From Bacillota bacterium (GTDB lineage: Bacteria > Bacillota > Limnochordia > Darwinibacteriales > Darwinibacteriaceae): a stretch of 64,000 bases of DNA. This document shows positions 1 to 64,000 of the stretch, piece after piece (within the stretch, counting starts at the first letter, position 1; every line of letters begins with the position of its first letter). The stretch spans positions 1,032-65,031 of the forward strand of contig JASGVS010000028.1 of the NCBI GenBank assembly GCA_030054835.1, in the 5' to 3' direction. Made by a program: the position numbers and the translations under genes. The notes beneath the pieces were generated by a model. That model had not been told where the DNA came from and made no database searches. It was given only the letters and a program-made list of their open reading frames with translations.

Positions 1-156
1 ATGGACATTGCAGCTCTTAAGGCAGATCAAGAAGAAAAACAGCTGATGGAGGACTTCATCGAGCATTTTCTCTATCTGAACCAGCTTGAGCGCAGTGATG
101 TCCCAGAACCTGACGGGGCACTGGTCAGGCTGGCCTTAGCCCAGCAAGCCAATTAG
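1..156 (+). CDS. 3' end of an unidentified gene (start lies upstream of window)
   Basis: Frame 1 is open from the window edge to TAG 154-156 (51 codons, ...LVRLALAQQAN). A strong intrinsic terminator follows. No diagnostic motif. Confidence 0.35.
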   Translation: MDIAALKADQEEKQLMEDFIEHFLYLNQLERSDVPEPDGALVRLALAQQAN

Positions 157-166
157 TCTTGTCTGA

Positions 167-198
167 CCCCTGTCCGCTGGAGCGGGTAGGGGTTTTTT
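167..198 (+). terminator. Rho-independent terminator
   Basis: Hairpin CCCCTGTCCGC-TGGA-GCGGGTAGGGG followed by TTTTTT. Confidence 0.75.
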
Positions 199-280
199 GA
201 TCCAGCTCTGAAGGAGCTTTTGTGTTTGGAGAGAAATACTTAGTTTAAGACTTAGTATAGTTGAAAGAGGCGAGGTATAC

Positions 281-1042
281 ATGAAGCAGGAGTTCCGGGC
301 GGAACTGCACGAACTGAGTAGGGTCAAAAGAGTGATTGGAGTTATCAGCGGCAAGGGAGGTGTAGGTAAATCCCTTGTCACTTCCCTCTTGGCCGTCGCC
401 GCCAATCGGCAGGGTTACAAGGTGGGGGTTCTAGACGGGGATATTACCGGCCCATCCATTCCAAAAAGCTTTGGTATTACCGGCATGGCGCAGGCTCAGG
501 CCGAAGGAGTCTACCCGGCTTTGAGCAAGAGTGGAATCTCCATCATGTCCATCAATCTGCTGCTGGAGGACACGACCGATCCGGTGGTGTGGCGGGGGCC
601 ACTAATCGGTGGGGCGGTGAAACAGTTCTGGACAGACGTGATTTGGGAAGACATTGATTACATGTTCATTGATATGCCGCCGGGGACGGGCGATGTACCC
701 TTAACCGTCTTCCAATCCATTCCGGTGGACGGCATCGTGGTTGTAACTTCACCCCAGGAATTGGTGTCCATGATTGTGGCCAAAGCTGTAAAGATGGCAG
801 AGATGATGAAAATCCCCCTGCTCGGTCTGGTGGAGAATATGTCTTACTTCATCTGCCCGGACTGCGGAGGCACCCATCGCATCTTCGGGGAGAGCCATAT
901 CGACCAAATCGCTTTGGAACACGGCCTGCCTGTTTTAGCCAAGCTGCCAATAGAGCCCAACATCGCCAAGTATGTGGACGAGGGTAGGGTAGAAGAACTG
1001 GATAGCTACGGTTTGGAGCTGGCATTAGAATACTTGAAATAA
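281..1042 (+). CDS. Mrp/NBP35/ApbC-family Fe-S cluster carrier ATPase
   Basis: 253 aa. Deviant Walker A GKGGVGKS, CPDCGG CxxC motif, Mrp-like length. SD-like GAGGCGAGG upstream of the ATG. Confidence 0.85.
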   Translation: MKQEFRAELHELSRVKRVIGVISGKGGVGKSLVTSLLAVAANRQGYKVGVLDGDITGPSIPKSFGITGMAQAQAEGVYPALSKSGISIMSINLLLEDTTDPVVWRGPLIGGAVKQFWTDVIWEDIDYMFIDMPPGTGDVPLTVFQSIPVDGIVVVTSPQELVSMIVAKAVKMAEMMKIPLLGLVENMSYFICPDCGGTHRIFGESHIDQIALEHGLPVLAKLPIEPNIAKYVDEGRVEELDSYGLELALEYLK

Positions 1043-1048
1043 GGAAAA

Positions 1049-1071
1049 CCGGGGAATTTTCCCCGGTTTTT
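1049..1071. terminator. Bidirectional intrinsic terminator between convergent genes
   Basis: CCGGGGAATTTTCCCCGG palindrome flanked by AAAA upstream and TTTTT downstream. Confidence 0.75.
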
Positions 1072-1094
1072 GTGTTGGGTCTTTGTTTAGCTGT

Positions 1095-1826
1095 TTAGAA
1101 CCAGAATACCATTGTTACTCTAGCAGTCACTTCAATCTCGCCTGGAGTGATGCTGGTCTCGGCTTGGTTAGCATAGGATGCGGCTCGCATTACCATAGCA
1201 TCTTGCAGCGGGACATAGGTGCCGTAGTCTTCGTTGATGGAGACAATGCCCTGGAGTTCGACACCTGCGCTGGCGGCCATTGCCTCCGCCTTCATTTTCG
1301 CCTGTTTGATGGCGCTCTGCAGGGCCTGCAGCTGAAGTTCTTGTTTGTCGGCTAGATCAAAGCGGATGCCTTGTACTTGGTTGGCTCCGGCTTTCACTGC
1401 CGCATCGATGATTCTACCCACTTGGTCTAGGTTTTTGGTTGTAATGTTGATCCGATTCTGCACCTGATAGGTAGTGATCGTCTCTTCCGACGGGGTGTTT
1501 CTGTTGACCACTTGGCTGTAGCTGTAGATGTTGTAGCCGCTAGTGCTGATCTCTTTTTCGGTCAGCCCCAAGGCCCGTAACGCTTCCATCACTGCTGCCA
1601 TACGCTGGGCGTTTTCGGCAGCTGCAACGTCTGCAGAAGTGCTGGAGGTCTCTACTCCGAGGGTGATGTGGGCCGTATCCGGATCAGCGCTGATGACCGC
1701 ATTACCGGAAACGGTCAGTTTGCCCACGTTTTCGGGAATTTGGGCGGCAAGGGCACCCGTTCCTCCAAGTGCTAGAGTTAGAATTAAGACAATCGGGAAA
1801 ACCATGTTCCTGAGTTTTTTTAGCAT
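1095..1826 (-). CDS. SIMPL-domain (DUF541) secreted protein
   Basis: 243 aa. N-terminal signal peptide (MLKKLRNMVFPIVLILTLALGG). Overall pattern (VSGNAVISADPDTAHITLGVE..., YQVQNRINI) is typical of the SIMPL / 26-kDa periplasmic protein family. Confidence 0.7.
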   Translation of the reverse strand: MLKKLRNMVFPIVLILTLALGGTGALAAQIPENVGKLTVSGNAVISADPDTAHITLGVETSSTSADVAAAENAQRMAAVMEALRALGLTEKEISTSGYNIYSYSQVVNRNTPSEETITTYQVQNRINITTKNLDQVGRIIDAAVKAGANQVQGIRFDLADKQELQLQALQSAIKQAKMKAEAMAASAGVELQGIVSINEDYGTYVPLQDAMVMRAASYANQAETSITPGEIEVTARVTMVFWF

Positions 1827-1841
1827 GATAATCTTCCTTTC

Positions 1842-2408
1842 CTATTCTTCTATCGTTACTTCACTGCTGCCGTATAGGGCGTAAATCTGACCATCCCTCG
1901 TAATCTGCCCTTCAACCGTGAGGCGGTAGGTACCGGCTCGGTTAGGGGCACTTACAAACAGTACTCTCGTTGGGAACAGATCTTCTTCTGCCAGCAACCG
2001 CTCTTCCACCAGTTCTTCCTGCCCATCGTTCAGCTCCCAAATTGTTAGGCGCGGCTGCCGCACCATTTTGGACTGATCGGCGTGCAGGTAGATGTCAAGA
2101 GGTATCTCCAGCTGCCCTCCGGCTTTGAGCCTGACTTCTTCATCCAGCATGATTGCGGAGAAAGTCTGTAGGCGGGGCGCCGATTCCAGCATGGGCTGGG
2201 GTTGTTCAGGCGGAGGCAGGCTGGTGCGCAGCACTACGGCGATTACTGCCGCCGCTGCAGCTGTTCCGAGCCAGAGGGGAGTCCGCTGCCACCAGGGTTT
2301 GGGCGGCCGCTTCAATTTGGCTGCAATGTTATCCCACATCTGATCGGCTGAGCCGGTCCATTGGCTGTTTTCCTCTAAAGCCTGTTTGATTTCCCTGTCT
2401 AAGGCCAT
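1842..2408 (-). CDS. Putative anti-sigma factor (single-pass membrane protein)
   Basis: 188 aa. Start lies 1 nt after the stop of the ECF sigma gene (coupled). One TM helix LWLGTAAAAAVIAVVL. Assignment rests on position only. Confidence 0.5.
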   Translation of the reverse strand: MALDREIKQALEENSQWTGSADQMWDNIAAKLKRPPKPWWQRTPLWLGTAAAAAVIAVVLRTSLPPPEQPQPMLESAPRLQTFSAIMLDEEVRLKAGGQLEIPLDIYLHADQSKMVRQPRLTIWELNDGQEELVEERLLAEEDLFPTRVLFVSAPNRAGTYRLTVEGQITRDGQIYALYGSSEVTIEE

Positions 2409-2409
2409 G

Positions 2410-2964
2410 TCAGTCCCTCCCTTCCAATTGGGCCATATGTTTCTTCAGCCGCTGCCTGGCCGTGTAAAGCCGGGATTTTACAGTTGTGACGGGTACACCT
2501 AGTACTTCCGCCGTTTCCGCCTCGCTCAGCCCACTAACGTACTTCAGCAGGAGGGGGAGGCGGTGATTGTCGTCCAGTTCATTAATGGCCGCAAAGAGTG
2601 CGTTGAGTTTCTCCTTTTCCGCCAGATGTTCCTCTGGGGCGAACAGGCGGTGGGGATTTTCCACCTCCACCTCATAGGGTACATCACCTGTCTGAAACCG
2701 GCTTTTGGTTCGTTTGGCCTGATTCACCACAATCCGGGTAAACCAGGGCTGAAAGGGCCTGTCGTCTTGAAAGGTATGGAGTGCGCCGAAAGCCCTGAGG
2801 AAAGCTTCCTGCACCGCATCTTCCGCAGTAGCCCAGTCGCGGGTGATGAGATAGGCTAGCCGCACAGCGCTTTCCACATGTCGACGGAAGATTGCTTCCA
2901 TAGCATCTTGGGCTCCCTGCTTGGCCAATTGAATTAACTGTTGTTCTGTCAGGTCCATTTCCAT
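2410..2964 (-). CDS. ECF-type RNA polymerase sigma-70 factor
   Basis: 184 aa. Region 2 (DAVQEAFLRAF, PWFTRIVVN) and region 4 HTH (LSEAETAEVLGVPVTTVKSRLYTARQRL). Confidence 0.9.
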   Translation of the reverse strand: MEMDLTEQQLIQLAKQGAQDAMEAIFRRHVESAVRLAYLITRDWATAEDAVQEAFLRAFGALHTFQDDRPFQPWFTRIVVNQAKRTKSRFQTGDVPYEVEVENPHRLFAPEEHLAEKEKLNALFAAINELDDNHRLPLLLKYVSGLSEAETAEVLGVPVTTVKSRLYTARQRLKKHMAQLEGRD

Positions 2965-3174
2965 CCCCTCCCTTATGCCCTTTCACTTTATATATCCTTC
3001 GGGATCGGGAAAAGTTTATGCTTTTGCCCATTTATTTCTGTAATCTTTTCCCAATACCCCCTCAATGGGTGCAAAAGAATGGCAGATTAGGCGAAAGGGG
3101 TGCACTTGAGCGGCAGGAAAGATCCCACTGGTAAAGAATAGAATTAAGTAACACATAAGACAGGGGGCAGTAGA

Positions 3175-3516
3175 ATGAAAAAGATCGCGATTGTGAGCTT
3201 TAAAGGTGAAATGCCCTGTTTTGTCCACGCTCTGCTCAATGTGTGGAATTACCATGAGCGGGGCTATGAAACGGCTTTAATTGTGGAGGGGGCTTCCACG
3301 GCTAGGCTTGCCGATATTGGCGCCTCACCCAAGGCCGAGTTGTGGGAGAAGATCAAGGCCGCTGGGCTGGTTAAATCGGTCTGTAAGGCGTGTGCAGCTC
3401 AAATGGGTACGTTGGAAGAAGTGGAAAAACAGGGTCTGCCCATTGATGCAGCCTTGTCCGGACATTCCGATTTAGAGGTGTTCACGGCCCAAGGCTACGA
3501 CTTAGTTCTTTTTTAG
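3175..3516 (+). CDS. Small DsrE/DsrF-like family protein (tentative)
   Basis: 113 aa with good SD (CAGGGGG). Rossmann-like beta-alpha start MKKIAIVSF and conserved Cys residues. The family call is by general resemblance only. Confidence 0.4.
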   Translation: MKKIAIVSFKGEMPCFVHALLNVWNYHERGYETALIVEGASTARLADIGASPKAELWEKIKAAGLVKSVCKACAAQMGTLEEVEKQGLPIDAALSGHSDLEVFTAQGYDLVLF

Positions 3517-3531
3517 CAGGAGAGGAAGCTT

Positions 3532-3954
3532 GTGAACCGACAGAAAATTACGGAAGCGAAAAAGGTCGCCCAAAGGACGTTGGACCTGTTGGACCAGGCT
3601 GGACGCGAGCTGAAAAGCGCGCGCAACTGGGGTATTTACGATATGTTGGGGGGTAAGATGCTCAGCAGTCTGATAAAGCACAGCAAGGTGAGCAAGGCAG
3701 AGTCCCTCTTACGAGCGGTGCAGGATAACCTACATCAATTACAGAAGAAGTTGGGCGATGTGAATGTGGAACTTGATCCCGCTCTGCGAGTTTCAGAATT
3801 TGAAGCGTTTATCGATATTGCATTCGATAACATCATTTCTGACTGGTTTGTACAGAGCAAGATCAAGGGAAGCCTGCGCGATGTGGAACGGCTCCAGATG
3901 GAAGTGCGGAGGATAGTGACAAGGCTTGAACGTCTGGAGAGGGACACGGTGTAA
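3532..3954 (+). CDS. Hypothetical coiled-coil protein
   Basis: 140-aa ORF with GTG start after GGAGAGGAAG. No recognisable motif. Confidence 0.45.
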   Translation: MNRQKITEAKKVAQRTLDLLDQAGRELKSARNWGIYDMLGGKMLSSLIKHSKVSKAESLLRAVQDNLHQLQKKLGDVNVELDPALRVSEFEAFIDIAFDNIISDWFVQSKIKGSLRDVERLQMEVRRIVTRLERLERDTV

Positions 3955-4074
3955 GAGAGCAAGAATCCAAATACAGATGGAGAAGAAGGAATAAATGCCG
4001 ACAAGAGATATAGTTATTCGCACTAAATTAGTAAAAGCATCCACAGCTCGGTTGGGGAACGGCGGGGTGGTACC

Positions 4075-6516
4075 ATGAGTAGGTTTATCCATCGAATTTA
4101 CGGGTTAGGTATAACTTTTGCCCTAATCATGGCGCTGACCACGTTTATCACCCATCGGCATCATGAAAATGTCTTTATCCGTGAAGTGGAGCGCACTATA
4201 GAGCTAAAGCTGGACAACATTGTAACCCAGATCCGCACCGAACTCCAAGATGTGGAAAAGGTGCTCGATGCTGGTGAAATCGCTGTCCGCTTAGATGTGG
4301 ACGATCATGACCAGATTTTAACCTTTTTTAGGCAGTTGGTGGCTAAGAACGAAACCCTGATAGCCCTTTATTTGGGTACTCCCGACGGCGTTTCACTTTA
4401 TGTAAACGGGAAGCAGCCGCCGCCCGGGGTGGATGTGCGTACCCGGCCCTGGTACAACGCCGCTGTGGCTGAAGGCGGAGTGATCTTTACCGCTCCCTAC
4501 GTAGATTTGGTGGATGACCGGTTGGTCATGACCATGGCCCAGCCCATTTACGAGAACGGTGAGCTCTTGGGTGTGATTGGCTTAGACACATCGTTGGAGA
4601 CCATCGTCTCCCTCTTAGATAGGGAGAAGGTTTCGGAAAGCGGTGCCTCGTTCTTCTTCACCCAATCAGGGGAGATTATAGTCCAGTCCGGCCAGGAGTT
4701 GAGTAGTGAACCTTACAATCTCTGCACAGTTGCGGACTGCGACTTCTTCTTAGAGCCGCAGGGACTGCGGAGTATTGCTTGGCAGGGTAAAGAAGGTTAC
4801 CTGCGCTGGGAATCGCTCGAGAATCTACAGCTAATGATTGGCGCTTTTGTGCCTTACGAAGAAGTGATGAATCGGCAGGCCATGAATGTACAGATGGTGG
4901 CCACCGTTTTCCTATCCTCGGTATTCATCTTTTACTTACTTTTTGTTTTCCAAAGGCGATACATAGTTCAGCCCATCCGCGATTTGGATAGGGATATTAT
5001 GTCCATACCAGTTGACGATTTCGCCTACCGTCTGCCTATCCTGTCCCATCATGCCTTTCCGGCGCTGCGGGCAACCATTAACCAGACGCTGGCGAAAACG
5101 CAGGAGCAGTTTGAAAATGTTATGCATCAGCAGGAAGAGCTGGAAGCGACGTATGCTCAGCTTGTGGCCCACGAACGGCAGCTGCAGAAACAGTATGATG
5201 AGATCAAGCAGCATGAAGCCCATATCCAATACTTAGCCGATCACGATTCCTTGACCGGACTTCTCAACCGTAGGAAGTTCGAGGAAGACGTGGAGAAGAC
5301 GCTGAATGCAGGCGGTGCAGGTGCAATCCTGCTCCTTGATATTGACAACTTCAAGGTGATCAACGATACGCAGGGGCATGTCTTCGGTGACCAAGTGCTC
5401 CAGTTTGTGGCCGGCGTGCTTAGGGTCAACCCTCGCCAGGAAGTGAAGGCCTACCACTTCGGTGCTGATAAGTTCCTGGTTCACCTGGCCGGCGTAAATG
5501 AAGAAGAAGAGGTGATCCGCACCATCCACGCCCTTAGGTCCAGTATGTATGGGATAAGGGTGATTAATGGCAAGCGGACCCATGTAACTGCCAGTATAGG
5601 GGTCGCTCTCTATCCCCAGGATGGGGAAAGCGTTGATGAGCTCCTGATCAAAGTAGATATAGCCCTGCACAACGCCAAAAACAAAGGTAAGAATCGTTTC
5701 CTATTCTTCCAGGAGGATATGGCCGACACCTTCAGTCAGCGCGTGCAGCTAGAGCAGATGCTGGTTGAGGCGCAGCAGGCGGGCAATTTCAAGCTGGTCT
5801 ATCAACCCATTGTCAGTGTTGCCACGGGCGAAATCGCTTACCTGGAGGCGTTAATTCGTATTCGGGGTAATGAAGGGGTCTCCCCTGAAGTCTTTATCTC
5901 CATTGCAGAAGAATCCAATCTCATTCTGCCCATTGGGCGCTGGGTGATCGAAGAAGCTATCAGTCAGATTGTAAAATGGCGCAGGGCAGGCAAGCCGGTC
6001 AGACCCGTATCCATCAACCTCTCAACGAAACAGTTTTATGATGACGGTTTGGTTGATTTCCTTGAGAGACAGTTGACTCGCTACGATCTGGAGCCCACGT
6101 TGTTGGAAATGGAGATTACTGAGACGGTGCTCATCGGCAATCCTGAGGAAGCTTTGGAGATAATCAACCGCATCAGGAACCTAGGTGTGAGAATCGCCCT
6201 GGACGACTTCGGCACCGGTTATTCTTCCATCAACTACATAACCAGAATGCCCGTTGACCGCATCAAGCTAGAACGGCATATGACCCAGAAGCTGGGGGAA
6301 AACATTGCGGTTATGGAAGGTTTGATCGCCATTGCCCACGGCTTGGATATGGACGTTGTGGGTGAAGGTGTGGAGACGGAGGAAGAGGCACGCCTCTTAA
6401 TTGAAGTAGGTTGTGATTTCCTCCAAGGTTATCTCTTCTCCCATCCGGTGGAGCCCTCTGAGGCGGAGAAGCTGATGGAGATGGATTACAGCGAACTGCT
6501 TGGGATTGACCCCTAG
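4075..6516 (+). CDS. Membrane c-di-GMP signalling protein: dCache sensor, HAMP, degenerate GGDEF, EAL phosphodiesterase
   Basis: 813 aa. Two TM segments flank a Cache-like periplasmic domain (PWYNAAV...LGVIGLDTSL). In the GGDEF domain the signature reads FGADKF (nt 5458-5475). EAL motifs are intact: YLEALIRI, EITE, DDFGTGYSS, EGVETEEE, QGYLFSHP. Confidence 0.9.
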   Translation: MSRFIHRIYGLGITFALIMALTTFITHRHHENVFIREVERTIELKLDNIVTQIRTELQDVEKVLDAGEIAVRLDVDDHDQILTFFRQLVAKNETLIALYLGTPDGVSLYVNGKQPPPGVDVRTRPWYNAAVAEGGVIFTAPYVDLVDDRLVMTMAQPIYENGELLGVIGLDTSLETIVSLLDREKVSESGASFFFTQSGEIIVQSGQELSSEPYNLCTVADCDFFLEPQGLRSIAWQGKEGYLRWESLENLQLMIGAFVPYEEVMNRQAMNVQMVATVFLSSVFIFYLLFVFQRRYIVQPIRDLDRDIMSIPVDDFAYRLPILSHHAFPALRATINQTLAKTQEQFENVMHQQEELEATYAQLVAHERQLQKQYDEIKQHEAHIQYLADHDSLTGLLNRRKFEEDVEKTLNAGGAGAILLLDIDNFKVINDTQGHVFGDQVLQFVAGVLRVNPRQEVKAYHFGADKFLVHLAGVNEEEEVIRTIHALRSSMYGIRVINGKRTHVTASIGVALYPQDGESVDELLIKVDIALHNAKNKGKNRFLFFQEDMADTFSQRVQLEQMLVEAQQAGNFKLVYQPIVSVATGEIAYLEALIRIRGNEGVSPEVFISIAEESNLILPIGRWVIEEAISQIVKWRRAGKPVRPVSINLSTKQFYDDGLVDFLERQLTRYDLEPTLLEMEITETVLIGNPEEALEIINRIRNLGVRIALDDFGTGYSSINYITRMPVDRIKLERHMTQKLGENIAVMEGLIAIAHGLDMDVVGEGVETEEEARLLIEVGCDFLQGYLFSHPVEPSEAEKLMEMDYSELLGIDP

Positions 6517-6539
6517 CATGGAAAGGGGAAGGTGGCGTC

Positions 6540-7148
6540 ATGGCTCTTTTTGTGAGTAATCTGGCCAGTGCTGGGGTTCAGGTTATCGTCTTTGCCTTGC
6601 TTCCCTTGGCCTGGTGGCTTATCTTTCACAGGCAGAAGGTAGGCTTTTTCCAATGGCTTGGCCTAAAGGGGGTCCCGAGGGACAAGGTCAGGGACTGTGT
6701 GCGGTGGTCCGTGGCGGTAATGGTGCTGTCTGCGCCTCTACCTATCCTGATTTTTCGAGTACTGCGCGGTGTTCCCAGCGCCACATCCCAATTCGCAGGC
6801 CTGGGTCTAGGTGCGCTGCCGGGTGCCTTGGTGTTTGCCTTTCTGCAGACAGGCCTGTCTGAGGAGATTCTCTTTCGCGGTTTTCTCTTAAAGCGCCTGG
6901 CAGTCCGTTTCGGTTTTGGGGCGGGCAACATGGTCCAGAGCGTTATCTTTGGCGCCATCCACGGCTTAGGGTTCTTTACTTCAGTGGGCTGGTTCTGGGC
7001 GCTCCTGATCACCCTGTTCACAGGTATTAGCGCTTGGTTCATGGGGTATATCAACGAGAAGAAGGCGGACGGTTCTATTTTGCCCAGCTGGATTATGCAT
7101 GGGGTGTCAAATGTCCTGTCCTCGCTGATGAGTATGGTCTTTTTTTAG
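6540..7148 (+). CDS. CPBP-family (CAAX/Abi) intramembrane metalloprotease
   Basis: 202 aa and polytopic. Motifs EEILFRG, FGAIHG and HGVSN. Confidence 0.85.
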   Translation: MALFVSNLASAGVQVIVFALLPLAWWLIFHRQKVGFFQWLGLKGVPRDKVRDCVRWSVAVMVLSAPLPILIFRVLRGVPSATSQFAGLGLGALPGALVFAFLQTGLSEEILFRGFLLKRLAVRFGFGAGNMVQSVIFGAIHGLGFFTSVGWFWALLITLFTGISAWFMGYINEKKADGSILPSWIMHGVSNVLSSLMSMVFF

Positions 7149-7564
7149 AACGGCGCCCCTTCAATGGCGTAGATGTCGTTAATGGGAACTACAACACCGC
7201 TTTCCAGTGTTAAGCAGTTTTTGTAGGCATCGAACTTCTTTACTTTTCCCGTTTCAGTTACGTAGATTCCCCCTGGCTTGTGGTCATCGGGGAGGAAATA
7301 GGTGATGGACACAGTCCATCCCTCCTTAAGGTTTTCAGCGAGCAAGAGCAGCCTGGCGTTAAGCCGGGCTTTTTCATCTTCTGTGAGGATCGCCTTATCT
7401 TCCGTAACTCTGGCCGTCTCTTCCATCAGCTCGGAGTGGCCTGCTAGAGCAGCAAAGGGCGAAAACTGGGCAGCCCGATCAAGGCGGGACATGGGGGGCC
7501 TTGTCTTGGAACGGTGGCGGGGTAGGTGAATAATGTCCTCGTAATGTTTGTAATCGTTATTCAT
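7145..7564 (-). CDS. YolD-like protein (partner of Y-family polymerases)
   Basis: 139 aa. AQFSPFAALAGH motif. Its ATG overlaps the stop of the upstream polymerase gene (ATGA), as in the B. subtilis uvrX-yolD and yqjW-yqzH pairs. Confidence 0.75.
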   Translation of the reverse strand: MNNDYKHYEDIIHLPRHRSKTRPPMSRLDRAAQFSPFAALAGHSELMEETARVTEDKAILTEDEKARLNARLLLLAENLKEGWTVSITYFLPDDHKPGGIYVTETGKVKKFDAYKNCLTLESGVVVPINDIYAIEGAPF

Positions 7565-9090
7565 GCCTTATGCCCCCCAATCCGTTTGTTCTGATCCTTG
7601 GTAGTTGCCCCTTTCAACAGGTTCATGCCTTTGAGGATGGCGTTCTTTCCGTACTTCTTTTGGATTTTAAGCAACGCCTCCTGGGCCTGCCTTTCCTTCT
7701 CTAGAACGTCTTCCCTTGCTTCCGCAACCTGTCCTTCATCTGCAAACAAACTGAGCTGTTCCCAATTATTACTTTCACCCAAGTCACTCTCACTCTGCAC
7801 ATTGTTGGCAGTGACATTGATCTTGCGCACCAAAAGATTCTCGTTTGTAATGCGTTCATAGAGGCCAACCATGGCATCGGTGATTAGTTTGCTGGAGGAT
7901 GTTGCCATGGGCAGCTTGGCGCTGCCGTGGGCGTGCTTGGGTATTGTCCTGCCGTAGGCATCGGTTGTGATGGGGCCATGGTAGTTTTTTCTCAGTTCTG
8001 GATCTAGCAGGCTCTCCCGATCGTAATTGACCGTAAGTACTACTTGATCCGTGACCAGGCCCTTATCAACCAAATCAAGGACTAAAAGATCGGTCATCTC
8101 CCGCACCACCAGTCTCGCCTCTTCGTAGCTGTAGGGGCGGGGTAACGTCTGGCCCGACCCGATGCTTTTACTCTGGGGTTTGTAGGCTTTAATATCTGCG
8201 ATGGTCACAGGTTCCCAGCCCCAGGCGTGGTCAATGAGGAGTTCAGCGTTGACACCGAACAGGCGGTAGAGAAGATCTTCGTTGTGATATTCATCAGCCT
8301 TGCCTAGAGAGCAGCGGGCTATATCACCCATTGTGAAGAGACCTTCGGCCTCCAGTTTGGAGGCGTAGCCCCTGCCTACCCGCCAAAAGTCAGTGAGGGG
8401 GCGGTGGCTCCACAGCTGCTTTCTGTAACTCATTTCATCTAGTTCAGCAACGCGTACTCCGTCCTCATCTGGCTTACTTCTCTTGGCCACAATATCCATG
8501 GCCACTTTAGCCAAGTAGAGATTCGTACCAATACCGGCAGTGGCTGTGATCCCCGTTGTTTTCAGCACATCACGGATTATGGTCATGGCCAGATCATGGG
8601 CGGTCATGCGGTAAGTCTTCAGGTAAGAGGTGACATCCATGAACACTTCGTCGATGGAATAAACGTGCATATCTTCGGGCGCAATGTATTTTAAATAAAC
8701 CTGGTAGATCCGGGCGCTGTAATCCAAATAGTGAGCCATCCTGGGGGGAACTATCAGGTAATCGATTGCATAGTCAGGATTGGCCTGCAGCACTGTATCG
8801 TCCCAAGAGCTTTTGGTCAGGACCGGAACCCGTGCTTTTCTGCGCCTTTCAGCGTTTGCTTCCTTAACTTTCTGCACCACTTGGAAAAGTCTGGGACGAC
8901 CGGGTATTCCGTGCTGGCGCAGGGGAGGGGAGACCGCCAAGCAGATCGTTTTTTGACTGCGAGACTGATCCGCCACAACCAAATTGGTGGTAAGGGGATT
9001 AAGTCCCCGTTCTACGCATTCCACCGAGGCATAAAAGGACTTAAGATCAAGTGCGATATAAGTGCGGTTGGTTTGGTCCACGGCGTCCAC
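7561..9090 (-). CDS. Y-family DNA polymerase (UmuC/UvrX/ImpB type)
   Basis: 509 aa. N-terminal IALDLKSFYASVECVERG palm motif. The true start is possibly the second GTG at 9081, which has better SD spacing. Confidence 0.9.
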   Translation of the reverse strand: MDAVDQTNRTYIALDLKSFYASVECVERGLNPLTTNLVVADQSRSQKTICLAVSPPLRQHGIPGRPRLFQVVQKVKEANAERRRKARVPVLTKSSWDDTVLQANPDYAIDYLIVPPRMAHYLDYSARIYQVYLKYIAPEDMHVYSIDEVFMDVTSYLKTYRMTAHDLAMTIIRDVLKTTGITATAGIGTNLYLAKVAMDIVAKRSKPDEDGVRVAELDEMSYRKQLWSHRPLTDFWRVGRGYASKLEAEGLFTMGDIARCSLGKADEYHNEDLLYRLFGVNAELLIDHAWGWEPVTIADIKAYKPQSKSIGSGQTLPRPYSYEEARLVVREMTDLLVLDLVDKGLVTDQVVLTVNYDRESLLDPELRKNYHGPITTDAYGRTIPKHAHGSAKLPMATSSSKLITDAMVGLYERITNENLLVRKINVTANNVQSESDLGESNNWEQLSLFADEGQVAEAREDVLEKERQAQEALLKIQKKYGKNAILKGMNLLKGATTKDQNKRIGGHKA

Positions 9091-9123
9091 CCCCTAAGGT
9101 TATTATAAACGAAAACGCAGGGA

Positions 9124-9159
9124 GATGAAAATGTAAGGGGGGTGGCTTAGCCACTCCCC
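9124..9159 (-). terminator. Probable intrinsic terminator of the HTH gene
   Basis: On the minus strand: GGGGAGTGGC-TAA-GCCACCCCCC hairpin overlapping the stop codon, then TTACATTTTC. Confidence 0.5.
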
Positions 9160-9755
9160 TATTCATGCCATTCGCCTTTGGTGAAACTGGGATCGAGCAT
9201 ATCGCTTATGCCCGCTAAGAGCATAATGATGCCCTGAACCCGGTGGGGCTGAACGATATACGTTCCCCTTGTTTCACTGTTGGGGTCTTCCACAATCAGA
9301 TCCGCCGCGATAAGGGGTTTTAGGTGGTGGTAGACCTGCCCGGTGGAGTTGTAGTCCCCTTCTTCCACCAATTGGGCAACTGTCATGGGTTTTCTCAGAA
9401 TCTGCAGCAGCATGTTGAGGCGGTCGTTGTTGCCAATAGATGTGAGTACCTTTTCTGCCATACGGTTTTCAATCAGCTTGAGCAGATCGTCTGCGTTCAC
9501 TTGATGCCTGATCCAAGTCGACTGGCGCCCGCCCGAGGCGTAAACCCCCAGGTAGGTGATGGCCCCATTCTGATTCTTTTCTTCGCATGTGTCCTCCAGC
9601 TGACTTAAAATCTGCTGGATATGGGGATCAGGATGCATGTCAGGTATCTTTTGAATGAGGGTCCTTGGATCTTCCTCTTTTGGCCGGAGCATTTCCTTGA
9701 TTTCCCTCAGTTCCTCCCTCAGCTGATCAATCTCCTGTCCGTAGTCCCTCGTCAT
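9159..9755 (-). CDS. ArsR-type winged-helix transcriptional regulator with N-terminal coiled-coil extension
   Basis: 198 aa. LLQILRKPMTVAQLVEEGDYNSTGQVYHHLKPLIAADLIV resembles an ArsR/SmtB HTH. Strong SD AAGGAGGT. Confidence 0.6.
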   Translation of the reverse strand: MTRDYGQEIDQLREELREIKEMLRPKEEDPRTLIQKIPDMHPDPHIQQILSQLEDTCEEKNQNGAITYLGVYASGGRQSTWIRHQVNADDLLKLIENRMAEKVLTSIGNNDRLNMLLQILRKPMTVAQLVEEGDYNSTGQVYHHLKPLIAADLIVEDPNSETRGTYIVQPHRVQGIIMLLAGISDMLDPSFTKGEWHE

Positions 9756-9783
9756 TCTCGCGTACCTCCTTCGGCCAATATTG

Positions 9784-9845
9784 AATTACGCAATTACATA
9801 ATAGCATAGGGGATGCAATTACGTCAATACGGAATGACGTAAATT
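9784..9845. promoter_or_regulatory. Operator-like repeat cluster in a divergent intergenic region
   Basis: AATTACG/CAATTAC direct copies at 9784, 9791 and 9816. Inverted repeat AATTACGTCA-N8-TGACGTAAATT at 9817-9845. Confidence 0.35.
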
Positions 9846-9960
9846 ATATAGGGATTCACAGCCCAGATTTCGCATATTGCGCACACCGTAAAGGGTTTGG
9901 CAGCTTTGAGTCGAAGTAGGCGGCAAAATAGTTTTGGGCCCAGAAGAAGGGGAGAGCGCT

Positions 9961-10524
9961 ATGGAGCGATCGGTGTACATCATCTCAGGCCCAGCTGGGG
10001 TGGGAAAATCCACTACCGCGGGCGAACTTGTGCAGCAGTTTGACAAAAGCGCCCTCATTTCCGGTGATGACATCAGTCATATCCCCGTCAATGGGCGCGG
10101 TAAACCCTGGCTCTGCCAGGAGACTCTTCAGTTAACTTGGAGCAACATTTTGAGCCTGACACGCAACCTCCTTGGCTTTGGTTACGACGTAGTAATTGAT
10201 TACGTGACCCTTCCCGCCCAGGCCGCTTGGTTGGCTGAGAACTTAAGGGATCTCAATGTTAAGGTGTTTTACGTTGTCCTTATGGTAGGAGAAGCAGAGA
10301 TTGTCAGACGCGATCAAGGCAGACACCCTGACGCAAGAATGGGAGCAAGGAGCGTGGAGCTGCTGCGAGAGTTTAAGGAAGTGCTTCAGGGCGACGAGCA
10401 TATTTTCAACACGGAAAGCTATGGTGTGGGGCAGCTGCCTGAGGTGATCGGCGAGATCCTGAGCAGTCCCAGATTCCTCTTTTCCAGGTCAGGATGGATG
10501 GAAGGTGAAAACCAACAACACTAG
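9961..10524 (+). CDS. P-loop kinase-like AAA ATPase, function unknown
   Basis: Walker A GPAGVGKST close to the N-terminus. ATG 9961 is preferred over TTG 9934 because of the SD GAAGGGGAG. Confidence 0.6.
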   Translation: MERSVYIISGPAGVGKSTTAGELVQQFDKSALISGDDISHIPVNGRGKPWLCQETLQLTWSNILSLTRNLLGFGYDVVIDYVTLPAQAAWLAENLRDLNVKVFYVVLMVGEAEIVRRDQGRHPDARMGARSVELLREFKEVLQGDEHIFNTESYGVGQLPEVIGEILSSPRFLFSRSGWMEGENQQH

Positions 10525-10876
10525 TTTCCTACGGGAGCAGTACAAATTCTCGTTGATCTCAGCCATTACCCTGCATAAACTAGTCCTTTACTTGGTCTCA
10601 CTGCTTGCCCTTGCAATCATAGGCTCCTTTGCCGTGGGGGTATACCAATCCCTGCAGGGGGCAGTCCTGGTGGTTATCCTGTATTTGGCCTTAGGAAAGC
10701 TGCTCAAGGATACCCGGCGCTGCCGGGAGCAGATGAACAGGCTGAAGGAGGCGTACAGCTGGGAGTTCTCGGACGAAGAGGACGCAGCGACCCTGACTTG
10801 TTTTTTGGCCGGCGGACATGTTCCGCATTTTCTAAACCCAGTACAGCAACCATCAGTTGATTCAACTATAGGTTGA
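10505..10876 (+). CDS. Hypothetical membrane protein
   Basis: 123 aa with GTG start overlapping the end of the upstream gene. Two predicted TM helices. Confidence 0.4.
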   Translation: MKTNNTSFLREQYKFSLISAITLHKLVLYLVSLLALAIIGSFAVGVYQSLQGAVLVVILYLALGKLLKDTRRCREQMNRLKEAYSWEFSDEEDAATLTCFLAGGHVPHFLNPVQQPSVDSTIG

Positions 10877-10976
10877 ATTGAGTGTAGGAAAATAATGTAA
10901 AACTAAACCATCGGTACATGGTCACTTAGCTTAGAATGGCCCATAATCAAGTCAAAAAGACATGGGAGGGAACGAC

Positions 10977-12149
10977 ATGTACAACATTTACGGGTTTGGT
11001 CGGCGGGTCGCGGCACTGAGGAAAAACGCTGGGCTGACCCAGGAGGATCTGGCAGAGAAACTAAACATTACTGCTCAGGCTGTGTCCAAATGGGAGAATG
11101 AAGTGAGTTTCCCTGAGATCACCATTTTACCCAGGTTGGCTCAGGTCTTGGGGACATCAATTGAAGAACTCTTCGGCCGGGAACAGCGGGAGCCCAATGG
11201 GGAAGGGGAGTTCTCTTTTCCCGAATTTGACGAGCATAAGCTGAAGTTGGTGCACACTTTCGGTAACGTCGGCTGCTACTCGGACAAAGAGGTGGAAGTG
11301 AGCACGGGCGATACGGTGATCTTCAAGGATGGGAGTTCAGCTAACCTCTCCGGTTTGGAAATTGTGAACAAAGGCCTTGGTGATATCCGCTTTGCCTTCG
11401 CCGAGGAACGGTACATCCCGCCGGCGGTGAACCATAGCCTGACGGAACTACAGGAGACTTTCGAGGGAATTAAGTCATTGGAGCTTGTTGTAGCCCATGC
11501 CGAGTTCTCGGTGACCAGATCACCTGATAACAAGACACGGGTTTCTGCCCAGGGAACGCCTCTCTTTTTGAACAACTTAGTGATCAACCAAGAGCAGGAC
11601 AGACTGCGGGTCAAATACCGCAGGGACAGCATTGGTGTATCAAACGGCACCCACAATTACGTGGAAATAGCCTTTGGCTCCGATCGGGGCGAGGATTTGA
11701 CCCTGATGGTGAACGGTTCCAGCAGCGCCGAAGTGGAGATCCCCTTTAAAAAGGCAACGGTGAGCGTGAATGGTTCGGGTAGTGCCGAATTGGCTGACCT
11801 TGACGTCCTAACGGGCAGCGTGAACGGCAGTGGGGATTTGACCTGTGAAGCGGTTGGCCAGGTGAATGTGACCGTGAATGGCTCCGGCGATGTTGATATC
11901 GACCAAGTCAGCGGGGATATCAAGGCTCAGATTAACGGTTCGGGCAGCATCGATTTTGGCCGCGGCGAAGTGGACAGTCTGCAGATTGTAGTTGCCGGTT
12001 CTGGTGATGTTGATGCGGAAGGCGTTACTGCCAGGACCGCCTCACTTAGGGCAATTGGCTCCGGGGATGTGGTTGTGGGCCGTGTGATCGAAGAGTCGCT
12101 GGAAAAACACAGCCGCCATGCCACAATCAGCGTCTTAAAGCGCGGCTAG
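10977..12149 (+). CDS. XRE-family HTH protein fused to a DUF4097/DUF2807-like beta-helix repeat domain
   Basis: N-terminal HTH (LTQEDLAEKLNITAQAVSKWENE). The C-terminus has seven (V/I)NGSG(S/D) repeats. ATG 10977 is preferred (SD GGGAGGG). Confidence 0.75.
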   Translation: MYNIYGFGRRVAALRKNAGLTQEDLAEKLNITAQAVSKWENEVSFPEITILPRLAQVLGTSIEELFGREQREPNGEGEFSFPEFDEHKLKLVHTFGNVGCYSDKEVEVSTGDTVIFKDGSSANLSGLEIVNKGLGDIRFAFAEERYIPPAVNHSLTELQETFEGIKSLELVVAHAEFSVTRSPDNKTRVSAQGTPLFLNNLVINQEQDRLRVKYRRDSIGVSNGTHNYVEIAFGSDRGEDLTLMVNGSSSAEVEIPFKKATVSVNGSGSAELADLDVLTGSVNGSGDLTCEAVGQVNVTVNGSGDVDIDQVSGDIKAQINGSGSIDFGRGEVDSLQIVVAGSGDVDAEGVTARTASLRAIGSGDVVVGRVIEESLEKHSRHATISVLKRG

Positions 12150-12181
12150 CCAAAACTTACCAACTCCTAAACGCGTTCTAT

Positions 12182-12208
12182 GCAGCCCCTTCTAGGCTAA
12201 GGGGCTGC
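12182..12208 (+). terminator. Probable terminator hairpin
   Basis: GCAGCCCCTT-N7-AAGGGGCTGC. The downstream T tract is weak. Confidence 0.5.
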
Positions 12209-12305
12209 GCTCTCCTACTTTTCCGACCTCAGCCCGATTCGCTTTGTTGGCAATGCTGCTACTATGGGATTTGAGAAGGAATGAACGGAAGGTTGGTGCT
12301 TCGAG

Positions 12306-13145
12306 ATGGAAATCCGTTTCTGCAATGGCCCAGATAGGGTTTACCAGGAAAAACTAAATGCCCTTTTGCAAGAAATCTTTTTTGACTTTCAGTTTTGGTA
12401 CGACCTAGATCTCTGGGATCAAAACTACGAGAGTTACTCCATAATGGTAGGGGACGAAATCGTCTCCAACATCTGTGTTTACAAAGCAAAAGTGTTGTTT
12501 AGGGGACAGCCTTACACTGCCCTTTCGGTAGGGGCAGTGGCAACGCGGGAGGATTACAGGGGTAAGGGGCTTGCCCGGAAATTGATGGAACACATCATTG
12601 AAAAGTATCCGGATACCCCTATGTACTTATGCGCAAATGATGGAGTTTTAGGTTTTTACCCCAGGTTTGGTTTTAAGCGTGTGTATGAGAAGCAGCCTGT
12701 CGTTCACTGCAGAGTGAATAACAGCGTGTCCCCGCTCAAACTGACCCATTCTGACCCAAAGGTCTGGCACTATGTGTATAATCGGATCAACTTTTCTAAG
12801 GAACTGGACTGCCTAAACACGGCCTGTATAAATATCTTTCACATTTACCAGGGCTACTTGAACAACAGTCTCTATGAGATTCCAGAGCTTGAGACAATGG
12901 TAATTGCTGATCAGGAAGGTCCCGTTTTAAGCATTAGGGGAGTTTTCTCCCTCAGGCCCATAAACTTTGCCCAACTGCTCCCCCATTTGCCCTTTTCAGG
13001 TGTGGAAAACATTGAATTGGGCTTTATGCCCTACTGGCCCGATTTGGAGTATGAAATGGAAGAAAGGGAGACCGATCCCTGGTTTGTAAGGGGAGTAAAG
13101 TGTGATTTGGGTGACATAAAATTCCCTGAGCTGTCAATAACCTAA
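12306..13145 (+). CDS. GNAT-family N-acetyltransferase with C-terminal extension
   Basis: 279 aa. Acetyl-CoA motif REDYRGKGLARKLMEH and FYPRFGF. Confidence 0.8.
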   Translation: MEIRFCNGPDRVYQEKLNALLQEIFFDFQFWYDLDLWDQNYESYSIMVGDEIVSNICVYKAKVLFRGQPYTALSVGAVATREDYRGKGLARKLMEHIIEKYPDTPMYLCANDGVLGFYPRFGFKRVYEKQPVVHCRVNNSVSPLKLTHSDPKVWHYVYNRINFSKELDCLNTACINIFHIYQGYLNNSLYEIPELETMVIADQEGPVLSIRGVFSLRPINFAQLLPHLPFSGVENIELGFMPYWPDLEYEMEERETDPWFVRGVKCDLGDIKFPELSIT

Positions 13146-13188
13146 GCCATAAGCTGGGGAATGGTTTTGTACGGGAGGAACCTGTGAC

Positions 13189-14997
13189 ATGAAAAACGTT
13201 GGCACGATACTTGACACTTACCGATACTTGCTGCGGATACTTTCCAAAAACGCGCCCGTCGTTGTTGTGCTCGTCTTTGCAGCGTCAGTTGCCCTGGGTC
13301 TGCTGCAGCCCTTTGGCGTCTTTGTCAACAGCAGGCTGTTTAACCTCAGTTTAGCCGCGGCACAGGGAGAGGTGGGCCTCGCTGCTCTGACCCCTTATTT
13401 TCTCCTGTTTGTAGCTGCCTCCCTTGCGCCCAATCTACTCCACCTGTTTGTCTACGGCTACGCCGAGCCTAGGTGTCTTTTGGTGCTGCGCTCGGCCTTT
13501 CGGGGTGAGATGCTGCAGAAGTTAAAGAGGATGAAATACGAGCACTTGGAAAGCGAAGCTTCCATGGAGATTATTGATAAGGCCTACACCCGGGCCGAAA
13601 ACTCGGCCCGGCATCTTTTTCCCATGTACATATTCTTTTTCGTCTCTTCCGTAGTAGGTTCCCTCGGCTCCTTAGCTATCCTCATCTCCATCAAATGGTG
13701 GCTGGTCATTCCTGTCCTTCTGCCCTTTATTGTGGAGACTATTTTGGCCTCGAGGCAGACCTACAACATTTACGAGGAGATGGAGACCTATTGGAAACGG
13801 GAGAGGGAGTATCAAATCCTGCAGAACATGCTGCAGGAGAGGGATTATCTTAGGGAAAACACCCTGAACCAGGCTTCAGACTACCTTGTGGATACTTACA
13901 AACACCGCCTCAATGCGCGCAACAGAACATACGAGGGTTTTTTCCTGAAGAACCTGCGCAAGGTATTTTTATCCAATAACATTTCCCGTTTTGCGGTGTT
14001 AGGCAACGCTTTACTCCTGCTCCTTCTTTACCTGAGGGGAGAAGTAAGTATCGGGCTCTTCATCTCCGCATCCCTCATGGTCTTTTCCAGTCTTTACGAT
14101 CAGCTGGGCGGATCCGTGTTTATCTTTAAATGGGGCCATTACCACGCCAACTTTTTTAATTTCTACAGGCTTTACTTTGAACTGTCGGAAGATGCTGAGC
14201 CCGAAGTGTCTACTATGCCCGACGCATTTGACATTGAGTTTAGAAACGTGTGGTTCAGATACCCTGGCACCGATCGGGATATTCTCAAGGGGATCAGCTT
14301 TGTGATTGGCGAGGGAGAAAAGATCTCCCTGGTGGGTGAGAACGGGGAAGGCAAAAGCACTATTGTCAAGCTCCTCTTAGGCCTTTTCCTACCTGACCAA
14401 GGGGAGATCTTGCTTGGTGGTAGGCCCCTGGCCAGTTTCGGTCTGGCCGAGAGGACGAGGATTTTCGGCACCGTCTTCCAAGACTTCAGCCGCTTCAATC
14501 TGACGTTGGAAGAAAACGTTGTGATCGGGAATTTAGAGGAGAAGGATGACAGCCATCGGTTTTGGCGCGCAGTAAAAAAGGCTGGGCTGGAGGGTGTAGT
14601 TGAGAAACTGCCCAGCCAAGAACGGTCGCTCCTAGGCAAGCAGTTTGAGTCTGGCACCGACCTATCAGGTGGGGAGTGGCAGCGCGTGACCATGGCCCGG
14701 GCCCTCTTTGGTGACCGGCCCATCCTTATCCTCGATGAACCCACCAGTCAGCTCGATCCCATGGCTGAAAGCGCCCTTTACCGGGAATTTGCGGAGATAA
14801 CCAACGGCAAGACTTCGCTCTTTATTACCCACCGCCTGGGCTCTACTGCGGTTACCGATCGGATCATCGTCATTTCCGATGGCTCGGTAGTGGAAGAAGG
14901 TACGCACCTGCAGCTGCTGCAGGCAGGCGGGCTTTACGCTGAGATGTTTGAGGCTCAGAAGAGCTGGTATGACCGCAGTGCAAGGGAGGTGGGCTGA
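13189..14997 (+). CDS. ABC exporter, fused permease/ATPase (half transporter)
   Basis: 602 aa. N-terminal 6-TM domain. Walker A GENGEGKST, signature LSGGEWQR, Walker B ILILDEPT. Confidence 0.9.
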   Translation: MKNVGTILDTYRYLLRILSKNAPVVVVLVFAASVALGLLQPFGVFVNSRLFNLSLAAAQGEVGLAALTPYFLLFVAASLAPNLLHLFVYGYAEPRCLLVLRSAFRGEMLQKLKRMKYEHLESEASMEIIDKAYTRAENSARHLFPMYIFFFVSSVVGSLGSLAILISIKWWLVIPVLLPFIVETILASRQTYNIYEEMETYWKREREYQILQNMLQERDYLRENTLNQASDYLVDTYKHRLNARNRTYEGFFLKNLRKVFLSNNISRFAVLGNALLLLLLYLRGEVSIGLFISASLMVFSSLYDQLGGSVFIFKWGHYHANFFNFYRLYFELSEDAEPEVSTMPDAFDIEFRNVWFRYPGTDRDILKGISFVIGEGEKISLVGENGEGKSTIVKLLLGLFLPDQGEILLGGRPLASFGLAERTRIFGTVFQDFSRFNLTLEENVVIGNLEEKDDSHRFWRAVKKAGLEGVVEKLPSQERSLLGKQFESGTDLSGGEWQRVTMARALFGDRPILILDEPTSQLDPMAESALYREFAEITNGKTSLFITHRLGSTAVTDRIIVISDGSVVEEGTHLQLLQAGGLYAEMFEAQKSWYDRSAREVG

Positions 14998-14998
14998 G

Positions 14999-16819
14999 AT
15001 GAACAACCGGACAGTCCTAATTGAGTCAACTTTACAGCGGGAAGCGGAGCCGAAATTTAGGCACCTGGTTAAGTTATGGACCTTTGTGTTCCGTTCTGCT
15101 CCAGCTATGAGTGTACTTTTTCTCGGTCTAATGCTCCTTTTGTCCCTGCTTAGGCCTGTGGCCGCGGTGGTGTGGGGGCAGTACATTGATGCTGTTGCTG
15201 CCTATCTGCCAGGGGGAGAGCTTATCCCCATGCTGGGATTAGTCACTTTGTACTATGCCATCAACCTCCTCGTTGGTGTGCTCTGGCGGTACACAGAAGG
15301 GCAGGAGGATATCGAACGGCTTGATGTGGTGCAGGCTAACCGGCTGCAGGAGTTGGTGAACTCCCGTGTACTGCGCAGACTGGCCAAAATCGATCCGGAG
15401 TTTTGGGAAGTACCGAAAATCAACGATCTGGCCGATCGCACTTTCCAGTTCATCAACAGACGCTGGGGAGACAATTTGAGCAGAGCGATTATGTTCCAGG
15501 GTTACCTCGTCTTGGCTAAAGGGGTATCCGTTCTTTCCATTGCCGCGTCCTTGTATGTCTTCAACCCCTGGCTCTGCCTGATTGTGCTTATCGCGCCCCT
15601 GCCTTCCCTTTACACGCTGCTTTTTGCTGAGAAGCTCCGCTTTAAGTTCGTGAAGGAAAACTCCCAGCTTCTGCGCCGGGCTAATTACTATCAAGACGTA
15701 CTGCTCAGGCATGGGGCCAAGGAAGTCAAGACGATGGGGCTGTTTGATTTTTTCTTCACTAAATGGCAGAACGTGATGGCTGAGTACACTGAGAAGGAGA
15801 AACGGCTTTACCGGAATCGGACGCTGATCAATGTGGTTAACGATCTTATAGCCAGTAGTGCCAACGTAGCCGCCAACATTTTGGCGATTTATCTGATGGC
15901 CAGCGGCCAGATTTCCCTGGGGGCGTTGGGGGCAGCCATGTCCCTCATAGGCACACTACTGCGGGATACAAGCTCCCTCATGGGCAGCCTTGCGGCCTTT
16001 GCGGGTAAGAAGAATGAGGCGGCCATGTTCTACGATCTAATGGAACTGCCCGAACGGCCTGGAGTAGAGAAAACAGGGGATATTGAGATGGTGCGAGCAG
16101 AGGGGGTAAAATACCGTTATCCCCTCAGCGAAGATTACGTCCTGACAGGGATTGACTTTTCCATCCGAAAAGGTGAAAAGGTGGCCTTGGTGGGCGAAAA
16201 CGGGGCAGGTAAGACCACCTTCGTCAAGTTGGTTACCGGCATACTATCGCCATCGGAAGGTGAACTGTCCCTCAACGGTCAGCCCGTTGAGACTTTATCC
16301 CTGCCAGGTAGACTAAAGCAAATGAGCACGGTTTCTCAGATCCCCGCCAGGTATTTAACCTTTACAGCAGCAGACAATGTCTTTCTCGGAGACACTCTCC
16401 GCCCAAGGGGTGGGGAAGAAATCACCCACGCCCTCAAGTTTGCCGGTTTAGAAGGGGTTCCCGCCGATACGCTGCTGGGTAAGGAAGTGGGCGGTACTGA
16501 CCTATCAGGGGGAGAGTGGCAGAAGCTGGCCATCGCCCGGGCAGCCTACCGGGGCCGGGACTTTATCATTTTAGATGAACCCACCAGCAACCTGGATCCC
16601 CTGGCGGAAGCGGAGGTCTTCCGTAAATACCTGGAGCTGACAGGGGACAAAACGGTTATATTCGTGACTCACCGCATCAGTGTTGCCGCTTTGGCTGAAC
16701 GGATTGTTGTCTTTGACAAGGGGAAAATCGTGGAAGAAGGAAACCATCAAGAATTGTTAGCCCAGGATGGCAGGTATGCAGCTTTGTACAGTGAACAGGC
16801 CAGGTGGTACAACCGGTGA
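14999..16819 (+). CDS. ABC exporter, fused permease/ATPase (partner half transporter)
   Basis: Walker A GENGAGKTT, LSGGEWQK, FIILDEPT. ATG 14999 is preferred (SD AAGGGAGGTGGG, 1 nt after the upstream stop). Confidence 0.9.
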   Translation: MNNRTVLIESTLQREAEPKFRHLVKLWTFVFRSAPAMSVLFLGLMLLLSLLRPVAAVVWGQYIDAVAAYLPGGELIPMLGLVTLYYAINLLVGVLWRYTEGQEDIERLDVVQANRLQELVNSRVLRRLAKIDPEFWEVPKINDLADRTFQFINRRWGDNLSRAIMFQGYLVLAKGVSVLSIAASLYVFNPWLCLIVLIAPLPSLYTLLFAEKLRFKFVKENSQLLRRANYYQDVLLRHGAKEVKTMGLFDFFFTKWQNVMAEYTEKEKRLYRNRTLINVVNDLIASSANVAANILAIYLMASGQISLGALGAAMSLIGTLLRDTSSLMGSLAAFAGKKNEAAMFYDLMELPERPGVEKTGDIEMVRAEGVKYRYPLSEDYVLTGIDFSIRKGEKVALVGENGAGKTTFVKLVTGILSPSEGELSLNGQPVETLSLPGRLKQMSTVSQIPARYLTFTAADNVFLGDTLRPRGGEEITHALKFAGLEGVPADTLLGKEVGGTDLSGGEWQKLAIARAAYRGRDFIILDEPTSNLDPLAEAEVFRKYLELTGDKTVIFVTHRISVAALAERIVVFDKGKIVEEGNHQELLAQDGRYAALYSEQARWYNR

Positions 16820-17038
16820 TTGAATGAGTTGATGGGCATCGCCGTTATAAACATGGACCAGGAGTTTTGGGACGGGGAAATGGCACAGGTGAGGGAACAT
16901 AGCTGCACAAGCTTTATGGTCAATTTCTCAGGTATGGACTTAAACGGCGACGACGCCTTCGGTGGAGCTTGGGTTATCTTCCAAGGGGAAACAACCTAGC
17001 AGGAAAACTCCTATATGGATCCCGGGGATCCAAAAAAA

Positions 17039-17076
17039 CCTTCTAAAGACCTGATCTTTAGGAGGTTTTCTGTTTT
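17039..17076 (+). terminator. Rho-independent terminator of the ABC operon
   Basis: CCTTCTAAAGA-N5-TCTTTAGGAGG hairpin followed by TTTTCTGTTTT. An A-run upstream makes it potentially bidirectional. Confidence 0.7.
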
Positions 17077-17105
17077 CCTGTGAACTTTTTGTAAAGTGGG
17101 CTGAA

Positions 17106-17149
17106 TTGTGATCAAGGTCACTGCAGCATTCTAGGTTGAAGCCTATAAT
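17106..17149 (+). promoter_or_regulatory. pfl promoter: TGTGA-N6-TCAC palindrome (Crp/Fnr- or Rex-type site) plus -10 TATAAT
   Basis: TTGTGATCAAGGTCACTG at 17106-17123. TATAAT at 17144-17149. No good -35 (CTGCAG). The site centre is about -41.5 relative to the expected start site. Confidence 0.5.
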
Positions 17150-17192
17150 TAAGTCGTCAACTAAGGAATCTTAACAAGGGAAGGTGAGCGCC

Positions 17193-19472
17193 ATGCAAGA
17201 GAATTTATTCACTAGAAAAGAAATGGCCCAGGCCTGGGAAGGTTTCAAACCGGGTCAGTGGTCCGAGACGATAGATGTGAGGGACTTTATCCAGCAGAAC
17301 TATGAGCCTTACTACGGCGATGAGTCTTTCCTGGCAGAGGCAACCGAGGATACGCTTTCCATTTGGCGGTCCATGGATAAACTCATCCAGGAGCAGGTCC
17401 GTTCTAGGACAATCACCGTCGACCTGGAGCGTTTCAGCGGTATTGACAATTTCGCCCCCGGTTACATCGATAAGGATAAGGAACTGATAGTGGGCCTACA
17501 AACGGATGAACCGATGAAGAGGATTATGAACCCATACGGCGGTTTTCGCATGGTGAAAAACGCCCTGGCGGCCTACAACCTCGAGATGGATCCGGAACTG
17601 GAAAGAAGCTTTACCGAGTTCAGAAAGACGCACAATGACGGCGTTTTTGACGCTTACACCCCCCAGATGCGTACTGTCCGCACGGTGGGACTCTTGACCG
17701 GCTTACCCGATGCCTACGGCAGAGGACGGATTATCGGCGATTACCGCCGGGTAGCCCTGTACGGAGTGGACTACCTGAAGGAAATGAGAATGGGGGATAA
17801 GCTCAATCTTACCGGTCCGGCAACTGAAGAAACTATCCGCCTTAGGGAGGAATTCGCAGAGCAGATCCGGGCACTAGATGAGATGAAATCCATGGCGGCT
17901 AAATACGGTTATGATATTGGCCGGCCAGCTCAGAACGCCAGGGAAGCTGTGCAGTGGCTCTACTTCGGCTATTTAGCCGCAATTAAGGAAAACAACGGTG
18001 CAGCCATGAGTTTGGGCAGAAACACCACTTTCCTCGATATCTATATCCAGCGGGATCTGGAGCGGGGGTTAATCGATGAGAAAACGGCTCAGGCACTAAT
18101 CGACCAGCTTGTGATTAAACTGCGTTTGGTAAGGCACTTGAGGACACCAGAGTACGACCAGCTCTTTGCCGGTGACCCCACCTGGGTAACCGAGTCCATC
18201 GGCGGCATGGGACTGGATGGACGGCCCCTGGTAACCAAGACGGCCTTTCGGTTCCTTCACACCCTGATCAATCTTGGTACTTCGCCCGAGCCCAATTTGA
18301 CCATTCTCTGGTCCGAAGATCTACCGCGGGAGTTTAAGGAGTACTGTGCTTACATCAGCATCAAGACCGCATCCATTCAGTATGAAAACGATGATTTGAT
18401 GCGACCCATTTACGGTGATGATTACGCCATCGCCTGCTGCGTATCTGCTATGCGGGTCGGGAAAGACATGCAGTACTTCGGTGCCCGGGCAAACCTAGCC
18501 AAAGCCCTGCTCTACGCCATTAACGGTGGAGTAGATGAAATGAAGCGGGACAAGGTAACAGGCGGCCCCATCACCGTTCTGCCGGGCATTGAAAGGAACA
18601 CCCAGGAAGTATTGGATTACGACACGGTGATGACCACTTTCAAGCAGGTCATGGACAAACTGGCGGAGATTTACGTGGACACCATGAACACAATCCACTA
18701 CATGCACGATAAATACGCTTACGAGGCGAGCCAGATGGCACTGCATGATCCTCATGTCCACAGGTATATCGCCTTTGGCGTGGCGGGCATTTCCATTGTA
18801 GCTGACTCCCTTTCTGCCATTAAACACGCCAAGGTAAGGCCCATCCGCAACGAAGAGGGTCTGGCAGTGGACTTTGAAATTGAGGGGGACTTCCCCAGAT
18901 ACGGAAATGACGATGACCGGGTTGACAGCATCGCGATTGAGGTGAACAAGTACTTTATGGAAGCGCTGCGCAGAACGCCCGCTTACCGCAACGCGGAGCA
19001 CACGTTGTCGCTGCTCACCATCACTTCTAACGTGGTGTACGGCAAAGCTACGGGCAACACGCCGGACGGCCGCAAGAAGGGTGAACCGTTTGCTCCGGGG
19101 GCAAACCCCAGTAACGGTGCTGACCGCCTAGGTGCTTTGGCCTCCCTCAACTCGGTAGCCAAAATACCTTACAAAAACGTGAACCAAGACGGTGTCTCCA
19201 ACACTTTCTCCATTGTTCCCTCCGCTTTGGGTAAGAACCTGGAGGAGCAGGTGACCAACCTTACCAACATCATGGGCGGTTATTTCTCCCAGGGTGCATT
19301 CCACTTGAACGTGAACGTACTGGAGAAGTCACTCTTGCTTGACGCCATGGAGAACCCAGAGAAGTATCCGAACTTGACCATTCGGGTTTCCGGTTACGCA
19401 GTCAGGTTCAACCAGCTGGAGAAGGAACAGCAGCTGGATGTGATCAACAGAACATTCCATCAGTTCGTCTAG
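17193..19472 (+). CDS. pflB: Pyruvate formate-lyase (formate C-acetyltransferase)
   Basis: Glycyl-radical motif RVSGYAVRF at the C-terminus and active-site IACCVSAM. The N-terminus is colinear with E. coli PflB (AWEGF..., VRDFIQ.NY.PY.GDESFL). ATG 17193 is preferred over GTG 17184. Confidence 0.95.
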
Positions 19473-19486
19473 AAAAGGGGGATATT

Positions 19487-20989
19487 ATGAAAGGCTTCCT
19501 GCATTCAATGGAAACAATGGGGTTAGTGGACGGCCCGGGCACACGGACCATCTTCTTCCTGCAAGGCTGTGCGCTCCAGTGCGCCTTCTGCCACAATCCC
19601 GATACCATCAAAAGGACAGGGGGCCGGGAAATAACCCCAGAAGAAGTACTGGCAATCGCGGACAGATACCGCCCCTATTACGGCGAAGAGGGGGGAGTCA
19701 CCTTTTCAGGTGGCGAACCCCTCCTTCAGGGGGCCTTCCTAGCTGAGACGTTGGAGCTTTTCAAGCAGCGCGGTTACAACACCTGCATCGACACGGCTGG
19801 ATTTGGCAGCCCCAAATACTTTCCTAAGATCTTCCCCTTGGTGGATACGCTCCTCTTGGATGTAAAGGCGTTTAACCCCGGGGCCTTCAAAGACCTGACC
19901 ACAGTGGACGGTTTTGAGAGCTACTTGCAATTCCTTTCCAACTTAGATTATTATGGCTTTAGGGGTCAGATTTGGATTCGCCACGTAATGGTGCCTGGTT
20001 TGACCGATAATGAAGAGTCCATGCAGAAACTGATCGAGGTAATCAAGCCTGTCAGGCACAGGGTGGAGAGGATTGAGATTCTCCCTTACCATACATCCGG
20101 TGTGCAGAAGTACAGGGAGTTGGGGTTGGACTATCGCTTAGAAGGGGTGGAGCCGATGGATAAGGACAAGGCAAAGGAATTTGAGATCTATGCCAACAAG
20201 CTCTTTGCCGAAATGCTGGGCCAGGACAGGCGTCAGGCCGAGCAGGAACGGCAGGAAAGATCCAGGCTCCTGCGGGAAAAGGAAGTAGCCTCTGAGCAGG
20301 AAAAAGAGGAAATAATGGAGGCCCTGAAGAAGCTGCCCCTTCTCAACGACGTGGATCCGGCAGACGTAGATCAGGTGTTGAGTGAAGTGATTCTGGCCAA
20401 CATTAAGGCAGGGGAACTGATCTTTAGGACCGGGGATGCCCCCGATTACATGTACTTGATCTTCGCAGGCCAGATGAAAATCTACGTTAACACTATGGAC
20501 GGAGAAGAACAGATCTTCTATATCTACCGGGACGGCGATTTCGTGGGTGGGCACAACATCCTCAACCAAACTCCCTACCGCTACATCGGAGAAGCGCTCA
20601 CCGAATGCAAAGTGGTAGTGATTCCTAAAGCCACCTTTGACCGCTACTTTTACAACTCCCCCGTTGTGCTCCGAAGCATCTTAACCAAGAGTTTTGAGCG
20701 GATCCGCTGGGCAGAAAGTTTAATCCAGAGGCTTGCCACCAGCAATGCTTCCATGAAAACGGCTGGGTTGCTTTTGAAACTGGTACAGAGAATCGGTGTT
20801 GAAACGGAAGAGGGAATTAGGCTGGAACTCTCCATGAACCGGGAGGAGTTGGGTAACTACTCCGGCCTGCGCCGGGAGACGATCACCAGAAAGCTGGGCG
20901 AGTTCAAAGAGCTCGGTTACATCGAACTGGTGGGCAACAAAGTGATAATTGTCAAAGACTTGGCAGCGCTGGAAGGATATGTGCTGTAA
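19487..20989 (+). CDS. pflA: PFL-activating enzyme (radical SAM) fused to a Crp/Fnr-family cNMP-binding + HTH regulator
   Basis: 500 aa. CALQCAFCHN (CxxxCxxC) and GGVTFSGGEP in the first ~245 aa. A charged linker follows, then a Crp-like beta-barrel (LFRTGDAPDYMYLIFAGQMKIYV) and HTH (REELGNYSGLRRETITRKLGEFKELGYIEL). Confidence 0.85.
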   Translation: MKGFLHSMETMGLVDGPGTRTIFFLQGCALQCAFCHNPDTIKRTGGREITPEEVLAIADRYRPYYGEEGGVTFSGGEPLLQGAFLAETLELFKQRGYNTCIDTAGFGSPKYFPKIFPLVDTLLLDVKAFNPGAFKDLTTVDGFESYLQFLSNLDYYGFRGQIWIRHVMVPGLTDNEESMQKLIEVIKPVRHRVERIEILPYHTSGVQKYRELGLDYRLEGVEPMDKDKAKEFEIYANKLFAEMLGQDRRQAEQERQERSRLLREKEVASEQEKEEIMEALKKLPLLNDVDPADVDQVLSEVILANIKAGELIFRTGDAPDYMYLIFAGQMKIYVNTMDGEEQIFYIYRDGDFVGGHNILNQTPYRYIGEALTECKVVVIPKATFDRYFYNSPVVLRSILTKSFERIRWAESLIQRLATSNASMKTAGLLLKLVQRIGVETEEGIRLELSMNREELGNYSGLRRETITRKLGEFKELGYIELVGNKVIIVKDLAALEGYVL

Positions 20990-21004
20990 AGGAACTGGCT
21001 TCGG

Positions 21005-21032
21005 GCCCGGGGTTTAGACCCCGGGCTTTTTT
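21005..21032 (+). terminator. Rho-independent terminator of the pfl operon
   Basis: GCCCGGGG-TTTAGA-CCCCGGGC followed by TTTTTT. Confidence 0.85.
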
Positions 21033-21151
21033 GTCTGCCTGGACCGGAACAGGAAAGGGCAAGTTGCCGTGGAACTATAGTGTATAATAACTAGTACGGA
21101 AAGGGAGCGGTAAAACCGTTCCTTGTGATAAGGAAAAGGATTGGAAACGGG

Positions 21152-23779
21152 ATGAAAAAGCTTGTCGTTGGCATCTTAGCCCATGTGGACGCGGGTAAGA
21201 CAACTCTCGCCGAAAGCATGCTTTACTTGAGCGGAAAAATCAAAGAACTGGGCCGGGTCGATCATAAAGACGCCCATTTAGATACCCACGCCCTGGAGCG
21301 GGAACGGGGAATAACCATCTTCGCAGAACAGGCCCTTTTCCAAGTGGCGGACACCGAAATCACCCTCCTGGACACACCTGGTCATGTGGACTTTTCGGCC
21401 GAGATGGAAAGGACGCTCCATGTGTTAGACTACGCCGTTTTAGTGATCAGCGGCGTGGACGGGGTTCAGGCCCACACCAAAACGTTGTGGCGCCTCTTGG
21501 AACTTTACAGCATCCCCGTGTTCATTTTCGTGAACAAAATGGATCGGTTCGGTACCGATAGGCAGAGACTCCTAAGTGAACTCAGAAGCCAACTGCACCC
21601 AAGCTGCGTTGAGTTCAGCCCAGAGCGCACGTACCAGTTCCTAGAAGAGCTGGCCGGTTGCGATCTGGAACTGATGGAGCATTTTTTCCAACACCATACC
21701 ATCGAAACTGATCAGATCAGCCAAGCGGTGGGGGAGCGTAGGCTCTTTCCCTGCTTTTATGGTTCAGCCCTAACCCTGGCCGGGGTGGAAGAATTCCTCA
21801 ATGGCCTAGTAACATACGCTGCCCCGCCAACCTATCCCAACGAGTTTGGGGCAGAAGTTTTCAAGGTTTCCCGGGATGAACAGGGTAACCGCCTCACCCA
21901 CCTGAAAATTGTGGGGGGCAGTCTGCGGGTACGGGATGCCCTGCAGGGTGAAGACTGGGAAGAGAAGGTGAACGAAATCCGCCTTTATTCCGGGCAGAGA
22001 TACACCACTGTAAATGAGGTGGGACCAGGTTCGGTCTGTGCAGTAACGGGATTATCCCAGGCCAAACCCGGTGAGGGAATAGGCATCGGTACAGGCAGCG
22101 GGGCATCGTTTTTAGAGCCTGTCCTTTCCTACCAGCTCGTTCTGCCCGATGGAACCAATCCCCTAGAAATCCTACCCAAGCTGCGCGAGTTGGAAGAAGA
22201 ACAGCCAGAGCTTCACCTTGTTTGGAACGAAGCTCTCCAGGAGATCCAGGCCCAGCTCATGGGGGAAGTGCAGCTGGAAATTTTGGAGAGCCTGATCGCG
22301 AGCCGTTTTGGCTTAAATGTGCGCTTTGGCGCTGGAAAAATCCTTTACAGAGAAACAATCGCAAGTAGAGTGGAAGGCGTAGGGCACTACGAGCCGCTGC
22401 GGCATTATGCGGAGGTGCAGCTCCTGCTTACGCCCGGCGAGCCCGGTAGTGGGCTTAAGTTCGACTCTATAGTGAGTGAAGATGTCTTGGCCGGCAATTG
22501 GCAGCGTTTAATCTTGACCCACCTCCAGGAAAAAACCCACCTTGGCGTTTTAACGGGCTCGCCCATAACTGATATGACAATAACGTTGGTAGGAGGCAGA
22601 GCGAGTCTCAGCCATACCCAGGGCGGCGACTTCCGCCAGGCAACCTACCGGGCAGTACGCCAGGGCTTAAAGGAAGCCAAGTCCGTTCTGCTCGAACCCT
22701 ATTATTCCTTCCAGCTGGAAGTACCGGAGAAAATGGTTGGACGGGCCATTCACGACTTAGAGCGAATGCACGCCAGCTATCAGATCCAGGCTGCCAACGG
22801 CGAGACTTCCGTGCTGGTGGGAAGCGGTCCCGTTGTTACACTCCGCTATTACCCCCAGGAGGTAATAGCGTATACCAAGGGAACGGGCCGCATTTTCTTG
22901 AGTTTTGACGGTTACCGCCCCTGCCACAACGCAGAAGAGGTAATTGCCCAGATCGGCTACGACTCGGAGCAGGACATGGATAACCCCACAGGCTCAATCT
23001 TTTTCGCTAACGGGAGAGGTTTTTATGTGACCTGGGATAGGGTCAAAGCTTTCATGCACCTGCCCCGTTACTTAGAACCCGAGCCCGAGCGGGAACAGGA
23101 GCAGAGGCCCGTCCAGCCCAGGAGGGTGTCCAGCCGGGACCTGGATGAGATCGATTATGAGCTGCTGGAAAGAACGGTAAGTGCCAATCGGGGCAAGAAG
23201 CGGAAATGGGTATCGAAACCGAGGGACACGGAAGGGACAACCGAGCCGAGACAGCCCAAGGAAATACGCCAGAGCTATCTGCTTGTGGACGGCTATAACA
23301 TCATCCACGCCTGGCCCGAACTGAAGCAGTATGCAACGGAAAACATGGATACTGCCCGCCTGAGGCTGATCCAAGCGTTAGCCAACTACCAAGGCGTGAC
23401 CAGGCATAACGTTGTGGTCGTTTTCGATGCCCACCTTGTAGAGGGTCAGGAGGAAAAGGTAGAAGACCACCATGGCCTCAAGGTGGTATTCACCAAGGAA
23501 GCCCAAACAGCGGACCAGTATATTGAAAAAATCGCCTATGCTAACCGGGGCAAACACCTGATCACAGTAGCCACTTCGGACCACCTGCAGCAGATTATTA
23601 TTCGAGGGGCGGGCTGTGCCCTCTGGAGCGCAGAGGAACTAAGGCAGGAGTTGGCTAGAATCCAAGCGGAGCTCTCCCAATATTACGGCGATGGGGCACG
23701 CCCCCAAGCGGCGCCGGTGGGAGAGGCCCTTTCTCAGGACGAATTGAAAGATTTAGATGACTTGAAATCGGAGGAATAA
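21152..23779 (+). CDS. EF-G/TetM-like translational GTPase fused to a C-terminal YacP/Rae1-type NYN ribonuclease domain
   Basis: G1 AHVDAGKT, G2 RGITI, G3 DTPGH, G4 NKMD, and a ~640-aa EF-G/TetM-like body. Charged linker. The C-terminus carries LLVDGYNIIHAWPELK, VVVFDAH, FTKEAQTADQYIEK and VATSD, as in B. subtilis YacP. ATG 21152 is preferred over GTG 21125. Confidence 0.8.
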   Translation: MKKLVVGILAHVDAGKTTLAESMLYLSGKIKELGRVDHKDAHLDTHALERERGITIFAEQALFQVADTEITLLDTPGHVDFSAEMERTLHVLDYAVLVISGVDGVQAHTKTLWRLLELYSIPVFIFVNKMDRFGTDRQRLLSELRSQLHPSCVEFSPERTYQFLEELAGCDLELMEHFFQHHTIETDQISQAVGERRLFPCFYGSALTLAGVEEFLNGLVTYAAPPTYPNEFGAEVFKVSRDEQGNRLTHLKIVGGSLRVRDALQGEDWEEKVNEIRLYSGQRYTTVNEVGPGSVCAVTGLSQAKPGEGIGIGTGSGASFLEPVLSYQLVLPDGTNPLEILPKLRELEEEQPELHLVWNEALQEIQAQLMGEVQLEILESLIASRFGLNVRFGAGKILYRETIASRVEGVGHYEPLRHYAEVQLLLTPGEPGSGLKFDSIVSEDVLAGNWQRLILTHLQEKTHLGVLTGSPITDMTITLVGGRASLSHTQGGDFRQATYRAVRQGLKEAKSVLLEPYYSFQLEVPEKMVGRAIHDLERMHASYQIQAANGETSVLVGSGPVVTLRYYPQEVIAYTKGTGRIFLSFDGYRPCHNAEEVIAQIGYDSEQDMDNPTGSIFFANGRGFYVTWDRVKAFMHLPRYLEPEPEREQEQRPVQPRRVSSRDLDEIDYELLERTVSANRGKKRKWVSKPRDTEGTTEPRQPKEIRQSYLLVDGYNIIHAWPELKQYATENMDTARLRLIQALANYQGVTRHNVVVVFDAHLVEGQEEKVEDHHGLKVVFTKEAQTADQYIEKIAYANRGKHLITVATSDHLQQIIIRGAGCALWSAEELRQELARIQAELSQYYGDGARPQAAPVGEALSQDELKDLDDLKSEE

Positions 23780-23892
23780 TAGAGAAGAAAAAATCGTTGG
23801 AATGCCCCCTTTTAAGAGGAATTTCAGTTGTTATTGAAGAAGTTGTAAAGGAATCTTGACTACTTCGTAAATACCAACAAGGGGGTTTGACC

Positions 23893-24927
23893 GTGACTGT
23901 ACTCTGCCCATACGGAACGCACAGGGTGATTGAACCAGTTGGGGCCCTGCCCCAAGGCGCGCTGCGCTTGGATAATAGGATGGAGAGTTACCCAAATGAG
24001 CTGCTGCTTGATGTGGAGACGCTGAATATTGACTCAGCCAGCTTCACCCAAATTAGGCAGGAGGCCGGGGACGACCCAGCCAGGATCGGGGAAATTATGA
24101 TGGAGATCGTCCGCACCAGGGGTAAACACCATAACCCTGTCACCGGATCCGGGGGCATGTTTATCGGCACGGTCAAGGAAATTGGCAAAGATCTGCAGGA
24201 GCGAACCGATCTACAGATCGGCGACCGCATCGCTTCTCTAGTTTCTTTGACGTTAACTCCACTTGTAATCGATAAGGTCAAGGCAATTGATCTGGAGACT
24301 GCCCAGGTGGACATTGATGGGCAGGCCATTCTCTTTGAGTCAGGCATTTACGCCGTACTGCCAGAAGATCTGCCGCAGAAACTGGCCTTGGCTGCCTTAG
24401 ATGTGGCAGGCGCACCTGCCCAAACAGCTAAACTTGTGAAGCCCGGTGATACCGTCTTGATTGTGGGAGCAGGCGGTAAGTCGGGCTGTTTATGTTTACA
24501 TGAGGCCCGCAAGCGGGCTGGTGTTTCTGGTACCGTGATCGCCATGGATTTTGGCGAAGCTGCCGTAGGAAGAATCAAGAAGCTTGAACTGGCTGATATC
24601 GTCCTAAATGCAGACGCTACCAAGCCGGTGGACTGCCTCGCCCTGCTGCAGGAGGCCAGCGGCAAATTGGCCGATCTCACCATTAACTGCGTAAACATAC
24701 CCAATACTGAAATGACGTCCATACTATGCACCCGGGATGGGGGCATAGTTTATTTTTTCAGTATGGCTACCAGTTTTACCGCAGCTGCCTTAGGAGCGGA
24801 AGGGGTGGGCAAGGACGTGAACATGCTGATCGGCAACGGTTATACCAAGGATCACGCCAAGATTACCCTGCAGGTTCTGCGGGAAAACCCCAAGCTGCGG
24901 CAGTTGTTTGAGGAGATTTACGTTTAG
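23893..24927 (+). CDS. kdd: L-erythro-3,5-diaminohexanoate dehydrogenase
   Basis: ~345 aa with CPYGTHRVIEP...LPQGALRLD N-terminus and GAGGKSG Rossmann motif. Lies in the lysine fermentation operon. Start is GTG 23893 or TTG 23887. Confidence 0.8.
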   Translation: MTVLCPYGTHRVIEPVGALPQGALRLDNRMESYPNELLLDVETLNIDSASFTQIRQEAGDDPARIGEIMMEIVRTRGKHHNPVTGSGGMFIGTVKEIGKDLQERTDLQIGDRIASLVSLTLTPLVIDKVKAIDLETAQVDIDGQAILFESGIYAVLPEDLPQKLALAALDVAGAPAQTAKLVKPGDTVLIVGAGGKSGCLCLHEARKRAGVSGTVIAMDFGEAAVGRIKKLELADIVLNADATKPVDCLALLQEASGKLADLTINCVNIPNTEMTSILCTRDGGIVYFFSMATSFTAAALGAEGVGKDVNMLIGNGYTKDHAKITLQVLRENPKLRQLFEEIYV

Positions 24928-24931
24928 CAGA

Positions 24932-26023
24932 ATGGCTGGGAAATGGGGATCTGCGGTGCTTGCTCAGGACTTGGCAAATCGGTTCCGGTCCGTCTCCATC
25001 ATTGGACTGGGTAAGAATACGGGGAAAACCTTTACATTCAATTACCTGCTGCGGGAGAGCAGGCGGCTGGGGCTATCCACCGCCATCACCTCCATCGGCC
25101 TGGACGGGGAGGAACGGGACACCATCACTGGCCGCGCCAAACCCCAGGTTGTAGTCTATCCGGGCCAGATCGTGCTGACTGCGAGCTCGCTCTTGACGGC
25201 GAGCAGTTTGGACTATGAAGTCCTTGCAGCTACAGGCATCGCATCGCGCCTTGGCGAGATTATTATTGTGCGCGCCATGGGCTTGGGACGGGTTGTGTTG
25301 GCGGGTCCCAGCAACCGCAGTGAGCTGGAACAGCTCCAAGAAAAGCTCGAACCTTTCCCTCACGATCTCCTGCTGGTGGATGGAGCCTTTGACCGGCGCT
25401 CCCTCAGCGCCCCCGCTGCCACTGACACCACCATCTTAGCGGTGGGTACCGAAGCGGCCTGGGATCGAGAGGATTTGCTAGGGCGCCTTAAGCTCCAGTG
25501 GCAGCTGCTGACCCTCTCTGCCTTGGACAACCAGCAGCTGCTTAGTTCCATAGAGACGATTCCAAACGATGCCAAGCTTGTTGTTTTCTGCGGTAACACT
25601 CCGCAGCATATAATCTACCACAGCGACTCTCCGGGGACAGGTGGGTCTTGGCCGACATACACTGAACAGGGTATCTATACCATCTTTGTACCCGGCATGC
25701 TTACCGATGGGCTGTTAGCCCAGGTGCTGCCGAAAAACGTGCCGACAAGTCTGACCCTACTTGTCCCCGACGCTACCCATCTTTTTTTAAGCAGGCGCAG
25801 TCTAGACATTCTTACCCATCGGGGTGTTTCCCTCAAGGTTCTCAGACAAGTGCACATCAGTGCAGTAACCGTCAACCCGTACAGCAGTCGTTTTGGCTGC
25901 GCCGAGCCCCTGAGCCTCTTGCAGGATGTTGGCCGAGTAGTGGAACCCGTCCCCTGCTATGATCTAAACCTGGGGCTCCGCTATGTGGCGAAGGAGGATG
26001 CCGATGCAGTTTCTCACCGCTGA
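24932..26023 (+). CDS. Putative lysine 5,6-aminomutase reactivase subunit (KamB-like)
   Basis: ~360 aa with a P-loop-like GLGKNTGKT. Sits between kdd and the MutS-like ATPase directly upstream of kamDE. Start is uncertain (ATG 24932 or GTG 24956). Confidence 0.5.
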   Translation: MAGKWGSAVLAQDLANRFRSVSIIGLGKNTGKTFTFNYLLRESRRLGLSTAITSIGLDGEERDTITGRAKPQVVVYPGQIVLTASSLLTASSLDYEVLAATGIASRLGEIIIVRAMGLGRVVLAGPSNRSELEQLQEKLEPFPHDLLLVDGAFDRRSLSAPAATDTTILAVGTEAAWDREDLLGRLKLQWQLLTLSALDNQQLLSSIETIPNDAKLVVFCGNTPQHIIYHSDSPGTGGSWPTYTEQGIYTIFVPGMLTDGLLAQVLPKNVPTSLTLLVPDATHLFLSRRSLDILTHRGVSLKVLRQVHISAVTVNPYSSRFGCAEPLSLLQDVGRVVEPVPCYDLNLGLRYVAKEDADAVSHR

Positions 26024-27638
26024 TACCCGCGGGCAGTTGGGTTTCGGAGAAATATGGTCTAGAATCAAGCCGGTCTCAGCTTTGGGCAGATCCCTGCACC
26101 GTCAGGCTGAGGCGTTTTTGCCCGCCCAAAAAGGTCAGCTGGTTGAGGAATGGGAGAGATTGGCGCTCATCTCCGCCGTTTTACGGGAAAACCCCAAGGC
26201 TTGTGTGGGACTAAAGACGCTTTTGAGCCACGTACCGGATGTAACGGACTGCATAAACCGCAGTCTGACCGATTCCACCCTATCCGATGCGGATTTTTAT
26301 AGCATAAAAAAACTCCTACGTGTCGCCCGAGATATCAAAGGAGAACTCGCCCGCCTAGGTTGGGGGGGCGTTCTTCCCGCGCCTTTGGATGTCTGTCCAG
26401 AAGTACTTGACGCCTTAAGTGTGGGGCAGGGGGACTCGGAGAGTTTCTATCTGGCAGACGCCTACCACGAGAAGCTGGCGGAGATCCGGAGCAAGCGCTT
26501 CGCTTTGGAAGATAAGCTCACTCAAAGGCGCAAGCAGGTGGAAGACCATGTTTTTCAGGCAGTAGGTCGCGTTTTCTCCACAGAAGATGAGCTGGCCGTG
26601 AGCGTATCTGACCAGGAAACAATTGCTGTGCTAGAAAATATTCCTCAGCTGGTACGGTCGGAAGAAACCCCAGACTGCGTCAAATTCCGCCTCAGACTGG
26701 ACGAATCAGCCCGGGAGCTCCAGCGTGAGCTGCGGGCTGTTCGGGCTGAAGAAGAACAGCGCAAAGCCAGGGTGAGGGAAAGGCTGACGGGAGTAATTGC
26801 AGAGCAGGAGGAGCGCCTCAGAAAAATCCTCTCCATCCTTGGGTTTTTGGACTTCCTCCTGGCCAAAGCTGAGTTTTGTGCTTCTTGTGGGGGAGTGAAA
26901 CCCAATCTGCGGGACGATGGGTTTGTCTCCATCTGCCAGGGCCGTCACCTTCTCTTAGAAGAAGACGTGACCGGGAGGGGCCTAGCTTACACCCCCATTG
27001 ACCTAGAACTTAAGAGGGGAGTCACTCTGATCACCGGGCCTAACATGGGCGGTAAAACTGCCTGCTTGGAAACGGTTGGGCTGCTCCTGGCCATGGCCCA
27101 GTTCGGTCTTTTGGTGCCGGCCGAGAAACTGGAGTTCAGTCCCCGGACTTTTATTGCGGCGCGGTTGACCGCGGCCGATAACCCGAAGGGTCTGAGCAGT
27201 TTTGCCGGGGAGATCGCCTTTATTCGGGAAGTTGTAAGGGTAAGCGACCAGCCTGGGCTTATTCTCCTGGATGAGATTGCCCACGGTACAAATCCCACCG
27301 AGGGGGCGGCCATTGCCCAAGCTGTATTGGAAAGGCTGAACGGCCAGCCACCTATTACCCTGGTTACTACCCACTACCCCGCCCTAGCCCAGCTGGAGGG
27401 GATGGGACAGCTGCGCATCCGGGGCTTGGATCATGCCCGTTTGGCAGAGATGTGGTCTGAGGATACTGAGCTGGATTTGGAGCTTTTCCACCAGGCTATG
27501 GATTACCGTCTGGAGCCTGTTAAGGAGCCGCATACACTGAAGGGCGATGTTGTTCATTTGGCAGAAGCATTGGGTTTAGATGAAAAAATAATCCTCCGGG
27601 CGCAGGAGTTAGTGAAAAGGGGGGCTGAGCATGGTTAA
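26004..27638 (+). CDS. MutS-domain-V ATPase, putative lysine 5,6-aminomutase reactivase ATPase (KamC-like)
   Basis: Walker A GPNMGGKT and Walker B LILLDEIAHGTNPTEG of the MutS ABC ATPase core. No mismatch-binding or Smr domain is evident. Overlaps the neighbouring genes on both sides. Confidence 0.6.
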   Translation: MQFLTADTRGQLGFGEIWSRIKPVSALGRSLHRQAEAFLPAQKGQLVEEWERLALISAVLRENPKACVGLKTLLSHVPDVTDCINRSLTDSTLSDADFYSIKKLLRVARDIKGELARLGWGGVLPAPLDVCPEVLDALSVGQGDSESFYLADAYHEKLAEIRSKRFALEDKLTQRRKQVEDHVFQAVGRVFSTEDELAVSVSDQETIAVLENIPQLVRSEETPDCVKFRLRLDESARELQRELRAVRAEEEQRKARVRERLTGVIAEQEERLRKILSILGFLDFLLAKAEFCASCGGVKPNLRDDGFVSICQGRHLLLEEDVTGRGLAYTPIDLELKRGVTLITGPNMGGKTACLETVGLLLAMAQFGLLVPAEKLEFSPRTFIAARLTAADNPKGLSSFAGEIAFIREVVRVSDQPGLILLDEIAHGTNPTEGAAIAQAVLERLNGQPPITLVTTHYPALAQLEGMGQLRIRGLDHARLAEMWSEDTELDLELFHQAMDYRLEPVKEPHTLKGDVVHLAEALGLDEKIILRAQELVKRGAEHG

Positions 27639-29196
27639 TGAGCTGTTAGTCTTGGATCAGAAAAAGGTGGATCAAGCCCGGGATTTGGCCCGTGCCATTG
27701 CTCAAAATGTACAGCGGGAAATAGAGCTTAATACCACGGTAAGTATTGAGCGCACAGCAGCTCGCCTTTACGGCATTGATGGTGTGGATCGCTTTGGCGT
27801 ACCCCTGCCCAACGTGGTAGTAGATCAGGTGCTAGAAGCAGGAGGGTTAGATAGGGGCATTTCCTACTGGCTCGCCAACGCCGTAGTGGCCCTGGGGAAA
27901 ACGCCCCAGGCAGTGGCTGAGGCCTGTGGAGAAGGCCTAAATCTCTGTTCCCTGCCTCCCCAGGATCCTGAGAAATGGGCAGCAGTGGAGAGGGAGTATG
28001 TGCCCAAGGCCCTCGATGCCATATTTGAGCAGCGGAAGAAAAGGGAGGCGGCTAAGGAGCGCTTGGGCGTAGGGTCCGAGCCTTTAAAATACGTGATTGT
28101 GGCTACCGGCAACATCTTTGCCGATGTGGAACAGGCCAAAACGGCGGCCAGGCATGGAGCGGACGTTATTGCAGTGATACGCACAACGGGCCAAAGCCTT
28201 TTAGATTACGTTCCCTACGGCACCACAACGGAAGGAGTAGGCGGTACCTACGCAACCCAGGCCAATTTCAAAGTGATGAGGCAGGCACTGGATGAGGTAA
28301 GTGAAGAGGTGGGCCGTTACATCCAGTTAGTCAACTACTGCTCTGGACTGTGTATGCCTGAAATCGCGGCCATGGGTGCGCTTGAGCGACTTGATATGAT
28401 GCTGAATGACGCCATGTACGGCATTTTGTTTCGGGATATAAACATGGACCGTACGTTTGCGGATCAGTATTTTTCCCGCATGATCAATGCCTACGCCGGT
28501 ATTATTATCAACACCGGGGAAGACAACTACTTAACTACAGCGGACGCCTACGAGGAAGCCCACACTGTGTTAGCCTCCAACTTCATCAATGAACAGCTGG
28601 GTTTAGCGGCTGGGCTGGAAAACTGGCAGCTTGGCCTTGGCCACGCCTTTGAAATGGATCCGAAGCTGAAAAACGGTTTTTTGTACGAGGTGGCAGTGGC
28701 CCAGACCATCCGCCAGATATTCCCTCAAGCGCCGCTGAAATACATGCCTCCCACCAAGCACATGACCGGGGATATCTTTATGGGGCATGTCCAGAACGCC
28801 ATGTTTAACCTGGCTTCGGTAATTACGGGCCAGAGCATTCACCTTTTAGGTATGCTCACAGAAGCGATCCATACGCCCCATGTGGCTGACCGGGTTTTGA
28901 GCCTGGAAAACGCCCGCTACGTGATGGAAAACGCCCGGGATCTAGGCTCGGAGATCAGCTTTAAGCGGGACGGCATAATCCAAAAACGTTCGGAAGAGAT
29001 AGTGGATAGGGTAGTGGAGTTCCTGCAAGAGATCAAGCAATTGGGCCTCCAGGGTGCAATTAGTGCCGGTTACTTCGCTGACATTAAGCGGCCGCGCCTG
29101 GGCGGTAGGGGCCGAGATGGCGTAATCAAAAAGGGTTTGGATTACAGCAATCCCTTTTTGACTGAACTGAAAAAGCGCCTTGGTTTGGGTGAGTGA
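27631..29196 (+). CDS. kamD: Lysine 5,6-aminomutase alpha subunit
   Basis: 521 aa, the length and position expected for KamD. Followed immediately by the B12-binding beta subunit. Confidence 0.85.
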   Translation: MVNELLVLDQKKVDQARDLARAIAQNVQREIELNTTVSIERTAARLYGIDGVDRFGVPLPNVVVDQVLEAGGLDRGISYWLANAVVALGKTPQAVAEACGEGLNLCSLPPQDPEKWAAVEREYVPKALDAIFEQRKKREAAKERLGVGSEPLKYVIVATGNIFADVEQAKTAARHGADVIAVIRTTGQSLLDYVPYGTTTEGVGGTYATQANFKVMRQALDEVSEEVGRYIQLVNYCSGLCMPEIAAMGALERLDMMLNDAMYGILFRDINMDRTFADQYFSRMINAYAGIIINTGEDNYLTTADAYEEAHTVLASNFINEQLGLAAGLENWQLGLGHAFEMDPKLKNGFLYEVAVAQTIRQIFPQAPLKYMPPTKHMTGDIFMGHVQNAMFNLASVITGQSIHLLGMLTEAIHTPHVADRVLSLENARYVMENARDLGSEISFKRDGIIQKRSEEIVDRVVEFLQEIKQLGLQGAISAGYFADIKRPRLGGRGRDGVIKKGLDYSNPFLTELKKRLGLGE

Positions 29197-29202
29197 GGGG
29201 GG

Positions 29203-29946
29203 ATGAATGTGGCAGCAAACGGCAATCTGATTAGACCATACGGCAGTACGCCGGGTGACGGACAGGTTCAGGTCAGCTTCACCCTGCCCATCAAAGCGGG
29301 AGCTAGAGCCCGGGAGGCGGCTAAGCAGTTGGCAGGTAAGATGGGCCTCAGTGACGTGCAGGTGGTGCATATGAAGGACCTGCATGGCTTCACTTACTTC
29401 ATCCTCTACGGCAGCGTTGTCCATGCAGTGGACCTGGACCGCATACCCCAGGTGGAGGAAGAAGAGCTCGCCCTCAGTTTTGATCAGATCAATGGGCTGA
29501 TCGAACAGGAACTGGGTCGCCAGATTGTGGTGGTAGGTGCCTGCACCGGTACCGATGCCCACACGGTGGGTTTGGATGCGATTATGAATATGAAGGGTTA
29601 TGGCGGAGAGTATGGTTTGGAGCGCTATCCCATGTTTGATACCTACAACTTGGGCAGCCAGGTGCCAAACGAAGTGCTTTTGGCCAAGGCCAGGGAAGTT
29701 GGGGCCGATGCGGTTTTAGTGTCCCAGGTTGTGACCGAGCGGAACGCGCACCTGAAAAACCTGACCGAACTGATTGAGATGGCAGAAGCGGAGGGGCTGC
29801 GACAAGACCTCATCATAATTGCGGGGGGCCCCCGCATCGATCAGTTTTTAGCCACAGAGCTGGGCTTTGACGCAGGCTTCGGCCCAGGTACAACACCCAG
29901 GCAGGTGGCCGCCTACCTGGCACAGGAAATGGTGCGCAGGCTTTAG
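29203..29946 (+). CDS. kamE: Lysine 5,6-aminomutase beta subunit (cobalamin-binding)
   Basis: B12 base-off/His-on motif DAHTVG (DxHxxG) and a Rossmann-like B12 domain. The start could be GTG 29209. Confidence 0.85.
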   Translation: MNVAANGNLIRPYGSTPGDGQVQVSFTLPIKAGARAREAAKQLAGKMGLSDVQVVHMKDLHGFTYFILYGSVVHAVDLDRIPQVEEEELALSFDQINGLIEQELGRQIVVVGACTGTDAHTVGLDAIMNMKGYGGEYGLERYPMFDTYNLGSQVPNEVLLAKAREVGADAVLVSQVVTERNAHLKNLTELIEMAEAEGLRQDLIIIAGGPRIDQFLATELGFDAGFGPGTTPRQVAAYLAQEMVRRL

Positions 29947-29970
29947 CAAATTGTCAAAGGGGGAATTAAG

Positions 29971-30363
29971 ATGGAGGAATGCAGGCTGAGGGTGCGAGTG
30001 AGCGCTTCCCAAGCCCATTACGGAGGTAATTTAGTTGACGGCGCGTTTGTGATGCAGCTCTTTGGCGATTTAGCCACGGAACTCTTAATTCGCCATGACG
30101 GGGACGAGGGACTCTTTCTCACTTACAACAACGTCATGTTTAAAGCACCCGTTTTCGCGGGGGATTTCATTCAAGTAGTGGGTCGCATCACCGAAGTAGG
30201 CAACACTTCGCGGAAAATGGAGTTTGCGGCCTACAAAGAGATCACTTCTCCCCAGGATCCCAACTTGCCTCCTTCCGCCATGGACGTTCTGGCGGAACCT
30301 GTTTTGGTTGCCCAGGCAGAGGGAGTCTGTGTAGTACCTAAAGATCGGCAGAGAAGGAGGTGA
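29971..30363 (+). CDS. kal: 3-aminobutyryl-CoA ammonia-lyase (hot-dog fold)
   Basis: 130 aa. Size and position match Kal of lysine fermentation clusters. Confidence 0.7.
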
Positions 30364-30367
30364 AGGT

Positions 30368-31222
30368 GTGTCCGAACTGATAATTACAGCTGCTTTGACC
30401 GGGGCTGAAGTTACCAAGGAACAGCAGCCCAACTTACCCATCAGTCCTGAAGAAATTGCCCAAGTAGCCCTGGAGTGCTATGAAGCGGGGGCGGCTATAG
30501 TCCATGTCCATGCCCGCCTGCCCGACGGGAGCCCAACGCAGGATCTTCAAGTGTATAGGGAGATCAAAGAGCGGGTGGAAGCGATCTGTCCGGTAATTTT
30601 CCAGCCCTCCACAGGCGGTGCGGTGTGGCACAGCGCAGAAGAACGTCTCCAACCTGTTCTGCTCGATCCGGAAATGGCAACGTTAAGCACAGGTACTGTT
30701 AATTTCGGTCGGGATGTGTTCTCCAATCCCCAAGACTTCGTAGAAGAGGCGGCACGCCTTATGCAGGAGCGGGGAGTGAAACCGGAATTTGAGATCTTTG
30801 AAACGGGGATGATTGCCAGCGCCCTGTATCTGGTCAGGCAGGGTTTGGCGGCAGAACCCCTCCATTTCAACTTCGTTTTGGGCGTGCCCGGGGCCATGCC
30901 CGCTTCCGTGAGGAACTTGAGCTTCTTGGTGGACTCGATCCCAAGGGGTGCAACCTGGACAGTATCGGGTATCGGCCGCCACGAAACAACCCTGGCTTTG
31001 GCTGCCATTGCCATGGGTGGACATGTGCGGGTAGGGTTTGAGGACAACATCTATCTGCACCGGGGCGTGCTGGCTGAAAGCAGTGCCCAACTTGTTGCCC
31101 GGATCGCACGCATTGCCCGGGAAGTTGGGCGGGAAATTGCTTCTCCCGCCAGAGCGCGGGAAATATTGGGCCTGAGGCCAAAAACAAGGGAGATGACTGA
31201 GAAAAAAGCTGAGGGAGGCTAG
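30368..31222 (+). CDS. kce: 3-keto-5-aminohexanoate cleavage enzyme (BKACE/DUF849)
   Basis: LIITAALTGAEVTKEQQPNLPISPEEIA N-terminus, HVHAR and FVLGVPG motifs typical of Kce. GTG start after GAAGGAGGTGAAG. Confidence 0.85.
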   Translation: MSELIITAALTGAEVTKEQQPNLPISPEEIAQVALECYEAGAAIVHVHARLPDGSPTQDLQVYREIKERVEAICPVIFQPSTGGAVWHSAEERLQPVLLDPEMATLSTGTVNFGRDVFSNPQDFVEEAARLMQERGVKPEFEIFETGMIASALYLVRQGLAAEPLHFNFVLGVPGAMPASVRNLSFLVDSIPRGATWTVSGIGRHETTLALAAIAMGGHVRVGFEDNIYLHRGVLAESSAQLVARIARIAREVGREIASPARAREILGLRPKTREMTEKKAEGG

Positions 31223-31225
31223 GCT

Positions 31226-31888
31226 ATGGCGAAAATTGTGTCGGTAAAAGAAGCGGCTGCGAAAATTACAAGCGGCAGCAGCGTAATGATCGGCGGGTTC
31301 ATGACCTGCGGCACACCAGTGGGATTAGTGCGGGAGCTGGTCAAGACGGGAGTGGGCGATTTGACGGTTATAGCTAACGACACCGGAGTGCAGGGTGACG
31401 GCATCGGTATGCTGATCACAGCAGATGCGGTGACCCATCTGATCGCCAGCCATATCGGCACCAACCCGGAGACGGGTAAGAAGAAGATCGAGGGGACAAT
31501 CAGCGTGGAGCTGGTGCCCCAGGGAACACTGGTGGAAAGAATCCGCTGTGGGGGGGCAGGGCTTGGCGGCTTTCTAACCCCCACTGGCGTGGGTACCGTT
31601 GTGGCAGAGGGCAAACAGCACATTACTCTAGACGGCCAAACCTATCTCTTAGAAGAACCCCTTAAGGCAGACTTTGCCCTGATCAAGGCCTGGAAGGCAG
31701 ACCGGAAAGGCAACTTGATTTACCAGAAGAGCGCCCGCAATTTCAACCCCATTATGGCCATGGCAGCAGAAACGGTGATCGTGGAAGTGGAGGAGATTGT
31801 GGAAGTAGGGGAGATTGATCCGGATCATGTAATGACCCCCCATTTTTTCGTGGACTTCATAGTTAAGGGAGGAGAAATCGATGGCTGA
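31226..31888 (+). CDS. atoD: 3-oxoacid (acetoacetate:butyrate/acetate) CoA-transferase subunit A
   Basis: 220 aa with [15 protein letters not shown] motif. Confidence 0.85.
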
Positions 31889-32549
31889 TAGGGATAGGAG
31901 AAACCTAATCGCTTATCGCATTGCCCAGGAGCTGAAGGACGGTGATGTGGTCAATTTGGGCATCGGCCTGCCCACACTGGTCTGCGCATTTATTCCTCCC
32001 GGTATCGATATTACACTCCAGTCCGAAAACGGTTTTATTGGCTTAGGACCACCGCCGGCAAAGGGAGAGGAAGACCCGGAGATCGTAAATGCCGGCGGCC
32101 AGCCAGTCACCATCCTGCCCGGGGGAGCGTTCTTTGACAGTGCCGAATCCTTTGCCATCATCAGGGGCGGGCATGTGGATGTTACCGTGCTCGGTGCCTT
32201 AGAAGTGGACGCCTACGGCAACTTGGCCAGCTGGATGGTACCGGGGAAAATGGTACCCGGTATGGGCGGAGCCATGGATCTGGTTGTGGGTGCCAAGAAG
32301 GTTATTGTGGCAACGCTCCATACCACCAGAACGGGAGAGTCCAAGCTGCGCAGAGAATGTCAGCTGCCCCTGACAGCCGCCAACCAGGTAGACTTGGTTG
32401 TGACCGACATGGGTGTTTTTCAGGTTAACAACGGCAGTATGATTTTGCTTGAGAAAAATCCAGAGTTTAGTGTTGAGCAGATTAGAGCAGCCACTGAAGC
32501 ACCGCTTGAGATCTCGACACAGCTGAAGGACATGGAAATTCCTGCCTAG
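31881..32549 (+). CDS. atoA: 3-oxoacid CoA-transferase subunit B
   Basis: 222 aa. Catalytic-Glu motif [10 protein letters not shown]. Overlaps atoD by 8 nt. Confidence 0.85.
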
Positions 32550-32573
32550 GTTCGACACTGAATCCGAAAGGAG

Positions 32574-33851
32574 ATGTATGACTTGGGAGCTCAGCGCAAG
32601 GAAGATATCATTCTTCAACCGTGGCAGCGGTGGGGCTGCAGCGAAGAAGAATGGCATGATTGGCATTGGCAGGTTAGAAACCGCATTCAAACAGTGGATG
32701 GGCTCGCCCAGCACATTCCCCTCACCAGGCAAGAAGAGGAGGAAATCGCCAAGGTTCTGACCGTTTTCAGGATGGGGATCACGCCTTATTACGCTTCCCT
32801 GATGGACCCGGACGATCCCAACTGCCCCATTCGTCGGCAGGCCATACCCACCATAGCCGAAACCTATTTCGGCACAGCGGATATGCACGACCCCCTCAGT
32901 GAGGAGAAGGACTCACCTGTACCGGGGTTAACCCACCGCTACCCCGATCGGGTCTTGTTCCTAATTACGGATCAGTGCTCCATGTACTGCCGCCACTGTA
33001 CCAGACGCCGCTTTGCGGGGCAGAGGGACGGGGGAGTGGACTGGAAGTACATCGAACAGGGCGTGGAATACATCCGGAACACGCCGGCGGTGCGGGATGT
33101 TCTTCTTTCCGGTGGCGATGCCCTGCTTATGGCCGACAGCAGGTTAGAAACAATTATCCAGATGCTGCGGGAGATTCCCCACGTGGAGGTAATACGAATC
33201 GGGACTCGGACACCGGTGGTTATGCCGCAGCGGATTACAGACGACCTAGTTAACATGCTGAAGAAATACCATCCCATTTGGCTGAACACCCACTTCAACC
33301 ACGCTAAGGAAATTACGCCAGAAGCTGCCGCGGCCTGTGAAAAGTTGGTTGACGCCGGTATTCCCGTCGGCAATCAAAGCGTTTTACTGCGCGGCGTCAA
33401 TGATAACCCCGAGACCATGAAAGAGCTGGTGCTTAAACTGGTGAAGATCCGGGTCAGGCCGTATTACATCTACCAGTGTGATTTATCAGCGGGGATCGAA
33501 CACTTCCGGACAAAGGTTTCCAAGGGCATCGAGATTATGGAAGCGCTGCGCGGGCATATCTCAGGTTACGCAGTGCCCACCTATGTAATCGACGTGCCTG
33601 GCGGCGGGGGTAAGACGCCCGTTATGCCCCAGTATTTGCTCAGTATGTCTCCCACGAAGGTGGTGCTGCGTAATTACGAAGGGGTAATCGCTACCTACGC
33701 TGAGCCCCAGTACAACGCGGTGCCGTGGGAGTTTGAGAACGGAGAAGAGGGAGCTTACACAGGCGTTGCCCAGCTCTTGGAATCAAAGGAGAACCGCTCA
33801 ATTGAGCCTGATAACCTAGAGCGCAGGCGTCGCAGTGCCCAGAAAAAGTGA
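32574..33851 (+). CDS. kamA: L-lysine 2,3-aminomutase (radical SAM, PLP)
   Basis: CSMYCRHCTRR cluster motif, WHDWHWQVRNRIQT N-terminal signature, 425 aa. The start may be TTG 32583, which has better SD spacing. Confidence 0.9.
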   Translation: MYDLGAQRKEDIILQPWQRWGCSEEEWHDWHWQVRNRIQTVDGLAQHIPLTRQEEEEIAKVLTVFRMGITPYYASLMDPDDPNCPIRRQAIPTIAETYFGTADMHDPLSEEKDSPVPGLTHRYPDRVLFLITDQCSMYCRHCTRRRFAGQRDGGVDWKYIEQGVEYIRNTPAVRDVLLSGGDALLMADSRLETIIQMLREIPHVEVIRIGTRTPVVMPQRITDDLVNMLKKYHPIWLNTHFNHAKEITPEAAAACEKLVDAGIPVGNQSVLLRGVNDNPETMKELVLKLVKIRVRPYYIYQCDLSAGIEHFRTKVSKGIEIMEALRGHISGYAVPTYVIDVPGGGGKTPVMPQYLLSMSPTKVVLRNYEGVIATYAEPQYNAVPWEFENGEEGAYTGVAQLLESKENRSIEPDNLERRRRSAQKK

Positions 33852-33863
33852 AGGAGGATGGTT

Positions 33864-35045
33864 ATGCAGGAAGTTGTAATTGTTGAGGCAGTCCGGACAG
33901 CCATCGGCGGTTTTGGCGGTACCCTTAAAGATTTGCCCGCGGCCGATTTGGGTGCAGTCCTGATTAAGGAAATACTGGAGCGTACCCAAATCCCGCCGGC
34001 AGACATGGATGAGGTAATCTTAGGCAACGTGCTCCAGGCAGCTTCCGGTCAGAACCCGGCTCGCCAGGCTGCCATAAAAGGAGGCGTAGCCGTAAGCGTA
34101 CCGTCCCACACAGTGAATAAGGTCTGCGGCTCGGGCCTGAAGGCAGTTGGCTTAGCTGCCCAGGCCATTCGGGCCGGCGACGGTCATGTCTATATAGTAG
34201 GCGGCATGGAAAGCATGAGCACCGCTCCCTATGCTGAACCAAAAGCGCGCTGGGGTGTAAGGATGGGACACAGCCAGTTTGTTGATGTGATGATCAAGGA
34301 CGGCCTGTGGTGTGCCTTTGGTGATGTGCACATGGGCGTTACGGCAGAAAACATCGCTGAGAAGTGGAATATCAGCCGTACAGAGCAGGATGAGTTTGCC
34401 GCCCACAGCCAAGCAAAATACCAGGAGGCGTTGGCAGCGGGGCGCTTCACTCAGGAAATAGTCCCCGTAATTATCCCCCAAAGGCGGGGCGATCCCATTG
34501 AGTTTGTCCAAGATGAACATCCTAGGGCAGGTGTAACGGTGGAGGGACTAGCCAGGCTGAGACCCGCCTTTAAGCCCGATGGTACCGTAACGGCAGGTAA
34601 CGCCTCCGGAATTAACGACGGGGCAGCAGCCCTTTTGGTCATGTCCAGGGAGAAGGCGGAGGAGTACGGTCTGAAACCGATGGCCCGCATCCTCAGCTAC
34701 GCAGCTTCCGGCGTTGACCCTGCCATCATGGGTATGGGTCCGGTTGAAGCGAGCCGCAAGGCACTGGAAAAATGCGGTTTGACCGTTGCTGACATGGATC
34801 TAATCGAGGCCAATGAGGCCTTTGCAGCCCAATCCATAGCGGTCGCCAGGGAGCTGGGCTTGGATCCAGAGAAGGTGAATGTAAACGGAGGAGCAATTGC
34901 TTTGGGGCATCCAATCGGCGCCAGCGGCGCGAGGATTTTGGTCACTTTGCTCCACGCCATGGCGGACCGGGACGCCCAGTTGGGCCTGGCCACGCTCTGC
35001 ATTGGCGGCGGTCAGGGTTACGCTGTTGTGGTTGAGCGGCTGTAA
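33864..35045 (+). CDS. thl: Acetyl-CoA C-acetyltransferase (thiolase)
   Basis: [11 protein letters not shown] active Cys, [22 protein letters not shown] 33864 is preferred (SD AAGGAGG). Confidence 0.9.
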
Positions 35046-35059
35046 TTGGAGGTGAAAAG

Positions 35060-35899
35060 ATGATTATAGGTGTGATCGGTGCAGGTACCATGGGGAGCGG
35101 CATTGCTGAAATTGCTGCCCAGCAGGGGCAGGTGGTTATGCTTGATGTGGCCATGACGCGGGCTGAAGCGGGCCTGCAGGCAATTGACCGGAGATTGAGC
35201 CGCGGAGTGGAGCGGGGTTATGTGGATGAAGTGCAGAAGGAGCAGATCCTGGCCAACATTACCCTGTCCACCGAATTGAGGGATCTGGCTGAAGCCGATA
35301 TTGTACTGGAGGCTGCCGCTGAGGATCTGGAGATTAAGAAGGAACTGTTCGTTTCCCTCGCTGAAATTTGCTCAGAGCAGTGTATTTTAGCCACCAACAC
35401 TTCCGCCCTCAGTGTTACGGCCATTGCTGCGGCAGTTAAGAATCCTGCCCGGGTGTTGGGCATCCACTTTTTCAACCCGGTGCCCCGCATGAAGCTGGTG
35501 GAACTGGTCAAAACGCCCTTTGCTGAGCAGGAATACTTGGCTAAAGCTAGGGAGTTTGTGGAGGCTTTGGGCAAGACGGCTGTCTTGGTGGATGAGTCCC
35601 CAGGCTTTGTGGTGAATCGGCTCCTGATCCCCATGATCAACGAGGCTGTGTATCTGCTGCAGGAAGGGGTCGCTTCTGCTGAAGATATAGATACGGCCAT
35701 GCAGCTTGGGGCCAACCATCCCATGGGCCCCTTAGCACTTGCCGATTTGGTCGGTTTAGACATCTGCTTGGCCATTATGGAGACGCTCCAGCGGGAGTTG
35801 GGCGAGGATAAATACAGACCTGCCCCGCTTTTGCGGAAAATGGTGCGGGCAGGGAAACTGGGCAGAAAGACCAAGGCCGGTTTCTATCACTACAACTGA
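35060..35899 (+). CDS. hbd: 3-hydroxybutyryl-CoA dehydrogenase
   Basis: GVIGAGTMGSGIA NAD fold, 279 aa. Confidence 0.9.
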   Translation: MIIGVIGAGTMGSGIAEIAAQQGQVVMLDVAMTRAEAGLQAIDRRLSRGVERGYVDEVQKEQILANITLSTELRDLAEADIVLEAAAEDLEIKKELFVSLAEICSEQCILATNTSALSVTAIAAAVKNPARVLGIHFFNPVPRMKLVELVKTPFAEQEYLAKAREFVEALGKTAVLVDESPGFVVNRLLIPMINEAVYLLQEGVASAEDIDTAMQLGANHPMGPLALADLVGLDICLAIMETLQRELGEDKYRPAPLLRKMVRAGKLGRKTKAGFYHYN

Positions 35900-35916
35900 T
35901 GGGCGGGGAGGTAAGA

Positions 35917-36690
35917 ATGGACTTAACGCGGTTTGAATTAACGCCGAACGGAAAATGGGCCCTCCTTGAACTTGCCCGTCCGGCCGAGCTCAATGTGCTG
36001 GATGAAACGGCTTTGGCAGAATTAGACCTTATTCTGGATAAGCTTGAGGCAGAGCGCATAAAGGTAGTGGTCATCACCGGTCAAGGCAGGGCGTTTGCGG
36101 CCGGAGCCGATGTATCAACCATGGCCCAGTATGACGCCAAGACAGCGGAGGAGTTCTCCCGCTTTGGTAACGGAGTTTTTCAAAAGATTGAAGATCACCC
36201 CGCCATATTCATTGCCGCGGTGAACGGCTTTACCTTGGGGGGCGGCTGTGAGCTTGCTTTAGCCTGCGACTTCCGCTTTGCGTCCACTAAGGCCTCCTTT
36301 GGCCAGCCCGAAATCAACCTGGGCATAATCCCCGGTTTTGGCGGAACCCAAAGGCTGCCCCGGATTATTGGCCCAGCCAAGGCCAAGGAATGGATCCTAA
36401 CTGGACGCCGTTATTCGGCCGAGGAAGCCCATGAGGTTGGGCTTGTGAGCCGAGTTGTGGAGCCTGACCATCTGCTTGCCGAGACAAAGGCTTTTGCGGA
36501 GGAACTCGTAACAAAGTCAGGACCGATTCTAGCCCTAGCTAAACGGGCCATTAATTCAAGTGTAGGCATGGGCGGGGAAGACATCCCCTTGGAAGCGAAT
36601 CTCTTTGGCCAGTGTTTCGCTACCCGCGACGGCCCGGAAGGACTCAAGGCTTTCCTAGAAAAACGCAGCCCAAACTTTGAGGATAGGTGA
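35917..36690 (+). CDS. crt: Enoyl-CoA hydratase (crotonase)
   Basis: GGGCELALACDFR motif. ATG 35917 is preferred (SD GGGGAGG). Confidence 0.85.
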   Translation: MDLTRFELTPNGKWALLELARPAELNVLDETALAELDLILDKLEAERIKVVVITGQGRAFAAGADVSTMAQYDAKTAEEFSRFGNGVFQKIEDHPAIFIAAVNGFTLGGGCELALACDFRFASTKASFGQPEINLGIIPGFGGTQRLPRIIGPAKAKEWILTGRRYSAEEAHEVGLVSRVVEPDHLLAETKAFAEELVTKSGPILALAKRAINSSVGMGGEDIPLEANLFGQCFATRDGPEGLKAFLEKRSPNFEDR

Positions 36691-36833
36691 TCGTCTGCGG
36701 CACCATAACCCAGCTTTCAAAAGGCCCATGGGCAGGAGATGGTCAATGGCCGAACTGTAAGGTTCAGATTGGGGGTAAGAGTAGGAGGCCTTTCGCCTGT
36801 TGCGGGGTGCTATAATGTGATGGACGTGAAATA

Positions 36834-36853
36834 GGCGGGGAATAGTCCCCGCC
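36834..36853. terminator. Shared terminator hairpin between convergent genes
   Basis: GGCGGGG-AATAGT-CCCCGCC. T-rich tracts are only moderate on both sides. Confidence 0.5.
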
Positions 36854-36859
36854 TACTTA

Positions 36860-37330
36860 TTATTCTATGTAACTGTAATCGAGCTCCAGCATCCATTTGC
36901 CATTGTGTTTCCGGAAGTACATCTCCATGGCGTATTCTGCAACATACCAATCTACGTTCATAAACCGGATTTCCACCGCGGCCCGGCTCATGTCGGGCGT
37001 GAACATAATGCTTTTGAAGTCTACAAAGTGATTGGAACGGGAAACTCCCGGTAGTCGCCAGTGCCTGTCCAAACCCCGCTCTAGACTGCCCATGGCGTTG
37101 GTGAAATGGGAGTAACCGTCGGGGTGGATTAACTTCTGTAGTCCATCCAGATCCCGGTCCAGCACTAGGTCAATAACCTGGTGGGATAGGGCCATTATCT
37201 CCCCGTAGGGGTCAAGCACCCCCTGGGATTTGGCTCCAGATGACTGGCAGCCGCTCACGAAAACGGCCAGCACTAAGAGCACAAAAAAAGAAGCAGGTAG
37301 TATTTTTCCCTTGATTTGCTGCAAAGACAT
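36860..37330 (-). CDS. Hypothetical lipoprotein
   Basis: Internal ATG 37330 gives a signal peptide with a lipobox (MSLQQIKGKILPASFFVLLVLAVFVSGC) and an SD AAAGGATGAG. The longer 204-aa version overlaps the upstream gene. Confidence 0.55.
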   Translation of the reverse strand: MSLQQIKGKILPASFFVLLVLAVFVSGCQSSGAKSQGVLDPYGEIMALSHQVIDLVLDRDLDGLQKLIHPDGYSHFTNAMGSLERGLDRHWRLPGVSRSNHFVDFKSIMFTPDMSRAAVEIRFMNVDWYVAEYAMEMYFRKHNGKWMLELDYSYIE

Positions 37331-37463
37331 CTCATCCTTTCGAGCATTTTTGGTCCATTGTTCTACGTACGCTTTCAGGTAAATAATTCGCCGCGGGGAG
37401 GGGTAAGTCCTATCCATAGAAAAACCCAGCAGGGAATCTATCTCTGCTGGGCTGTGTTTCATA

Positions 37464-38747
37464 CTAAACAGCAATGCGGAAGAGGGAAAGGAACGGGCCC
37501 ACCAGATCTGGATCGAACTGACCCCCTGCCGCCTGCATAATTTCCCTTACCGCATCCTTGTGGCTGCGGGCCCGCCTGTAAGGGCGGTCATTGGTCATGG
37601 CATCATAGGCATCGCAAATAGCGATGATTCTGGCCATGAGGGGAATATCTGTACCTGCTAAGCCTTCGGGATAACCTCCGCCGTCGTAGCGTTCATGATG
37701 GTAGCGGACAGCTGAGGCGATCTCCTGCAGCGAACTTACCTGGGCCAAAGCATTAGCGCCAAAGAGAGGGTGCATTTTGATCTGCTCGTACTCTGTTAAA
37801 GTGAGTTGGCCCGGTTTGTTGAGAATCTCCTTAGGTATGATCGTTTTGCCGATATCATGGATTAGGGCAGCGTAATACAGCTTGGTCTTAAACTCCTCGT
37901 CCATGTTGAGCTTATCGGCGAGCTTGTACGCTAAGGAAGCTACGTTAGTGCAGTGATCCTTGGTATAAGGGTCGTGGGTTTCCAAGAGTTTCAGAAAACC
38001 CGCGATGATGCCATCGGTCATTGCCCGATGGAGCTCCCTTATTTCCTCCTGCTTTTTGGCAAAGGCCTTTTCGAAGCGGCTCTTGTTGTTGGTAAAGCGC
38101 GTTATGTTCTCGAGCCAGACTTGCACCTGATGCTTAACTTTTGGGCTCTCGTCCGGATTGGCCGGCGGGATATAATAGGGATTGTTATGGATTTTATTCT
38201 GCCACAGGATTATGGGATGGGTTTGGATGATACTCCTGATCAAATCATCCGAGAACATGTTCAAATTGTACCGGCAGAGGGCGGAAACGGGATATTCATC
38301 AAACACATGCTTGTTCAGCTTCCATTCGTACTCCACCATCAGCTCTTCTGCCTGAGGGTACTCAACCAGCCAGCTCAGCTCACCTGTTATCGCTAAGAAC
38401 TGATAACCTTCCTTCAGGGCATCCTCCACCAGCGTCTTGATCATCTTCACCATCCTATCTGGTGAAAAGGCGCCGTTTTGGGTGTAGACGTCTGAGCGGT
38501 CCACAAAGAGGAGCTCACCGTCCTTGTTACCCTGGGTCCAGAGCTCGGCCCACTGACTCAGGAGTTCAGGCGTATCCATTGCTCCGGTGATGTAGATACA
38601 GCGTGCGTTCTTGGCCAGGGAGGACTGAATAAAGGCGGTTACATAGCCCATCACTTCCCGCTCGTCGCGGTAGAGGGCAACGAGGTGATCCCCCGGCCGG
38701 ATCGCCTGCGCCTGTGTAAGCAACTCGCCTTTCAACACTCCCTGCAT
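37464..38747 (-). CDS. MEDS-domain / HD-GYP c-di-GMP phosphodiesterase
   Basis: HDIGK and HHERYDGGGYP motifs. The N-terminal ~170 aa resemble a MEDS sensory domain (GDHLVALYRDEREVMGYVTAF). ATG 38747 is preferred (SD GGAG); ATG 38783 has no SD. Confidence 0.8.
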   Translation of the reverse strand: MQGVLKGELLTQAQAIRPGDHLVALYRDEREVMGYVTAFIQSSLAKNARCIYITGAMDTPELLSQWAELWTQGNKDGELLFVDRSDVYTQNGAFSPDRMVKMIKTLVEDALKEGYQFLAITGELSWLVEYPQAEELMVEYEWKLNKHVFDEYPVSALCRYNLNMFSDDLIRSIIQTHPIILWQNKIHNNPYYIPPANPDESPKVKHQVQVWLENITRFTNNKSRFEKAFAKKQEEIRELHRAMTDGIIAGFLKLLETHDPYTKDHCTNVASLAYKLADKLNMDEEFKTKLYYAALIHDIGKTIIPKEILNKPGQLTLTEYEQIKMHPLFGANALAQVSSLQEIASAVRYHHERYDGGGYPEGLAGTDIPLMARIIAICDAYDAMTNDRPYRRARSHKDAVREIMQAAGGQFDPDLVGPFLSLFRIAV

Positions 38748-38798
38748 TGTCTCGACTCCATTAACAAAAATTGCTTGCCCCATGGCAAGCTAATGATA

Positions 38799-38827
38799 AT
38801 AATACAAGTTTAGGCATTGGCTGTCAA
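38799..38827 (-). promoter_or_regulatory. Sigma-70-type promoter for the HD-GYP gene
   Basis: Minus strand: TTGACA, 17 nt, TATTAT. Confidence 0.55.
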
Positions 38828-38895
38828 TTATTGTTTTTCATATTTTTTGACAACAAAGTACTCTCCGTTACACTGTTTGTGAATCAATTCCTAAG

Positions 38896-38925
38896 TTGAC
38901 GGCTGTCTAATCAGCGTGGTATTAT
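38896..38925 (+). promoter_or_regulatory. Sigma-70-type promoter for the chemoreceptor gene
   Basis: TTGACG, 18 nt, extended -10 TGGTATTAT. Leaves a ~120-nt leader. Confidence 0.55.
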
Positions 38926-39050
38926 GAACTTGCAATATGTGGCATTTTTGGACAATTGTGCCTAGTTGCGACACCTGCGGAAATAGTTGTTGGACAAGCT
39001 GCCGACTGTTGAGAGGACCCAAAGCATCTTAGGGGGAGAGAGGGATCTTT

Positions 39051-40913
39051 ATGAAAAGCCGGTTTGCCATCAAGAGCATGAAGACGAGAATGGTTGTGCT
39101 GTTCAGTTTGGCCTTTTTAGTTGTTACCGTTGGTGCCAGTGCTTTCTTTTACTTTACCGCCAGCGGGCTTATGCGTTCCAATATCCTGCGGGAGGCGCAG
39201 GTGATAGCTGAGCTCAACGCCCAGGCCATTTCCCATTGGTTCATTGCGATAGAAGATGATATGTACTTATTCTCCCAAATCCCCGAAGTCCGGGCACAGA
39301 ATTGGGATGAAGCGAGGGTGTTAATGAATGTCCTCATAGAAGACCGCCCCTACTACGGCGGCATTCTCCTTGCCAACCTAGATGGAGATGCCATTACCGT
39401 GGAGGGGCATGTTATTAACATTGGCGAACGGGACTACTTCCTTGGAGCCTTGGCCGAAGAGGGAGTCTATTATTCCCAACCAATGGTCACCCAAGCTACC
39501 GACCTGGCCACCATCATGCTGGCCAGGGCAGTTTACGACCAGAACGGCCGACCAAATGGAGTTGTGGCCTTCTCAGTAAGTCTGGAAGAACTTCAAGCTG
39601 TATCGGGCGGCATGTCACTCCACGGCCTTGGTTACGGCTGGTTGATCAATGAGGAACTGATGGTTCTGGGTCATCCCAACTCTGACTACTTAGGGAACGC
39701 CGATTTATTCCAAGCCGAACCGGAGCTGCGGCCCATTGTCTCTGAGATGCTGATGGGCGAAGCGGGAGTAGATACCTATCGGTTGGGTGATGAGAACGCC
39801 ATCGTTGCCTACGCCCCCATAACCCAAACAGGCTGGGCGATCGCTCTGGAAGCACCTGAAAAAGAGGTGATGGCAGGTATAACCCGCATGGCGCAAACCG
39901 CTGGGGGGATCATCGCGGTAGCGGTAGTGGTTGGTTCCATCCTAGCTTACGTGTTAGCCAATTCCATGGCCAATCCCATTATTAAGCTGAAGGAAGGGGC
40001 AGAACGGATTGCCACCGGGCATTTGGTGGAAATCACGGGAGTGGAACGGAGCGACGAGATCGGTGCCTTGGGCGCTGCCTTCAACCAGATGGTGGGCCAT
40101 CTGCGCAGAGTGATTGAGAATGTGACAAGTTCAGTGGGAGAAGTGCTCGATACATCCAATTCCCTCTCGGCTGCAACAGAACAGACAAGCGCTTCCATTG
40201 AAGAAGTAGCCAGCAGTGCCAACCAGTTCTCCAGTACTGTTACTTCCATGAACCAAAACGTGGTGGAAGTGACCAATGCCACCACAGCCATTACATCCAT
40301 GGCTTCAGATGGCGAAACGGCTTTGGCTGAGAGTACGGCGAAAATGGATGAGATGGTAAACAGCATTCAGCAGATTGCGGACATTGTCCAAAGTTTGGAT
40401 GAGAGCTCAGACAAGATCGAGTTGATTGTTAAGACGATCTTTGAGATCACTGAGCAGACAAACCTGTTAGCGCTTAATGCGGCCATTGAAGCCGCCAGAG
40501 CGGGCGAGCAGGGACGGGGGTTTGCGGTTGTGGCAGGGGAAATCAGGAAGCTGTCTGAGCAGAGCCATAATGCAACCCAAGATATTCGCGATTTGATCAG
40601 CGATATTCAAAGCAAGACCAAACAGGCCACTGCTGGGGTGGAAATGGGTGTGGCGGAAGTACATGAAACGGCCACGACCGTTTCCCACACAGCCCAGCTT
40701 CTATCCACCATCATGCAAGCCATCAATGAAGTGAGTGAGCGCATTGAGCGGGTGAAGGAAGATACCCTCGACATTGACCGGGGGGCCCAGGAGATGGCTG
40801 CGGCCACAGAGGAACAGTCTGCCACAGTGGAGCAGATCGCAAGTTCGGCAGTGCGCTTAACCGAGATGGCTGCGGAGCTGCGGGCTTTGGTTGAACGTTT
40901 TCAACTGTCGTAG
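39051..40913 (+). CDS. Methyl-accepting chemotaxis protein with dCache sensor and HAMP
   Basis: 620 aa. Conserved signalling hairpin [35 protein letters not shown]. Two TM segments flank a Cache-like domain. Confidence 0.9.
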
Positions 40914-40930
40914 ACCGATATAGCAAAAAA

Positions 40931-40980
40931 ACAATAAGGCAATAAGACAATAAGACAATAAGACAATAAGAGAGAATAAG
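40931..40980. repeat. 8-nt tandem repeat (ACAATAAG), about 6 units
   Basis: ACAATAAG GCAATAAG ACAATAAG ACAATAAG ACAATAAG AG AGAATAAG. Lies between the MCP stop codon and the terminator. Confidence 0.9.
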
Positions 40981-40982
40981 TG

Positions 40983-41035
40983 CGGTGGCCACCGACCTTT
41001 CCCACAGGCAAGGAAAGGGGTGGCCACCGTTTTTT
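40983..41035. terminator. Long-stem bidirectional terminator (MCP / ADH convergent)
   Basis: About 18-bp stem CGGTGGCCACC..CCTTTCC / GGAAAGG.GGTGGCCACCG followed by TTTTTT. Confidence 0.8.
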
Positions 41036-41050
41036 AGGGTTGTGCCATGG

Positions 41051-42109
41051 TTAAATATCTGCTTTGAGGAGAACCTTAATGGCGTTGTCCCGCCGTTCTT
41101 CGAAGATATCATAGGCCTCAGCCACCTCTGAAAGGGGTAGGCTGTGGGTGATGAGGGGCTTCATGTTGATCTTTCCAGCTTTGATCAGATTGATCAGTTC
41201 GGGAATGCGGTTGGCGTTAACCAAACCCATGGTGATGGTGATGTTTTTGATCCAGAGTTTGTTCATGGGCACAGTCTGGGGCGTTTCAAAAACGCCGATT
41301 ACGGACACGGTACCACCTGGTCTGACGCTGTCCAGAGCACCTTTAAACGTAGGTTCAAAACCGTTGGCTTCAATGGTTACATCCGCACCCCGGCCCTCCG
41401 TTAAGTCCTTAATGGCTTGGGGTACATCCACCTTGTTGGGGTTCAGTCCCATATCTGCCCAGCCGTTCTTTTGGGCGAACTCCAAACGGGAGTCGTCAAT
41501 GTCTACCGCAATGATGTTGGCGGGGCCCCAGAGCCTTGCGGTTGCCATGGCGCACATGCCAACCGGGCCTGAACCGAACACAGCTACCGTATCGCCGGGC
41601 TGAATGCGGCCCATTTCGGCGCCATAATAGCCGGTGGAGAGGATGTCACCTACGAATATCACATCTTCATCGGTGAGGCCTTCTGGGATAATGTACATGC
41701 CCGAGTCAGCATAGGGTACCCGTACGTAATCGGCCTGGCAGCCATCGATCATATAACCAAAAATCCAGCTGCCGTCTACACACTGGGAATACATTCCCCG
41801 GCGGCAGTAAAAACAGTTCATACATTGGGTTACGCAGGATACTGCAACCCGGTCGCCCTTTTTGAACTTGGTTACAGCGGGCCCAACCTCTTCCACAATG
41901 CCGCAGAACTCATGACCGATAATTCTGCCCGGCTCCACCTCAGGCAGACCGCCGTGGCGGATATGTTTGTCCGTACCGCAGATGGTTGAGGTGGTGACCT
42001 TGACAATAGCGTCAGTGGGCTTAAGGATCTTCGGTTTGGGCACTTGATCCAGGCTCATGTTTTCTGGGCCGTGATAGACAAAGGCTTTCATCGTTTCTGA
42101 CATACTCAA
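41051..42109 (-). CDS. Zinc-dependent medium-chain alcohol dehydrogenase
   Basis: 352 aa. GHEFCGIVEEVG zinc motif, a structural-zinc Cys cluster, GSGPVG NAD fold. Confidence 0.85.
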   Translation of the reverse strand: MSMSETMKAFVYHGPENMSLDQVPKPKILKPTDAIVKVTTSTICGTDKHIRHGGLPEVEPGRIIGHEFCGIVEEVGPAVTKFKKGDRVAVSCVTQCMNCFYCRRGMYSQCVDGSWIFGYMIDGCQADYVRVPYADSGMYIIPEGLTDEDVIFVGDILSTGYYGAEMGRIQPGDTVAVFGSGPVGMCAMATARLWGPANIIAVDIDDSRLEFAQKNGWADMGLNPNKVDVPQAIKDLTEGRGADVTIEANGFEPTFKGALDSVRPGGTVSVIGVFETPQTVPMNKLWIKNITITMGLVNANRIPELINLIKAGKINMKPLITHSLPLSEVAEAYDIFEERRDNAIKVLLKADI

Positions 42110-42201
42110 AACCTCCTAATATGTTTGCTGTTCAGATAACGTTGAAAAAGAGCTTACCTAGATTACCGTTCTCCTTTAGGCACCCTCCTTTCTGCGGAGA
42201 A

Positions 42202-42247
42202 TAAAAAAACCAAGTTTCTGCTTCCCCGAGGAAGCCAAAAACTTGGT
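42202..42247 (-). terminator. Rho-independent terminator of the DUF2294 gene
   Basis: Minus strand: ACCAAGTTT..GCTTCC-N4-GGAAGC..AAACTTGGT followed by TTTTTTT. Confidence 0.75.
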
Positions 42248-42283
42248 CTATCGCCAGGCCACTTTCGTTTCCCTTTGATCTAC

Positions 42284-42697
42284 CTACTTATTCGTTGGTG
42301 ATAACTCTTGGGTTACGGTGCGATCTAGAATCATCACATGCATCCAGAAATCCTTTTCCGCCTCAACTAGAAATGATTGGTGCACTACCTTGGCATTGAG
42401 CATTCTTTCAATGTATGGAACGTTATCAATGGCATGCTGTTTGGCCACATGGATGCGTGCTGAGTTGACAACATCTTTGCCTGCAGCTGTCTCCACAATG
42501 TATTTTTCTGGGTCGGTAAGAAAACCCTCGCCTCGGATTATTACCACGTCTTCCCAAATATTGACCCGGGTATGGTCAACCCCTTTGCCCAGCTTGGATT
42601 TGAAATACTTCTCCATGTAAATCTTCAGTTCGTGCTGTGCCTTTCTCCGTGCTCGCTCGTTCAGCCTGTCATTACCTTCAAGTCTTACGGCCGCCAA
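42284..42697 (-). CDS. DUF2294 (MpsC-like) family protein
   Basis: YMEKYFKSKLGKG...VVIIRGEGFLTDPEK...VVHQSFLVEAEKDFWMHVMILD pattern. TTG start at 42697 preceded by AGGGAAGGAG with 8-nt spacing. The 198-aa ATG-initiated version would begin inside the promoter -10. Confidence 0.65.
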   Translation of the reverse strand: MAAVRLEGNDRLNERARRKAQHELKIYMEKYFKSKLGKGVDHTRVNIWEDVVIIRGEGFLTDPEKYIVETAAGKDVVNSARIHVAKQHAIDNVPYIERMLNAKVVHQSFLVEAEKDFWMHVMILDRTVTQELSPTNK

Positions 42698-42753
42698 AGC
42701 AGTTACTCCTTCCCTACGGCATAGGGCCGCGGCAGTCCGCCAAGGTCTGTATA

Positions 42754-42806
42754 CAAAGAAAACCAGTGTTTGCGGGCTCGCGAAAGGTACGAACGTCAAA
42801 CACTGG
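42754..42806 (-). terminator. Leader (attenuator) terminator inside the 5' UTR of the DUF2294 gene
   Basis: Minus strand: CCAGTGTTTG-N24-CAAACACTGG followed by TTTTCTTTG. It lies about 70 nt after the predicted start site and about 55 nt before the start codon. Confidence 0.6.
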
Positions 42807-42875
42807 TATTTTATCGAGCTACCGGCAGGTGTCTCTCTAAACCACCATAAAAAGGGAATTGATTGTGTTATTTTT

Positions 42876-42904
42876 ATCATAGTCCAATTTCAATAGATTG
42901 TCAA
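42876..42904 (-). promoter_or_regulatory. Near-consensus sigma-70 promoter of the DUF2294 gene
   Basis: Minus strand: TTGACA, 17 nt, TATGAT. Confidence 0.65.
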
Positions 42905-42997
42905 TAATTTCTCTAATATAAAGGAGGGTATTGGCGAAAAAAGTCAGAAACACTCTGAAAAGGTGAGAAATGGTCCGTTTTATGTGAGGTGCTTGCC

Positions 42998-43317
42998 ATG
43001 TACAGCCGCGAGCTGAGGGATCTCTTGTTAAATGAAGGAGCTGCGCAGGTAGGCTTTGCCCATTTAGCTGCTGCAGGAGCTCGTCACATGCGGCAGCGGC
43101 GGGTTTTACCGAAATTGAGGAGTTTGAATATGATGTAAAGGAGTATTACCAGACGCCGGAAGATCTTATTTTCCTCCTGAAGTATACTCCCATCATTCCC
43201 GATTTTGGCAGAGACGCGGAGGACTTCCGAAGCACAGCTGATTTTATCGCAGAAAACCAGAGAGAGAAAGGGATCTGCACCAACTCCAAGCGATATATGC
43301 TTATCGCGAAGAAATAA
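42998..43317 (+). pseudogene. Gene remnants: ~30-codon N-terminal fragment plus a frame-shifted C-terminal fragment of a class I methyltransferase-like gene
   Basis: MYSRELRDLLLNEGAAQVGFAHL... stops after 46 codons. A different frame reads ...EEFEYDVKEYYQTPEDLIFLLKYTPIIPDFG...KRYMLIAKK* and has no start codon. Confidence 0.35.
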
Positions 43318-43379
43318 GAACTGGAGAAGGTTTGCACAGTACGGTTGGGGAGGAAGGGGCATCCGCTCTACCTCCCCTT

Positions 43380-43437
43380 CACTTTACATACATTTGATAC
43401 TGGCCAGATTGTCCACTTTACACTGCTCCCATATGCT
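43380..43437 (+). promoter_or_regulatory. Pho-box promoter (four phased PhoP-type hexamers plus -10) for pstB-phoU-phoPR
   Basis: TTTACA(43383) / TTGATA(43394) / CAGATT(43405) / TTTACA(43417) at 11-11-12 nt phasing, then GCTCCC and TATGCT. Confidence 0.55.
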
Positions 43438-43487
43438 GTACTTAGAAATAAGTAATGTGGAAGGTTAGGATATGGGTGGCTGAAAAG

Positions 43488-44249
43488 ATGCTGAAATTCG
43501 ATAATCCAGTACTTATGAGCAGAGATTTGAGCCTGTGGTATGGAGATAATCAGGCTTTGAACAGGATCAATATGGAAATTCCGGCCAGGGAAGTGACTGC
43601 CATCATCGGCCCTTCTGGCTGCGGGAAATCCACTTTTTTAAAGACGATTAACCGCATGACGGATTTAGTTGAGGGTGTGCGCCTGGAAGGGGCACTGGAG
43701 TTTTTAGGCAGGCCCTTGAAGGATTACGATGTGGTTGAACTGCGGCGCAGAGTGGGTATGGTGTTTCAAAGGCCAAATCCCTTTCCCAAGTCGATCTATG
43801 AGAACATAGTCTTTGGCCTGCGTCTAGTGGGGGAAAGGAGAAGAGCGGTTCTAGATGAAGTTGTAGAGCGGAGCCTAAGGCAGGCAGCCCTCTGGGATGA
43901 GGTTAAGGATAGGCTGCACAGCTCCGCCTTGGAACTGTCCGGCGGTCAGCAGCAGCGGCTCTGTACTGCTCGGGCCCTGGCGGTGAACCCGGAAGTGATC
44001 CTCATGGACGAGCCCACTTCGGCGCTGGACCCGGTGGCTTCCGCCAAGATCGAGGAACTGATAATCCGACTGAAGGAAGAATACACCATCCTAATTGTGA
44101 CCCACAACATGCAGCAGGCTGCTAGAATTTCGGATCAGACCGCTTTCTTTTTATCTGGTGAACTGGTGGAGTACAGCAAGACAGATGAGCTGTTCGAAAC
44201 CCCAGCCTCACCCAAGACAGAAGACTTTATTACGGGCAGATTTGGTTAG
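43488..44249 (+). CDS. pstB: Phosphate ABC transporter ATP-binding protein (copy 1)
   Basis: [31 protein letters not shown], and the C-terminal ...EDFITGRFG typical of PstB. ATG 43488 is preferred. Confidence 0.9.
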
Positions 44250-44265
44250 AATTAGGGGGATAGGA

Positions 44266-44928
44266 ATGAGATCGCACTTTGATGCACAGCTGGCAAAGCT
44301 GAACAATGAAATGATACAGATGGGGGCTTTGGTGGAGGCGGCCATTGCCGGTGTGACGGAGGCCCTGCTTAAACAGGATGTTGCCGAAGCGGAACGGGTA
44401 ATTAGGCTCGAACAGGAAATTGATGATAAGGAGAAGGACATTGAAGCCCACTGCCTGAAGCTGTTAGTGCAGCAGCAGCCGGTGGCCAGGGACCTGCGCC
44501 AGATATCTACTGCCCTGAAGATGATTACCGATCTGGAGAGAATCGGCGATCAGACGATGGATATTTCGGAGCTGGCCATCCTTCTCAGTGACACCTCTTA
44601 CATCAAGCGGTTGGAGCACATTGCCCAAATGGCGGAAGAAACAGGTCGCATGGTGACAGGGGCCATTGATGCCTTTGTGGAAAAGGACCTCTCCAGGGTG
44701 CAGTCGGTAATTGCCGCCGATGATATTGTGGATGGACTTTTCGATACGGTGAAGGAGGACCTGATTCAGTTAATCCTGGAAGACCCCAAAAACGGCAGCC
44801 AGGCTTTGGATCTTTTGATGATTGCCAAATACCTGGAGCGCATCGGCGACCACGCCGAAAACATCGCAGAATGGGTGGAATACTCAATAACAGGTCATCA
44901 CCGGCGTGACCCAAACTTACCGAAGTAG
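44266..44928 (+). CDS. phoU: Phosphate signalling complex protein PhoU
   Basis: About 220 aa. Two PhoU repeats with (E/D)xxxD motifs (LERIGDQTMDI, LERIGDHAENI). ATG 44266 with SD AGGGGGA. Confidence 0.9.
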   Translation: MRSHFDAQLAKLNNEMIQMGALVEAAIAGVTEALLKQDVAEAERVIRLEQEIDDKEKDIEAHCLKLLVQQQPVARDLRQISTALKMITDLERIGDQTMDISELAILLSDTSYIKRLEHIAQMAEETGRMVTGAIDAFVEKDLSRVQSVIAADDIVDGLFDTVKEDLIQLILEDPKNGSQALDLLMIAKYLERIGDHAENIAEWVEYSITGHHRRDPNLPK

Positions 44929-44936
44929 GTGATGGT

Positions 44937-45626
44937 ATGAGCACAGTGTTTTATGTGGAAGATGATCAGGCCATTCGGGACTCCGTTTTGTACGCCTTAA
45001 CAGCGACGGGCTTTACCGCGGAAGGATTTGAAGACGGGGAGTCCTTTTACGCTAGGCTGGAGGAAGCACTCCCCGATTTGGTGCTGTTGGACATCATGCT
45101 GCCCGGGGAAGACGGGCTCCAAATCCTACGGCGCCTGCGCAGCAAGGAGCGGACTAGAAAAATCCCAGTGATAATGCTGACGGCCAAAGGGGCCGAATTC
45201 GAGAAGGTGATTGGCCTGGACAGCGGTGCAGATGATTACATCGCCAAACCCTTTGGCGTAATGGAGCTTATTTCCCGTATTAACGCGGTTCTGCGCAGGA
45301 CTGCCCATGATGTGGAAGAGGACCTTGATCAAATCACCGTCGGTGGTCTCACCATCGATCGCCTGAAACGCAGTGTGTTGGCTGAAGGTAAATCGGTCGA
45401 ATTCACTCTCAAGGAGTTTGAAGTACTTTATCTGTTCATGAGCAATGTTGACCGGGTTTTTACCCGGGATGAACTGCTCGATCAGGTCTGGGGTTATGAC
45501 TTTCAAGGTGAAACGAGAACGGTTGATGTGCATATTGGGACAATCCGCCAGAAGCTGGGTGATCTAGGGAAGATGATCAAAACGGTTCGAGGTGTTGGGT
45601 ACAAGCTGTCCAGCGAAGGGGAATAA
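44937..45626 (+). CDS. phoP: OmpR/PhoB-family response regulator (Pho regulon)
   Basis: Receiver domain (DLVLLDIMLPGEDG, KP) plus winged-helix output (RTVDVHIGTIRQKL). Context between phoU and phoR. Confidence 0.85.
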   Translation: MSTVFYVEDDQAIRDSVLYALTATGFTAEGFEDGESFYARLEEALPDLVLLDIMLPGEDGLQILRRLRSKERTRKIPVIMLTAKGAEFEKVIGLDSGADDYIAKPFGVMELISRINAVLRRTAHDVEEDLDQITVGGLTIDRLKRSVLAEGKSVEFTLKEFEVLYLFMSNVDRVFTRDELLDQVWGYDFQGETRTVDVHIGTIRQKLGDLGKMIKTVRGVGYKLSSEGE

Positions 45627-45628
45627 AA

Positions 45629-47320
45629 ATGGGACGCCTAATTCTGCGAAAGACTATTATCGTGAGCCTGATTGCGGTCCTGATTACTGCGGTCTTCACG
45701 GTAGCCGCAATGCACTATATTATCAACGACAACACGCGGCAGGAGCTGCGGGAAGGGGCAGCCTTTATCTTGGGCCTGCTTGCAGAAGGACGCAGTCTGG
45801 ATGAACTGCTTTCCTCTTCAGCGGTTGAGGCCGGGCCCCTGCGCCTTACCCTGATCGCCGGGGATGGACAAGTCCTCTTTGACAACCGGGCTGTGGCTCA
45901 GGAAATGGAGAACCACTTGGCCAGGAGAGAAGTGCAGCTTGCTTTGGCAGATGGGGTTGGAGAAGGTTACCGCCTTTCCAAGACCCTTTCTGAGGTCACC
46001 TTTTATCATGCCGTTCTCTGGGAAGACGGAACAGTACTGCGCTTTGCCAAGACAACCGAAAGTCCCATTTATACCCTTTATCGCTTAGTGTCCCTCGTAG
46101 GTATCATAATCGTGGCGGCGGTGGTGATTGCTTCTTTCTTTGCCGATGGGATGGTGAAAAGCATTGTGACGCCCATCAACAACCTCAACCTTGAGGAGCC
46201 TTTGTCTAACGAGACCTACGAGGAGTTAGTCCCCCTCCTTCGGCGGATCGACCGGCAGCGAGAAGTGATCGCGCAGCAGCTGGCGGAGCGGGAACACAGA
46301 CAGGAAGAGTTTCAGACCATAACCGAGTATATGTCTGAAGGACTGCTCATTTTGGACAGCGAGGCCCACGTGGTGACGGTAAACCCCAGTGCTCTCTATA
46401 TTTTAAAGCCCGATGCCGGTTCGTCCCGTGACTATATAGGCAGGAGCGTGTGGCAGCTTACCCGCGACCTTTCGCTGCAAGAAGCGATTCAGCAGGGTCT
46501 GGGGGGCGAGAAAAGCGAAATCGTACTGGCCATGGAAGAGCGGCGCTACCAGGTGTTCGTAAACCCCGTCTTCAGGACGGAAGAGTCAGAAGGTGTGAAT
46601 GGCTTAGTCCTCCTGTTCTGGGATATTACACAGAAATACGCGGCGGAGCAGATGCGGAAAGAATTCTCCGCCAACGTCTCCCATGAGTTAAAGACGCCCC
46701 TAACTGCCATTTCCAATTACGCCGAGCTGCTGAAAAACGACATGGTGAAACCTGAAGATAGGCAGCGGTTTGTGGAGCGCATCTACGCAGAAACGCAGCG
46801 GATGATCGCGTTGGTGGAAGATATTCTCAAGGTCTCCCGCCTCGATGAAAAGGTGGAGCTCCATCCGAAAGAAGATGTTGATCTCTTAGAACTGGCCAGA
46901 ACGGTGGCAGACCTTCTAGAACCTCTTGCGGAAAGGGGCGGAGTAACCATTTCCGTTACGGGAGAGTCAGTTTCCATTTATGGGGATCGGGCCATTCTCT
47001 TTGACATGCTCTATAACCTCTGCCATAACGGTATTAGATACAGCCGGGGACCAGGGGGTCAAGTGGAGATTCGCTGCAGGAGAGAGGGGGAACGGGCGGT
47101 GCTGGAAGTGGCCGATAACGGTATCGGCATCCCCCGGGAACACCAGCCAAGGATCTTTGAACGATTCTACCGCGTTGATAAAAGCCACGCCAAGAGGACA
47201 GGCGGGACCGGGCTTGGGCTGGCGATTGTCAAGCATGGAGCAGGCTACCACAACGGGGAAATCCGACTGTCAAGTGCTGAAAACAAAGGTACCACAATCA
47301 CCCTGGTTTTCCCAATGTAA
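45629..47320 (+). CDS. phoR: PhoR-type sensor histidine kinase
   Basis: Two TM segments, a PAS-like region, H-box SHELKTPLT, N/G boxes DNGIGIP and GGTGLGLAIVK. Confidence 0.85.
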   Translation: MGRLILRKTIIVSLIAVLITAVFTVAAMHYIINDNTRQELREGAAFILGLLAEGRSLDELLSSSAVEAGPLRLTLIAGDGQVLFDNRAVAQEMENHLARREVQLALADGVGEGYRLSKTLSEVTFYHAVLWEDGTVLRFAKTTESPIYTLYRLVSLVGIIIVAAVVIASFFADGMVKSIVTPINNLNLEEPLSNETYEELVPLLRRIDRQREVIAQQLAEREHRQEEFQTITEYMSEGLLILDSEAHVVTVNPSALYILKPDAGSSRDYIGRSVWQLTRDLSLQEAIQQGLGGEKSEIVLAMEERRYQVFVNPVFRTEESEGVNGLVLLFWDITQKYAAEQMRKEFSANVSHELKTPLTAISNYAELLKNDMVKPEDRQRFVERIYAETQRMIALVEDILKVSRLDEKVELHPKEDVDLLELARTVADLLEPLAERGGVTISVTGESVSIYGDRAILFDMLYNLCHNGIRYSRGPGGQVEIRCRREGERAVLEVADNGIGIPREHQPRIFERFYRVDKSHAKRTGGTGLGLAIVKHGAGYHNGEIRLSSAENKGTTITLVFPM

Positions 47321-47341
47321 GGGTGCTGTAACAGTTAGATT

Positions 47342-47371
47342 GGGGCAGTTCAACGGAACTGCCCCTTTTTT
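47342..47371 (+). terminator. Rho-independent terminator after phoR
   Basis: GGGGCAGTT-CAACGG-AACTGCCCC followed by TTTTTT. Confidence 0.85.
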
Positions 47372-47384
47372 ATACCCGTTCTTC

Positions 47385-47442
47385 CACTTTACCTAGACTT
47401 GATAATGGGCAGATAGTGTACTTTACAGAGCTCCCTTAGAAT
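47385..47442 (+). promoter_or_regulatory. Pho-box promoter for pstSCAB (paralogous to the 43380 module)
   Basis: TTTACC(47388) / TTGATA(47399) / CAGATA(47410) / TTTACA(47422), same 11-11-12 phasing, then GCTCCC and TAGAAT. Confidence 0.6.
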
Positions 47443-47483
47443 TGGAAGTGAAAGCAAAATCGCAAATATGAGGAGGTACCCAC

Positions 47484-48524
47484 ATGGGTAAAAGAAGTTT
47501 GGTTGTTGCTTTAGTTTTGATGTTGACCTTGAGTACAGCAGGTACAGCCTTGGCGAACCTGCAGATCAATGGAGCCGGGGCATCGTTCCCGTTCCCAATT
47601 TATTCCCGTTGGTTTGATGAGTATCGCCAGATCGACCCAGCGGTACAGATTAACTATCAATCCATCGGCAGCGGCGGTGGAATCAGCCAGATTACTGCCC
47701 GCACGGTAGATTTTGGTGCAACAGATGGTCCCATGACCGATGAAGCTTTGGCTGAGTTGGATCGCAAACTGCTGCACATTCCCACTGTTATTGGTGCAGT
47801 ATCGGTTGTGTACAACATTCCGGGAGTGGATTCGGGTTTGAAATTGACAGGTGACATTCTAGCCGACATTTACCTCGGTGAAATCACCAACTGGAACGAT
47901 GCCCGTATTGCAGAAATAAACTCGGATATCGTTCTGCCGCATCTGTCCATTGCAGTGGCCAGAAGGTCAGACGGCAGCGGTACCACTTTTACCTTCAGCG
48001 ACTATTTAAGCAGTGTCAGTGAAACTTGGAAAAACAGAGTGGGTGCAGGTAACGCCCTAAGGTGGCCCGTTGGCCTAGGTGCCAAGGGTAACGAAGGTGT
48101 GGCAGGACTGGTCCGCCAACTGCCCGGTGCAATTGGTTATGTTGAGCAGGCTTACGCTGAACAGAACAACCTGTCCCAGGCTGCCCTACAGAACAAGGCA
48201 GGCAACTACATTATGCCATCATTGGAAGGCGCTAGCTTGGCAGCTGCCGGTGTGGACATGCCCAGTGACTTCCGGGTTTCCATTGTTAACGCCGCAGGTG
48301 AACAGGCCTACCCCATCGCTACCTTTACCTGGCTCTTGGTTTACGAAAACGCCTTCGACGAGGCTGTTGGTGGCAAGCTGGCAGAGTTCCTCCTCTGGGC
48401 AGTAACGGAAGGTGCTCCGTATGCAGAAGAACTGCACTACGCACCCTTACCGGCGGAAGTAGCAGAAATGGTGAAGGATACTCTTAAACAGCTTCATTTC
48501 AACGGCACACCGTTCTTACAGTAG
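47484..48524 (+). CDS. pstS: Phosphate ABC transporter substrate-binding protein
   Basis: 346 aa with a signal peptide. NGAGASFPFPIY and GSGGG motifs of PstS. Confidence 0.9.
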   Translation: MGKRSLVVALVLMLTLSTAGTALANLQINGAGASFPFPIYSRWFDEYRQIDPAVQINYQSIGSGGGISQITARTVDFGATDGPMTDEALAELDRKLLHIPTVIGAVSVVYNIPGVDSGLKLTGDILADIYLGEITNWNDARIAEINSDIVLPHLSIAVARRSDGSGTTFTFSDYLSSVSETWKNRVGAGNALRWPVGLGAKGNEGVAGLVRQLPGAIGYVEQAYAEQNNLSQAALQNKAGNYIMPSLEGASLAAAGVDMPSDFRVSIVNAAGEQAYPIATFTWLLVYENAFDEAVGGKLAEFLLWAVTEGAPYAEELHYAPLPAEVAEMVKDTLKQLHFNGTPFLQ

Positions 48525-48559
48525 ATAGAAGTACAACGTAACAAACAGAGGGGACAGCT

Positions 48560-49558
48560 ATGATGCAACAACTGCACAAGGGCCACCTGGGGAGAGATTC
48601 CTCCCCCGGGGCCCAGGGCGAACACAAACAGGATAAGAGAATGTTGGCGGCTACCATCCAGGATCGGGCCTTCAAACACATTTCCCTTTTGGCAGCCTTA
48701 GCCGTTTTAGCCTTGGTGGTAGTTATTGTCTACCAGTTGACCACAAATGCCTGGGAGGCAATCAGCCGTTATCGCTTGGGTTTTGTGCTCAGCAGTGTTT
48801 GGGATCCGGTCTTCCATGACTACGGTGCCCTGCCCTTCGTTTTCGGTACCGTGGTATCATCGCTCTTGGCTCTGCTAATCGCAGTTCCGCTGAGCTTGGG
48901 GGTGGCCATTTTCCTGTCTGAGATTGCCACCGCCAAACTGCGGCGTCCCATCATCTTTTTGGTGGAGGTTCTGGCCTCCATTCCCAGCGTTATCTACGGC
49001 CTATGGGGCATTTTCGTCTTGGTGCCGCTGGTCCGGCAGAGCCAGCCGTTTTTCCAGAGATGGTTCGGTTTTCTGCCCATCTTCCAAGGCCCGCCCTTTG
49101 GTTACAGCCTGCTGGCAGCCGCTATTATTCTCGCCATCATGATTATTCCTACTATCACCAGTTTGAGCAGGGATGCCTTGGCGGCTGTGCCCAATCACCA
49201 GAGGGAAGCAAGCTACGCCCTGGGAGCCAGCCATTGGGAGACGATCAAAAACGTAGTGCTGCCCTACAACAAGTCGGGGATTATTGCAGCGGTGATGCTC
49301 GGATTGGGCAGGGCGTTAGGGGAAACGATGGCGGTGACCATGGTAATCGGTAACATGCCCCAGATCAGTGCATCCCTTTTTATGCCGGCCCAAACCATGG
49401 CCAGCTTGATCGCAAATGAATTTGGTGAGGCAGTGTCGCCCCTTCACGTAAGTGCACTGATGGAAATTGGCTTGCTGTTGTTCCTTGTCACACTGTTGAT
49501 TAACGTCTTAGCCAAGTTCTTAACCACTCGGACAAAGCATAAGGGGGTGCAGAAATAA
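48560..49558 (+). CDS. pstC: Phosphate ABC transporter permease PstC
   Basis: Polytopic with the EAA-loop region ASYALGASHWETI. Position after pstS. Confidence 0.9.
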   Translation: MMQQLHKGHLGRDSSPGAQGEHKQDKRMLAATIQDRAFKHISLLAALAVLALVVVIVYQLTTNAWEAISRYRLGFVLSSVWDPVFHDYGALPFVFGTVVSSLLALLIAVPLSLGVAIFLSEIATAKLRRPIIFLVEVLASIPSVIYGLWGIFVLVPLVRQSQPFFQRWFGFLPIFQGPPFGYSLLAAAIILAIMIIPTITSLSRDALAAVPNHQREASYALGASHWETIKNVVLPYNKSGIIAAVMLGLGRALGETMAVTMVIGNMPQISASLFMPAQTMASLIANEFGEAVSPLHVSALMEIGLLLFLVTLLINVLAKFLTTRTKHKGVQK

Positions 49559-50400
49559 TGAACAAGCGTCGCAAGTTAACGGATAAACTGATGACAATTC
49601 TGCCTATTCTGAGCGTACTCATTACCATTCTGCCCCTGATCAGCATTTCCGTTTATCTGGTGTACAAAGGGGTGCAGTACCTGAACGTTCAGTTTCTCAC
49701 GGAGTTGCCCAAACCGGTAGGTCAGCCGGGGGGCGGTATGGCCAACTCTATCGTGGGCAGCGGTATTGTGGTTGGCTTAGCCGGTCTGATTGGGGTCCCA
49801 ATTGCAGTCTTGGCCGGCATCTACCTGGCCGAATATGGCCGCAAAACGAAGCTGGCGGCGGTTGTACGGTTTTTTGCCGATGTGCTGCAAGGTGTTCCGT
49901 CGATTGTAATCGGTATCGTGGCTTACGCCGTTGTGGTCATTCCCATGGGCAGTTTTTCCGCTGTTGCTGGAGCGGCAGCCTTGGCCATGATGCTCATTCC
50001 TTTTCTCACCAGAACGACCGAGGAAGCCCTGTTAACAGTGCCCCAGGACGTGAAGGAGGCGGGTTTGGCCTTAGGCCAACCCCAGTGGCGGGTGGTTTTG
50101 GGTATCGTGCTGCGCAGCGCCAGAGGGCCGATTATGACAGGCGTAATGCTGGGCATCGCCCGTATTGCCGGGGAAACAGCACCCCTCCTGTTTACCGCCC
50201 TCAACAACCGTTTCTGGCACAATGGGTTGAACGGGCCCATCTCCACCTTGACGGTGCAGATCTACAACTACGCCATTTCCCCCTTTACAGACTGGAACGG
50301 TCAAGCTTGGTCCGGTGCACTGGTTTTGGTTCTGCTTGTGACTGGTCTCAATATTCTAGTACGTACACTGGCTCGCTCCCGCTACAGCGAGCGTTCGTAA
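49558..50400 (+). CDS. pstA: Phosphate ABC transporter permease PstA
   Basis: Polytopic with EAGLALGQPQWRVV. TAATG overlap with pstC. Confidence 0.9.
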   Translation: MNKRRKLTDKLMTILPILSVLITILPLISISVYLVYKGVQYLNVQFLTELPKPVGQPGGGMANSIVGSGIVVGLAGLIGVPIAVLAGIYLAEYGRKTKLAAVVRFFADVLQGVPSIVIGIVAYAVVVIPMGSFSAVAGAAALAMMLIPFLTRTTEEALLTVPQDVKEAGLALGQPQWRVVLGIVLRSARGPIMTGVMLGIARIAGETAPLLFTALNNRFWHNGLNGPISTLTVQIYNYAISPFTDWNGQAWSGALVLVLLVTGLNILVRTLARSRYSERS

Positions 50401-50418
50401 GAAATGGAGAGGAATTCT

Positions 50419-51168
50419 ATGGGTATTGCCACTAAGGATCTTTGGGTCTATTACGATGATTTTGCCGCACTAAAATCCATTTCCATGTCCATTGACAGTA
50501 AGGCCATTACCGCCTTGATCGGCCCATCGGGATGCGGGAAATCTACCTTCCTCCGTACTCTGAACCGCATGAATGATTCCATTGATGGTGTAACAGTACA
50601 AGGGGATGTGCTGATTAACGGCAGCAACATTTATGGAGAGGAAATCAACACTATTGCCCTGCGCAAAACGGTGGGTATGGTTTTCCAGAGGCCCAACCCC
50701 TTTCCAATGTCCATAATCGACAACATCACCTGGGCGTTGAAGTTCCATGGAGTGAAGCGGCGGCGGGATAGGGAAGAAATTGCAGCGGAGAGTTTGAAAC
50801 GTGTCGGCCTGTGGGACGAGGTTTCCCACCGCCTGAAGGATCCAGCCTTTGCCCTGTCAGGTGGCCAGCAGCAGCGCCTCTGCATTGCCCGGGCCATTGC
50901 CCTCCAGCCTGAAATTATCCTGATGGATGAGCCCACGTCTGCCCTGGATCCGGTGGCAGCCAGGGTAGTGGAGGAACTGCTCATCTCCCTAAAGGAAGAC
51001 TACACCGTGATTTTGGTTTCCCATAACATGGAGCAGGCGGCCAGGGTGTCCGACTACACCGCCTTTTTTCTCATGGGCGAGCTCATCGAGCACAGCCCAA
51101 CCGACCAGCTGTTTGCCAATCCCAAGGACAATAGAACGGAAGATTATATCACCGGCCGCTTTGGCTAA
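50419..51168 (+). CDS. pstB: Phosphate ABC transporter ATP-binding protein (copy 2)
   Basis: [31 protein letters not shown], ...EDYITGRFG. ATG 50419 is preferred (SD GGAGAGGA). Confidence 0.9.
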   Translation: MGIATKDLWVYYDDFAALKSISMSIDSKAITALIGPSGCGKSTFLRTLNRMNDSIDGVTVQGDVLINGSNIYGEEINTIALRKTVGMVFQRPNPFPMSIIDNITWALKFHGVKRRRDREEIAAESLKRVGLWDEVSHRLKDPAFALSGGQQQRLCIARAIALQPEIILMDEPTSALDPVAARVVEELLISLKEDYTVILVSHNMEQAARVSDYTAFFLMGELIEHSPTDQLFANPKDNRTEDYITGRFG

Positions 51169-51186
51169 AGAACATTAGTTGAGGGA

Positions 51187-51211
51187 CCAGAGGCATCCGC
51201 CTCTGGTTTTT
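51187..51211 (+). terminator. Rho-independent terminator after the pst operon
   Basis: CCAGAGGC-ATCC-GCCTCTGG followed by TTTTT. Confidence 0.85.
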
Positions 51212-51315
51212 CCTATTATCCCTTAGATTTAGGCAAAAATTGTCAGTATGGGAGGTGTTGGTCCACCCCGGGCAGAATCTATAGCAGAAATAACTTGGAA
51301 AGGCGGGGAAGAGTC

Positions 51316-51909
51316 TTGGAGATTAAGATTCGCCCAGAGCAGGTTTCTGAACAGCGGGAAGTGGAAGAGCTTACCCGGGAAGCCTTTTGGAATGTGTATA
51401 TGCCCGGCTGCGATGAGCATTACCTGCTCCACATTCTGCGCACCAGTGAGTGTTTTTTGCCTGAGTTGAACATGGTTGCGGAAGTTGAAGGGAAGATTGT
51501 GGGTCACATTGCTTACACCAAAGCGAAAATCGTACTAAACGACGGTGGAGAAAGGGTTGTAATCGGCTTTGGGCCTCTCTCTGTCTTGCCTGAATATCAA
51601 AGACAGGGTGTGGGCAGTGCCTTAATCAGGCATACACTGGAGCTTGCCAAGGATGCGGGATATGCTGCCGTCCTCATATACGGCAACCCCGCTTACTACC
51701 ACCGCTTCGGTTTTGTACCGGCCCAAAACTTCGGCATCGCTTCAGCCGAAGGCAGTTACGTGGACGCGCTTCAGGCCCTCGAACTGAGAGAAGGGGCACT
51801 GGCAGGCTGCTCCGGTCGACTGATTATTGCGGAAGAGTTTGAGCTAGATCCCAAGGCTGCTGAGCTTTTTGATCAGTCTTTTCCACCCAAGGAGCGAAGA
51901 ACTGATTGA
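51316..51909 (+). CDS. GNAT-family N-acetyltransferase
   Basis: QRQGVGSALIRH acetyl-CoA motif and YYHRFGF. TTG 51316 (SD GGGGAAGAG) is a likelier start than the one the ORF track places at 51295 (which is a TTG codon, not an ATG). Confidence 0.75.
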   Translation: MEIKIRPEQVSEQREVEELTREAFWNVYMPGCDEHYLLHILRTSECFLPELNMVAEVEGKIVGHIAYTKAKIVLNDGGERVVIGFGPLSVLPEYQRQGVGSALIRHTLELAKDAGYAAVLIYGNPAYYHRFGFVPAQNFGIASAEGSYVDALQALELREGALAGCSGRLIIAEEFELDPKAAELFDQSFPPKERRTD

Positions 51910-52021
51910 ACGCGCTTAGTGAAAAGGCTGCTTGGGCAGATAGATGGGGTAAACTGGGAAGAGACCCAGACGCTGAGTTTTCGCTCAGCAAGAAAGATAC
52001 CTAGTTGAGGGAGGGGCAGCA

Positions 52022-52426
52022 GTGAATAAACAAGGTGAAATTATCGGATTAGCACATATCGGAATTCATACGGACAACCTGCAGGAGTCAATAGAGTTTT
52101 ACACGGATGTTTTAGGCTTTACCCTTGATCACACAGCCGACTTACACGGTGGGGGAGTTAGACTGGCATTCCTCAATTTGGGCAGCTGCATTGTTGAACT
52201 GATCAACATCGCAGACAAGAACGTTGCGGCAAGTCGTCAAGCGGGAGTGATTGACCACCTTGCCCTAGGGGTGAAAGACATTTCCTCCTTGGTACAGCGG
52301 CTCGAGGACAGAGGTGTTACCTACGAAACAAAAGAACCCTCGAACATACCAATCAAAAAAGGTGCCAAGAACATCTTCTTCATGGGTCCTAGCGGCGAAA
52401 GGTTGGAGTTCTTTGAGTATTTATAG
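52022..52426 (+). CDS. VOC/glyoxalase-family protein (methylmalonyl-CoA epimerase-like)
   Basis: 134 aa. GLAHIGIHTDNL...IDHLALGV...LEFFEY pattern. GTG start after GAGGGAGGGG. Confidence 0.7.
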   Translation: MNKQGEIIGLAHIGIHTDNLQESIEFYTDVLGFTLDHTADLHGGGVRLAFLNLGSCIVELINIADKNVAASRQAGVIDHLALGVKDISSLVQRLEDRGVTYETKEPSNIPIKKGAKNIFFMGPSGERLEFFEYL

Positions 52427-52538
52427 GTAAGCATTGGAAAAATCCCACCAGAATCCATAAATAACGGAAGGTATTTCTCACCAAAGGGCGAACAAAAAGA
52501 TAAGAATAATCATTAGCAGAAAGAAACGGGGGATTGAC

Positions 52539-52979
52539 GTGGCAAGACGAGTAAGACTAGTTGCTGTTGCATTGGCCCTTTTGATGTTGACTGGTTGCTT
52601 GACCGCATCTGTAGCGATCAGCATTGAACCGAATCCCATTAAGTTCAAGTTCAACGAGACAGAGGCAGATATTACCGTCAAATTCACAACGAAGGGTTTT
52701 CTCAACCTGAAGCTGGATGAGATGTTGGTACAGCTTTTTGAAAACGAGGACGATGAAGAGCCTTTATGGGAAGACACGTTTGAGATAGACTTCAGCTCTG
52801 CCGTTGTTGTACCTGGTGTTAAGCACACCGAAGAAGCTACGGTACAATTACCTGCCGAACTCGTTGAGCTCAATGAGGATCTTTACAATGAGAACCTAAA
52901 AGGGAAAGAGTATACACTGGTGATTACGGTTACCGGTGGGAAGACTGTCACCGATAAAGTGAAAGTGGTCTTCGAATAA
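52539..52979 (+). CDS. Hypothetical lipoprotein
   Basis: Lipobox LLMLTGC near the N-terminus. GTG start after ACGGGGGA. Confidence 0.55.
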   Translation: MARRVRLVAVALALLMLTGCLTASVAISIEPNPIKFKFNETEADITVKFTTKGFLNLKLDEMLVQLFENEDDEEPLWEDTFEIDFSSAVVVPGVKHTEEATVQLPAELVELNEDLYNENLKGKEYTLVITVTGGKTVTDKVKVVFE

Positions 52980-53000
52980 GCAAGGACAATGTTCAATCCG

Positions 53001-53029
53001 GAGCTAGGCGCTGCCTAGCTCTTTTTTTT
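53001..53029 (+). terminator. Rho-independent terminator
   Basis: GAGCTAGGC-GCT-GCCTAGCTC followed by TTTTTTTT. Confidence 0.85.
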
Positions 53030-53046
53030 GTGGATACGAATAGTAG

Positions 53047-53091
53047 TTGTGACCAAATCTTTGTGAAAGAAATTGCAATACGTGGTATAAT
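53047..53091 (+). promoter_or_regulatory. Promoter of the hydrogenase accessory operon with TTGTGA half-sites
   Basis: Extended -10 TGGTATAAT (53083-53091). TTGTGA at 53047 and TTGTGAAAGAAATTGCAA at 53061-53078, overlapping the -35 position. Confidence 0.45.
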
Positions 53092-53150
53092 GGAGCGGGA
53101 TATTAACCCAGCCTGAAAAAGCAGATGTTGGATTTGAAGGGAGAATCCAG

Positions 53151-53510
53151 GTGAAACTGGCTGATATTATACCATTGATCGAACTAGAACCGGTGGTGGT
53201 GATTGATGATCCGGATTATGAAATTGAGACGGTTTGCGGCTGCGACTTAATGAGCGATGTGTTGGCCTTTTCCCAAGAAAAGACCATGCTCCTAACGGGG
53301 TTAACAAATCCACATGTAATCCGCACAGCAGAAATGACCGATCTTAGATTCATTATCTTTGTCCGGGGCAAAAGGCCGCCCCAGGAAACGATCGATTTGG
53401 CCAAGGAAAAGGGGATCAATTTGTACCTGTCACCATTATCCATGTTTGAATGCTGCGGCCGTTTATACAAGGCGGGCTTGGATTCAGAGACGATGCGCAG
53501 CATCGACTAA
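53151..53510 (+). CDS. DRTGG-domain protein
   Basis: 119 aa. MLLTGLTNPHVIRTAEM... pattern typical of small DRTGG proteins found next to [FeFe]-hydrogenase operons. Confidence 0.65.
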   Translation: MKLADIIPLIELEPVVVIDDPDYEIETVCGCDLMSDVLAFSQEKTMLLTGLTNPHVIRTAEMTDLRFIIFVRGKRPPQETIDLAKEKGINLYLSPLSMFECCGRLYKAGLDSETMRSID

Positions 53511-53525
53511 AGGCGGAGGGATGCA

Positions 53526-53948
53526 ATGCGGGAGCAGGTTCTTTTACAAAGCAAAATCGCCCAAGGGGATTTCTCCCGCGGCGGCGAGACGTCCAGCAAC
53601 TTGAAAGAGGCCCTGCGCAAATTGGGCATCAAATCGACCATCAGCCGCCGGGTGACAATTGTGACCTATGAAATGGAGATGAATATTATCATTCACTCCT
53701 TGGGGGGACAAATCACAGTCTATATATCTTCTGAACAAATCAGGGTGGTAGCTGAGGACCTGGGCCCAGGTATTGCCGATGTGGAGCGGGCCCTCCAGCC
53801 AGGTTATTCAACGGCAGATGACTATGTTCGGGCCCTGGGATTTGGTGCCGGGATGGGTCTAAACAACATCAAACACTATTCCGATCATTTTACGATCGAG
53901 ACCGAAGAGGGTAAGGGCACGACGTTTACCGCCATAATCAATTTCTAG
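53526..53948 (+). CDS. Small HATPase_c protein (RsbW/SpoIIAB-like anti-sigma-type Ser kinase fold)
   Basis: 140 aa. N-box EMEMNIIIH, G1 DLGPGI, G2 GFGAGMGL. Confidence 0.7.
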   Translation: MREQVLLQSKIAQGDFSRGGETSSNLKEALRKLGIKSTISRRVTIVTYEMEMNIIIHSLGGQITVYISSEQIRVVAEDLGPGIADVERALQPGYSTADDYVRALGFGAGMGLNNIKHYSDHFTIETEEGKGTTFTAIINF

Positions 53949-53967
53949 TTTCCGCGACCGCCAAGGG

Positions 53968-55287
53968 ATGGGAGTGAAAGGCGTGAAAAAACACTCGGTA
54001 TTGCTCAAGGAAGAGTTGTGCGAGGGATGTACCAACTGTGTCAAGAACTGCCCCACCAAGGCCATCAGGGTTCATAACGGCAAGGCAACCATCAGGGATG
54101 AGCTGTGTATTGATTGTGCAGAGTGTATTCGCATCTGCGCCTACCATGCCAAGCATTCCCTTACTGCCAGCCTAGATGATGTGTCGGGTTATAAATATCC
54201 GTTCGCGTTGATCCCGCCCAGTTTTTACGGGCAGTTTAGGGGAGTAAATCCCCGTAGGGTTAGAAATGCTCTGTATGCCTTAGGCTTTAAAGAGGTGTTT
54301 GACGTTTCCCTGGCAGCTGAGGCCTTGAGCAGAAAAACAGGGGAGTTTTTAGCAGCCAACCAGGGTATTTACATTTCTTCTTCCTGCCCTGTGGTGGTCA
54401 GGTTGGTCAAGATTATGTATCCAGAGCTGACGGAGTACCTGCTTCCCCTCAAAGCCCCCACAGATGCCATGGCGGAAAAGGCCAGAAAGGAAGCGGTGGC
54501 CAGGGGTATTGAACTAGAAGAGGTAGGCACTTTCCTGATTACACCTTGTCCAGGTAAGAACACCACCACTTTTGACCCCCTTGGCATCGAAAGTAGTCCC
54601 ATTGATAAGACGCTAGACGTTGGCCAGGTTTATCAAGCTGTTAGATCCGTCCTGGCTGCCGAACAAAAAGACCTCCAGGAACAGAATTCACCCGTGCCCT
54701 ATCTAGGACTGGGCTGGGGGCAGAGCGGCGGGGAAGTTAAACTCCTGGGCGAAAAGCTGCAGAGCCGCAGTCTATCAGTGTCAGGTATCCACCGCGTCAA
54801 GTCACTTTTGGACGAGCTCTCCCGGGACAACATCAGAGGTGTCAGGTATCTTGAACTTTCCGCCTGTGAATACGGCTGTGTTGGGGGCATCTTTAACGTA
54901 GTCAATCCTTTTCAAGCACGCTACGATCTGCGCCGGTTGAGGGCGCAGGGTGTGGAACCGATAGAGCAGGATTACGACAGCTACAACTTCGCTCTGCCCG
55001 CAGGTTTTGAGCCGCTCCAGCTTGGCCAATTAGACAGCGACCTGGAGAAGGCGATGGAGAAACTAGGCCAGTTGGAAAGGGAAATTGCAGTGCTGCCCGG
55101 CTTAGACTGCGCCGCCTGCGGAGCTCCAGACTGTAGAACACTGGCGGAGGACATAGTGACTGGAGCAGCCAGCCGCAGCGACTGTGTCTTTCTGCTGAGA
55201 AAGCAAATGGGTGAGTTAACGGAAAGACTGTCAGCCCTGTTTCAGGAGCTGCCGCCGGTAATGAAAAAGAGGGAAAAAGGCCTGTAA
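53968..55287 (+). CDS. [FeFe]-hydrogenase-like (HydS-type, putative sensory) protein without PAS domain
   Basis: N-terminal 2x[4Fe-4S] (CEGCTNCVKNCP, CIDCAECIRIC). H-cluster-like motifs SSSCP, TPCPGK, LSACEYGCVGG. C-terminal Cx2Cx4Cx16C (CAACGAPDC...C). The start could be GTG 53983. Confidence 0.7.
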   Translation: MGVKGVKKHSVLLKEELCEGCTNCVKNCPTKAIRVHNGKATIRDELCIDCAECIRICAYHAKHSLTASLDDVSGYKYPFALIPPSFYGQFRGVNPRRVRNALYALGFKEVFDVSLAAEALSRKTGEFLAANQGIYISSSCPVVVRLVKIMYPELTEYLLPLKAPTDAMAEKARKEAVARGIELEEVGTFLITPCPGKNTTTFDPLGIESSPIDKTLDVGQVYQAVRSVLAAEQKDLQEQNSPVPYLGLGWGQSGGEVKLLGEKLQSRSLSVSGIHRVKSLLDELSRDNIRGVRYLELSACEYGCVGGIFNVVNPFQARYDLRRLRAQGVEPIEQDYDSYNFALPAGFEPLQLGQLDSDLEKAMEKLGQLEREIAVLPGLDCAACGAPDCRTLAEDIVTGAASRSDCVFLLRKQMGELTERLSALFQELPPVMKKREKGL

Positions 55288-55306
55288 GGATGGGAGATTG
55301 GCAGAG

Positions 55307-55633
55307 ATGAACGTAACAAAACTTGTTGAAACCTTGGGATTAGATGTTGTTTCAGGTCCGTTTGAGCGGGAGATAGCCGGTGTTTATGTGGGGGATCTCC
55401 TCAGCAACGTGATGGCGAAAGCAGAAAGGGATAACCTCTGGATTACCATTCAAGGGCACCAAAATGTTGTGGCTGTGGCCAGCTTAACTGAAGTGGCGGC
55501 TGTCATTGTGGTGGAGGACTTCGAACTGGAAGAAGTGGCCATTGAACGAGCGCAGGAAAGGCAGGTAAACATCCTCCGTACGCCTTTAACTGCTTATGAA
55601 CTGGTCAAAAAGCTGATAAACTTGGGTATTTAG
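55307..55633 (+). CDS. DRTGG-domain protein (second copy)
   Basis: About 108 aa. LWITIQGHQNVVAVASLTEVAAVIVVE pattern, paralogous to 53151-53510. Confidence 0.6.
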   Translation: MNVTKLVETLGLDVVSGPFEREIAGVYVGDLLSNVMAKAERDNLWITIQGHQNVVAVASLTEVAAVIVVEDFELEEVAIERAQERQVNILRTPLTAYELVKKLINLGI

Positions 55634-55653
55634 TCCCCGTTGGAGGCAGGTGA

Positions 55654-56391
55654 ATGAGCCTAAAAGAGAGCTGCAGAGTTGATCTGCATATCCACAGTTG
55701 TTTATCACCCTGTGCCCACCTTCTGAACACCCCCGGCAACATTATTAAACGGGCGGTTAAGCTCGGGTTGGATTGTATCGCGATAACGGATCACAATACG
55801 GCCGGTAATATCCCTATCGCGCTGGAACTTGCCAAAGGGACTGGGGTTAACCTCATTCCCGCCATGGAAGTTGAGACCCGGGAAGAAGTACATGTGTTGT
55901 GTTATTTCCCAACGTTAGAGGCTCTGCTCGCCTGGGACAGCATTGTTAAGGAGCATCTGCCTGACTTGGATAATAACGAGGAGTTTTTTGGTCATCAGCT
56001 GCTTACTGATTACACGGATCAGTACATTGCCAAGGAAGGGCGGCTCTTGGCAGTGGCAACCGGGCTCTCCCTCTCCGACACAGTTTCAGCAGTAACGAAA
56101 CTGGGCGGTATTGCAGTACCGGCCCACGTTGATCGCCCCACCAATAGTATCCTCAGCCAATTAGGATTTATCCCCAGAGACGTCGAAATTCGCATTTTGG
56201 AACTATCATCTAATCGCGCGATAGATGACTATTTACGTACCCATCCCGAATTAGATTCCTATCTGTTTCTCCAAGGCTCCGACAGCCATTATTTGACTGA
56301 TATTGGTAAATGCGGCGGGGGAGATGGCTTTAATTTAGGTGGTGAACTGGGCAGATTAATGTCTAGATTTTTGGAGAAAAATTTCTTCTAA
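55654..56391 (+). CDS. PHP-domain (polymerase/histidinol phosphatase-like) metal-dependent phosphoesterase
   Basis: DLHIHSCLSPCA, ITDHNT and PAHVDRP His/Asp motifs. Confidence 0.75.
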   Translation: MSLKESCRVDLHIHSCLSPCAHLLNTPGNIIKRAVKLGLDCIAITDHNTAGNIPIALELAKGTGVNLIPAMEVETREEVHVLCYFPTLEALLAWDSIVKEHLPDLDNNEEFFGHQLLTDYTDQYIAKEGRLLAVATGLSLSDTVSAVTKLGGIAVPAHVDRPTNSILSQLGFIPRDVEIRILELSSNRAIDDYLRTHPELDSYLFLQGSDSHYLTDIGKCGGGDGFNLGGELGRLMSRFLEKNFF

Positions 56392-56398
56392 ACAGCTA

Positions 56399-56460
56399 TT
56401 GAAATATCCCGCAAAAGCGTGTATCATGATAACAGTTAGAGAATGTGATAATATTAACAA
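56399..56460 (+). promoter_or_regulatory. Promoter of the structural hydrogenase operon plus Rex-like operator
   Basis: TTGAAA, 17 nt, TATCAT (56399-56427). ATGTGATAATATTAACAA at 56443-56460 resembles the Firmicute Rex consensus TTGTGAA-N4-TTCACAA / TTGTTAA-N4-TTAACAA. Confidence 0.45.
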
Positions 56461-56557
56461 ATCCCTGCGTGCCAGCGGGGTAATTTTATGTTTGGCGTTG
56501 TGAAAAAAATAACAATATAGTTAAGTAAAAAACAAGGAAAAGAAAGGATGGCGTAAT

Positions 56558-57085
56558 ATGGCTTGTGTCTGTGGTCATGGCAAGGAAAACTACGAAAAGT
56601 ATCTCGCTCCCCTCAACGAGGTGTTTGCCCGCTTTGGTAGGGAACAGGATAATCTCATTCCCATCCTGCAGGAAGCCCAGGAGAAATACGGCTATCTGCC
56701 CCAGGATGTGTTGAGTGAAATTGCCGAGAATCTGGGTCTACCCCTCTCCAAAGTCTACGGCGTAGTCACTTTCTATTCCCAGTTCCATTTAGAACCGCGG
56801 GGCAAAAATGTGATTAGGGTCTGCACTGGCACTGCCTGTCACGTGAGGGGTGCAGCTGAAGTGCTGAAGGCAATCGAAACGGAGTTGGGCATCAAAAGCG
56901 GGGGTACTACAGAAGATTTGGAATTCACGTTGGAGACGGTGGCTTGCATTGGTGCCTGCGGTCTAGCGCCTGTAATCATGATTAACGATGATACCCATGG
57001 CAGGCTCAGCCCGGATAGCGTTGCTGCCATCTTACATTCTTACAGAACCAAAACGGAACCTGCTGTGGCGGAGCGTGCTTCTTAA
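56558..57085 (+). CDS. hydC: NuoE-like [2Fe-2S] subunit of NAD(P)H-dependent [FeFe]-hydrogenase
   Basis: RVCTGTACHVRG...VACIGACGLAP Cys motif of the NuoE/HndA family. Confidence 0.9.
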   Translation: MACVCGHGKENYEKYLAPLNEVFARFGREQDNLIPILQEAQEKYGYLPQDVLSEIAENLGLPLSKVYGVVTFYSQFHLEPRGKNVIRVCTGTACHVRGAAEVLKAIETELGIKSGGTTEDLEFTLETVACIGACGLAPVIMINDDTHGRLSPDSVAAILHSYRTKTEPAVAERAS

Positions 57086-57122
57086 CGGATAACACTTAGA
57101 ACGTCTCATTTTAGGAGGACGT

Positions 57123-57671
57123 ATGCGGGAGTTAGCACTGCACATTCTGGATATTGCACAGAATTCCATCGCCGCCGCGGCTTCGTTAGTGACTATCAGT
57201 ATTGACGAACAGCCTGGCAGAGATCTTTTGCGCATTGAGGTTGCAGATAACGGCAGGGGAATTCCTCCGGAAGAGTTGGCCCAGATTACTGATCCGTTTT
57301 TTACTTCGCGCACTACCCGGGACGTGGGGTTGGGTTTACCCCTTTTTGCTCAGGCAGCTGAGCGGGCGGAAGGTAAATTTGAGGTTAAGTCGGTGCCTGG
57401 CCGAGGCACCGAGGTCACGGCAACCCTGCGCTACAGCCATATCGATCGGGCGCCCTTGGGCGATCTGACAGGGACGCTATTGGGGATTATAGTTCCCAAC
57501 CCTGAGCTTGATCTGATTTATACGCATTACTACAAGCAAAAATCTTTCCTGCTGGGTACTGGAGAGATAAAAAGCACATTAGGTCGCATCGCCATTTCCC
57601 ACCCAGAAGTGGTGAGTTGGCTGAGGGACTTCATTCAAGCAGGATTAGACGACCTATACGGAGGTGAGTGA
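57123..57671 (+). CDS. HATPase_c-domain protein embedded in the hydrogenase operon
   Basis: N-box LDIAQNSI, G1 DNGRGIP, G2 GLGLPLF. No H-box or dimerisation domain. Confidence 0.7.
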   Translation: MRELALHILDIAQNSIAAAASLVTISIDEQPGRDLLRIEVADNGRGIPPEELAQITDPFFTSRTTRDVGLGLPLFAQAAERAEGKFEVKSVPGRGTEVTATLRYSHIDRAPLGDLTGTLLGIIVPNPELDLIYTHYYKQKSFLLGTGEIKSTLGRIAISHPEVVSWLRDFIQAGLDDLYGGE

Positions 57672-58048
57672 TCTTGAAATCACTTGAGGAGCTAAGAGAA
57701 TTACGGGCGAAGCTGGAAAAGGAAATGTCTGCCCGGAACAGTGAAGGAAAACCCAACATCATTATTGGCATGGGTACCTGCGGGATTGCCGCCGGAGCCA
57801 GGGATGTGCTTCAGGCTGTTCTGAAAGAACTGAGAAAACGGAATCTAGATGTTATCACATCCCAAACTGGCTGTATCGGCATGTGCGAACAGGAACCCCT
57901 GCTCGATGTGGAACTCCCTGGTAAGGGCCGGATAACCTACGGAAAGGTGACTCCACAGGCAGTGGAACGAATCATTGTAGAACACGTGATCAACGGCAGG
58001 GTTGTGGAAGACTATGCGGTTGCACGTTTTGAGGAAAGGGGAGTATAG
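57668..58048 (+). CDS. hydD: Thioredoxin-like [2Fe-2S] ferredoxin subunit (HndB/HydD type)
   Basis: 126 aa. GMGTCGIAAGA...CIGMCEQEP motifs. Confidence 0.8.
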   Translation: MILKSLEELRELRAKLEKEMSARNSEGKPNIIIGMGTCGIAAGARDVLQAVLKELRKRNLDVITSQTGCIGMCEQEPLLDVELPGKGRITYGKVTPQAVERIIVEHVINGRVVEDYAVARFEERGV

Positions 58049-58050
58049 CC

Positions 58051-59853
58051 ATGAATCCTGGATTTTACCGCTCTCATGTCTTAATTTGTACAGGGACAGG
58101 CTGTGTCTCCTCTGGTGCAGACAACATTAAGGACCGTTTAACCAGTAAACTTGTGGAAGCGGGCCTGCAAGATGAAGTGAAAGTTGTGGAAACTGGCTGC
58201 CACGGCTTTTGTGAAAAGGGCCCAATTGTGATTGTCTATCCAGAAGGGGTTTTCTACTGCCAGGTTTCAGTTGAGGATGTTGACGAGATTTTCGCAGAAC
58301 ACCTCCTCAAAGGTCGGATCGTCGAAAGACTGCTTTATACGGAGCAGGGAACGGAAGCCAAAATTCCCGCCTATCGAGATATCGATTTTTACAAGAAACA
58401 GCACCGTATTGTGCTGGCCAACTGCGGCCGGATTGATCCGGAAAGCATCAACGAGTACATCGCCGTTGGCGGGTATGAAGCGTGCGGCAGGGCACTGACC
58501 GAGATGACCCCGGAAGAGGTCATTGCCGAGATCAAAGAATCTGGGCTGCGGGGCCGGGGCGGTGCTGGCTTCCCGACGGGTTTGAAATGGGAATTCACCC
58601 GCCAGACCCCTGGCGAGAAAAAGTATGTGATCTGCAACGCCGACGAGGGAGATCCAGGTGCCTTTATGGACAGAAGCCTCCTGGAGGGTGACCCCCACCG
58701 AATCATTGAAGGCATGATAATTGCTGCTTACGCCATTGGCGCCGACGAGGGTTATATCTACGTCCGGGCGGAGTATCCTTTGGCCATTCGCCGCTTAGAG
58801 ATCGCCCTCGAACAGGCCAGAGAATATGGTTTTCTGGGTGAAAACATCTTCAACAGCGGCTTCAGCTTCGACCTTAAAATAAAGAAAGGCGCCGGTGCCT
58901 TTGTCTGCGGTGAAGAAACTGCTCTGATGGCGTCTATTGAAGGCAACCGCGGCATGCCAAGGCCCAAACCGCCGTTCCCGTCCGTATCGGGACTGTGGGG
59001 TAAGCCCACCAACATCAATAACGTGGAAACCTTTGCCAATGTACCGTATATTATCTGCCAAGGCGCCGAAGTTTACAAAGCAGTCGGCAGTGAAAAATCC
59101 ACCGGCACCAAAGTATTTGCTTTGACAGGTAAGATTAACAACACTGGTTTAGTGGAAGTCCCCATGGGTATGACCATTCGGGAGATCATCTACGATATTG
59201 GCGGTGGGGTGAGCAACGGCGGAGAACTAAAAGCTGTCCAAATTGGCGGACCTTCCGGTGGATGTATCCCTGCTGACCTCTTGGATCTGCCCATTGATTA
59301 TGAGTCCCTGCAGGAAGCGGGAGCCATGATGGGTTCGGGCGGTATGGTCGTAATGGACAACAGCACCTGTGTTGTGGATGTGGCCAGGTTCTTCCTTAAA
59401 TTTACCCAGAACGAATCCTGCGGTAAATGTACTCCCTGCCGGGAAGGAACTAAGCGGATGCTGGAAATCCTCGATCGCATCTGCTCTGGAGAGGGCAGGG
59501 AAGGGGATCTGGAACTTTTGGAAGAGTTGGGTGAGCATATTATCAACACTTCCCTCTGCCAATTAGGCGGTTCTGCTCCCACACCTGTGCTCAGCACCTT
59601 ACATCACTTCCGGGACGAGTATGAAGCCCACATTAAGGACAAACGCTGTCCCGCTAATGTGTGCGCCGGGATGAGTGCGGCCTACGAGATTAACCAGGAG
59701 GCCTGTATCGGCTGTACAGCCTGCGTTCGGGTCTGTCCCACGGGAGCAATCAGCGGTGAACGGAAGAAACCCCATGTGATTCAGCCTGAGGTTTGCATCA
59801 GCTGCGGTATCTGCGCCGGTAAATGCCCCGTCAAGGCCATTACACAGGGTTAG
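58051..59853 (+). CDS. hydB: NuoF-like FMN/NAD(P)H-binding subunit of [FeFe]-hydrogenase
   Basis: GRGGAGFPTGLKW, SCGKCTPCREG, an N-terminal 2Fe-2S domain and two C-terminal 4Fe-4S motifs (CIGCTACVRVCP, CISCGICAGKCP). Confidence 0.92.
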   Translation: MNPGFYRSHVLICTGTGCVSSGADNIKDRLTSKLVEAGLQDEVKVVETGCHGFCEKGPIVIVYPEGVFYCQVSVEDVDEIFAEHLLKGRIVERLLYTEQGTEAKIPAYRDIDFYKKQHRIVLANCGRIDPESINEYIAVGGYEACGRALTEMTPEEVIAEIKESGLRGRGGAGFPTGLKWEFTRQTPGEKKYVICNADEGDPGAFMDRSLLEGDPHRIIEGMIIAAYAIGADEGYIYVRAEYPLAIRRLEIALEQAREYGFLGENIFNSGFSFDLKIKKGAGAFVCGEETALMASIEGNRGMPRPKPPFPSVSGLWGKPTNINNVETFANVPYIICQGAEVYKAVGSEKSTGTKVFALTGKINNTGLVEVPMGMTIREIIYDIGGGVSNGGELKAVQIGGPSGGCIPADLLDLPIDYESLQEAGAMMGSGGMVVMDNSTCVVDVARFFLKFTQNESCGKCTPCREGTKRMLEILDRICSGEGREGDLELLEELGEHIINTSLCQLGGSAPTPVLSTLHHFRDEYEAHIKDKRCPANVCAGMSAAYEINQEACIGCTACVRVCPTGAISGERKKPHVIQPEVCISCGICAGKCPVKAITQG

Positions 59854-59881
59854 GAGCGGAATAGGAAAGGAGTATGGGTTG

Positions 59882-61594
59882 ATGAGCAAGATCACCTTAA
59901 CAATAGATGACCAGTTGGTAGAGGTAGATGCAGGTACTACCGTTTTGGAGGCCGCTCGGATGGCTGGGGTCGAGATTCCAACTCTATGTTACCACCCCGC
60001 CCTATCCCTCGATGGTTCCTGCCGGGTCTGTGTGGTGGAGGATTTGAACTCCAAACGGCTGCTCGCTTCCTGCGTAGCGCCTGTTTACGATGGCATGAAA
60101 ATCAGTACCCGCAGTGCCAGGGCACGGAAGGCCAGAAGGTTGAATGTTGAGCTGCTGCTGGCGAACCATCCCCAGGATTGCCTGGGCTGCGACCGGAGCG
60201 GCAGCTGTGAGCTGCAGGACCTCACTTACAATCTAGGCATCACTCGCGAATCTGTGGAGCGGTTCGAGGGCGAGAAACGGAACCTAAAGCCCGACACAGC
60301 AGGGGTAGCCCTAAAACGTGATCCGAATAAATGCATCCTCTGCGGTCGCTGCGTGCGAGTCTGTAGGGAAATCCAAGGCGTCGGCACGCTGGAGTTTTCC
60401 GGACGGGGCTTTGAGGCAATGGTTACTACCGCCTTTGATCTGCCCCAAAGTGAAGTGAACTGTGCCAAGTGCGGCCAATGTGCCGCTGTCTGCCCGGTGG
60501 GTGCCATCACCGAGGTAAGTGACATTGAGCGGGTCTGGGCTGCTTTAGAAGATCCGGCTAAATACGTGGTGGTGCAGACTGCCCCCACCATTCAGGTGAG
60601 CATCGGTGAGGAGTTTGGCTTAGAACCGGGCACAGTCGTGACCGGAAAGTTGATCGCGGCCTTAAGAAAACTTGGTTTTGAGAAAGTGTTTTCCACCGAG
60701 TTCAGTGCTGACCTTACTATTTTAGAAGAAGGCAACGAGTTTATTCAGCGCATCCAGGGGAACAAAAACCTACCCCATATCACATCCTGCTGTCCAGGCT
60801 GGGTGAAATTCGCAGAACAAAACTACCCGGATTTATTGAATCATATCTCAACTGCGAAATCGCCCCAGCAGATGTTTTCCACCATCGTCAAGACGTATTA
60901 CGCTGAGCAGGTCAATGTGGACCCAGGCGATGTTTTCACCGTCTCAATAATGCCCTGCACAGCTAAGAAGTACGAAGGGGCTCGAGAGGAGCACCGCCAC
61001 AGCGGATATAGGGATACGGATGCGGTCCTGACTACCCGTGAACTGGCCCGCATGATCAAAGAAGCTGGTATCGACTTCTTGAATTTGAAAGACGACAGCT
61101 ACGATCAAATTCTGGGACAAGCAACCGGTGCCGCAACAATTTTTGGCACGAGCGGCGGTGTGACGGAAGCGGCGCTCCGCACGGTAAAAGAGGTCTTAAC
61201 GGGCGAGCCGCTGGAGAAATTGAATTTAGGCATTATGGGTGTGAGGGAGGCAGAGGTGGAAATTGCGGACCGCACCTACAAAATCGGTATTGTAAGCGGC
61301 CTAGCCAATGCAGCCAAAGTCCTGGATGAGATTAAGGCAGGCACTTCGGAGTATGACTGGATTGAGATTATGGCCTGTCCCCACGGCTGCGTGGGCGGTG
61401 GCGGCCAGCCCATTACAAACGACCTGGAAGCCAAAGGGAAACGGGCGCAAGGTTTGGCCTCCCTTGACCAGAGCAATACCATCCGTAAGTCCCATGAGAA
61501 TCCAGATGTGATCAGATTGTACGAAGAGTTCCTGGGTGAGCCTTTAGGCGGTAAATCCCATCATCTGCTGCACACCAGCTATCGGGTTCGCTAG
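59882..61594 (+). CDS. hydA: [FeFe]-hydrogenase catalytic subunit
   Basis: H-cluster motifs TSCCPGW, MPCTAKK, MACPHGCVGGGGQP. N-terminal 2Fe-2S, His-ligated and 2x4Fe-4S F-cluster domains. Confidence 0.95.
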   Translation: MSKITLTIDDQLVEVDAGTTVLEAARMAGVEIPTLCYHPALSLDGSCRVCVVEDLNSKRLLASCVAPVYDGMKISTRSARARKARRLNVELLLANHPQDCLGCDRSGSCELQDLTYNLGITRESVERFEGEKRNLKPDTAGVALKRDPNKCILCGRCVRVCREIQGVGTLEFSGRGFEAMVTTAFDLPQSEVNCAKCGQCAAVCPVGAITEVSDIERVWAALEDPAKYVVVQTAPTIQVSIGEEFGLEPGTVVTGKLIAALRKLGFEKVFSTEFSADLTILEEGNEFIQRIQGNKNLPHITSCCPGWVKFAEQNYPDLLNHISTAKSPQQMFSTIVKTYYAEQVNVDPGDVFTVSIMPCTAKKYEGAREEHRHSGYRDTDAVLTTRELARMIKEAGIDFLNLKDDSYDQILGQATGAATIFGTSGGVTEAALRTVKEVLTGEPLEKLNLGIMGVREAEVEIADRTYKIGIVSGLANAAKVLDEIKAGTSEYDWIEIMACPHGCVGGGGQPITNDLEAKGKRAQGLASLDQSNTIRKSHENPDVIRLYEEFLGEPLGGKSHHLLHTSYRVR

Positions 61595-61617
61595 AGAGTG
61601 AATGGAGGATGTGAGCC

Positions 61618-62571
61618 ATGAAAAAAGGGCGGAGTATACCAAGGCTGCTCCTAACCATGTATTTGGTTCTGATTTGTGCCGGCTCGGCTGTGTGTGCTGA
61701 GGTGGAGACAATAACGGTGCAGACGCCCCCCACAGTGGGGGCTCTGCCCCTGCTCTGGCTGAAGGACCAGGGGAAAATGGAGCTGGACATTGTAATTTCA
61801 CCCGATCATCAGCGGGGGCTTGCCCTGATCTCCAAGAACGAGATTGACCTACTTGTTACTGGAGTGAATGTGGGAGCGAAAGCGTATAACAAAGGGATCG
61901 ACCTGACCCTTCTCAATACCAACATTTGGGGCATCGATTATTTACTGACCAATGGCTTTCAAGCGGATTCGTGGTCCGATTTGGTGGGTAAAACGTTAAG
62001 TCTACCTCTCATGGGTGGACCGGTGGACTTTCTAGTCCGCTATTTCCTCCAGGAAAACGGAGTGGATCCTGCCCAGGTGGAGTTTGTTTATCTGCCGAGC
62101 AACAATGGTGCTAGAAGCTTTCAGTTGGGCCAGCTCGATGCCATTGTCCTGCCTGAGCCCATGGTGAGCATTACACTGCTGAATTACGACCAGGCTGTCC
62201 TCTCCCTTGATCTGCAGGCAGAATGGGCCAAACTACATGAAGGCGATGATCGGATCCCCTTTGTTGGTCTCTTTGCCCGGGGAGATTTTGCTAGGGAGAA
62301 TCCTACTCTGATGAACACTCTCAACGCCTTCTACCAGGAAGGTGTGGAATGGGTCAAGAATAACCCGGCTGAAGCGGCGCTGCTTGCTGAACGGTACTTC
62401 AACCAGCCGGCGGCAGTGGCAGAAGCATCATTTCAGAGAGTTAACCTTAATCTCTACTCTGATGCTGAGGTGCGGGACTTGATAAACCGGTATTTTTCAG
62501 CCATATTAGAGATGTACCCCGAGATGATAGGTGGTAAGCTTCCCGATGAAGACTTCTATTTCCAAAGGTAA
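61618..62571 (+). CDS. ABC transporter substrate-binding protein (NMT1/sulfonate-nitrate-taurine type)
   Basis: 317 aa with a signal peptide. Followed by an SsuC/TauC-like permease and an ATPase. Confidence 0.7.
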   Translation: MKKGRSIPRLLLTMYLVLICAGSAVCAEVETITVQTPPTVGALPLLWLKDQGKMELDIVISPDHQRGLALISKNEIDLLVTGVNVGAKAYNKGIDLTLLNTNIWGIDYLLTNGFQADSWSDLVGKTLSLPLMGGPVDFLVRYFLQENGVDPAQVEFVYLPSNNGARSFQLGQLDAIVLPEPMVSITLLNYDQAVLSLDLQAEWAKLHEGDDRIPFVGLFARGDFARENPTLMNTLNAFYQEGVEWVKNNPAEAALLAERYFNQPAAVAEASFQRVNLNLYSDAEVRDLINRYFSAILEMYPEMIGGKLPDEDFYFQR

Positions 62572-63325
62572 TAATCTGACCAGAAGAATATTAAGCACTA
62601 CTGGCATCATAGTAGTGCTTATTTTCTGGCACAAACTATCCCAAAACTACCATCCCCTCATTCTGCCTTCACCCCAAGAGACGTTCCAGGCGCTGCAGAA
62701 ATTGTGGCAGTCGGGGTCGCTTTGGGCAAGCACGCTCATCACTTTCCGGAGGACTTTGCTGGGTTATTCTGCCGCGCTGGTGGCGGGCATGTTCACCGCT
62801 TTGCTCTTTTCCACCTGCCGTTTTCTGCAGGATCTATTCCGTCCTATCATTACAGTTACTCAGATTATCCCACCGGTCATTTGGATCGTGTTAGCCGTCA
62901 TTTGGTTTGGCATTGCGGATGATTTAACTCCCATTTTCCTGATCTTCATCGTCACCTTTCCGGTGGTGTTTATCAACATTTTTTCCGGTTTGGAGAGCGT
63001 TGACTTGAGACTCGTGGAAATGGCTGAGGTGTACCGTTGTTCCAGAAGAAAAATAATGCTAGACGTTTATCTTCCTGCTCTAGTTCCCCATGTTGTCTCT
63101 GCAGTTAGCTTGGGTTTGTCCTTTGCCTGGAAATCTACAATCTTTGCGGAGTTCATCGGCAGTTCCAGCGGAATTGGCTTTGTCATCAGTATGGCCAACG
63201 CCAATCTGGAAACGGAGAAGCTCTTCGCCTGGGCCATCGTTTTAATCTTGTTGATGCTGGTGTTTGAATACGGGATCTTAACTCCCCTAAACAAAAGGGT
63301 GACAAGGTGGAAGCGGCATGACTAA
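62546..63325 (+). CDS. ABC transporter permease (SsuC/TauC family)
   Basis: Polytopic with EAA-like loop EMAEVYRCSRRKIMLDVYLPAL. Start is ATG 62546 or GTG 62531. Confidence 0.8.
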   Translation: MKTSISKGNNLTRRILSTTGIIVVLIFWHKLSQNYHPLILPSPQETFQALQKLWQSGSLWASTLITFRRTLLGYSAALVAGMFTALLFSTCRFLQDLFRPIITVTQIIPPVIWIVLAVIWFGIADDLTPIFLIFIVTFPVVFINIFSGLESVDLRLVEMAEVYRCSRRKIMLDVYLPALVPHVVSAVSLGLSFAWKSTIFAEFIGSSSGIGFVISMANANLETEKLFAWAIVLILLMLVFEYGILTPLNKRVTRWKRHD

Positions 63326-64000
63326 GAACACGATAACCCTAGAACTAAACCAGATCCATAAGGGCTTCAAAAACACCAGCGGGGAGCTGAAGGTACTCGC
63401 AGATATTTCCCTCACAGTCCAGGCCGGCGAGATTATTGCCTTGATTGGTCCCTCTGGGTGTGGGAAGACAACACTGCTCAACATTATCTCTGGCATAGCA
63501 GCACCTGATCGAGGAACGTTAAGGCAGAGCCCCAGCCTTCGCCTGGCTTATGTTTTCCAAGAACCGCGCCTACTTCCCTGGAAAACGGTGGAGGGTAACA
63601 TTAGGTTTGTGCAGGACAACTTCTTGGCGGCACAGGAAGGGAAAGAAGTGAGGGAGAAACTTCTGCAGAAAACGGGTCTTTTAGCCTACAAAGACTCCTA
63701 TCCCGCCCAGCTGAGCGGCGGGATGAAACAGAGGCTGGAGCTGGTCCGAGCTTTAGCAATTAAGCCTCAGCTGCTGTTAATGGACGAACCCTTTAAGTCC
63801 CTCGATCTGGCCCTGAAATTTGACCTACAGCGGCTTCTCCTGACAGAACACGAACAGGAGGGGTTCGCTCTACTCTTCACTACCCACGATCCAGACGAGG
63901 CGGTTATGCTGGCTGATCGGGTGGTTGTGCTCTCGGATAAACCAACTCAGATCCACCAAGAGATGGTGATCGGTCTCACACGGGAAAAGCGCACCAAGAC
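63318..64000 (+). CDS. ABC transporter ATP-binding protein (3' end beyond window)
   Basis: My own translation from ATG 63318: GPSGCGKTT Walker A, LSGGMKQR signature, LLLMDEPF Walker B. The frame is open to the window edge. The ATG overlaps the permease stop. Confidence 0.85.
   Translation, partial: MTKNTITLELNQIHKGFKNTSGELKVLADISLTVQAGEIIALIGPSGCGKTTLLNIISGIAAPDRGTLRQSPSLRLAYVFQEPRLLPWKTVEGNIRFVQDNFLAAQEGKEVREKLLQKTGLLAYKDSYPAQLSGGMKQRLELVRALAIKPQLLLMDEPFKSLDLALKFDLQRLLLTEHEQEGFALLFTTHDPDEAVMLADRVVVLSDKPTQIHQEMVIGLTREKRTK

Follow-up and report, generated by a model that had tools for sequence, protein, structure and literature searches.

The pfl operon of enterobacteria, E. coli included, is a classic example of an anaerobically induced operon, and its transcription is switched on by FNR, an anaerobic class II activator. 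For CRP, the consensus operator is AAATGTGATCTAGATCACATTT. In trigger enzymes of the PutA, BirA and NadR type, a metabolic enzyme and a DNA-binding domain reside in one polypeptide that regulates genes of the same pathway, and the state of the enzyme controls DNA binding. We know of no radical-SAM enzyme that belongs to this group or is joined to a transcription factor, and to our knowledge no Crp/Fnr regulator that carries a complete enzyme as its N-terminal module has been described. A further point of reference is ArcR of Staphylococcus aureus. It is described as a Crp/Fnr-family protein that recognizes a Crp-like motif and acts as a positive regulator of one anaerobic catabolic operon, arc, the means of its own activation being called still undefined (PMC2883068; PMC9998937).

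Here we analyse a 64-kb stretch of DNA (the window) in which the gene directly downstream of pflB encodes a pyruvate formate-lyase (PFL) activase, PflA, joined in frame to a complete Crp/Fnr-type transcription factor. The product is probably bifunctional, serving both as PFL activase and as a local positive autoregulator of the pfl operon. Both halves come from heavily studied families; the pairing of the modules itself appears to be new, and a literature search retrieved no publication on a PflA-Crp fusion or on a radical-SAM trigger enzyme. The only database name that we encountered for such fusion proteins is “pyruvate formate-lyase-activating protein”, so that a regulator apparently dedicated to pfl is invisible in current annotation.

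The genes upstream of the pfl unit encode ABC transporters. The locus itself is a predicted two-gene operon, pflB followed by pflA::crp, lying between terminators. Its features, in window coordinates, are as follows.

17035 to 17069, + strand: terminator-like hairpin at the end of the ABC-exporter unit upstream, forming the 5′ limit of the pfl transcription unit
17107 to 17122, no strand assigned: predicted operator TGTGATCAAGGTCACT, with the core GTGA-N6-TCAC at 17108 to 17121 and its centre, between 17114 and 17115, at −41.5
17121 to 17126, + strand: weak −35 region CTGCAG, overlapped by the predicted operator
17144 to 17149, + strand: −10 hexamer TATAAT, with a predicted transcription start near 17156
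17184 to 19472, + strand: pflB, pyruvate formate-lyase (glycyl radical enzyme), first gene of the operon (PFL-like, 663.8 bits; Gly_radical, 118.5 bits)
19487 to 20989, + strand: pflA::crp fusion open reading frame, 500 residues, ATG start, beginning 14 bp past the pflB stop codon
19487 to 20221, + strand: PflA (PFL activase) module, residues 1 to 245, supported by TIGR02493, the Foldseek match and conserved columns
20222 to 20308, + strand: charged linker, residues 246 to 274, rich in Glu, Arg and Gln
20309 to 20659, + strand: N-terminal helices of the Crp half and beta-barrel of the cNMP-binding fold, residues 275 to 391
20660 to 20737, + strand: long C-helix (the dimerisation helix of Crp/Fnr proteins), residues 392 to 417
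20762 to 20974, + strand: winged helix-turn-helix, residues 426 to 496, with the recognition helix at nucleotides 20873 to 20914
21003 to 21038, + strand: intrinsic terminator that ends the two-gene operon, an 11-bp stem (8 of its pairs G-C) ahead of a T-run

No second pflA, pflB or crp is present within the 64-kb window.

An earlier note on this DNA had described a 500-residue open reading frame in which a radical-SAM activase, recognizable by CALQCAFCHN and GGVTFSGGEP, is followed by a Glu/Arg/Gln-rich linker and by a Crp-type module without an FNR-type cysteine cluster ahead of its barrel. This description holds throughout. The frame is present on the + strand, both motifs are found in an activase half on which Pfam, NCBIfam and fold comparison agree, the linker lies at about residues 246 to 274, the C-terminal half matches Crp/Fnr models, and alignment bears out the absence of the cysteines. 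A hidden frameshift or the merging of two genes, an artefact that the note had raised, is excluded by independent assemblies and by 56 other genomes, all with the same unbroken frame. A survey for the same fusion beside pflB elsewhere, as the note had proposed, gave a single unbroken reading frame in 56 species-level genomes.

The fusion is therefore real, and it is widespread. The exact protein sequence of the window is already present in public collections, and one member of its 90%-identity cluster was found on 240 independent contigs. Both halves are present in all 120 of the 90%-identity clusters listed, and nearly all of these are full-length. The 56 unbroken fusions come from 80 species-level loci examined and always lie directly downstream of pflB; among all 66 fused or split loci of the genome scan, pflB adjoins pflA wherever the contig extends upstream of pflA. 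Disruption was seen only twice, as a frameshift in L011 and as an in-frame TGA in L023. Carriers include Limnochordia-like MAGs, Finegoldia magna, Gallicola, Neofamilia and others, and the groups represented include Limnochordia-type digester bacteria, Peptoniphilaceae, Christensenellaceae and Saccharofermentanales. F. magna, a member of the Peptoniphilaceae, is a human commensal and opportunistic pathogen. The Crp halves of fusions from other genomes are 43–86% identical to that of the window. Both halves are under purifying selection, and catalytic and DNA-contact residues are invariant among 90 sequences.

Eleven loci (L041, L044, L051, L053, L054, L064, L065, L068, L082, L086 and L087) have the split arrangement pflB-pflA-crp; three of these (L082, L086 and L087) were recognized from gene calls and BLAST. 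Each gene of a split locus has its own ribosome binding site and start codon, and the operator is the same as in fused loci. Split forms occupy at least two places in a neighbor-joining tree that is too crude for counting fusion or fission events. The fusion either arose from an adjacent pflA-crp pair or reverted to one, and the pair is still unfused in several lineages. Many independent fusions are not supported: clustering at 50% identity leaves only two full-length representatives, which indicates a single family. Free-standing paralogs (L069–L079) follow four conserved genes that we read, from their N-termini only, as prkC, rsgA, rpe and thiamine pyrophosphokinase. No operator was found near these paralogs, save one motif match about 4.7 kb upstream in L077.

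The N-terminal half belongs to the PflA family by cluster motif, equivalog score, fold and adjacency to pflB. Pfam profiles place Radical_SAM at residues 24–181 and Fer4_12 at residues 14–105 of the fusion protein, and the NCBIfam equivalog model for PFLA (TIGR02493) matches residues 5–231 with 246.8 bits against a cutoff of 231.75. The CX3CX2C motif (C28, C32 and C35; CALQCAFC, nucleotides 19568–19591) is invariant among 90 family members, as are D15, G16, P17, G18 and R20 of the DGPGxR loop and the two glycines of GGEP (residues 75–78), in which E77 and P78 are kept in at least 90% of these sequences. The former is the substrate loop and GGE the SAM motif of a fold that is a partial TIM barrel, and Foldseek superimposes this half on E. 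coli PFL-AE (3C8F and 3CB8) with TM values of 0.87–0.88 and 36% identity; among solved structures, the comparison returned none that spans both halves. The module is thus predicted to possess activase activity and to put the glycyl radical on PflB.

The C-terminal half has the architecture of the Crp/Fnr superfamily, with a barrel, a long C-helix and a C-terminal winged helix-turn-helix. Matches to cNMP_binding (residues 305–387), HTH_Crp_2 (426–496) and Crp (448–479), that is PF00027, PF13545 and PF00325, each exceed the Pfam cutoff, the fold resembles the structures of MtbCRP and GlxR (TM 0.85–0.89), and an AF2 model places a helix at 392–417 ahead of the winged helix-turn-helix. The closest sequence match among solved structures is FNR (E. 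coli and Aliivibrio fischeri, PDB 5CVR and 5E44; E = 8e-30). The best-conserved block of this half is KSFERIRWAE in the C-helix (95% column identity). In the recognition helix, RETITR, residues R463, E464 and R468 align with R180, E181 and R185 of CRP; R463, R468 and K469 are invariant among 90 sequences and E464 is kept in at least 90% of them. Also invariant in this set is E341, which aligns with E58 in the AR3 loop of CRP.

The ligands and cofactors of the best-known relatives are missing from this half. The cAMP contacts of CRP are replaced (E72 by G355, S83 by Y366, T127 by A409 and S128 by E410) and the position of R82 is not conserved, and for this reason a cAMP receptor is ruled out. 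No cysteines align with the Cys20, Cys23, Cys29 and C122 of FNR, which rules out an FNR-type cluster within the Crp half. DNA recognition also departs from that of FNR, which uses E209-x-x-S212-R213 on a TTGAT half-site, where the present protein has RETITR and a GTGAT half-site.

A palindrome at 17107–17122 had been singled out by the earlier note as a site through which pfl might be autoregulated. The palindrome is present, and the proposal now finds strong support in its recurrence, its fixed position at −41.5, the pairing of a strong −10 with a poor −35, and the CRP contact residues of the putative regulator. Of 57 crp-linked loci, 55 have a GTGA-N6-TCAC core ahead of pflB, as does one of a small set of four independent crp-less control loci (Fisher p = 0.001). 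A count over 55 related loci gives the site in 53. The two crp-linked exceptions are L035, which has one core mismatch, and L037, for which only 218 bp of upstream sequence exist; the control with a similar site is L094, which has TTGTGACGCAAATCACAA upstream of pflB. Of the 62 occurrences of the exact motif in 909 kb, 52 precede pflB by no more than 260 bp. A matrix from whose training the window was withheld scores 17107–17122 at 20.9 and gives nothing else above 11.0, the value of the runner-up, so that the pfl operator is the sole high-scoring site in the 64 kb and no larger regulon was found there. A second exact motif at 63966 was rejected as a target; it is inside an ABC-ATPase coding region, and 0.7 matches are expected by chance.

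The arrangement of the promoter is equally constrained. Of 53 loci, 36 have a distance of exactly 29.5 bp from the operator centre to the first base of the best −10-like hexamer, and 43 come within 1 bp of this value, which places the site at −41.5. In F. magna DSM 20470 the start is predicted about 7 nt past TATACT, again with the site at −41.5. In 40 of the 53 loci a hexamer of the form xAxxxT stands precisely at the canonical offset (chance rate 0.09, p about 1e-30). Across loci, the −10 element averages 5.3 of 6 matches to TATAAT and the −35 region only 1.9 of 6 to TTGACA, in which only G−33 (17123) and C−32 are conserved, the former invariantly. Information content in the aligned promoters is limited to −48 to −35, G−33/C−32 and the −10 hexamer. 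Because the −35 is nearly absent and the −10 is near consensus, the promoter should be weak without an activator; strict phasing to −41.5 combined with a degenerate −35 is the mark of an activator. Within the operator, T follows GTGA in 46 of 53 sites (otherwise C in 6 and G in 1, with no A), and TCAC is preceded by A in 31 or G in 22 and never by T, such that the inner bases GTGAT...ATCAC agree with the CRP consensus. With 5-bp half-sites 6 bp apart at an activator position, this is a putative Crp/Fnr binding site, and the pfl promoter is, by its predicted geometry, of the class II activator type.

We infer from these features that the Crp half binds DNA and that it activates rather than represses. 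The N-terminal half, to all appearances a catalytically intact activase, would install the glycyl radical on PflB. A dimer of the fused protein would bind (A/T)GTGAT-N4-(A/G)TCAC(A/T), with its centre at position −41.5 of the pflB promoter, and activate pflB transcription by a class II mechanism. Since the regulator is encoded in the operon under its control, the circuit would be one of local positive feedback that serves pfl alone. Formation of formate from pyruvate has been reported for the fusion carrier F. magna, and its authors ascribe the formate to PFL. We would guess that the tether is flexible and that each module functions largely independently of the other. The input to the regulator would then be a non-cNMP ligand in its own barrel/C-helix pocket, or the regulator may be constitutively active, and the tether would mainly link its abundance and lifetime to those of the oxygen-labile Fe-S activase. 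If the modules are truly independent, the fusion itself is left without an explanation.

A possible, though rather doubtful, alternative is that the PflA half serves as the sensory input of the regulator and does the job of the N-terminal cluster of FNR. The oxygen-labile [4Fe-4S] cluster, SAM occupancy or docking on PflB would gate the Crp half through its dimerisation, its binding to DNA or its stability; docking might act by titration or, should PflB be homodimeric like its E. coli counterpart, by promoting dimerisation. Tentatively, then, cluster integrity (oxygen), turnover of SAM to 5′-deoxyadenosine or occupancy by unactivated PflB might decide whether Crp dimerises and pfl is switched on. 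Such coupling would fit with the retention of the fusion to about 46–50% identity in many lineages, with a Crp half from which the cAMP ligands are gone and in which there is no cluster, and with the anaerobic, FNR-dependent induction for which enterobacterial pfl is generally known. Moreover, PflA and the linker meet the barrel exactly where FNR has its sensory cysteine cluster, and at that same position the separate Crp protein of the Tissierella split forms (L053, L054 and L065) carries an N-terminal CxxCxxCxxxxC, which among the relatives occurs only there.

However, the linker is the least conserved segment of the family, with column identity of 0.30–0.36, a length of 37–67 residues and, in distant members, an abundance of Pro and Gly that is hard to fit with a conserved allosteric relay. 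In the clade of the window it is predicted to extend the last helix of PflA (residues 226–264, pLDDT about 70), and the AF2 model of the fusion protein reaches a pTM of only 0.61, so that no fixed interdomain interface is predicted. Split forms that have no cysteine cluster (L041/L044, L051/L064, L068, L082 and L087) nevertheless share the operator with the fused loci, and the promoter geometry is kept in all of them except L051 and L087. The conserved pocket and C-helix residues are likewise present in free-standing paralogs unrelated to pfl, although SFERIRWAE was part of the scan pattern, an ascertainment effect that weakens this point. The variable linker and the existence of split forms thus disfavour tight coupling; a looser coupling of enzyme and regulator may be compatible with both.

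It is unlikely that the fused protein is instead a repressor of the pfl promoter that acts by blocking access to the −35 region. The site does overlap this position, and negative autoregulation is common among regulators encoded in operons under their control, but phasing to the −10 at single-base-pair precision would be needless for a repressor, a promoter of this kind is expected to be weak without help, and the invariant E341 stands at the AR3 position of CRP.

The main rival for the identity of the site is Rex, the NADH/NAD+-responsive repressor. The palindrome would then be mainly the operator of Rex or of another regulator encoded elsewhere, and the Crp half would act at other promoters or bind no DNA, a reading that we consider very unlikely. 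The S. aureus Rex consensus TTGTGAAW4TTCACAA does contain GTGA-N6-TCAC, S. aureus Rex shifts the pflB upstream region and tolerates mismatches at position 7, and the likeness of the motifs of Rex and the Crp-type ArcR has been remarked upon (PMC2883068); the site in the crp-less locus L094 is also in keeping with Rex. Rex operators in Firmicutes have the core and the place upstream of pflB in common with the present site. However, the inner positions are GTGAA...TTCAC for Rex and the opposite, CRP-like GTGAT...ATCAC here, the site co-occurs with a crp gene, and the recognition helix holds the three CRP residues that read GTGA. Rex is a repressor without fixed phasing, its mapped sites in S. 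aureus lying inside promoters described as SigA-like or a few bp to either side of them (PMC2883068), whereas the pfl sites hold strictly to −41.5 beside a weak −35, as expected for an activator.

Residues 1–245 share the whole fold and the CX3CX2C, DGxGxR and GGE motifs with E. coli PflA, to which the fusion adds 255 residues comprising the linker and a complete transcription factor. With E. coli CRP the C-terminal half shares the fold of barrel, C-helix and winged helix-turn-helix, the R180/E181/R185 triad and the class II position at −41.5, and GTGAT-N4-ATCAC with its A-rich flank resembles the CRP consensus. Unlike CRP, it has an enzyme joined to its N-terminus and its cAMP ligands are replaced, and where CRP is global, the fusion appears from the scan of the 64-kb window to be a local regulator of a single operon. 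ArcR is the closest functional analogue of the split pflB-pflA-crp arrangement, the likeness being one of function, but its target is another operon, and it is not known to occur fused to an enzyme.

FNR has its Fe-S sensory element N-terminal to the barrel, in the position that PflA takes in the fusion and that the cysteine cluster takes in the Tissierella split forms. The fusion differs from it in that the Crp half is without Cys20, Cys23, Cys29 and Cys122, and in having RETITR and GTGA in place of VETISR and TTGAT. A regulator of the kind proposed could account for pfl control in Clostridia-type lineages that are without FNR of the enterobacterial kind. As in trigger enzymes, a catalytic and a DNA-binding domain are found in one chain with a predicted operator at the promoter of its own operon, a resemblance that is read from domains and motifs; state-dependent DNA binding is known for trigger enzymes, whereas in the fusion it is hypothetical. 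With the operator, the promoter geometry and the fused and split variants already defined, the locus offers a tractable system for asking whether enzyme state is relayed to transcription, and by what route. If the activase should prove to be the sensor, the fusion would be the first radical-SAM “trigger enzyme”, in which a whole Fe-S activase replaces the N-terminal cluster of FNR.

The gene that follows pflB in the window encodes a single protein in which a pyruvate formate-lyase activase (PflA; residues 1-245) is joined by a linker (246-274) to a regulator of the Crp/Fnr family (275-500).

Features of the pfl locus
17035-17069: terminator-like hairpin, upstream boundary of the two-gene operon
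17107-17122: predicted operator TGTGATCAAGGTCACT, 5′ of pflB
17144-17149: -10 hexamer, a perfect TATAAT, 5′ of pflB
19487-20989, + strand: pflA::crp fusion ORF, 500 aa, beginning 14 bp past the stop codon of a 762-aa ORF
20306-20309: GAGG inside the linker, 5 nt before an in-frame ATG (M277, 20315-20317)
about 21003-21028: terminator-like hairpin, downstream boundary of the two-gene operon

The 762-aa ORF is PflB, with Pfam matches to PFL-like (663.8 bits) and Gly_radical (118.5 bits). All the sequence details from which an earlier note had proposed the fusion are found in the 500-aa ORF, and the four domains it expected exceed curated Pfam cutoffs: Radical_SAM (24-181) and Fer4_12 (14-105) in the first half, cNMP_binding (305-387) and HTH_Crp_2 (426-496) in the second, where Crp (448-479) is matched as well. 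Residues 5-231 score 246.8 bits against TIGR02493, the NCBIfam PflA equivalog (cutoff 231.75). The AlphaFold2 prediction, made from an alignment of 90 sequences, has high confidence (mean pLDDT 87.4), and its pTM of 0.61 is the value expected if the two predicted modules have no fixed mutual orientation. In Foldseek comparisons the fold of the N-terminal half resembles E. coli PFL-AE (3C8F/3CB8; TM 0.87-0.88 at 36% identity), that of the C-terminal half resembles M. tuberculosis CRP, GlxR, CRP, NtcA and FNR (TM up to 0.89), and none of the PDB entries among these matches spans both halves. Translation from M277 may yield a free 224-aa Crp module; relatives carry M, L, I or F at this position, so that Met is not conserved, and SD-like strings in the linker probably arise by chance from its GA-rich codons.

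Searching 5.8 billion proteins gave 619 matches, and both halves are present in all 120 of the listed 90%-identity clusters, nearly always at full length and with identity down to 49%. The exact sequence of the window protein is already public. Its cluster comprises proteins from Limnochordia and Bacillota MAGs, one of which was found on 240 contigs, and is named in every source only “pyruvate formate-lyase-activating protein”. Full-length fusions collapse at 50% clustering into two representatives (P0088 and P0121) and thus form one coherent family, whose cultured carriers include Finegoldia magna DSM 20470, Neofamilia massiliensis and Gallicola.

When 185,579 species genomes were scanned with the Crp half alone, 80 loci were recovered. 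An uninterrupted fused ORF lies directly 3′ of pflB in 56, so the arrangement described in the earlier note recurs in other genomes; with the public copies, these loci rule out an artefact of assembly or gene merging. The fusion is disrupted in 2 loci, pflA and crp are separate and adjacent in 8, each with its own RBS and start, and only a free-standing paralog is present in 14. Three further split loci (L082, L086 and L087) were found on fetching unfused pflA genes. Split forms occupy at least two positions in a crude NJ tree, implying more than one transition between the fused and split states, and occurrence in both states is the classic pattern of genes that function together. The two disruptions, both in MAGs, are an in-frame TGA exactly where the Crp module starts (L023:1736-1741) and a frameshift within pflA (L011:832-875), which may be sequencing errors, pseudogenes or recent fission.

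Residue conservation was counted over 90 aligned family sequences. The activase half shows no variation at C28/C32/C35, in the DGPGxR loop or at G75/G76 of GGEP, and the remaining PflA core is also strongly conserved. In the Crp half SFERIRWAE is nearly fully conserved; three recognition-helix residues (R463, R468 and K469) never vary, and neither does E341, which aligns with the CRP AR3 residue E58. Column identity in the linker is only 0.30-0.36, compared with 0.88-0.95 for the catalytic motifs, 0.95 for KSFERIRWAE and 0.86-0.89 for the HTH, a pattern that indicates selection on both halves but not on the linker. Linker length ranges over 37-67 aa. In the clade of the window the linker is rich in E, K and R, with a predicted helix at 226-264 (pLDDT ~70), and in distant members it is Pro/Gly-rich. 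With its low identity and varying length and composition, it looks like a flexible tether.

Autoregulation of pfl through the palindrome at 17107-17122, as put forward in the earlier note, gains from comparison of promoters. Among 55 related loci whose upstream sequence is readable, 53 have an exact GTGA-N6-TCAC 35-206 bp before pflB, whether fused or split. Of its 62 occurrences in 909 kb of fetched DNA (background 0.011 per kb), 52 are within 260 bp upstream of pflB. In 36 of 53 loci the best -10 hexamer begins exactly 29.5 bp past the palindrome centre, in 43 the spacing is within 1 bp of this value, and in 40 an xAxxxT hexamer occupies the exact canonical offset (chance rate 0.09, p about 1e-30). 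With the -10 hexamer at -12 to -7, the predicted operator is centred at -41.5. After removal of near-duplicate loci, information content is confined to -48 to -35, G-33/C-32 and the -10 hexamer; matches to TTGACA average 1.9 of 6 at -35, and the -10 averages 5.3 of 6. By sequence criteria, this footprint with a poor -35 and strong -10 marks the promoter as class II and activator-dependent. When the window is left out of training, the matrix (training sites 15.5-23.3) scores the window operator 20.9 and the runner-up in the 64 kb 11.0, leaving one credible target of the regulator within the window.

Three related loci, two labelled Saccharofermentanales and one Clostridiaceae, carry a second exact motif, GTGATCTGGATCAC, ~870 bp into the pflB coding region (L046:1617, L047:4664, L056:4660), which may simply be conserved coding sequence.

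The conserved palindrome could instead be an operator of Rex, or serve both regulators. The Firmicute Rex operator TTGTGAAW4TTCACAA has the same GTGA-N6-TCAC core, Rex binds 5′ of pflB in S. aureus, and the study concerned remarks on the likeness of Crp-type (ArcR) and Rex motifs (PMC2883068). However, among 53 sites GTGA is followed by T (46 sites), C (6) or G (1) but never by A, and TCAC is preceded by A (31) or G (22) but never by T, which fits the CRP sequence GTGAT...ATCAC and is opposite to Rex. Also, the -41.5 position is fixed, the -35 is degenerate, and the recognition helix of the Crp half retains the residues with which CRP reads GTGA. Two of the additional split loci, L082 and L087, have the site, and crp-less loci (L081, L083-85, L088-90) lack it, with best matrix scores of at most 8.6; overall it is present in 55 of 57 crp-linked and 1 of 4 crp-less loci (Fisher p = 0.001, from a small control set). 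The crp-less exception, favouring Rex, has TTGTGACGCAAATCACAA 116 bp upstream of pflB (L094:1709-1726), with no -10 at the canonical offset; its pflB-pflA pair has no adjacent crp and is followed by what we take, by eye, to be a butyrate/acetate-kinase-like gene. This site may belong to Rex or to a Crp-family regulator encoded elsewhere. Inner bases, phasing, recognition helix and co-occurrence together argue that the pfl operator belongs to the Crp module.

The Crp half was aligned residue by residue with E. coli CRP and FNR, and the FNR recognition helix used agrees with the A. fischeri FNR alignment. In this comparison the DNA-contact triad R180/E181/R185 of CRP corresponds to R463/E464/R468, unlike the VETISR helix of FNR. 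The cAMP ligands of CRP are replaced (E72 by G355, S83 by Y366, T127/S128 by A409/E410), and the position corresponding to R82 is not conserved. Alignment with FNR places no cluster cysteine in the Crp half, in agreement with the earlier note. As judged from these residues, a cAMP receptor and an FNR-type oxygen sensor are both ruled out, and the retained triad points to a CRP-type DNA reader that is neither.

Free-standing paralogs (L069-L071 and L073-L079, from Saccharofermentanales, Clostridiaceae and related MAGs; for example L069:6959-7684) are 44-48% identical and keep the SFxRIRWAE and RETxTRKL motifs. Four conserved genes lie 5′ of them, presumably prkC, rsgA, rpe and thiamine pyrophosphokinase, as assigned by N-termini only. 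Their genomes often also carry the fusion, and the operator motif is absent near them except for one match ~4.7 kb upstream in L077.

Just 3′ of the pfl terminator, an 884-aa ORF (21125-23779, + strand) is another composite protein, with an EF-G/TetM-like translational GTPase at the front (GTP_EFTU, EF-G_D2, EFG_IV, EFG_C) and, at the C-terminus, an NYN nuclease domain like that of YacP (PF05991, 170 bits); the protein may act as a ribosome-targeted RNase. Farther on, a 371-aa ORF with no Pfam match (24908-26023, + strand) overlaps the 3′ end of a 346-aa ORF that has a weak, sub-threshold zinc-dehydrogenase-like match (ADH_zinc_N), and a MutS-domain-V protein comes next.

The best-supported reading is a bifunctional protein that forms a local positive feedback loop on pfl. 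The PflA half would activate PflB, and we infer that the Crp half binds as a dimer at -41.5 and activates the pflB-pflA::crp promoter. In separate Crp proteins of Tissierella MAG split loci (L053:4228-4941, L054:1175-1897, L065:6938-7660), a CxxCxxCxxxxC motif, a candidate FNR-like Fe-S sensor, opens the protein exactly where PflA and the linker are attached in the fusion; a hairpin and T-run part pflA and crp in at least L053. Because PflA likewise sits where FNR has its sensory cluster, it is plausible, if rather unlikely, that PflA itself senses for the regulator through its Fe-S state, SAM or docking on PflB. Largely independent modules are favoured, since the linker is unconserved and split forms use the same promoter. 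With independent modules, the regulator would either respond to a non-cNMP ligand, acting on the conserved pocket and C-helix of the regulator itself, or be constitutively active, and the tether would make its abundance and its lifetime depend on the oxygen-labile activase.

We found no description of a PflA-Crp fusion in the literature, and the fusion proteins already in databases are annotated as activase only. A 2026 preprint reports that F. magna makes formate from pyruvate, attributes this to PFL and does not mention the fusion. The protein is best described as a putative class II activator of the Crp/Fnr family whose N-terminal module is a radical-SAM enzyme. In function its closest counterparts are operon-embedded regulators of the ArcR type; in form they are trigger enzymes, for example PutA and BirA.

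What the first reader, a model, noticed from the sequence alone, without database searches (positions are those of the whole stretch)
21152..23779. Translational GTPase (EF-G/TetM-like) covalently fused to a Rae1/YacP-type NYN endoribonuclease
SEEN:
- One uninterrupted ORF of ~875 aa.
- The first ~640 aa carry G1-G4 motifs of translational GTPases (AHVDAGKT, RGITI, DTPGH, NKMD). They are colinear with the five-domain EF-G/TetM body.
- A ~70-aa Glu/Pro/Arg/Lys-rich linker follows (EPEPEREQEQRPVQPRR...GKKRKW...).
- From about nt 23270 there is a ~170-aa domain with the ordered motifs LLVDGYNIIHAWPELK, VVVFDAH, FTKEAQTADQYIEK and VATSD. This is the same order of conserved acidic motifs as in B. 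subtilis YacP/Rae1.
- The gene looks monocistronic: a terminator lies at 21005-21032 and the next operon starts more than 100 nt downstream.

KNOWN:
- Rae1 is a translation-dependent endoribonuclease that has been modelled in the ribosomal A site.
- EF-G/TetM-type GTPases dock at the A site and GTPase centre.

INFERENCE:
- The fusion could be a GTPase-guided device that delivers a nuclease to (stalled?) ribosomes.
- Possible roles are mRNA surveillance, ribosome rescue, or stress- or phage-triggered translation shutdown.
- A drug-resistance role is doubtful. There is no mobile context, and the TetM domain-IV loop signature YYSPVS is not visible.
- I am not aware of an experimental description of this architecture.
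Basis: partly seen in the sequence, partly recalled or inferred. Interest (0 to 1): 0.85.

Follow-up and report, generated by a model that had tools for sequence, protein, structure and literature searches.

The report
Translational GTPase fused to Rae1 nuclease
This gene encodes a ribosome-binding GTPase (a relative of EF-G and TetM) joined by a flexible tether to a Rae1-type RNA-cutting domain; the fusion is real, is widespread in Clostridia, was catalogued in 2015 and 2017 but never tested, and probably delivers an mRNA nuclease to stalled ribosomes.

Summary
Window 21152-23779 (+) is one 875-aa ORF. It has a five-domain translational GTPase body, a disordered linker of about 70 aa, and a NYN_YacP domain aligned to the B. 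subtilis Rae1 crystal sequence (E = 2e-31).

- **Active sites:** GTPase and nuclease catalytic residues are near-invariant across 137 diverse homologs.
- **Not an artefact:** 136 of the top 150 representatives at 50% clustering share the architecture, including proteins from isolate genomes such as A. thermocellus.
- **Not new:** Atkinson 2015 (Additional file 8) and Matelska 2017 already list this fusion. I found no experimental study.
- **Not a canonical Tet protein:** it scores 411 bits against a 775-bit cut-off and lacks the TetM loop III YYSPVS. It belongs to a separate clade (100% bootstrap), sister to Tet(M/O/S) and about 29% identical to both Tet and EF-G. The clade has its own domain IV loop and a 47-aa C-terminal extension. 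NYN-less members are interspersed in it.
- **Outdated premise:** the Rae1 authors dropped the A-site docking model in 2025. Rae1 cuts about 12 nt upstream of the stalled A site and acts on collided ribosomes.

Best reading (inferred): a GTP-gated ribosome-docking module tethering an mRNA endonuclease for stall or collision rescue. Interest is moderate.

The parts
21003..21035 (+). Intrinsic terminator of the upstream pflB/pflA-fnr unit (11-bp GC-rich stem, then a T-run)
   Evidence: stem 21003-21028, 8 GC pairs; sequence
21130..21140 (+). Purine-rich candidate ribosome-binding site (AAGGAAAAGGA), about 11 nt before the ATG. A TATAAT hexamer lies at 21083-21088.
   Evidence: read directly from the sequence; neither element was scored by a tool, so weight is low
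21152..23779 (+). Complete ORF of the GTPase-NYN fusion (875 aa plus stop)
   Evidence: start supported by homolog alignment
21152..21826 (+). G domain (residues 1-225) with G1 AHVDAGKT, G2 RGITI, G3 DTPGH (catalytic His78), G4 NKMD, G5 SAL
   Evidence: Pfam GTP_EFTU 1.4e-50; motif residues kept in 122-137 of 137 sequences, most in 136-137
21827..22333 (+). Domains II and III (residues 226-394)
   Evidence: Pfam EF-G_D2 and weak EFG_III; Foldseek match to EF-G structures, E about 1e-42
22334..22681 (+). Domain IV (residues 395-510). It carries the clade-specific tip loop G-[RK]-A-H-x-K-H-T-E-G-G-D-F-R; the query reads GRASLSHTQGGDFR at residues 482-495, nt 22595-22636. This loop replaces TetM loop III YYSPVSTPADFR and EF-G SYHDVDSSEMAFK.
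   Evidence: Pfam EFG_IV; alignments; conservation
22682..22921 (+). Domain V (residues 511-590)
   Evidence: Pfam EFG_C 2.8e-15
22922..23062 (+). Clade-specific 47-aa C-terminal extension (residues 591-637; PCHN..EVI..GYD.E.D..NPTGS.FC..G.G..V.W..V..YMH). NYN-less relatives have it too; Tet(M/O/S) and EF-G do not.
   Evidence: Y603 136/137, S615 135, F617 134, G621 133, W628 124, H636 124
23063..23269 (+). Flexible linker (residues 638-706). Sequence identity is low and the model predicts disorder. It contains one conserved short helix, E-[LI]-x-x-I-[FL]-x-[RK]-T-[YF]-G, followed by a basic stretch (query residues about 666-686, nt 23147-23209).
   Evidence: pLDDT below 30 for 645-704 and helix 670-676; identity 30% to the query against 60-75% in the domains; motif and length statistics
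23270..23776 (+). Rae1/YacP-type NYN endonuclease domain (residues 707-835) plus a poorly conserved helical tail (836-875). Catalytic Asp residues are D713, D759, D788, D810.
   Evidence: Pfam NYN_YacP 4.1e-50; phmmer match to Rae1 crystal sequences 5MQ8/5MQ9, E = 2e-31; Asp residues kept in 135-136 of 137 sequences

Best explanation
The gene encodes a self-contained, ribosome-targeted mRNA endonuclease.

**Proposed mechanism.** The N-terminal 637 residues are an active translational GTPase from a clade sister to the Tet ribosomal protection proteins. Like EF-G and TetM, it should dock in the factor-binding site of the 70S ribosome, with domain IV reaching the decoding centre. A disordered tether follows: 69 aa here, with a family median of about 83 aa. 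The tether carries one conserved amphipathic helix and a basic patch, and it links the body to a catalytically intact Rae1-type NYN nuclease. I propose three steps:
1. The GTPase recognises a ribosome that is stalled, either with a vacant A site or as a collided ribosome unable to translocate.
2. Docking raises the local concentration of the NYN domain on mRNA emerging from that ribosome or lying between collided ribosomes. This is where stand-alone Rae1 cuts.
3. Cleavage makes a truncated mRNA that is handed to tmRNA/SmpB, and GTP hydrolysis releases the factor.

In short, it would be Rae1 with a built-in, nucleotide-gated docking module.

**Shown:** domain architecture; intact active sites in both halves; strong purifying selection on both halves; a disordered linker; distinctness from Tet; wide distribution in Clostridia.

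**Inferred:** ribosome binding; which ribosomal state is recognised; mRNA as the substrate; the position of the cut; coupling to tmRNA.
For: - **Both halves look functional.** GTPase G1-G5 residues are near-invariant, with catalytic His78 in 136/137 sequences. The four NYN Asp residues are kept in 135-136/137 diverse 50%-cluster representatives.
- **Folded domains are under similar selection.** They are 60-75% identical to the query and 77-87% identical among close relatives, whereas the linker is 30% and 49%. That pattern fits two working modules joined by a spacer.
- **EF-G-like fold.** The model matches EF-G structures at Foldseek E about 1e-42. The closest solved sequences are TetO and TetM (E = 1.6e-71 and 2.5e-68), then EF-G. 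All of these act in the ribosomal factor site (established knowledge).
- **The domain IV tip loop is strongly conserved** (H488 135/137, D493 136/137), which implies a specific contact at the decoding centre.
- **The NYN domain is a close Rae1 relative.** It shows 51% identity to the B. subtilis rae1 product over 125 aa and E = 2e-31 to the crystal sequence.
- **Rae1's known activity fits.** Rae1 is a translation-dependent mRNA endonuclease that cuts upstream of stalled ribosomes and feeds collided ribosomes to tmRNA.
- **The linker is disordered but always present** (24-189 aa, median 83). My own back-of-envelope estimate gives a random-coil reach of about 60 Å and a contour length up to about 250 Å. 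That would allow reach to mRNA outside the A site.
- **Housekeeping-like context.** The gene is chromosomal with no conserved partner, no mobile element and no defence signature. C. thermocellum keeps a separate EF-G alongside it.
Against: - Nothing here shows ribosome binding, GTPase activity or RNA cleavage. All functional steps are inferred by homology.
- NYN-less members are interspersed in the clade. Fusion-only monophyly has 0% bootstrap support. The GTPase therefore has a function of its own, still unknown, that does not need the nuclease, and the nuclease could be an accessory to that function.
- The geometry is untested. The factor site and the Rae1 cut site (the tail end of the stalled ribosome) lie on different faces of the 30S subunit, so cutting may occur at the entry side or on a neighbouring ribosome instead.
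- The query departs from the clade consensus in the domain IV loop (H485S, K487S).
- I could not determine whether these genomes also keep a stand-alone rae1.
Confidence: 0.5

Rival explanations
1. It is a tetracycline-type ribosomal protection protein whose resistance mechanism involves, or is supplemented by, RNase activity. This is Atkinson's 2015 suggestion.
For: - The best NCBIfam and PDB sequence matches are Tet proteins.
- The clade is sister to Tet(M/O/S), with 100% support against EF-G in my taxon sample.
- NCBI often names homologs 'TetM/TetW/TetO/TetS family'.
- A MATE-type efflux gene lies nearby in 6 of 17 loci.
Against: - It scores far below every curated Tet cut-off: 411.5 against 775, and 226-273 against 1100-1420.
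- Loop III of domain IV is functionally the most important part of Tet(M). Here it is replaced by a different, conserved motif.
- The Tet C-terminal extension is not alignable.
- Identity to Tet is only 29%, the same as to EF-G.
- The gene is chromosomal with no mobile context, whereas true tet genes sit on conjugative or mobilizable plasmids.
Confidence: 0.08
2. The nuclease targets ribosomal RNA or tRNA and not mRNA. The GTPase would dock on the ribosome so that the NYN domain can cleave rRNA or tRNA, for ribosome inactivation or turnover under stress or for rRNA maturation.
For: - NYN_YacP was originally predicted to act in rRNA/tRNA maturation, from its operon with mrnC, yacO (rlmB) and tRNA synthetase genes.
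- In one locus the fusion sits between rsmH (a 16S rRNA methyltransferase gene) and gltX.
- A NYN-less relative lies next to an rpsN paralog.
- A factor-site anchor places the tethered nuclease close to many rRNA elements.
Against: - The only experimentally defined activity of a YacP-type NYN domain is translation-dependent mRNA cleavage by Rae1.
- The fusion's NYN domain is about 50% identical to Rae1, with the same active site.
- The neighbourhood hints are single cases among 17 or more loci that share no conserved partner.
Confidence: 0.17
3. It is a loose or 'Rosetta-stone' fusion. The GTPase and a Rae1 paralog act in the same pathway or on the same ribosome population, but the covalent link serves only co-expression or stoichiometry, without GTP-gated delivery.
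For: - The NYN domain was gained or lost several times within the clade, and NYN-less forms are interspersed.
- The linker is long, disordered and variable in length, 24-189 aa.
- Neither half shows obvious remodelling relative to its stand-alone relatives.
Against: - The fusion has persisted across at least 136 clusters at 50% identity.
- The linker carries a conserved helix and basic patch that stand-alone Rae1 and the NYN-less GTPases lack. That suggests a functional connector.
- No split version with an adjacent stand-alone NYN gene was seen next to NYN-less relatives.
Confidence: 0.12
4. It is a stress- or phage-triggered toxin or defence effector that shuts down translation by cutting RNA on ribosomes.
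For: - PIN/NYN nucleases are common toxin and defence effectors (general knowledge; reviews the superfamily).
- Two 'Bacteriophage sp.' records contain the fusion.
Against: - No PADLOC model matches.
- There is no conserved neighbouring antitoxin or partner gene.
- The phage record I examined is marked UNVERIFIED and carries ordinary chromosomal genes: feoB, rsmH, gltX, glpK, cls.
- Conservation is very high and the distribution looks vertical across Clostridia.
Confidence: 0.05

Closest known systems
TetM-like / NYN_YacP fusion proteins catalogued by Atkinson 2015 (BMC Genomics, Additional file 8) and Matelska 2017 (NAR)
   Same: The domain order and the clade-specific motifs are identical. 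The query is 58-68% identical to family members. That includes about 61% to proteins of A. thermocellus strains, the species whose ATCC 27405 protein is on the 2015 list.
   Different: The query is a divergent member from an uncultured lineage; its closest relative outside its own 99% cluster is 68% identical. It has rare substitutions in the domain IV loop (H485S, K487S) and a Pro/Glu-rich first half of the linker. The family is far larger than the 'ten species' reported then.
Rae1 (YacP) of Bacillus subtilis, the ribosome-associated endoribonuclease (PDB 5MQ8/5MQ9)
   Same: It has the same NYN_YacP fold family and about 51% identity over the catalytic core. All four acidic residues and the C-terminal helix are retained. 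It probably has the same chemistry and a ribosome-linked substrate.
   Different: Rae1 is a stand-alone protein of about 170 aa encoded in the gltX-cysS-mrnC-yacO-yacP operon, and it binds ribosomes only transiently. Here the domain is covalently tethered to a translational GTPase, lies in an unrelated gene context, and is preceded by a linker motif that Rae1 lacks.
Tet(M)/Tet(O) ribosomal protection proteins
   Same: Both are five-domain EF-G-like GTPases. These are the closest solved sequences (E about 1e-70), and the clade is sister to them. The ribosomal docking site is probably the same.
   Different: Identity is 28-31%. Scores fall below the curated cut-offs. Loop III YYSPVS is replaced, the C-terminal extension is different and longer, and there is no mobile or resistance context.
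EF-G
   Same: Same overall fold (Foldseek E about 1e-42) and same G motifs. A His in the domain IV tip loop aligns with the EF-G loop His in most family members.
   Different: Identity is 29%. It scores 266.7 against the 659.4 cut-off of TIGR00484. It has a shorter G' region. It is encoded in addition to EF-G, at least in C. thermocellum.
SmrB (E. coli) and MutS2/RqcU (B. subtilis), collision-sensing nuclease or NTPase factors. These are functional analogues only.
   Same: Conceptually similar: a nuclease recruited to stalled or collided ribosomes that creates substrates for tmRNA. MutS2 likewise combines an NTPase with a nuclease-type domain in one polypeptide (established knowledge).
   Different: The folds are unrelated (SMR nuclease domains; an ABC-type ATPase in MutS2), and those factors recognise the disome interface and not the factor-binding site.

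Membership tests
Translational GTPase, EF-G/EF2 (five-domain) superfamily | G1-G5 nucleotide-binding motifs, including the catalytic His of DxxGH | tested here: met
   AHVDAGKT, RGITI, DTPGH, NKMD, SAL; His78 kept in 136/137 sequences
Translational GTPase, EF-G/EF2 (five-domain) superfamily | Domains II, III, IV and V in EF-G order and fold | tested here: met
   Pfam EF-G_D2, EFG_III (weak), EFG_IV, EFG_C; Foldseek match to EF-G structures, E about 1e-42 over about 700 columns
EF-G proper | Score at or above the curated equivalog cut-off (TIGR00484) | tested here: not met
   266.7 bits against 659.4; falls outside the EF-G clade
Tet ribosomal protection proteins (Tet(M)/Tet(O) type) | Score at or above the NCBIfam tet_protect cut-off | tested here: not met
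   411.5 against 775; Tet(M/W) 273 against 1100; Tet(M) 226 against 1420
Tet ribosomal protection proteins (Tet(M)/Tet(O) type) | Domain IV loop III (L505-YYSPVS), the element that displaces tetracycline | tested here: not met
   It aligns to RASLSHT in the query and to [RK]AH.KHT in the family. The importance of the loop is stated.
Tet ribosomal protection proteins (Tet(M)/Tet(O) type) | Placement inside the Tet clade | tested here: not met
   Separate clade with 100% bootstrap, sister to Tet(M/O/S); 29% identity. The tree is neighbour-joining with only three Tet references, so sister status is provisional.
Tet ribosomal protection proteins (Tet(M)/Tet(O) type) | Tet-type C-terminal extension with a terminal helix | tested here: inconclusive
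   Alignments to Tet stop at about residue 590. A different 47-aa extension ending in a short helix is present. Homology of the two tails was neither shown nor excluded.
Tet ribosomal protection proteins (Tet(M)/Tet(O) type) | Confers tetracycline resistance | not testable with these tools
   Needs MIC assays
Rae1/YacP NYN endoribonucleases (PF05991) | Pfam NYN_YacP at or above the gathering score | tested here: met
   170.5 bits against 24.6, covering 164 of 166 model positions
Rae1/YacP NYN endoribonucleases (PF05991) | Four active-site acidic residues (Rae1 D7, D53, D81, D104) | tested here: met
   D713, D759, D788, D810 align to them, are invariant in 62 close homologs, and are kept in 135-136 of 137 diverse sequences
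Rae1/YacP NYN endoribonucleases (PF05991) | Stand-alone protein of about 170 aa in the gltX-cysS-mrnC-yacO-yacP context | tested here: not met
   It is fused to a 637-aa GTPase. The neighbours are pfl and lysine-fermentation genes. It is therefore a Rae1-domain protein, not an orthologous stand-alone Rae1.
Rae1/YacP NYN endoribonucleases (PF05991) | Translation-dependent mRNA cleavage upstream of stalled ribosomes | not testable with these tools
   Needs biochemistry or RNA end mapping
TetM-like / NYN_YacP fusion family (Atkinson 2015, Additional file 8) | Same domain order, clade-specific domain IV loop, 47-aa extension, linker helix and NYN domain; high full-length identity to listed members | tested here: met
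   58-68% identity over 95-100% of the length to 119 clusters, including A. thermocellus strains. The motifs are visible in the published sequences and in the alignments.
Known anti-phage defence systems (PADLOC-DB) | Match to any defence-protein model | tested here: not met
   0 families at E <= 0.01

The most novel reading that the evidence does not exclude
The GTPase body, with or without the NYN domain, is a previously unrecognised translational-GTPase subfamily with a non-Tet function. It would sense ribosomes that cannot proceed, for example a collided ribosome in the rotated state that EF-G cannot translocate, or a ribosome with a vacant A site. In Clostridia this sensor has been armed with a tethered Rae1 nuclease. 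The result would be a single-polypeptide, GTP-gated bacterial 'no-go decay' machine that cuts the mRNA at the entry side of the docked ribosome and hands it to tmRNA. Because non-hydrolysable GTP analogues could lock it on ribosomes, it would also give the first structural view of how a Rae1-type nuclease engages the ribosome.
Probability: 0.3. Interest if true: 0.75.

Novelty: new member of a known kind. Interest (0 to 1): 0.45.

Why it matters
Rae1 has only just been placed in bacterial ribosome-collision rescue. How it recognises ribosomes is unknown, because the interaction is too transient to capture structurally.

A natural protein in which a Rae1 domain is permanently tethered to a factor-site GTPase is a ready-made experimental handle:
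- it could be trapped on ribosomes with GDPNP;
- it suggests which ribosomal state Rae1-type nucleases act on;
- it would show whether bacteria use a translational GTPase as a stall sensor, in the way eukaryotes use Hbs1 with Dom34.

There is also a practical annotation point. These proteins, and their NYN-less relatives, are widely labelled 'TetM/TetW/TetO/TetS family tetracycline resistance ribosomal protection protein'. They fail every defining Tet test run here. That matters for resistome surveys of gut Clostridia such as Agathobacter, Blautia and the Lachnospiraceae.

Tried and rejected
- **Reference-genome scan.** The tool chose G-domain and domain IV peptides (DTPGHVDF, EGVGHFEP) as patterns, so most of the 80 loci were ordinary EF-G genes.
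- **Stand-alone rae1 in the same genomes.** This could not be tested. The window has only one NYN_YacP gene and none of the held loci has a second.
- **Original Rae1 paper.** The EMBO J 2017 paper is not held. Catalytic residue numbers were taken from the PDB sequence alignment instead.
- **Conserved partner gene.** Rejected: nothing recurs in more than 6 of 17 loci.
- **ABC ATPase upstream.** It is an MsbA-type exporter pair, not an ABC-F translation factor.
- **'MutS-like' ORF downstream.** It is KamC of the lysine-fermentation operon, not the collision sensor MutS2.
- **Phage link.** Rejected. The one 'Bacteriophage sp.' record examined is an UNVERIFIED chromosomal fragment. The second was not examined.
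- **Plasmid link.** Rejected. The hits are mislabelled chromosome pieces or stand-alone rae1, and true tet genes are a different clade.
- **Tree building.** The first attempt timed out and was redone with numpy distances.
- **'Tightly fixed linker length'.** An early impression of 69-82 aa among close relatives did not hold family-wide, where the range is 24-189 aa.

Full report
**1.

The + strand carries one uninterrupted ORF from 21125 (GTG) or 21152 (ATG) to the TAA stop at 23777-23779.
- Homologs start MKKLV... and M1 is at least 90% conserved, so the ATG at 21152 is the real start. A purine-rich stretch lies 11 nt upstream. The protein is 875 aa.
- Pfam gives GTP_EFTU 5-223 (1.4e-50), EF-G_D2, a weak EFG_III, EFG_IV 395-510, EFG_C 512-593 and NYN_YacP 710-871 (4.1e-50).
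- The upstream terminator is real: 21003-21028 plus a T-run.
- No terminator-like site follows the stop codon, so read-through into the downstream kdd-kamB-kamC operon cannot be excluded.

**2. It is not an assembly artefact**
- All 120 best hits in the 90%-clustered database have the same Pfam architecture at 58-68% identity. They include proteins from isolate genomes such as Acetivibrio thermocellus, Desulfosporosinus, Desulfitobacterium, Cellulosilyticum and Pseudoclostridium.
- A 99%-identical copy comes from an independent assembly (P0001).
- In the exhaustive search of 50%-identity representatives, 136 of the best 150 are full-length fusions of 830 aa or more.

**3. Both halves look catalytically competent and are under comparable selection**
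- The NYN domain aligns to the B. subtilis Rae1 crystal sequences 5MQ8/5MQ9 at E = 2e-31. Rae1 D7, D53, D81 and D104 correspond to D713, D759, D788 and D810.
- These four Asp residues are invariant in 62 close homologs and kept in 135-136 of 137 diverse representatives.
- The GTPase P-loop, switch I Thr, DTPGH (His78 in 136/137), NKMD and SAL motifs are equally conserved.
- Per-domain identity to the query is 60-75% for every folded domain, 30% for the linker and 17% for the extreme C-terminal tail.
- An AlphaFold2 model has mean pLDDT 71 and pTM 0.55. The domains are confident and residues 645-704 fall below pLDDT 30. The body matches EF-G structures at Foldseek E about 1e-42.

**4. The GTPase is Tet-like but not a Tet protein**
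- The best curated model is tet_protect, but at 411.5 bits against a 775-bit cut-off. The Tet(M/W), Tet(Q), Tet(M) and Otr(A) models are all far below threshold, and so is EF-G at 266.7 against 659.4.
- The closest solved sequences are TetO (1.6e-71) and TetM (2.5e-68), ahead of EF-G at about 2e-60.
- TetM loop III of domain IV (YYSPVSTPADFR) is functionally its most important element. It aligns to RASLSHTQGGDFR in the query and to a conserved G-[RK]-A-H-x-K-H-T-E-G-G-D-F-R in the family. EF-G has GSYHDVDSSEMAFK at that position.
- Alignments to true Tet(M/O/S) genes on plasmids stop at residue ~590, at 28-31% identity.
- After domain V the family has its own conserved 47-aa extension, residues 591-637: PCHN..EVI..GYD.E.D..NPTGS.FC..G.G..V.W..V..YMH.
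- I built a neighbour-joining tree from 589 columns with 200 bootstraps. The fusion proteins plus NYN-less relatives form one clade (100%). That clade is separate from Tet(M/O/S) (100%), and the two together are separate from EF-G (100%). Mean identity of the clade to Tet and to EF-G is 29% in both cases.
- The tree uses only three Tet references and a simple method, so 'sister to Tet' is provisional. 'Not inside Tet(M/O/S)' is robust.

**5. NYN-less members exist and are interspersed**
- Neobacillus cucumis (648 aa), Intestinibacter bartlettii (668 aa), Bifidobacterium avesanii (741 aa), a Ligilactobacillus salivarius megaplasmid gene (644 aa) and several metagenomic representatives share the domain IV loop and the 47-aa extension.
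- The Neobacillus protein ends directly after the extension and the others within a few dozen residues of it.
- The three I scanned (Neobacillus, Intestinibacter, Bifidobacterium) also fail the Tet cut-offs, at 370-436 bits against 775.
- Neither 'fusion-only' nor 'NYN-less-only' is monophyletic (0% support). NYN-less proteins fall in at least three groups, some well supported internally at 84-91%.
- So the NYN domain was gained or lost more than once, and the GTPase must have a function that does not depend on it.
- No stand-alone NYN gene lies next to the NYN-less genes.

**6. The linker**
- In close relatives it is 69-82 aa. Across the whole family the median is 83 aa, the 10-90% range is 63-121 and the extremes are 24-189.
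- It is about 70% polar, charged, Pro or Gly.
- It contains one conserved element: a short helix E-[LI]-x-x-I-[FL]-x-[RK]-T-[YF]-G followed by a basic stretch. In the query this is about residues 666-686, and residues 675-706 carry a net charge of +6.
- Stand-alone Rae1 starts directly at the NYN core and the NYN-less GTPases stop before this element. It is therefore specific to the fusion and probably functional, for example as an RNA- or ribosome-contact element or a docking element. I could not test this.

**7. Context**
- Upstream lie an MsbA-type ABC exporter pair, pflB, and a pflA-Fnr fusion. Downstream lie kdd, kamB and kamC of lysine fermentation.
- Across 17 fusion loci no neighbour is conserved. 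A MATE-type efflux gene occurs in 6 and greA in 4.
- There is no PADLOC hit.
- There is no plasmid or phage context. The plasmid hits are mislabelled chromosome pieces or stand-alone rae1. The 'Bacteriophage sp.' record I examined is an UNVERIFIED chromosomal fragment.
- GC content matches the surroundings.
- C. thermocellum encodes EF-G and EF-GII in addition to this 'Tet'.

**8. Literature**

The architecture is already on record.
[quoted passage not shown] Its Additional file 8 is a FASTA of this very family.
- Matelska 2017 notes the TetM-like/NYN_YacP fusion in some Clostridia and calls its role unclear.
- Six full-text searches found no experimental work on it.

- Tetreault 2026 shows that Rae1 generates tmRNA substrates from collided ribosomes. 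That preprint also notes that no ribosome-bound Rae1 structure exists because binding is transient.

**9. Mechanism**

*Shown:* an intact translational GTPase with a conserved decoding-centre-facing loop; a disordered tether; an intact Rae1-type nuclease.

*Inferred:*
- The GTPase docks in the factor site of a ribosome that is stalled or unable to translocate.
- The tether lets the NYN domain reach mRNA outside the A site. My own rough estimate gives a coil reach of about 60 Å and a contour length up to about 250 Å for 69 aa.
- The most economical geometry places the cut at the mRNA entry side of the docked ribosome. In a disome that is the stretch between the two ribosomes, where Rae1 and SmrB are reported to cut.
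- Cleavage yields a truncated message for tmRNA, and GTP hydrolysis releases the factor.

I put this at about 0.5. The rivals are rRNA/tRNA targeting (0.17), a loose fusion without gated delivery (0.12), Tet-type protection (0.08) and a toxin or defence role (0.05).

**10. Verdict**

This is a real, correctly described feature. It is a new and divergent member of a fusion family that has been catalogued since 2015 but never characterised.

This analysis adds five points:
- The GTPase is a distinct clade and not a Tet protein.
- The clade has its own loop and extension signatures.
- NYN-less members are interspersed within it.
- The fusion-specific linker carries a conserved helix.
- The family is an order of magnitude more diverse than was reported.

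Interest is moderate: the fusion will not surprise translational-GTPase specialists, but it is a timely and tractable handle on how Rae1-type nucleases engage stalled ribosomes.

Noticed in passing
window 19487-20989 (+): One 500-aa ORF fuses a pyruvate formate-lyase activating enzyme to a Crp/Fnr-type module. The PflA part (residues 5-231) scores 246.8 on TIGR02493, above the 231.75 cut-off. The second part (residues about 305-496) has a cNMP-binding domain and an HTH_Crp_2 domain. A radical-SAM activase joined to a transcription regulator is unusual.
   Followed up: no
window 23887-27638 (+): This is a lysine-fermentation gene set: Kdd, KamB and KamC, all above the NCBIfam cut-offs. The ORF with a MutS domain V (25983-27638) is the reactivase ATPase KamC, not the ribosome-collision factor MutS2.
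   Followed up: yes
L081 15204-17813 (GenBank MT835514.1, 'UNVERIFIED: Bacteriophage sp.'): The record is a bacterial chromosomal fragment, not a phage; it carries feoB, a ZIP transporter gene, rsmH, gltX, glpK and cls. Here the GTPase-NYN fusion overlaps the end of rsmH (16S rRNA m4C1402 methyltransferase). It is followed by gltX and a small alarmone synthetase gene, which makes a translation- and stringent-response-flavoured neighbourhood. gltX also heads the B. subtilis yacP operon.
   Followed up: partly
L085 3529-5920 (Ligilactobacillus salivarius megaplasmid NZ_CP117984.1): A NYN-less member of the GTPase clade is transcribed divergently from an rpsN (S14) paralog and a 'putative metal homeostasis protein'. 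That arrangement resembles a zinc-limitation (Zur-type) alternative ribosomal-protein locus. The region is flanked by IS elements.
   Followed up: no
L002, L004, L006, L010, L013 and one further fusion locus (flanks of the fusion gene): A MATE-family efflux gene lies next to the fusion gene in 6 of 17 loci, and greA lies just downstream in 4 of 17. This is mostly in Lachnospiraceae, so it may simply reflect shared synteny.
   Followed up: partly
window 22595-22636 and 23003-23005: The query departs from otherwise strongly conserved clade residues. In the domain IV tip loop it has H485S (shared by 14 of 137 sequences) and K487S (2 of 137). In the extension it has C618F. Its decoding-centre contact may therefore differ from that of typical members.
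   Followed up: partly
P0210, P0180, P0226, P0255 (50%-cluster representatives): Some family members reach 1000-1156 aa. They have a large insertion in the G domain (P0210: GTP_EFTU spans residues 3-520) or 170-240 residues between domain V and the NYN domain. P0261 continues into an Acyl_transf_3 domain and is probably a chimeric gene call.
   Followed up: partly
database annotations of homologs: Many family members are named 'TetM/TetW/TetO/TetS family tetracycline resistance ribosomal protection protein' in public records, although they fall far below the curated Tet cut-offs. This is a likely source of false positives in resistome surveys.
   Followed up: partly
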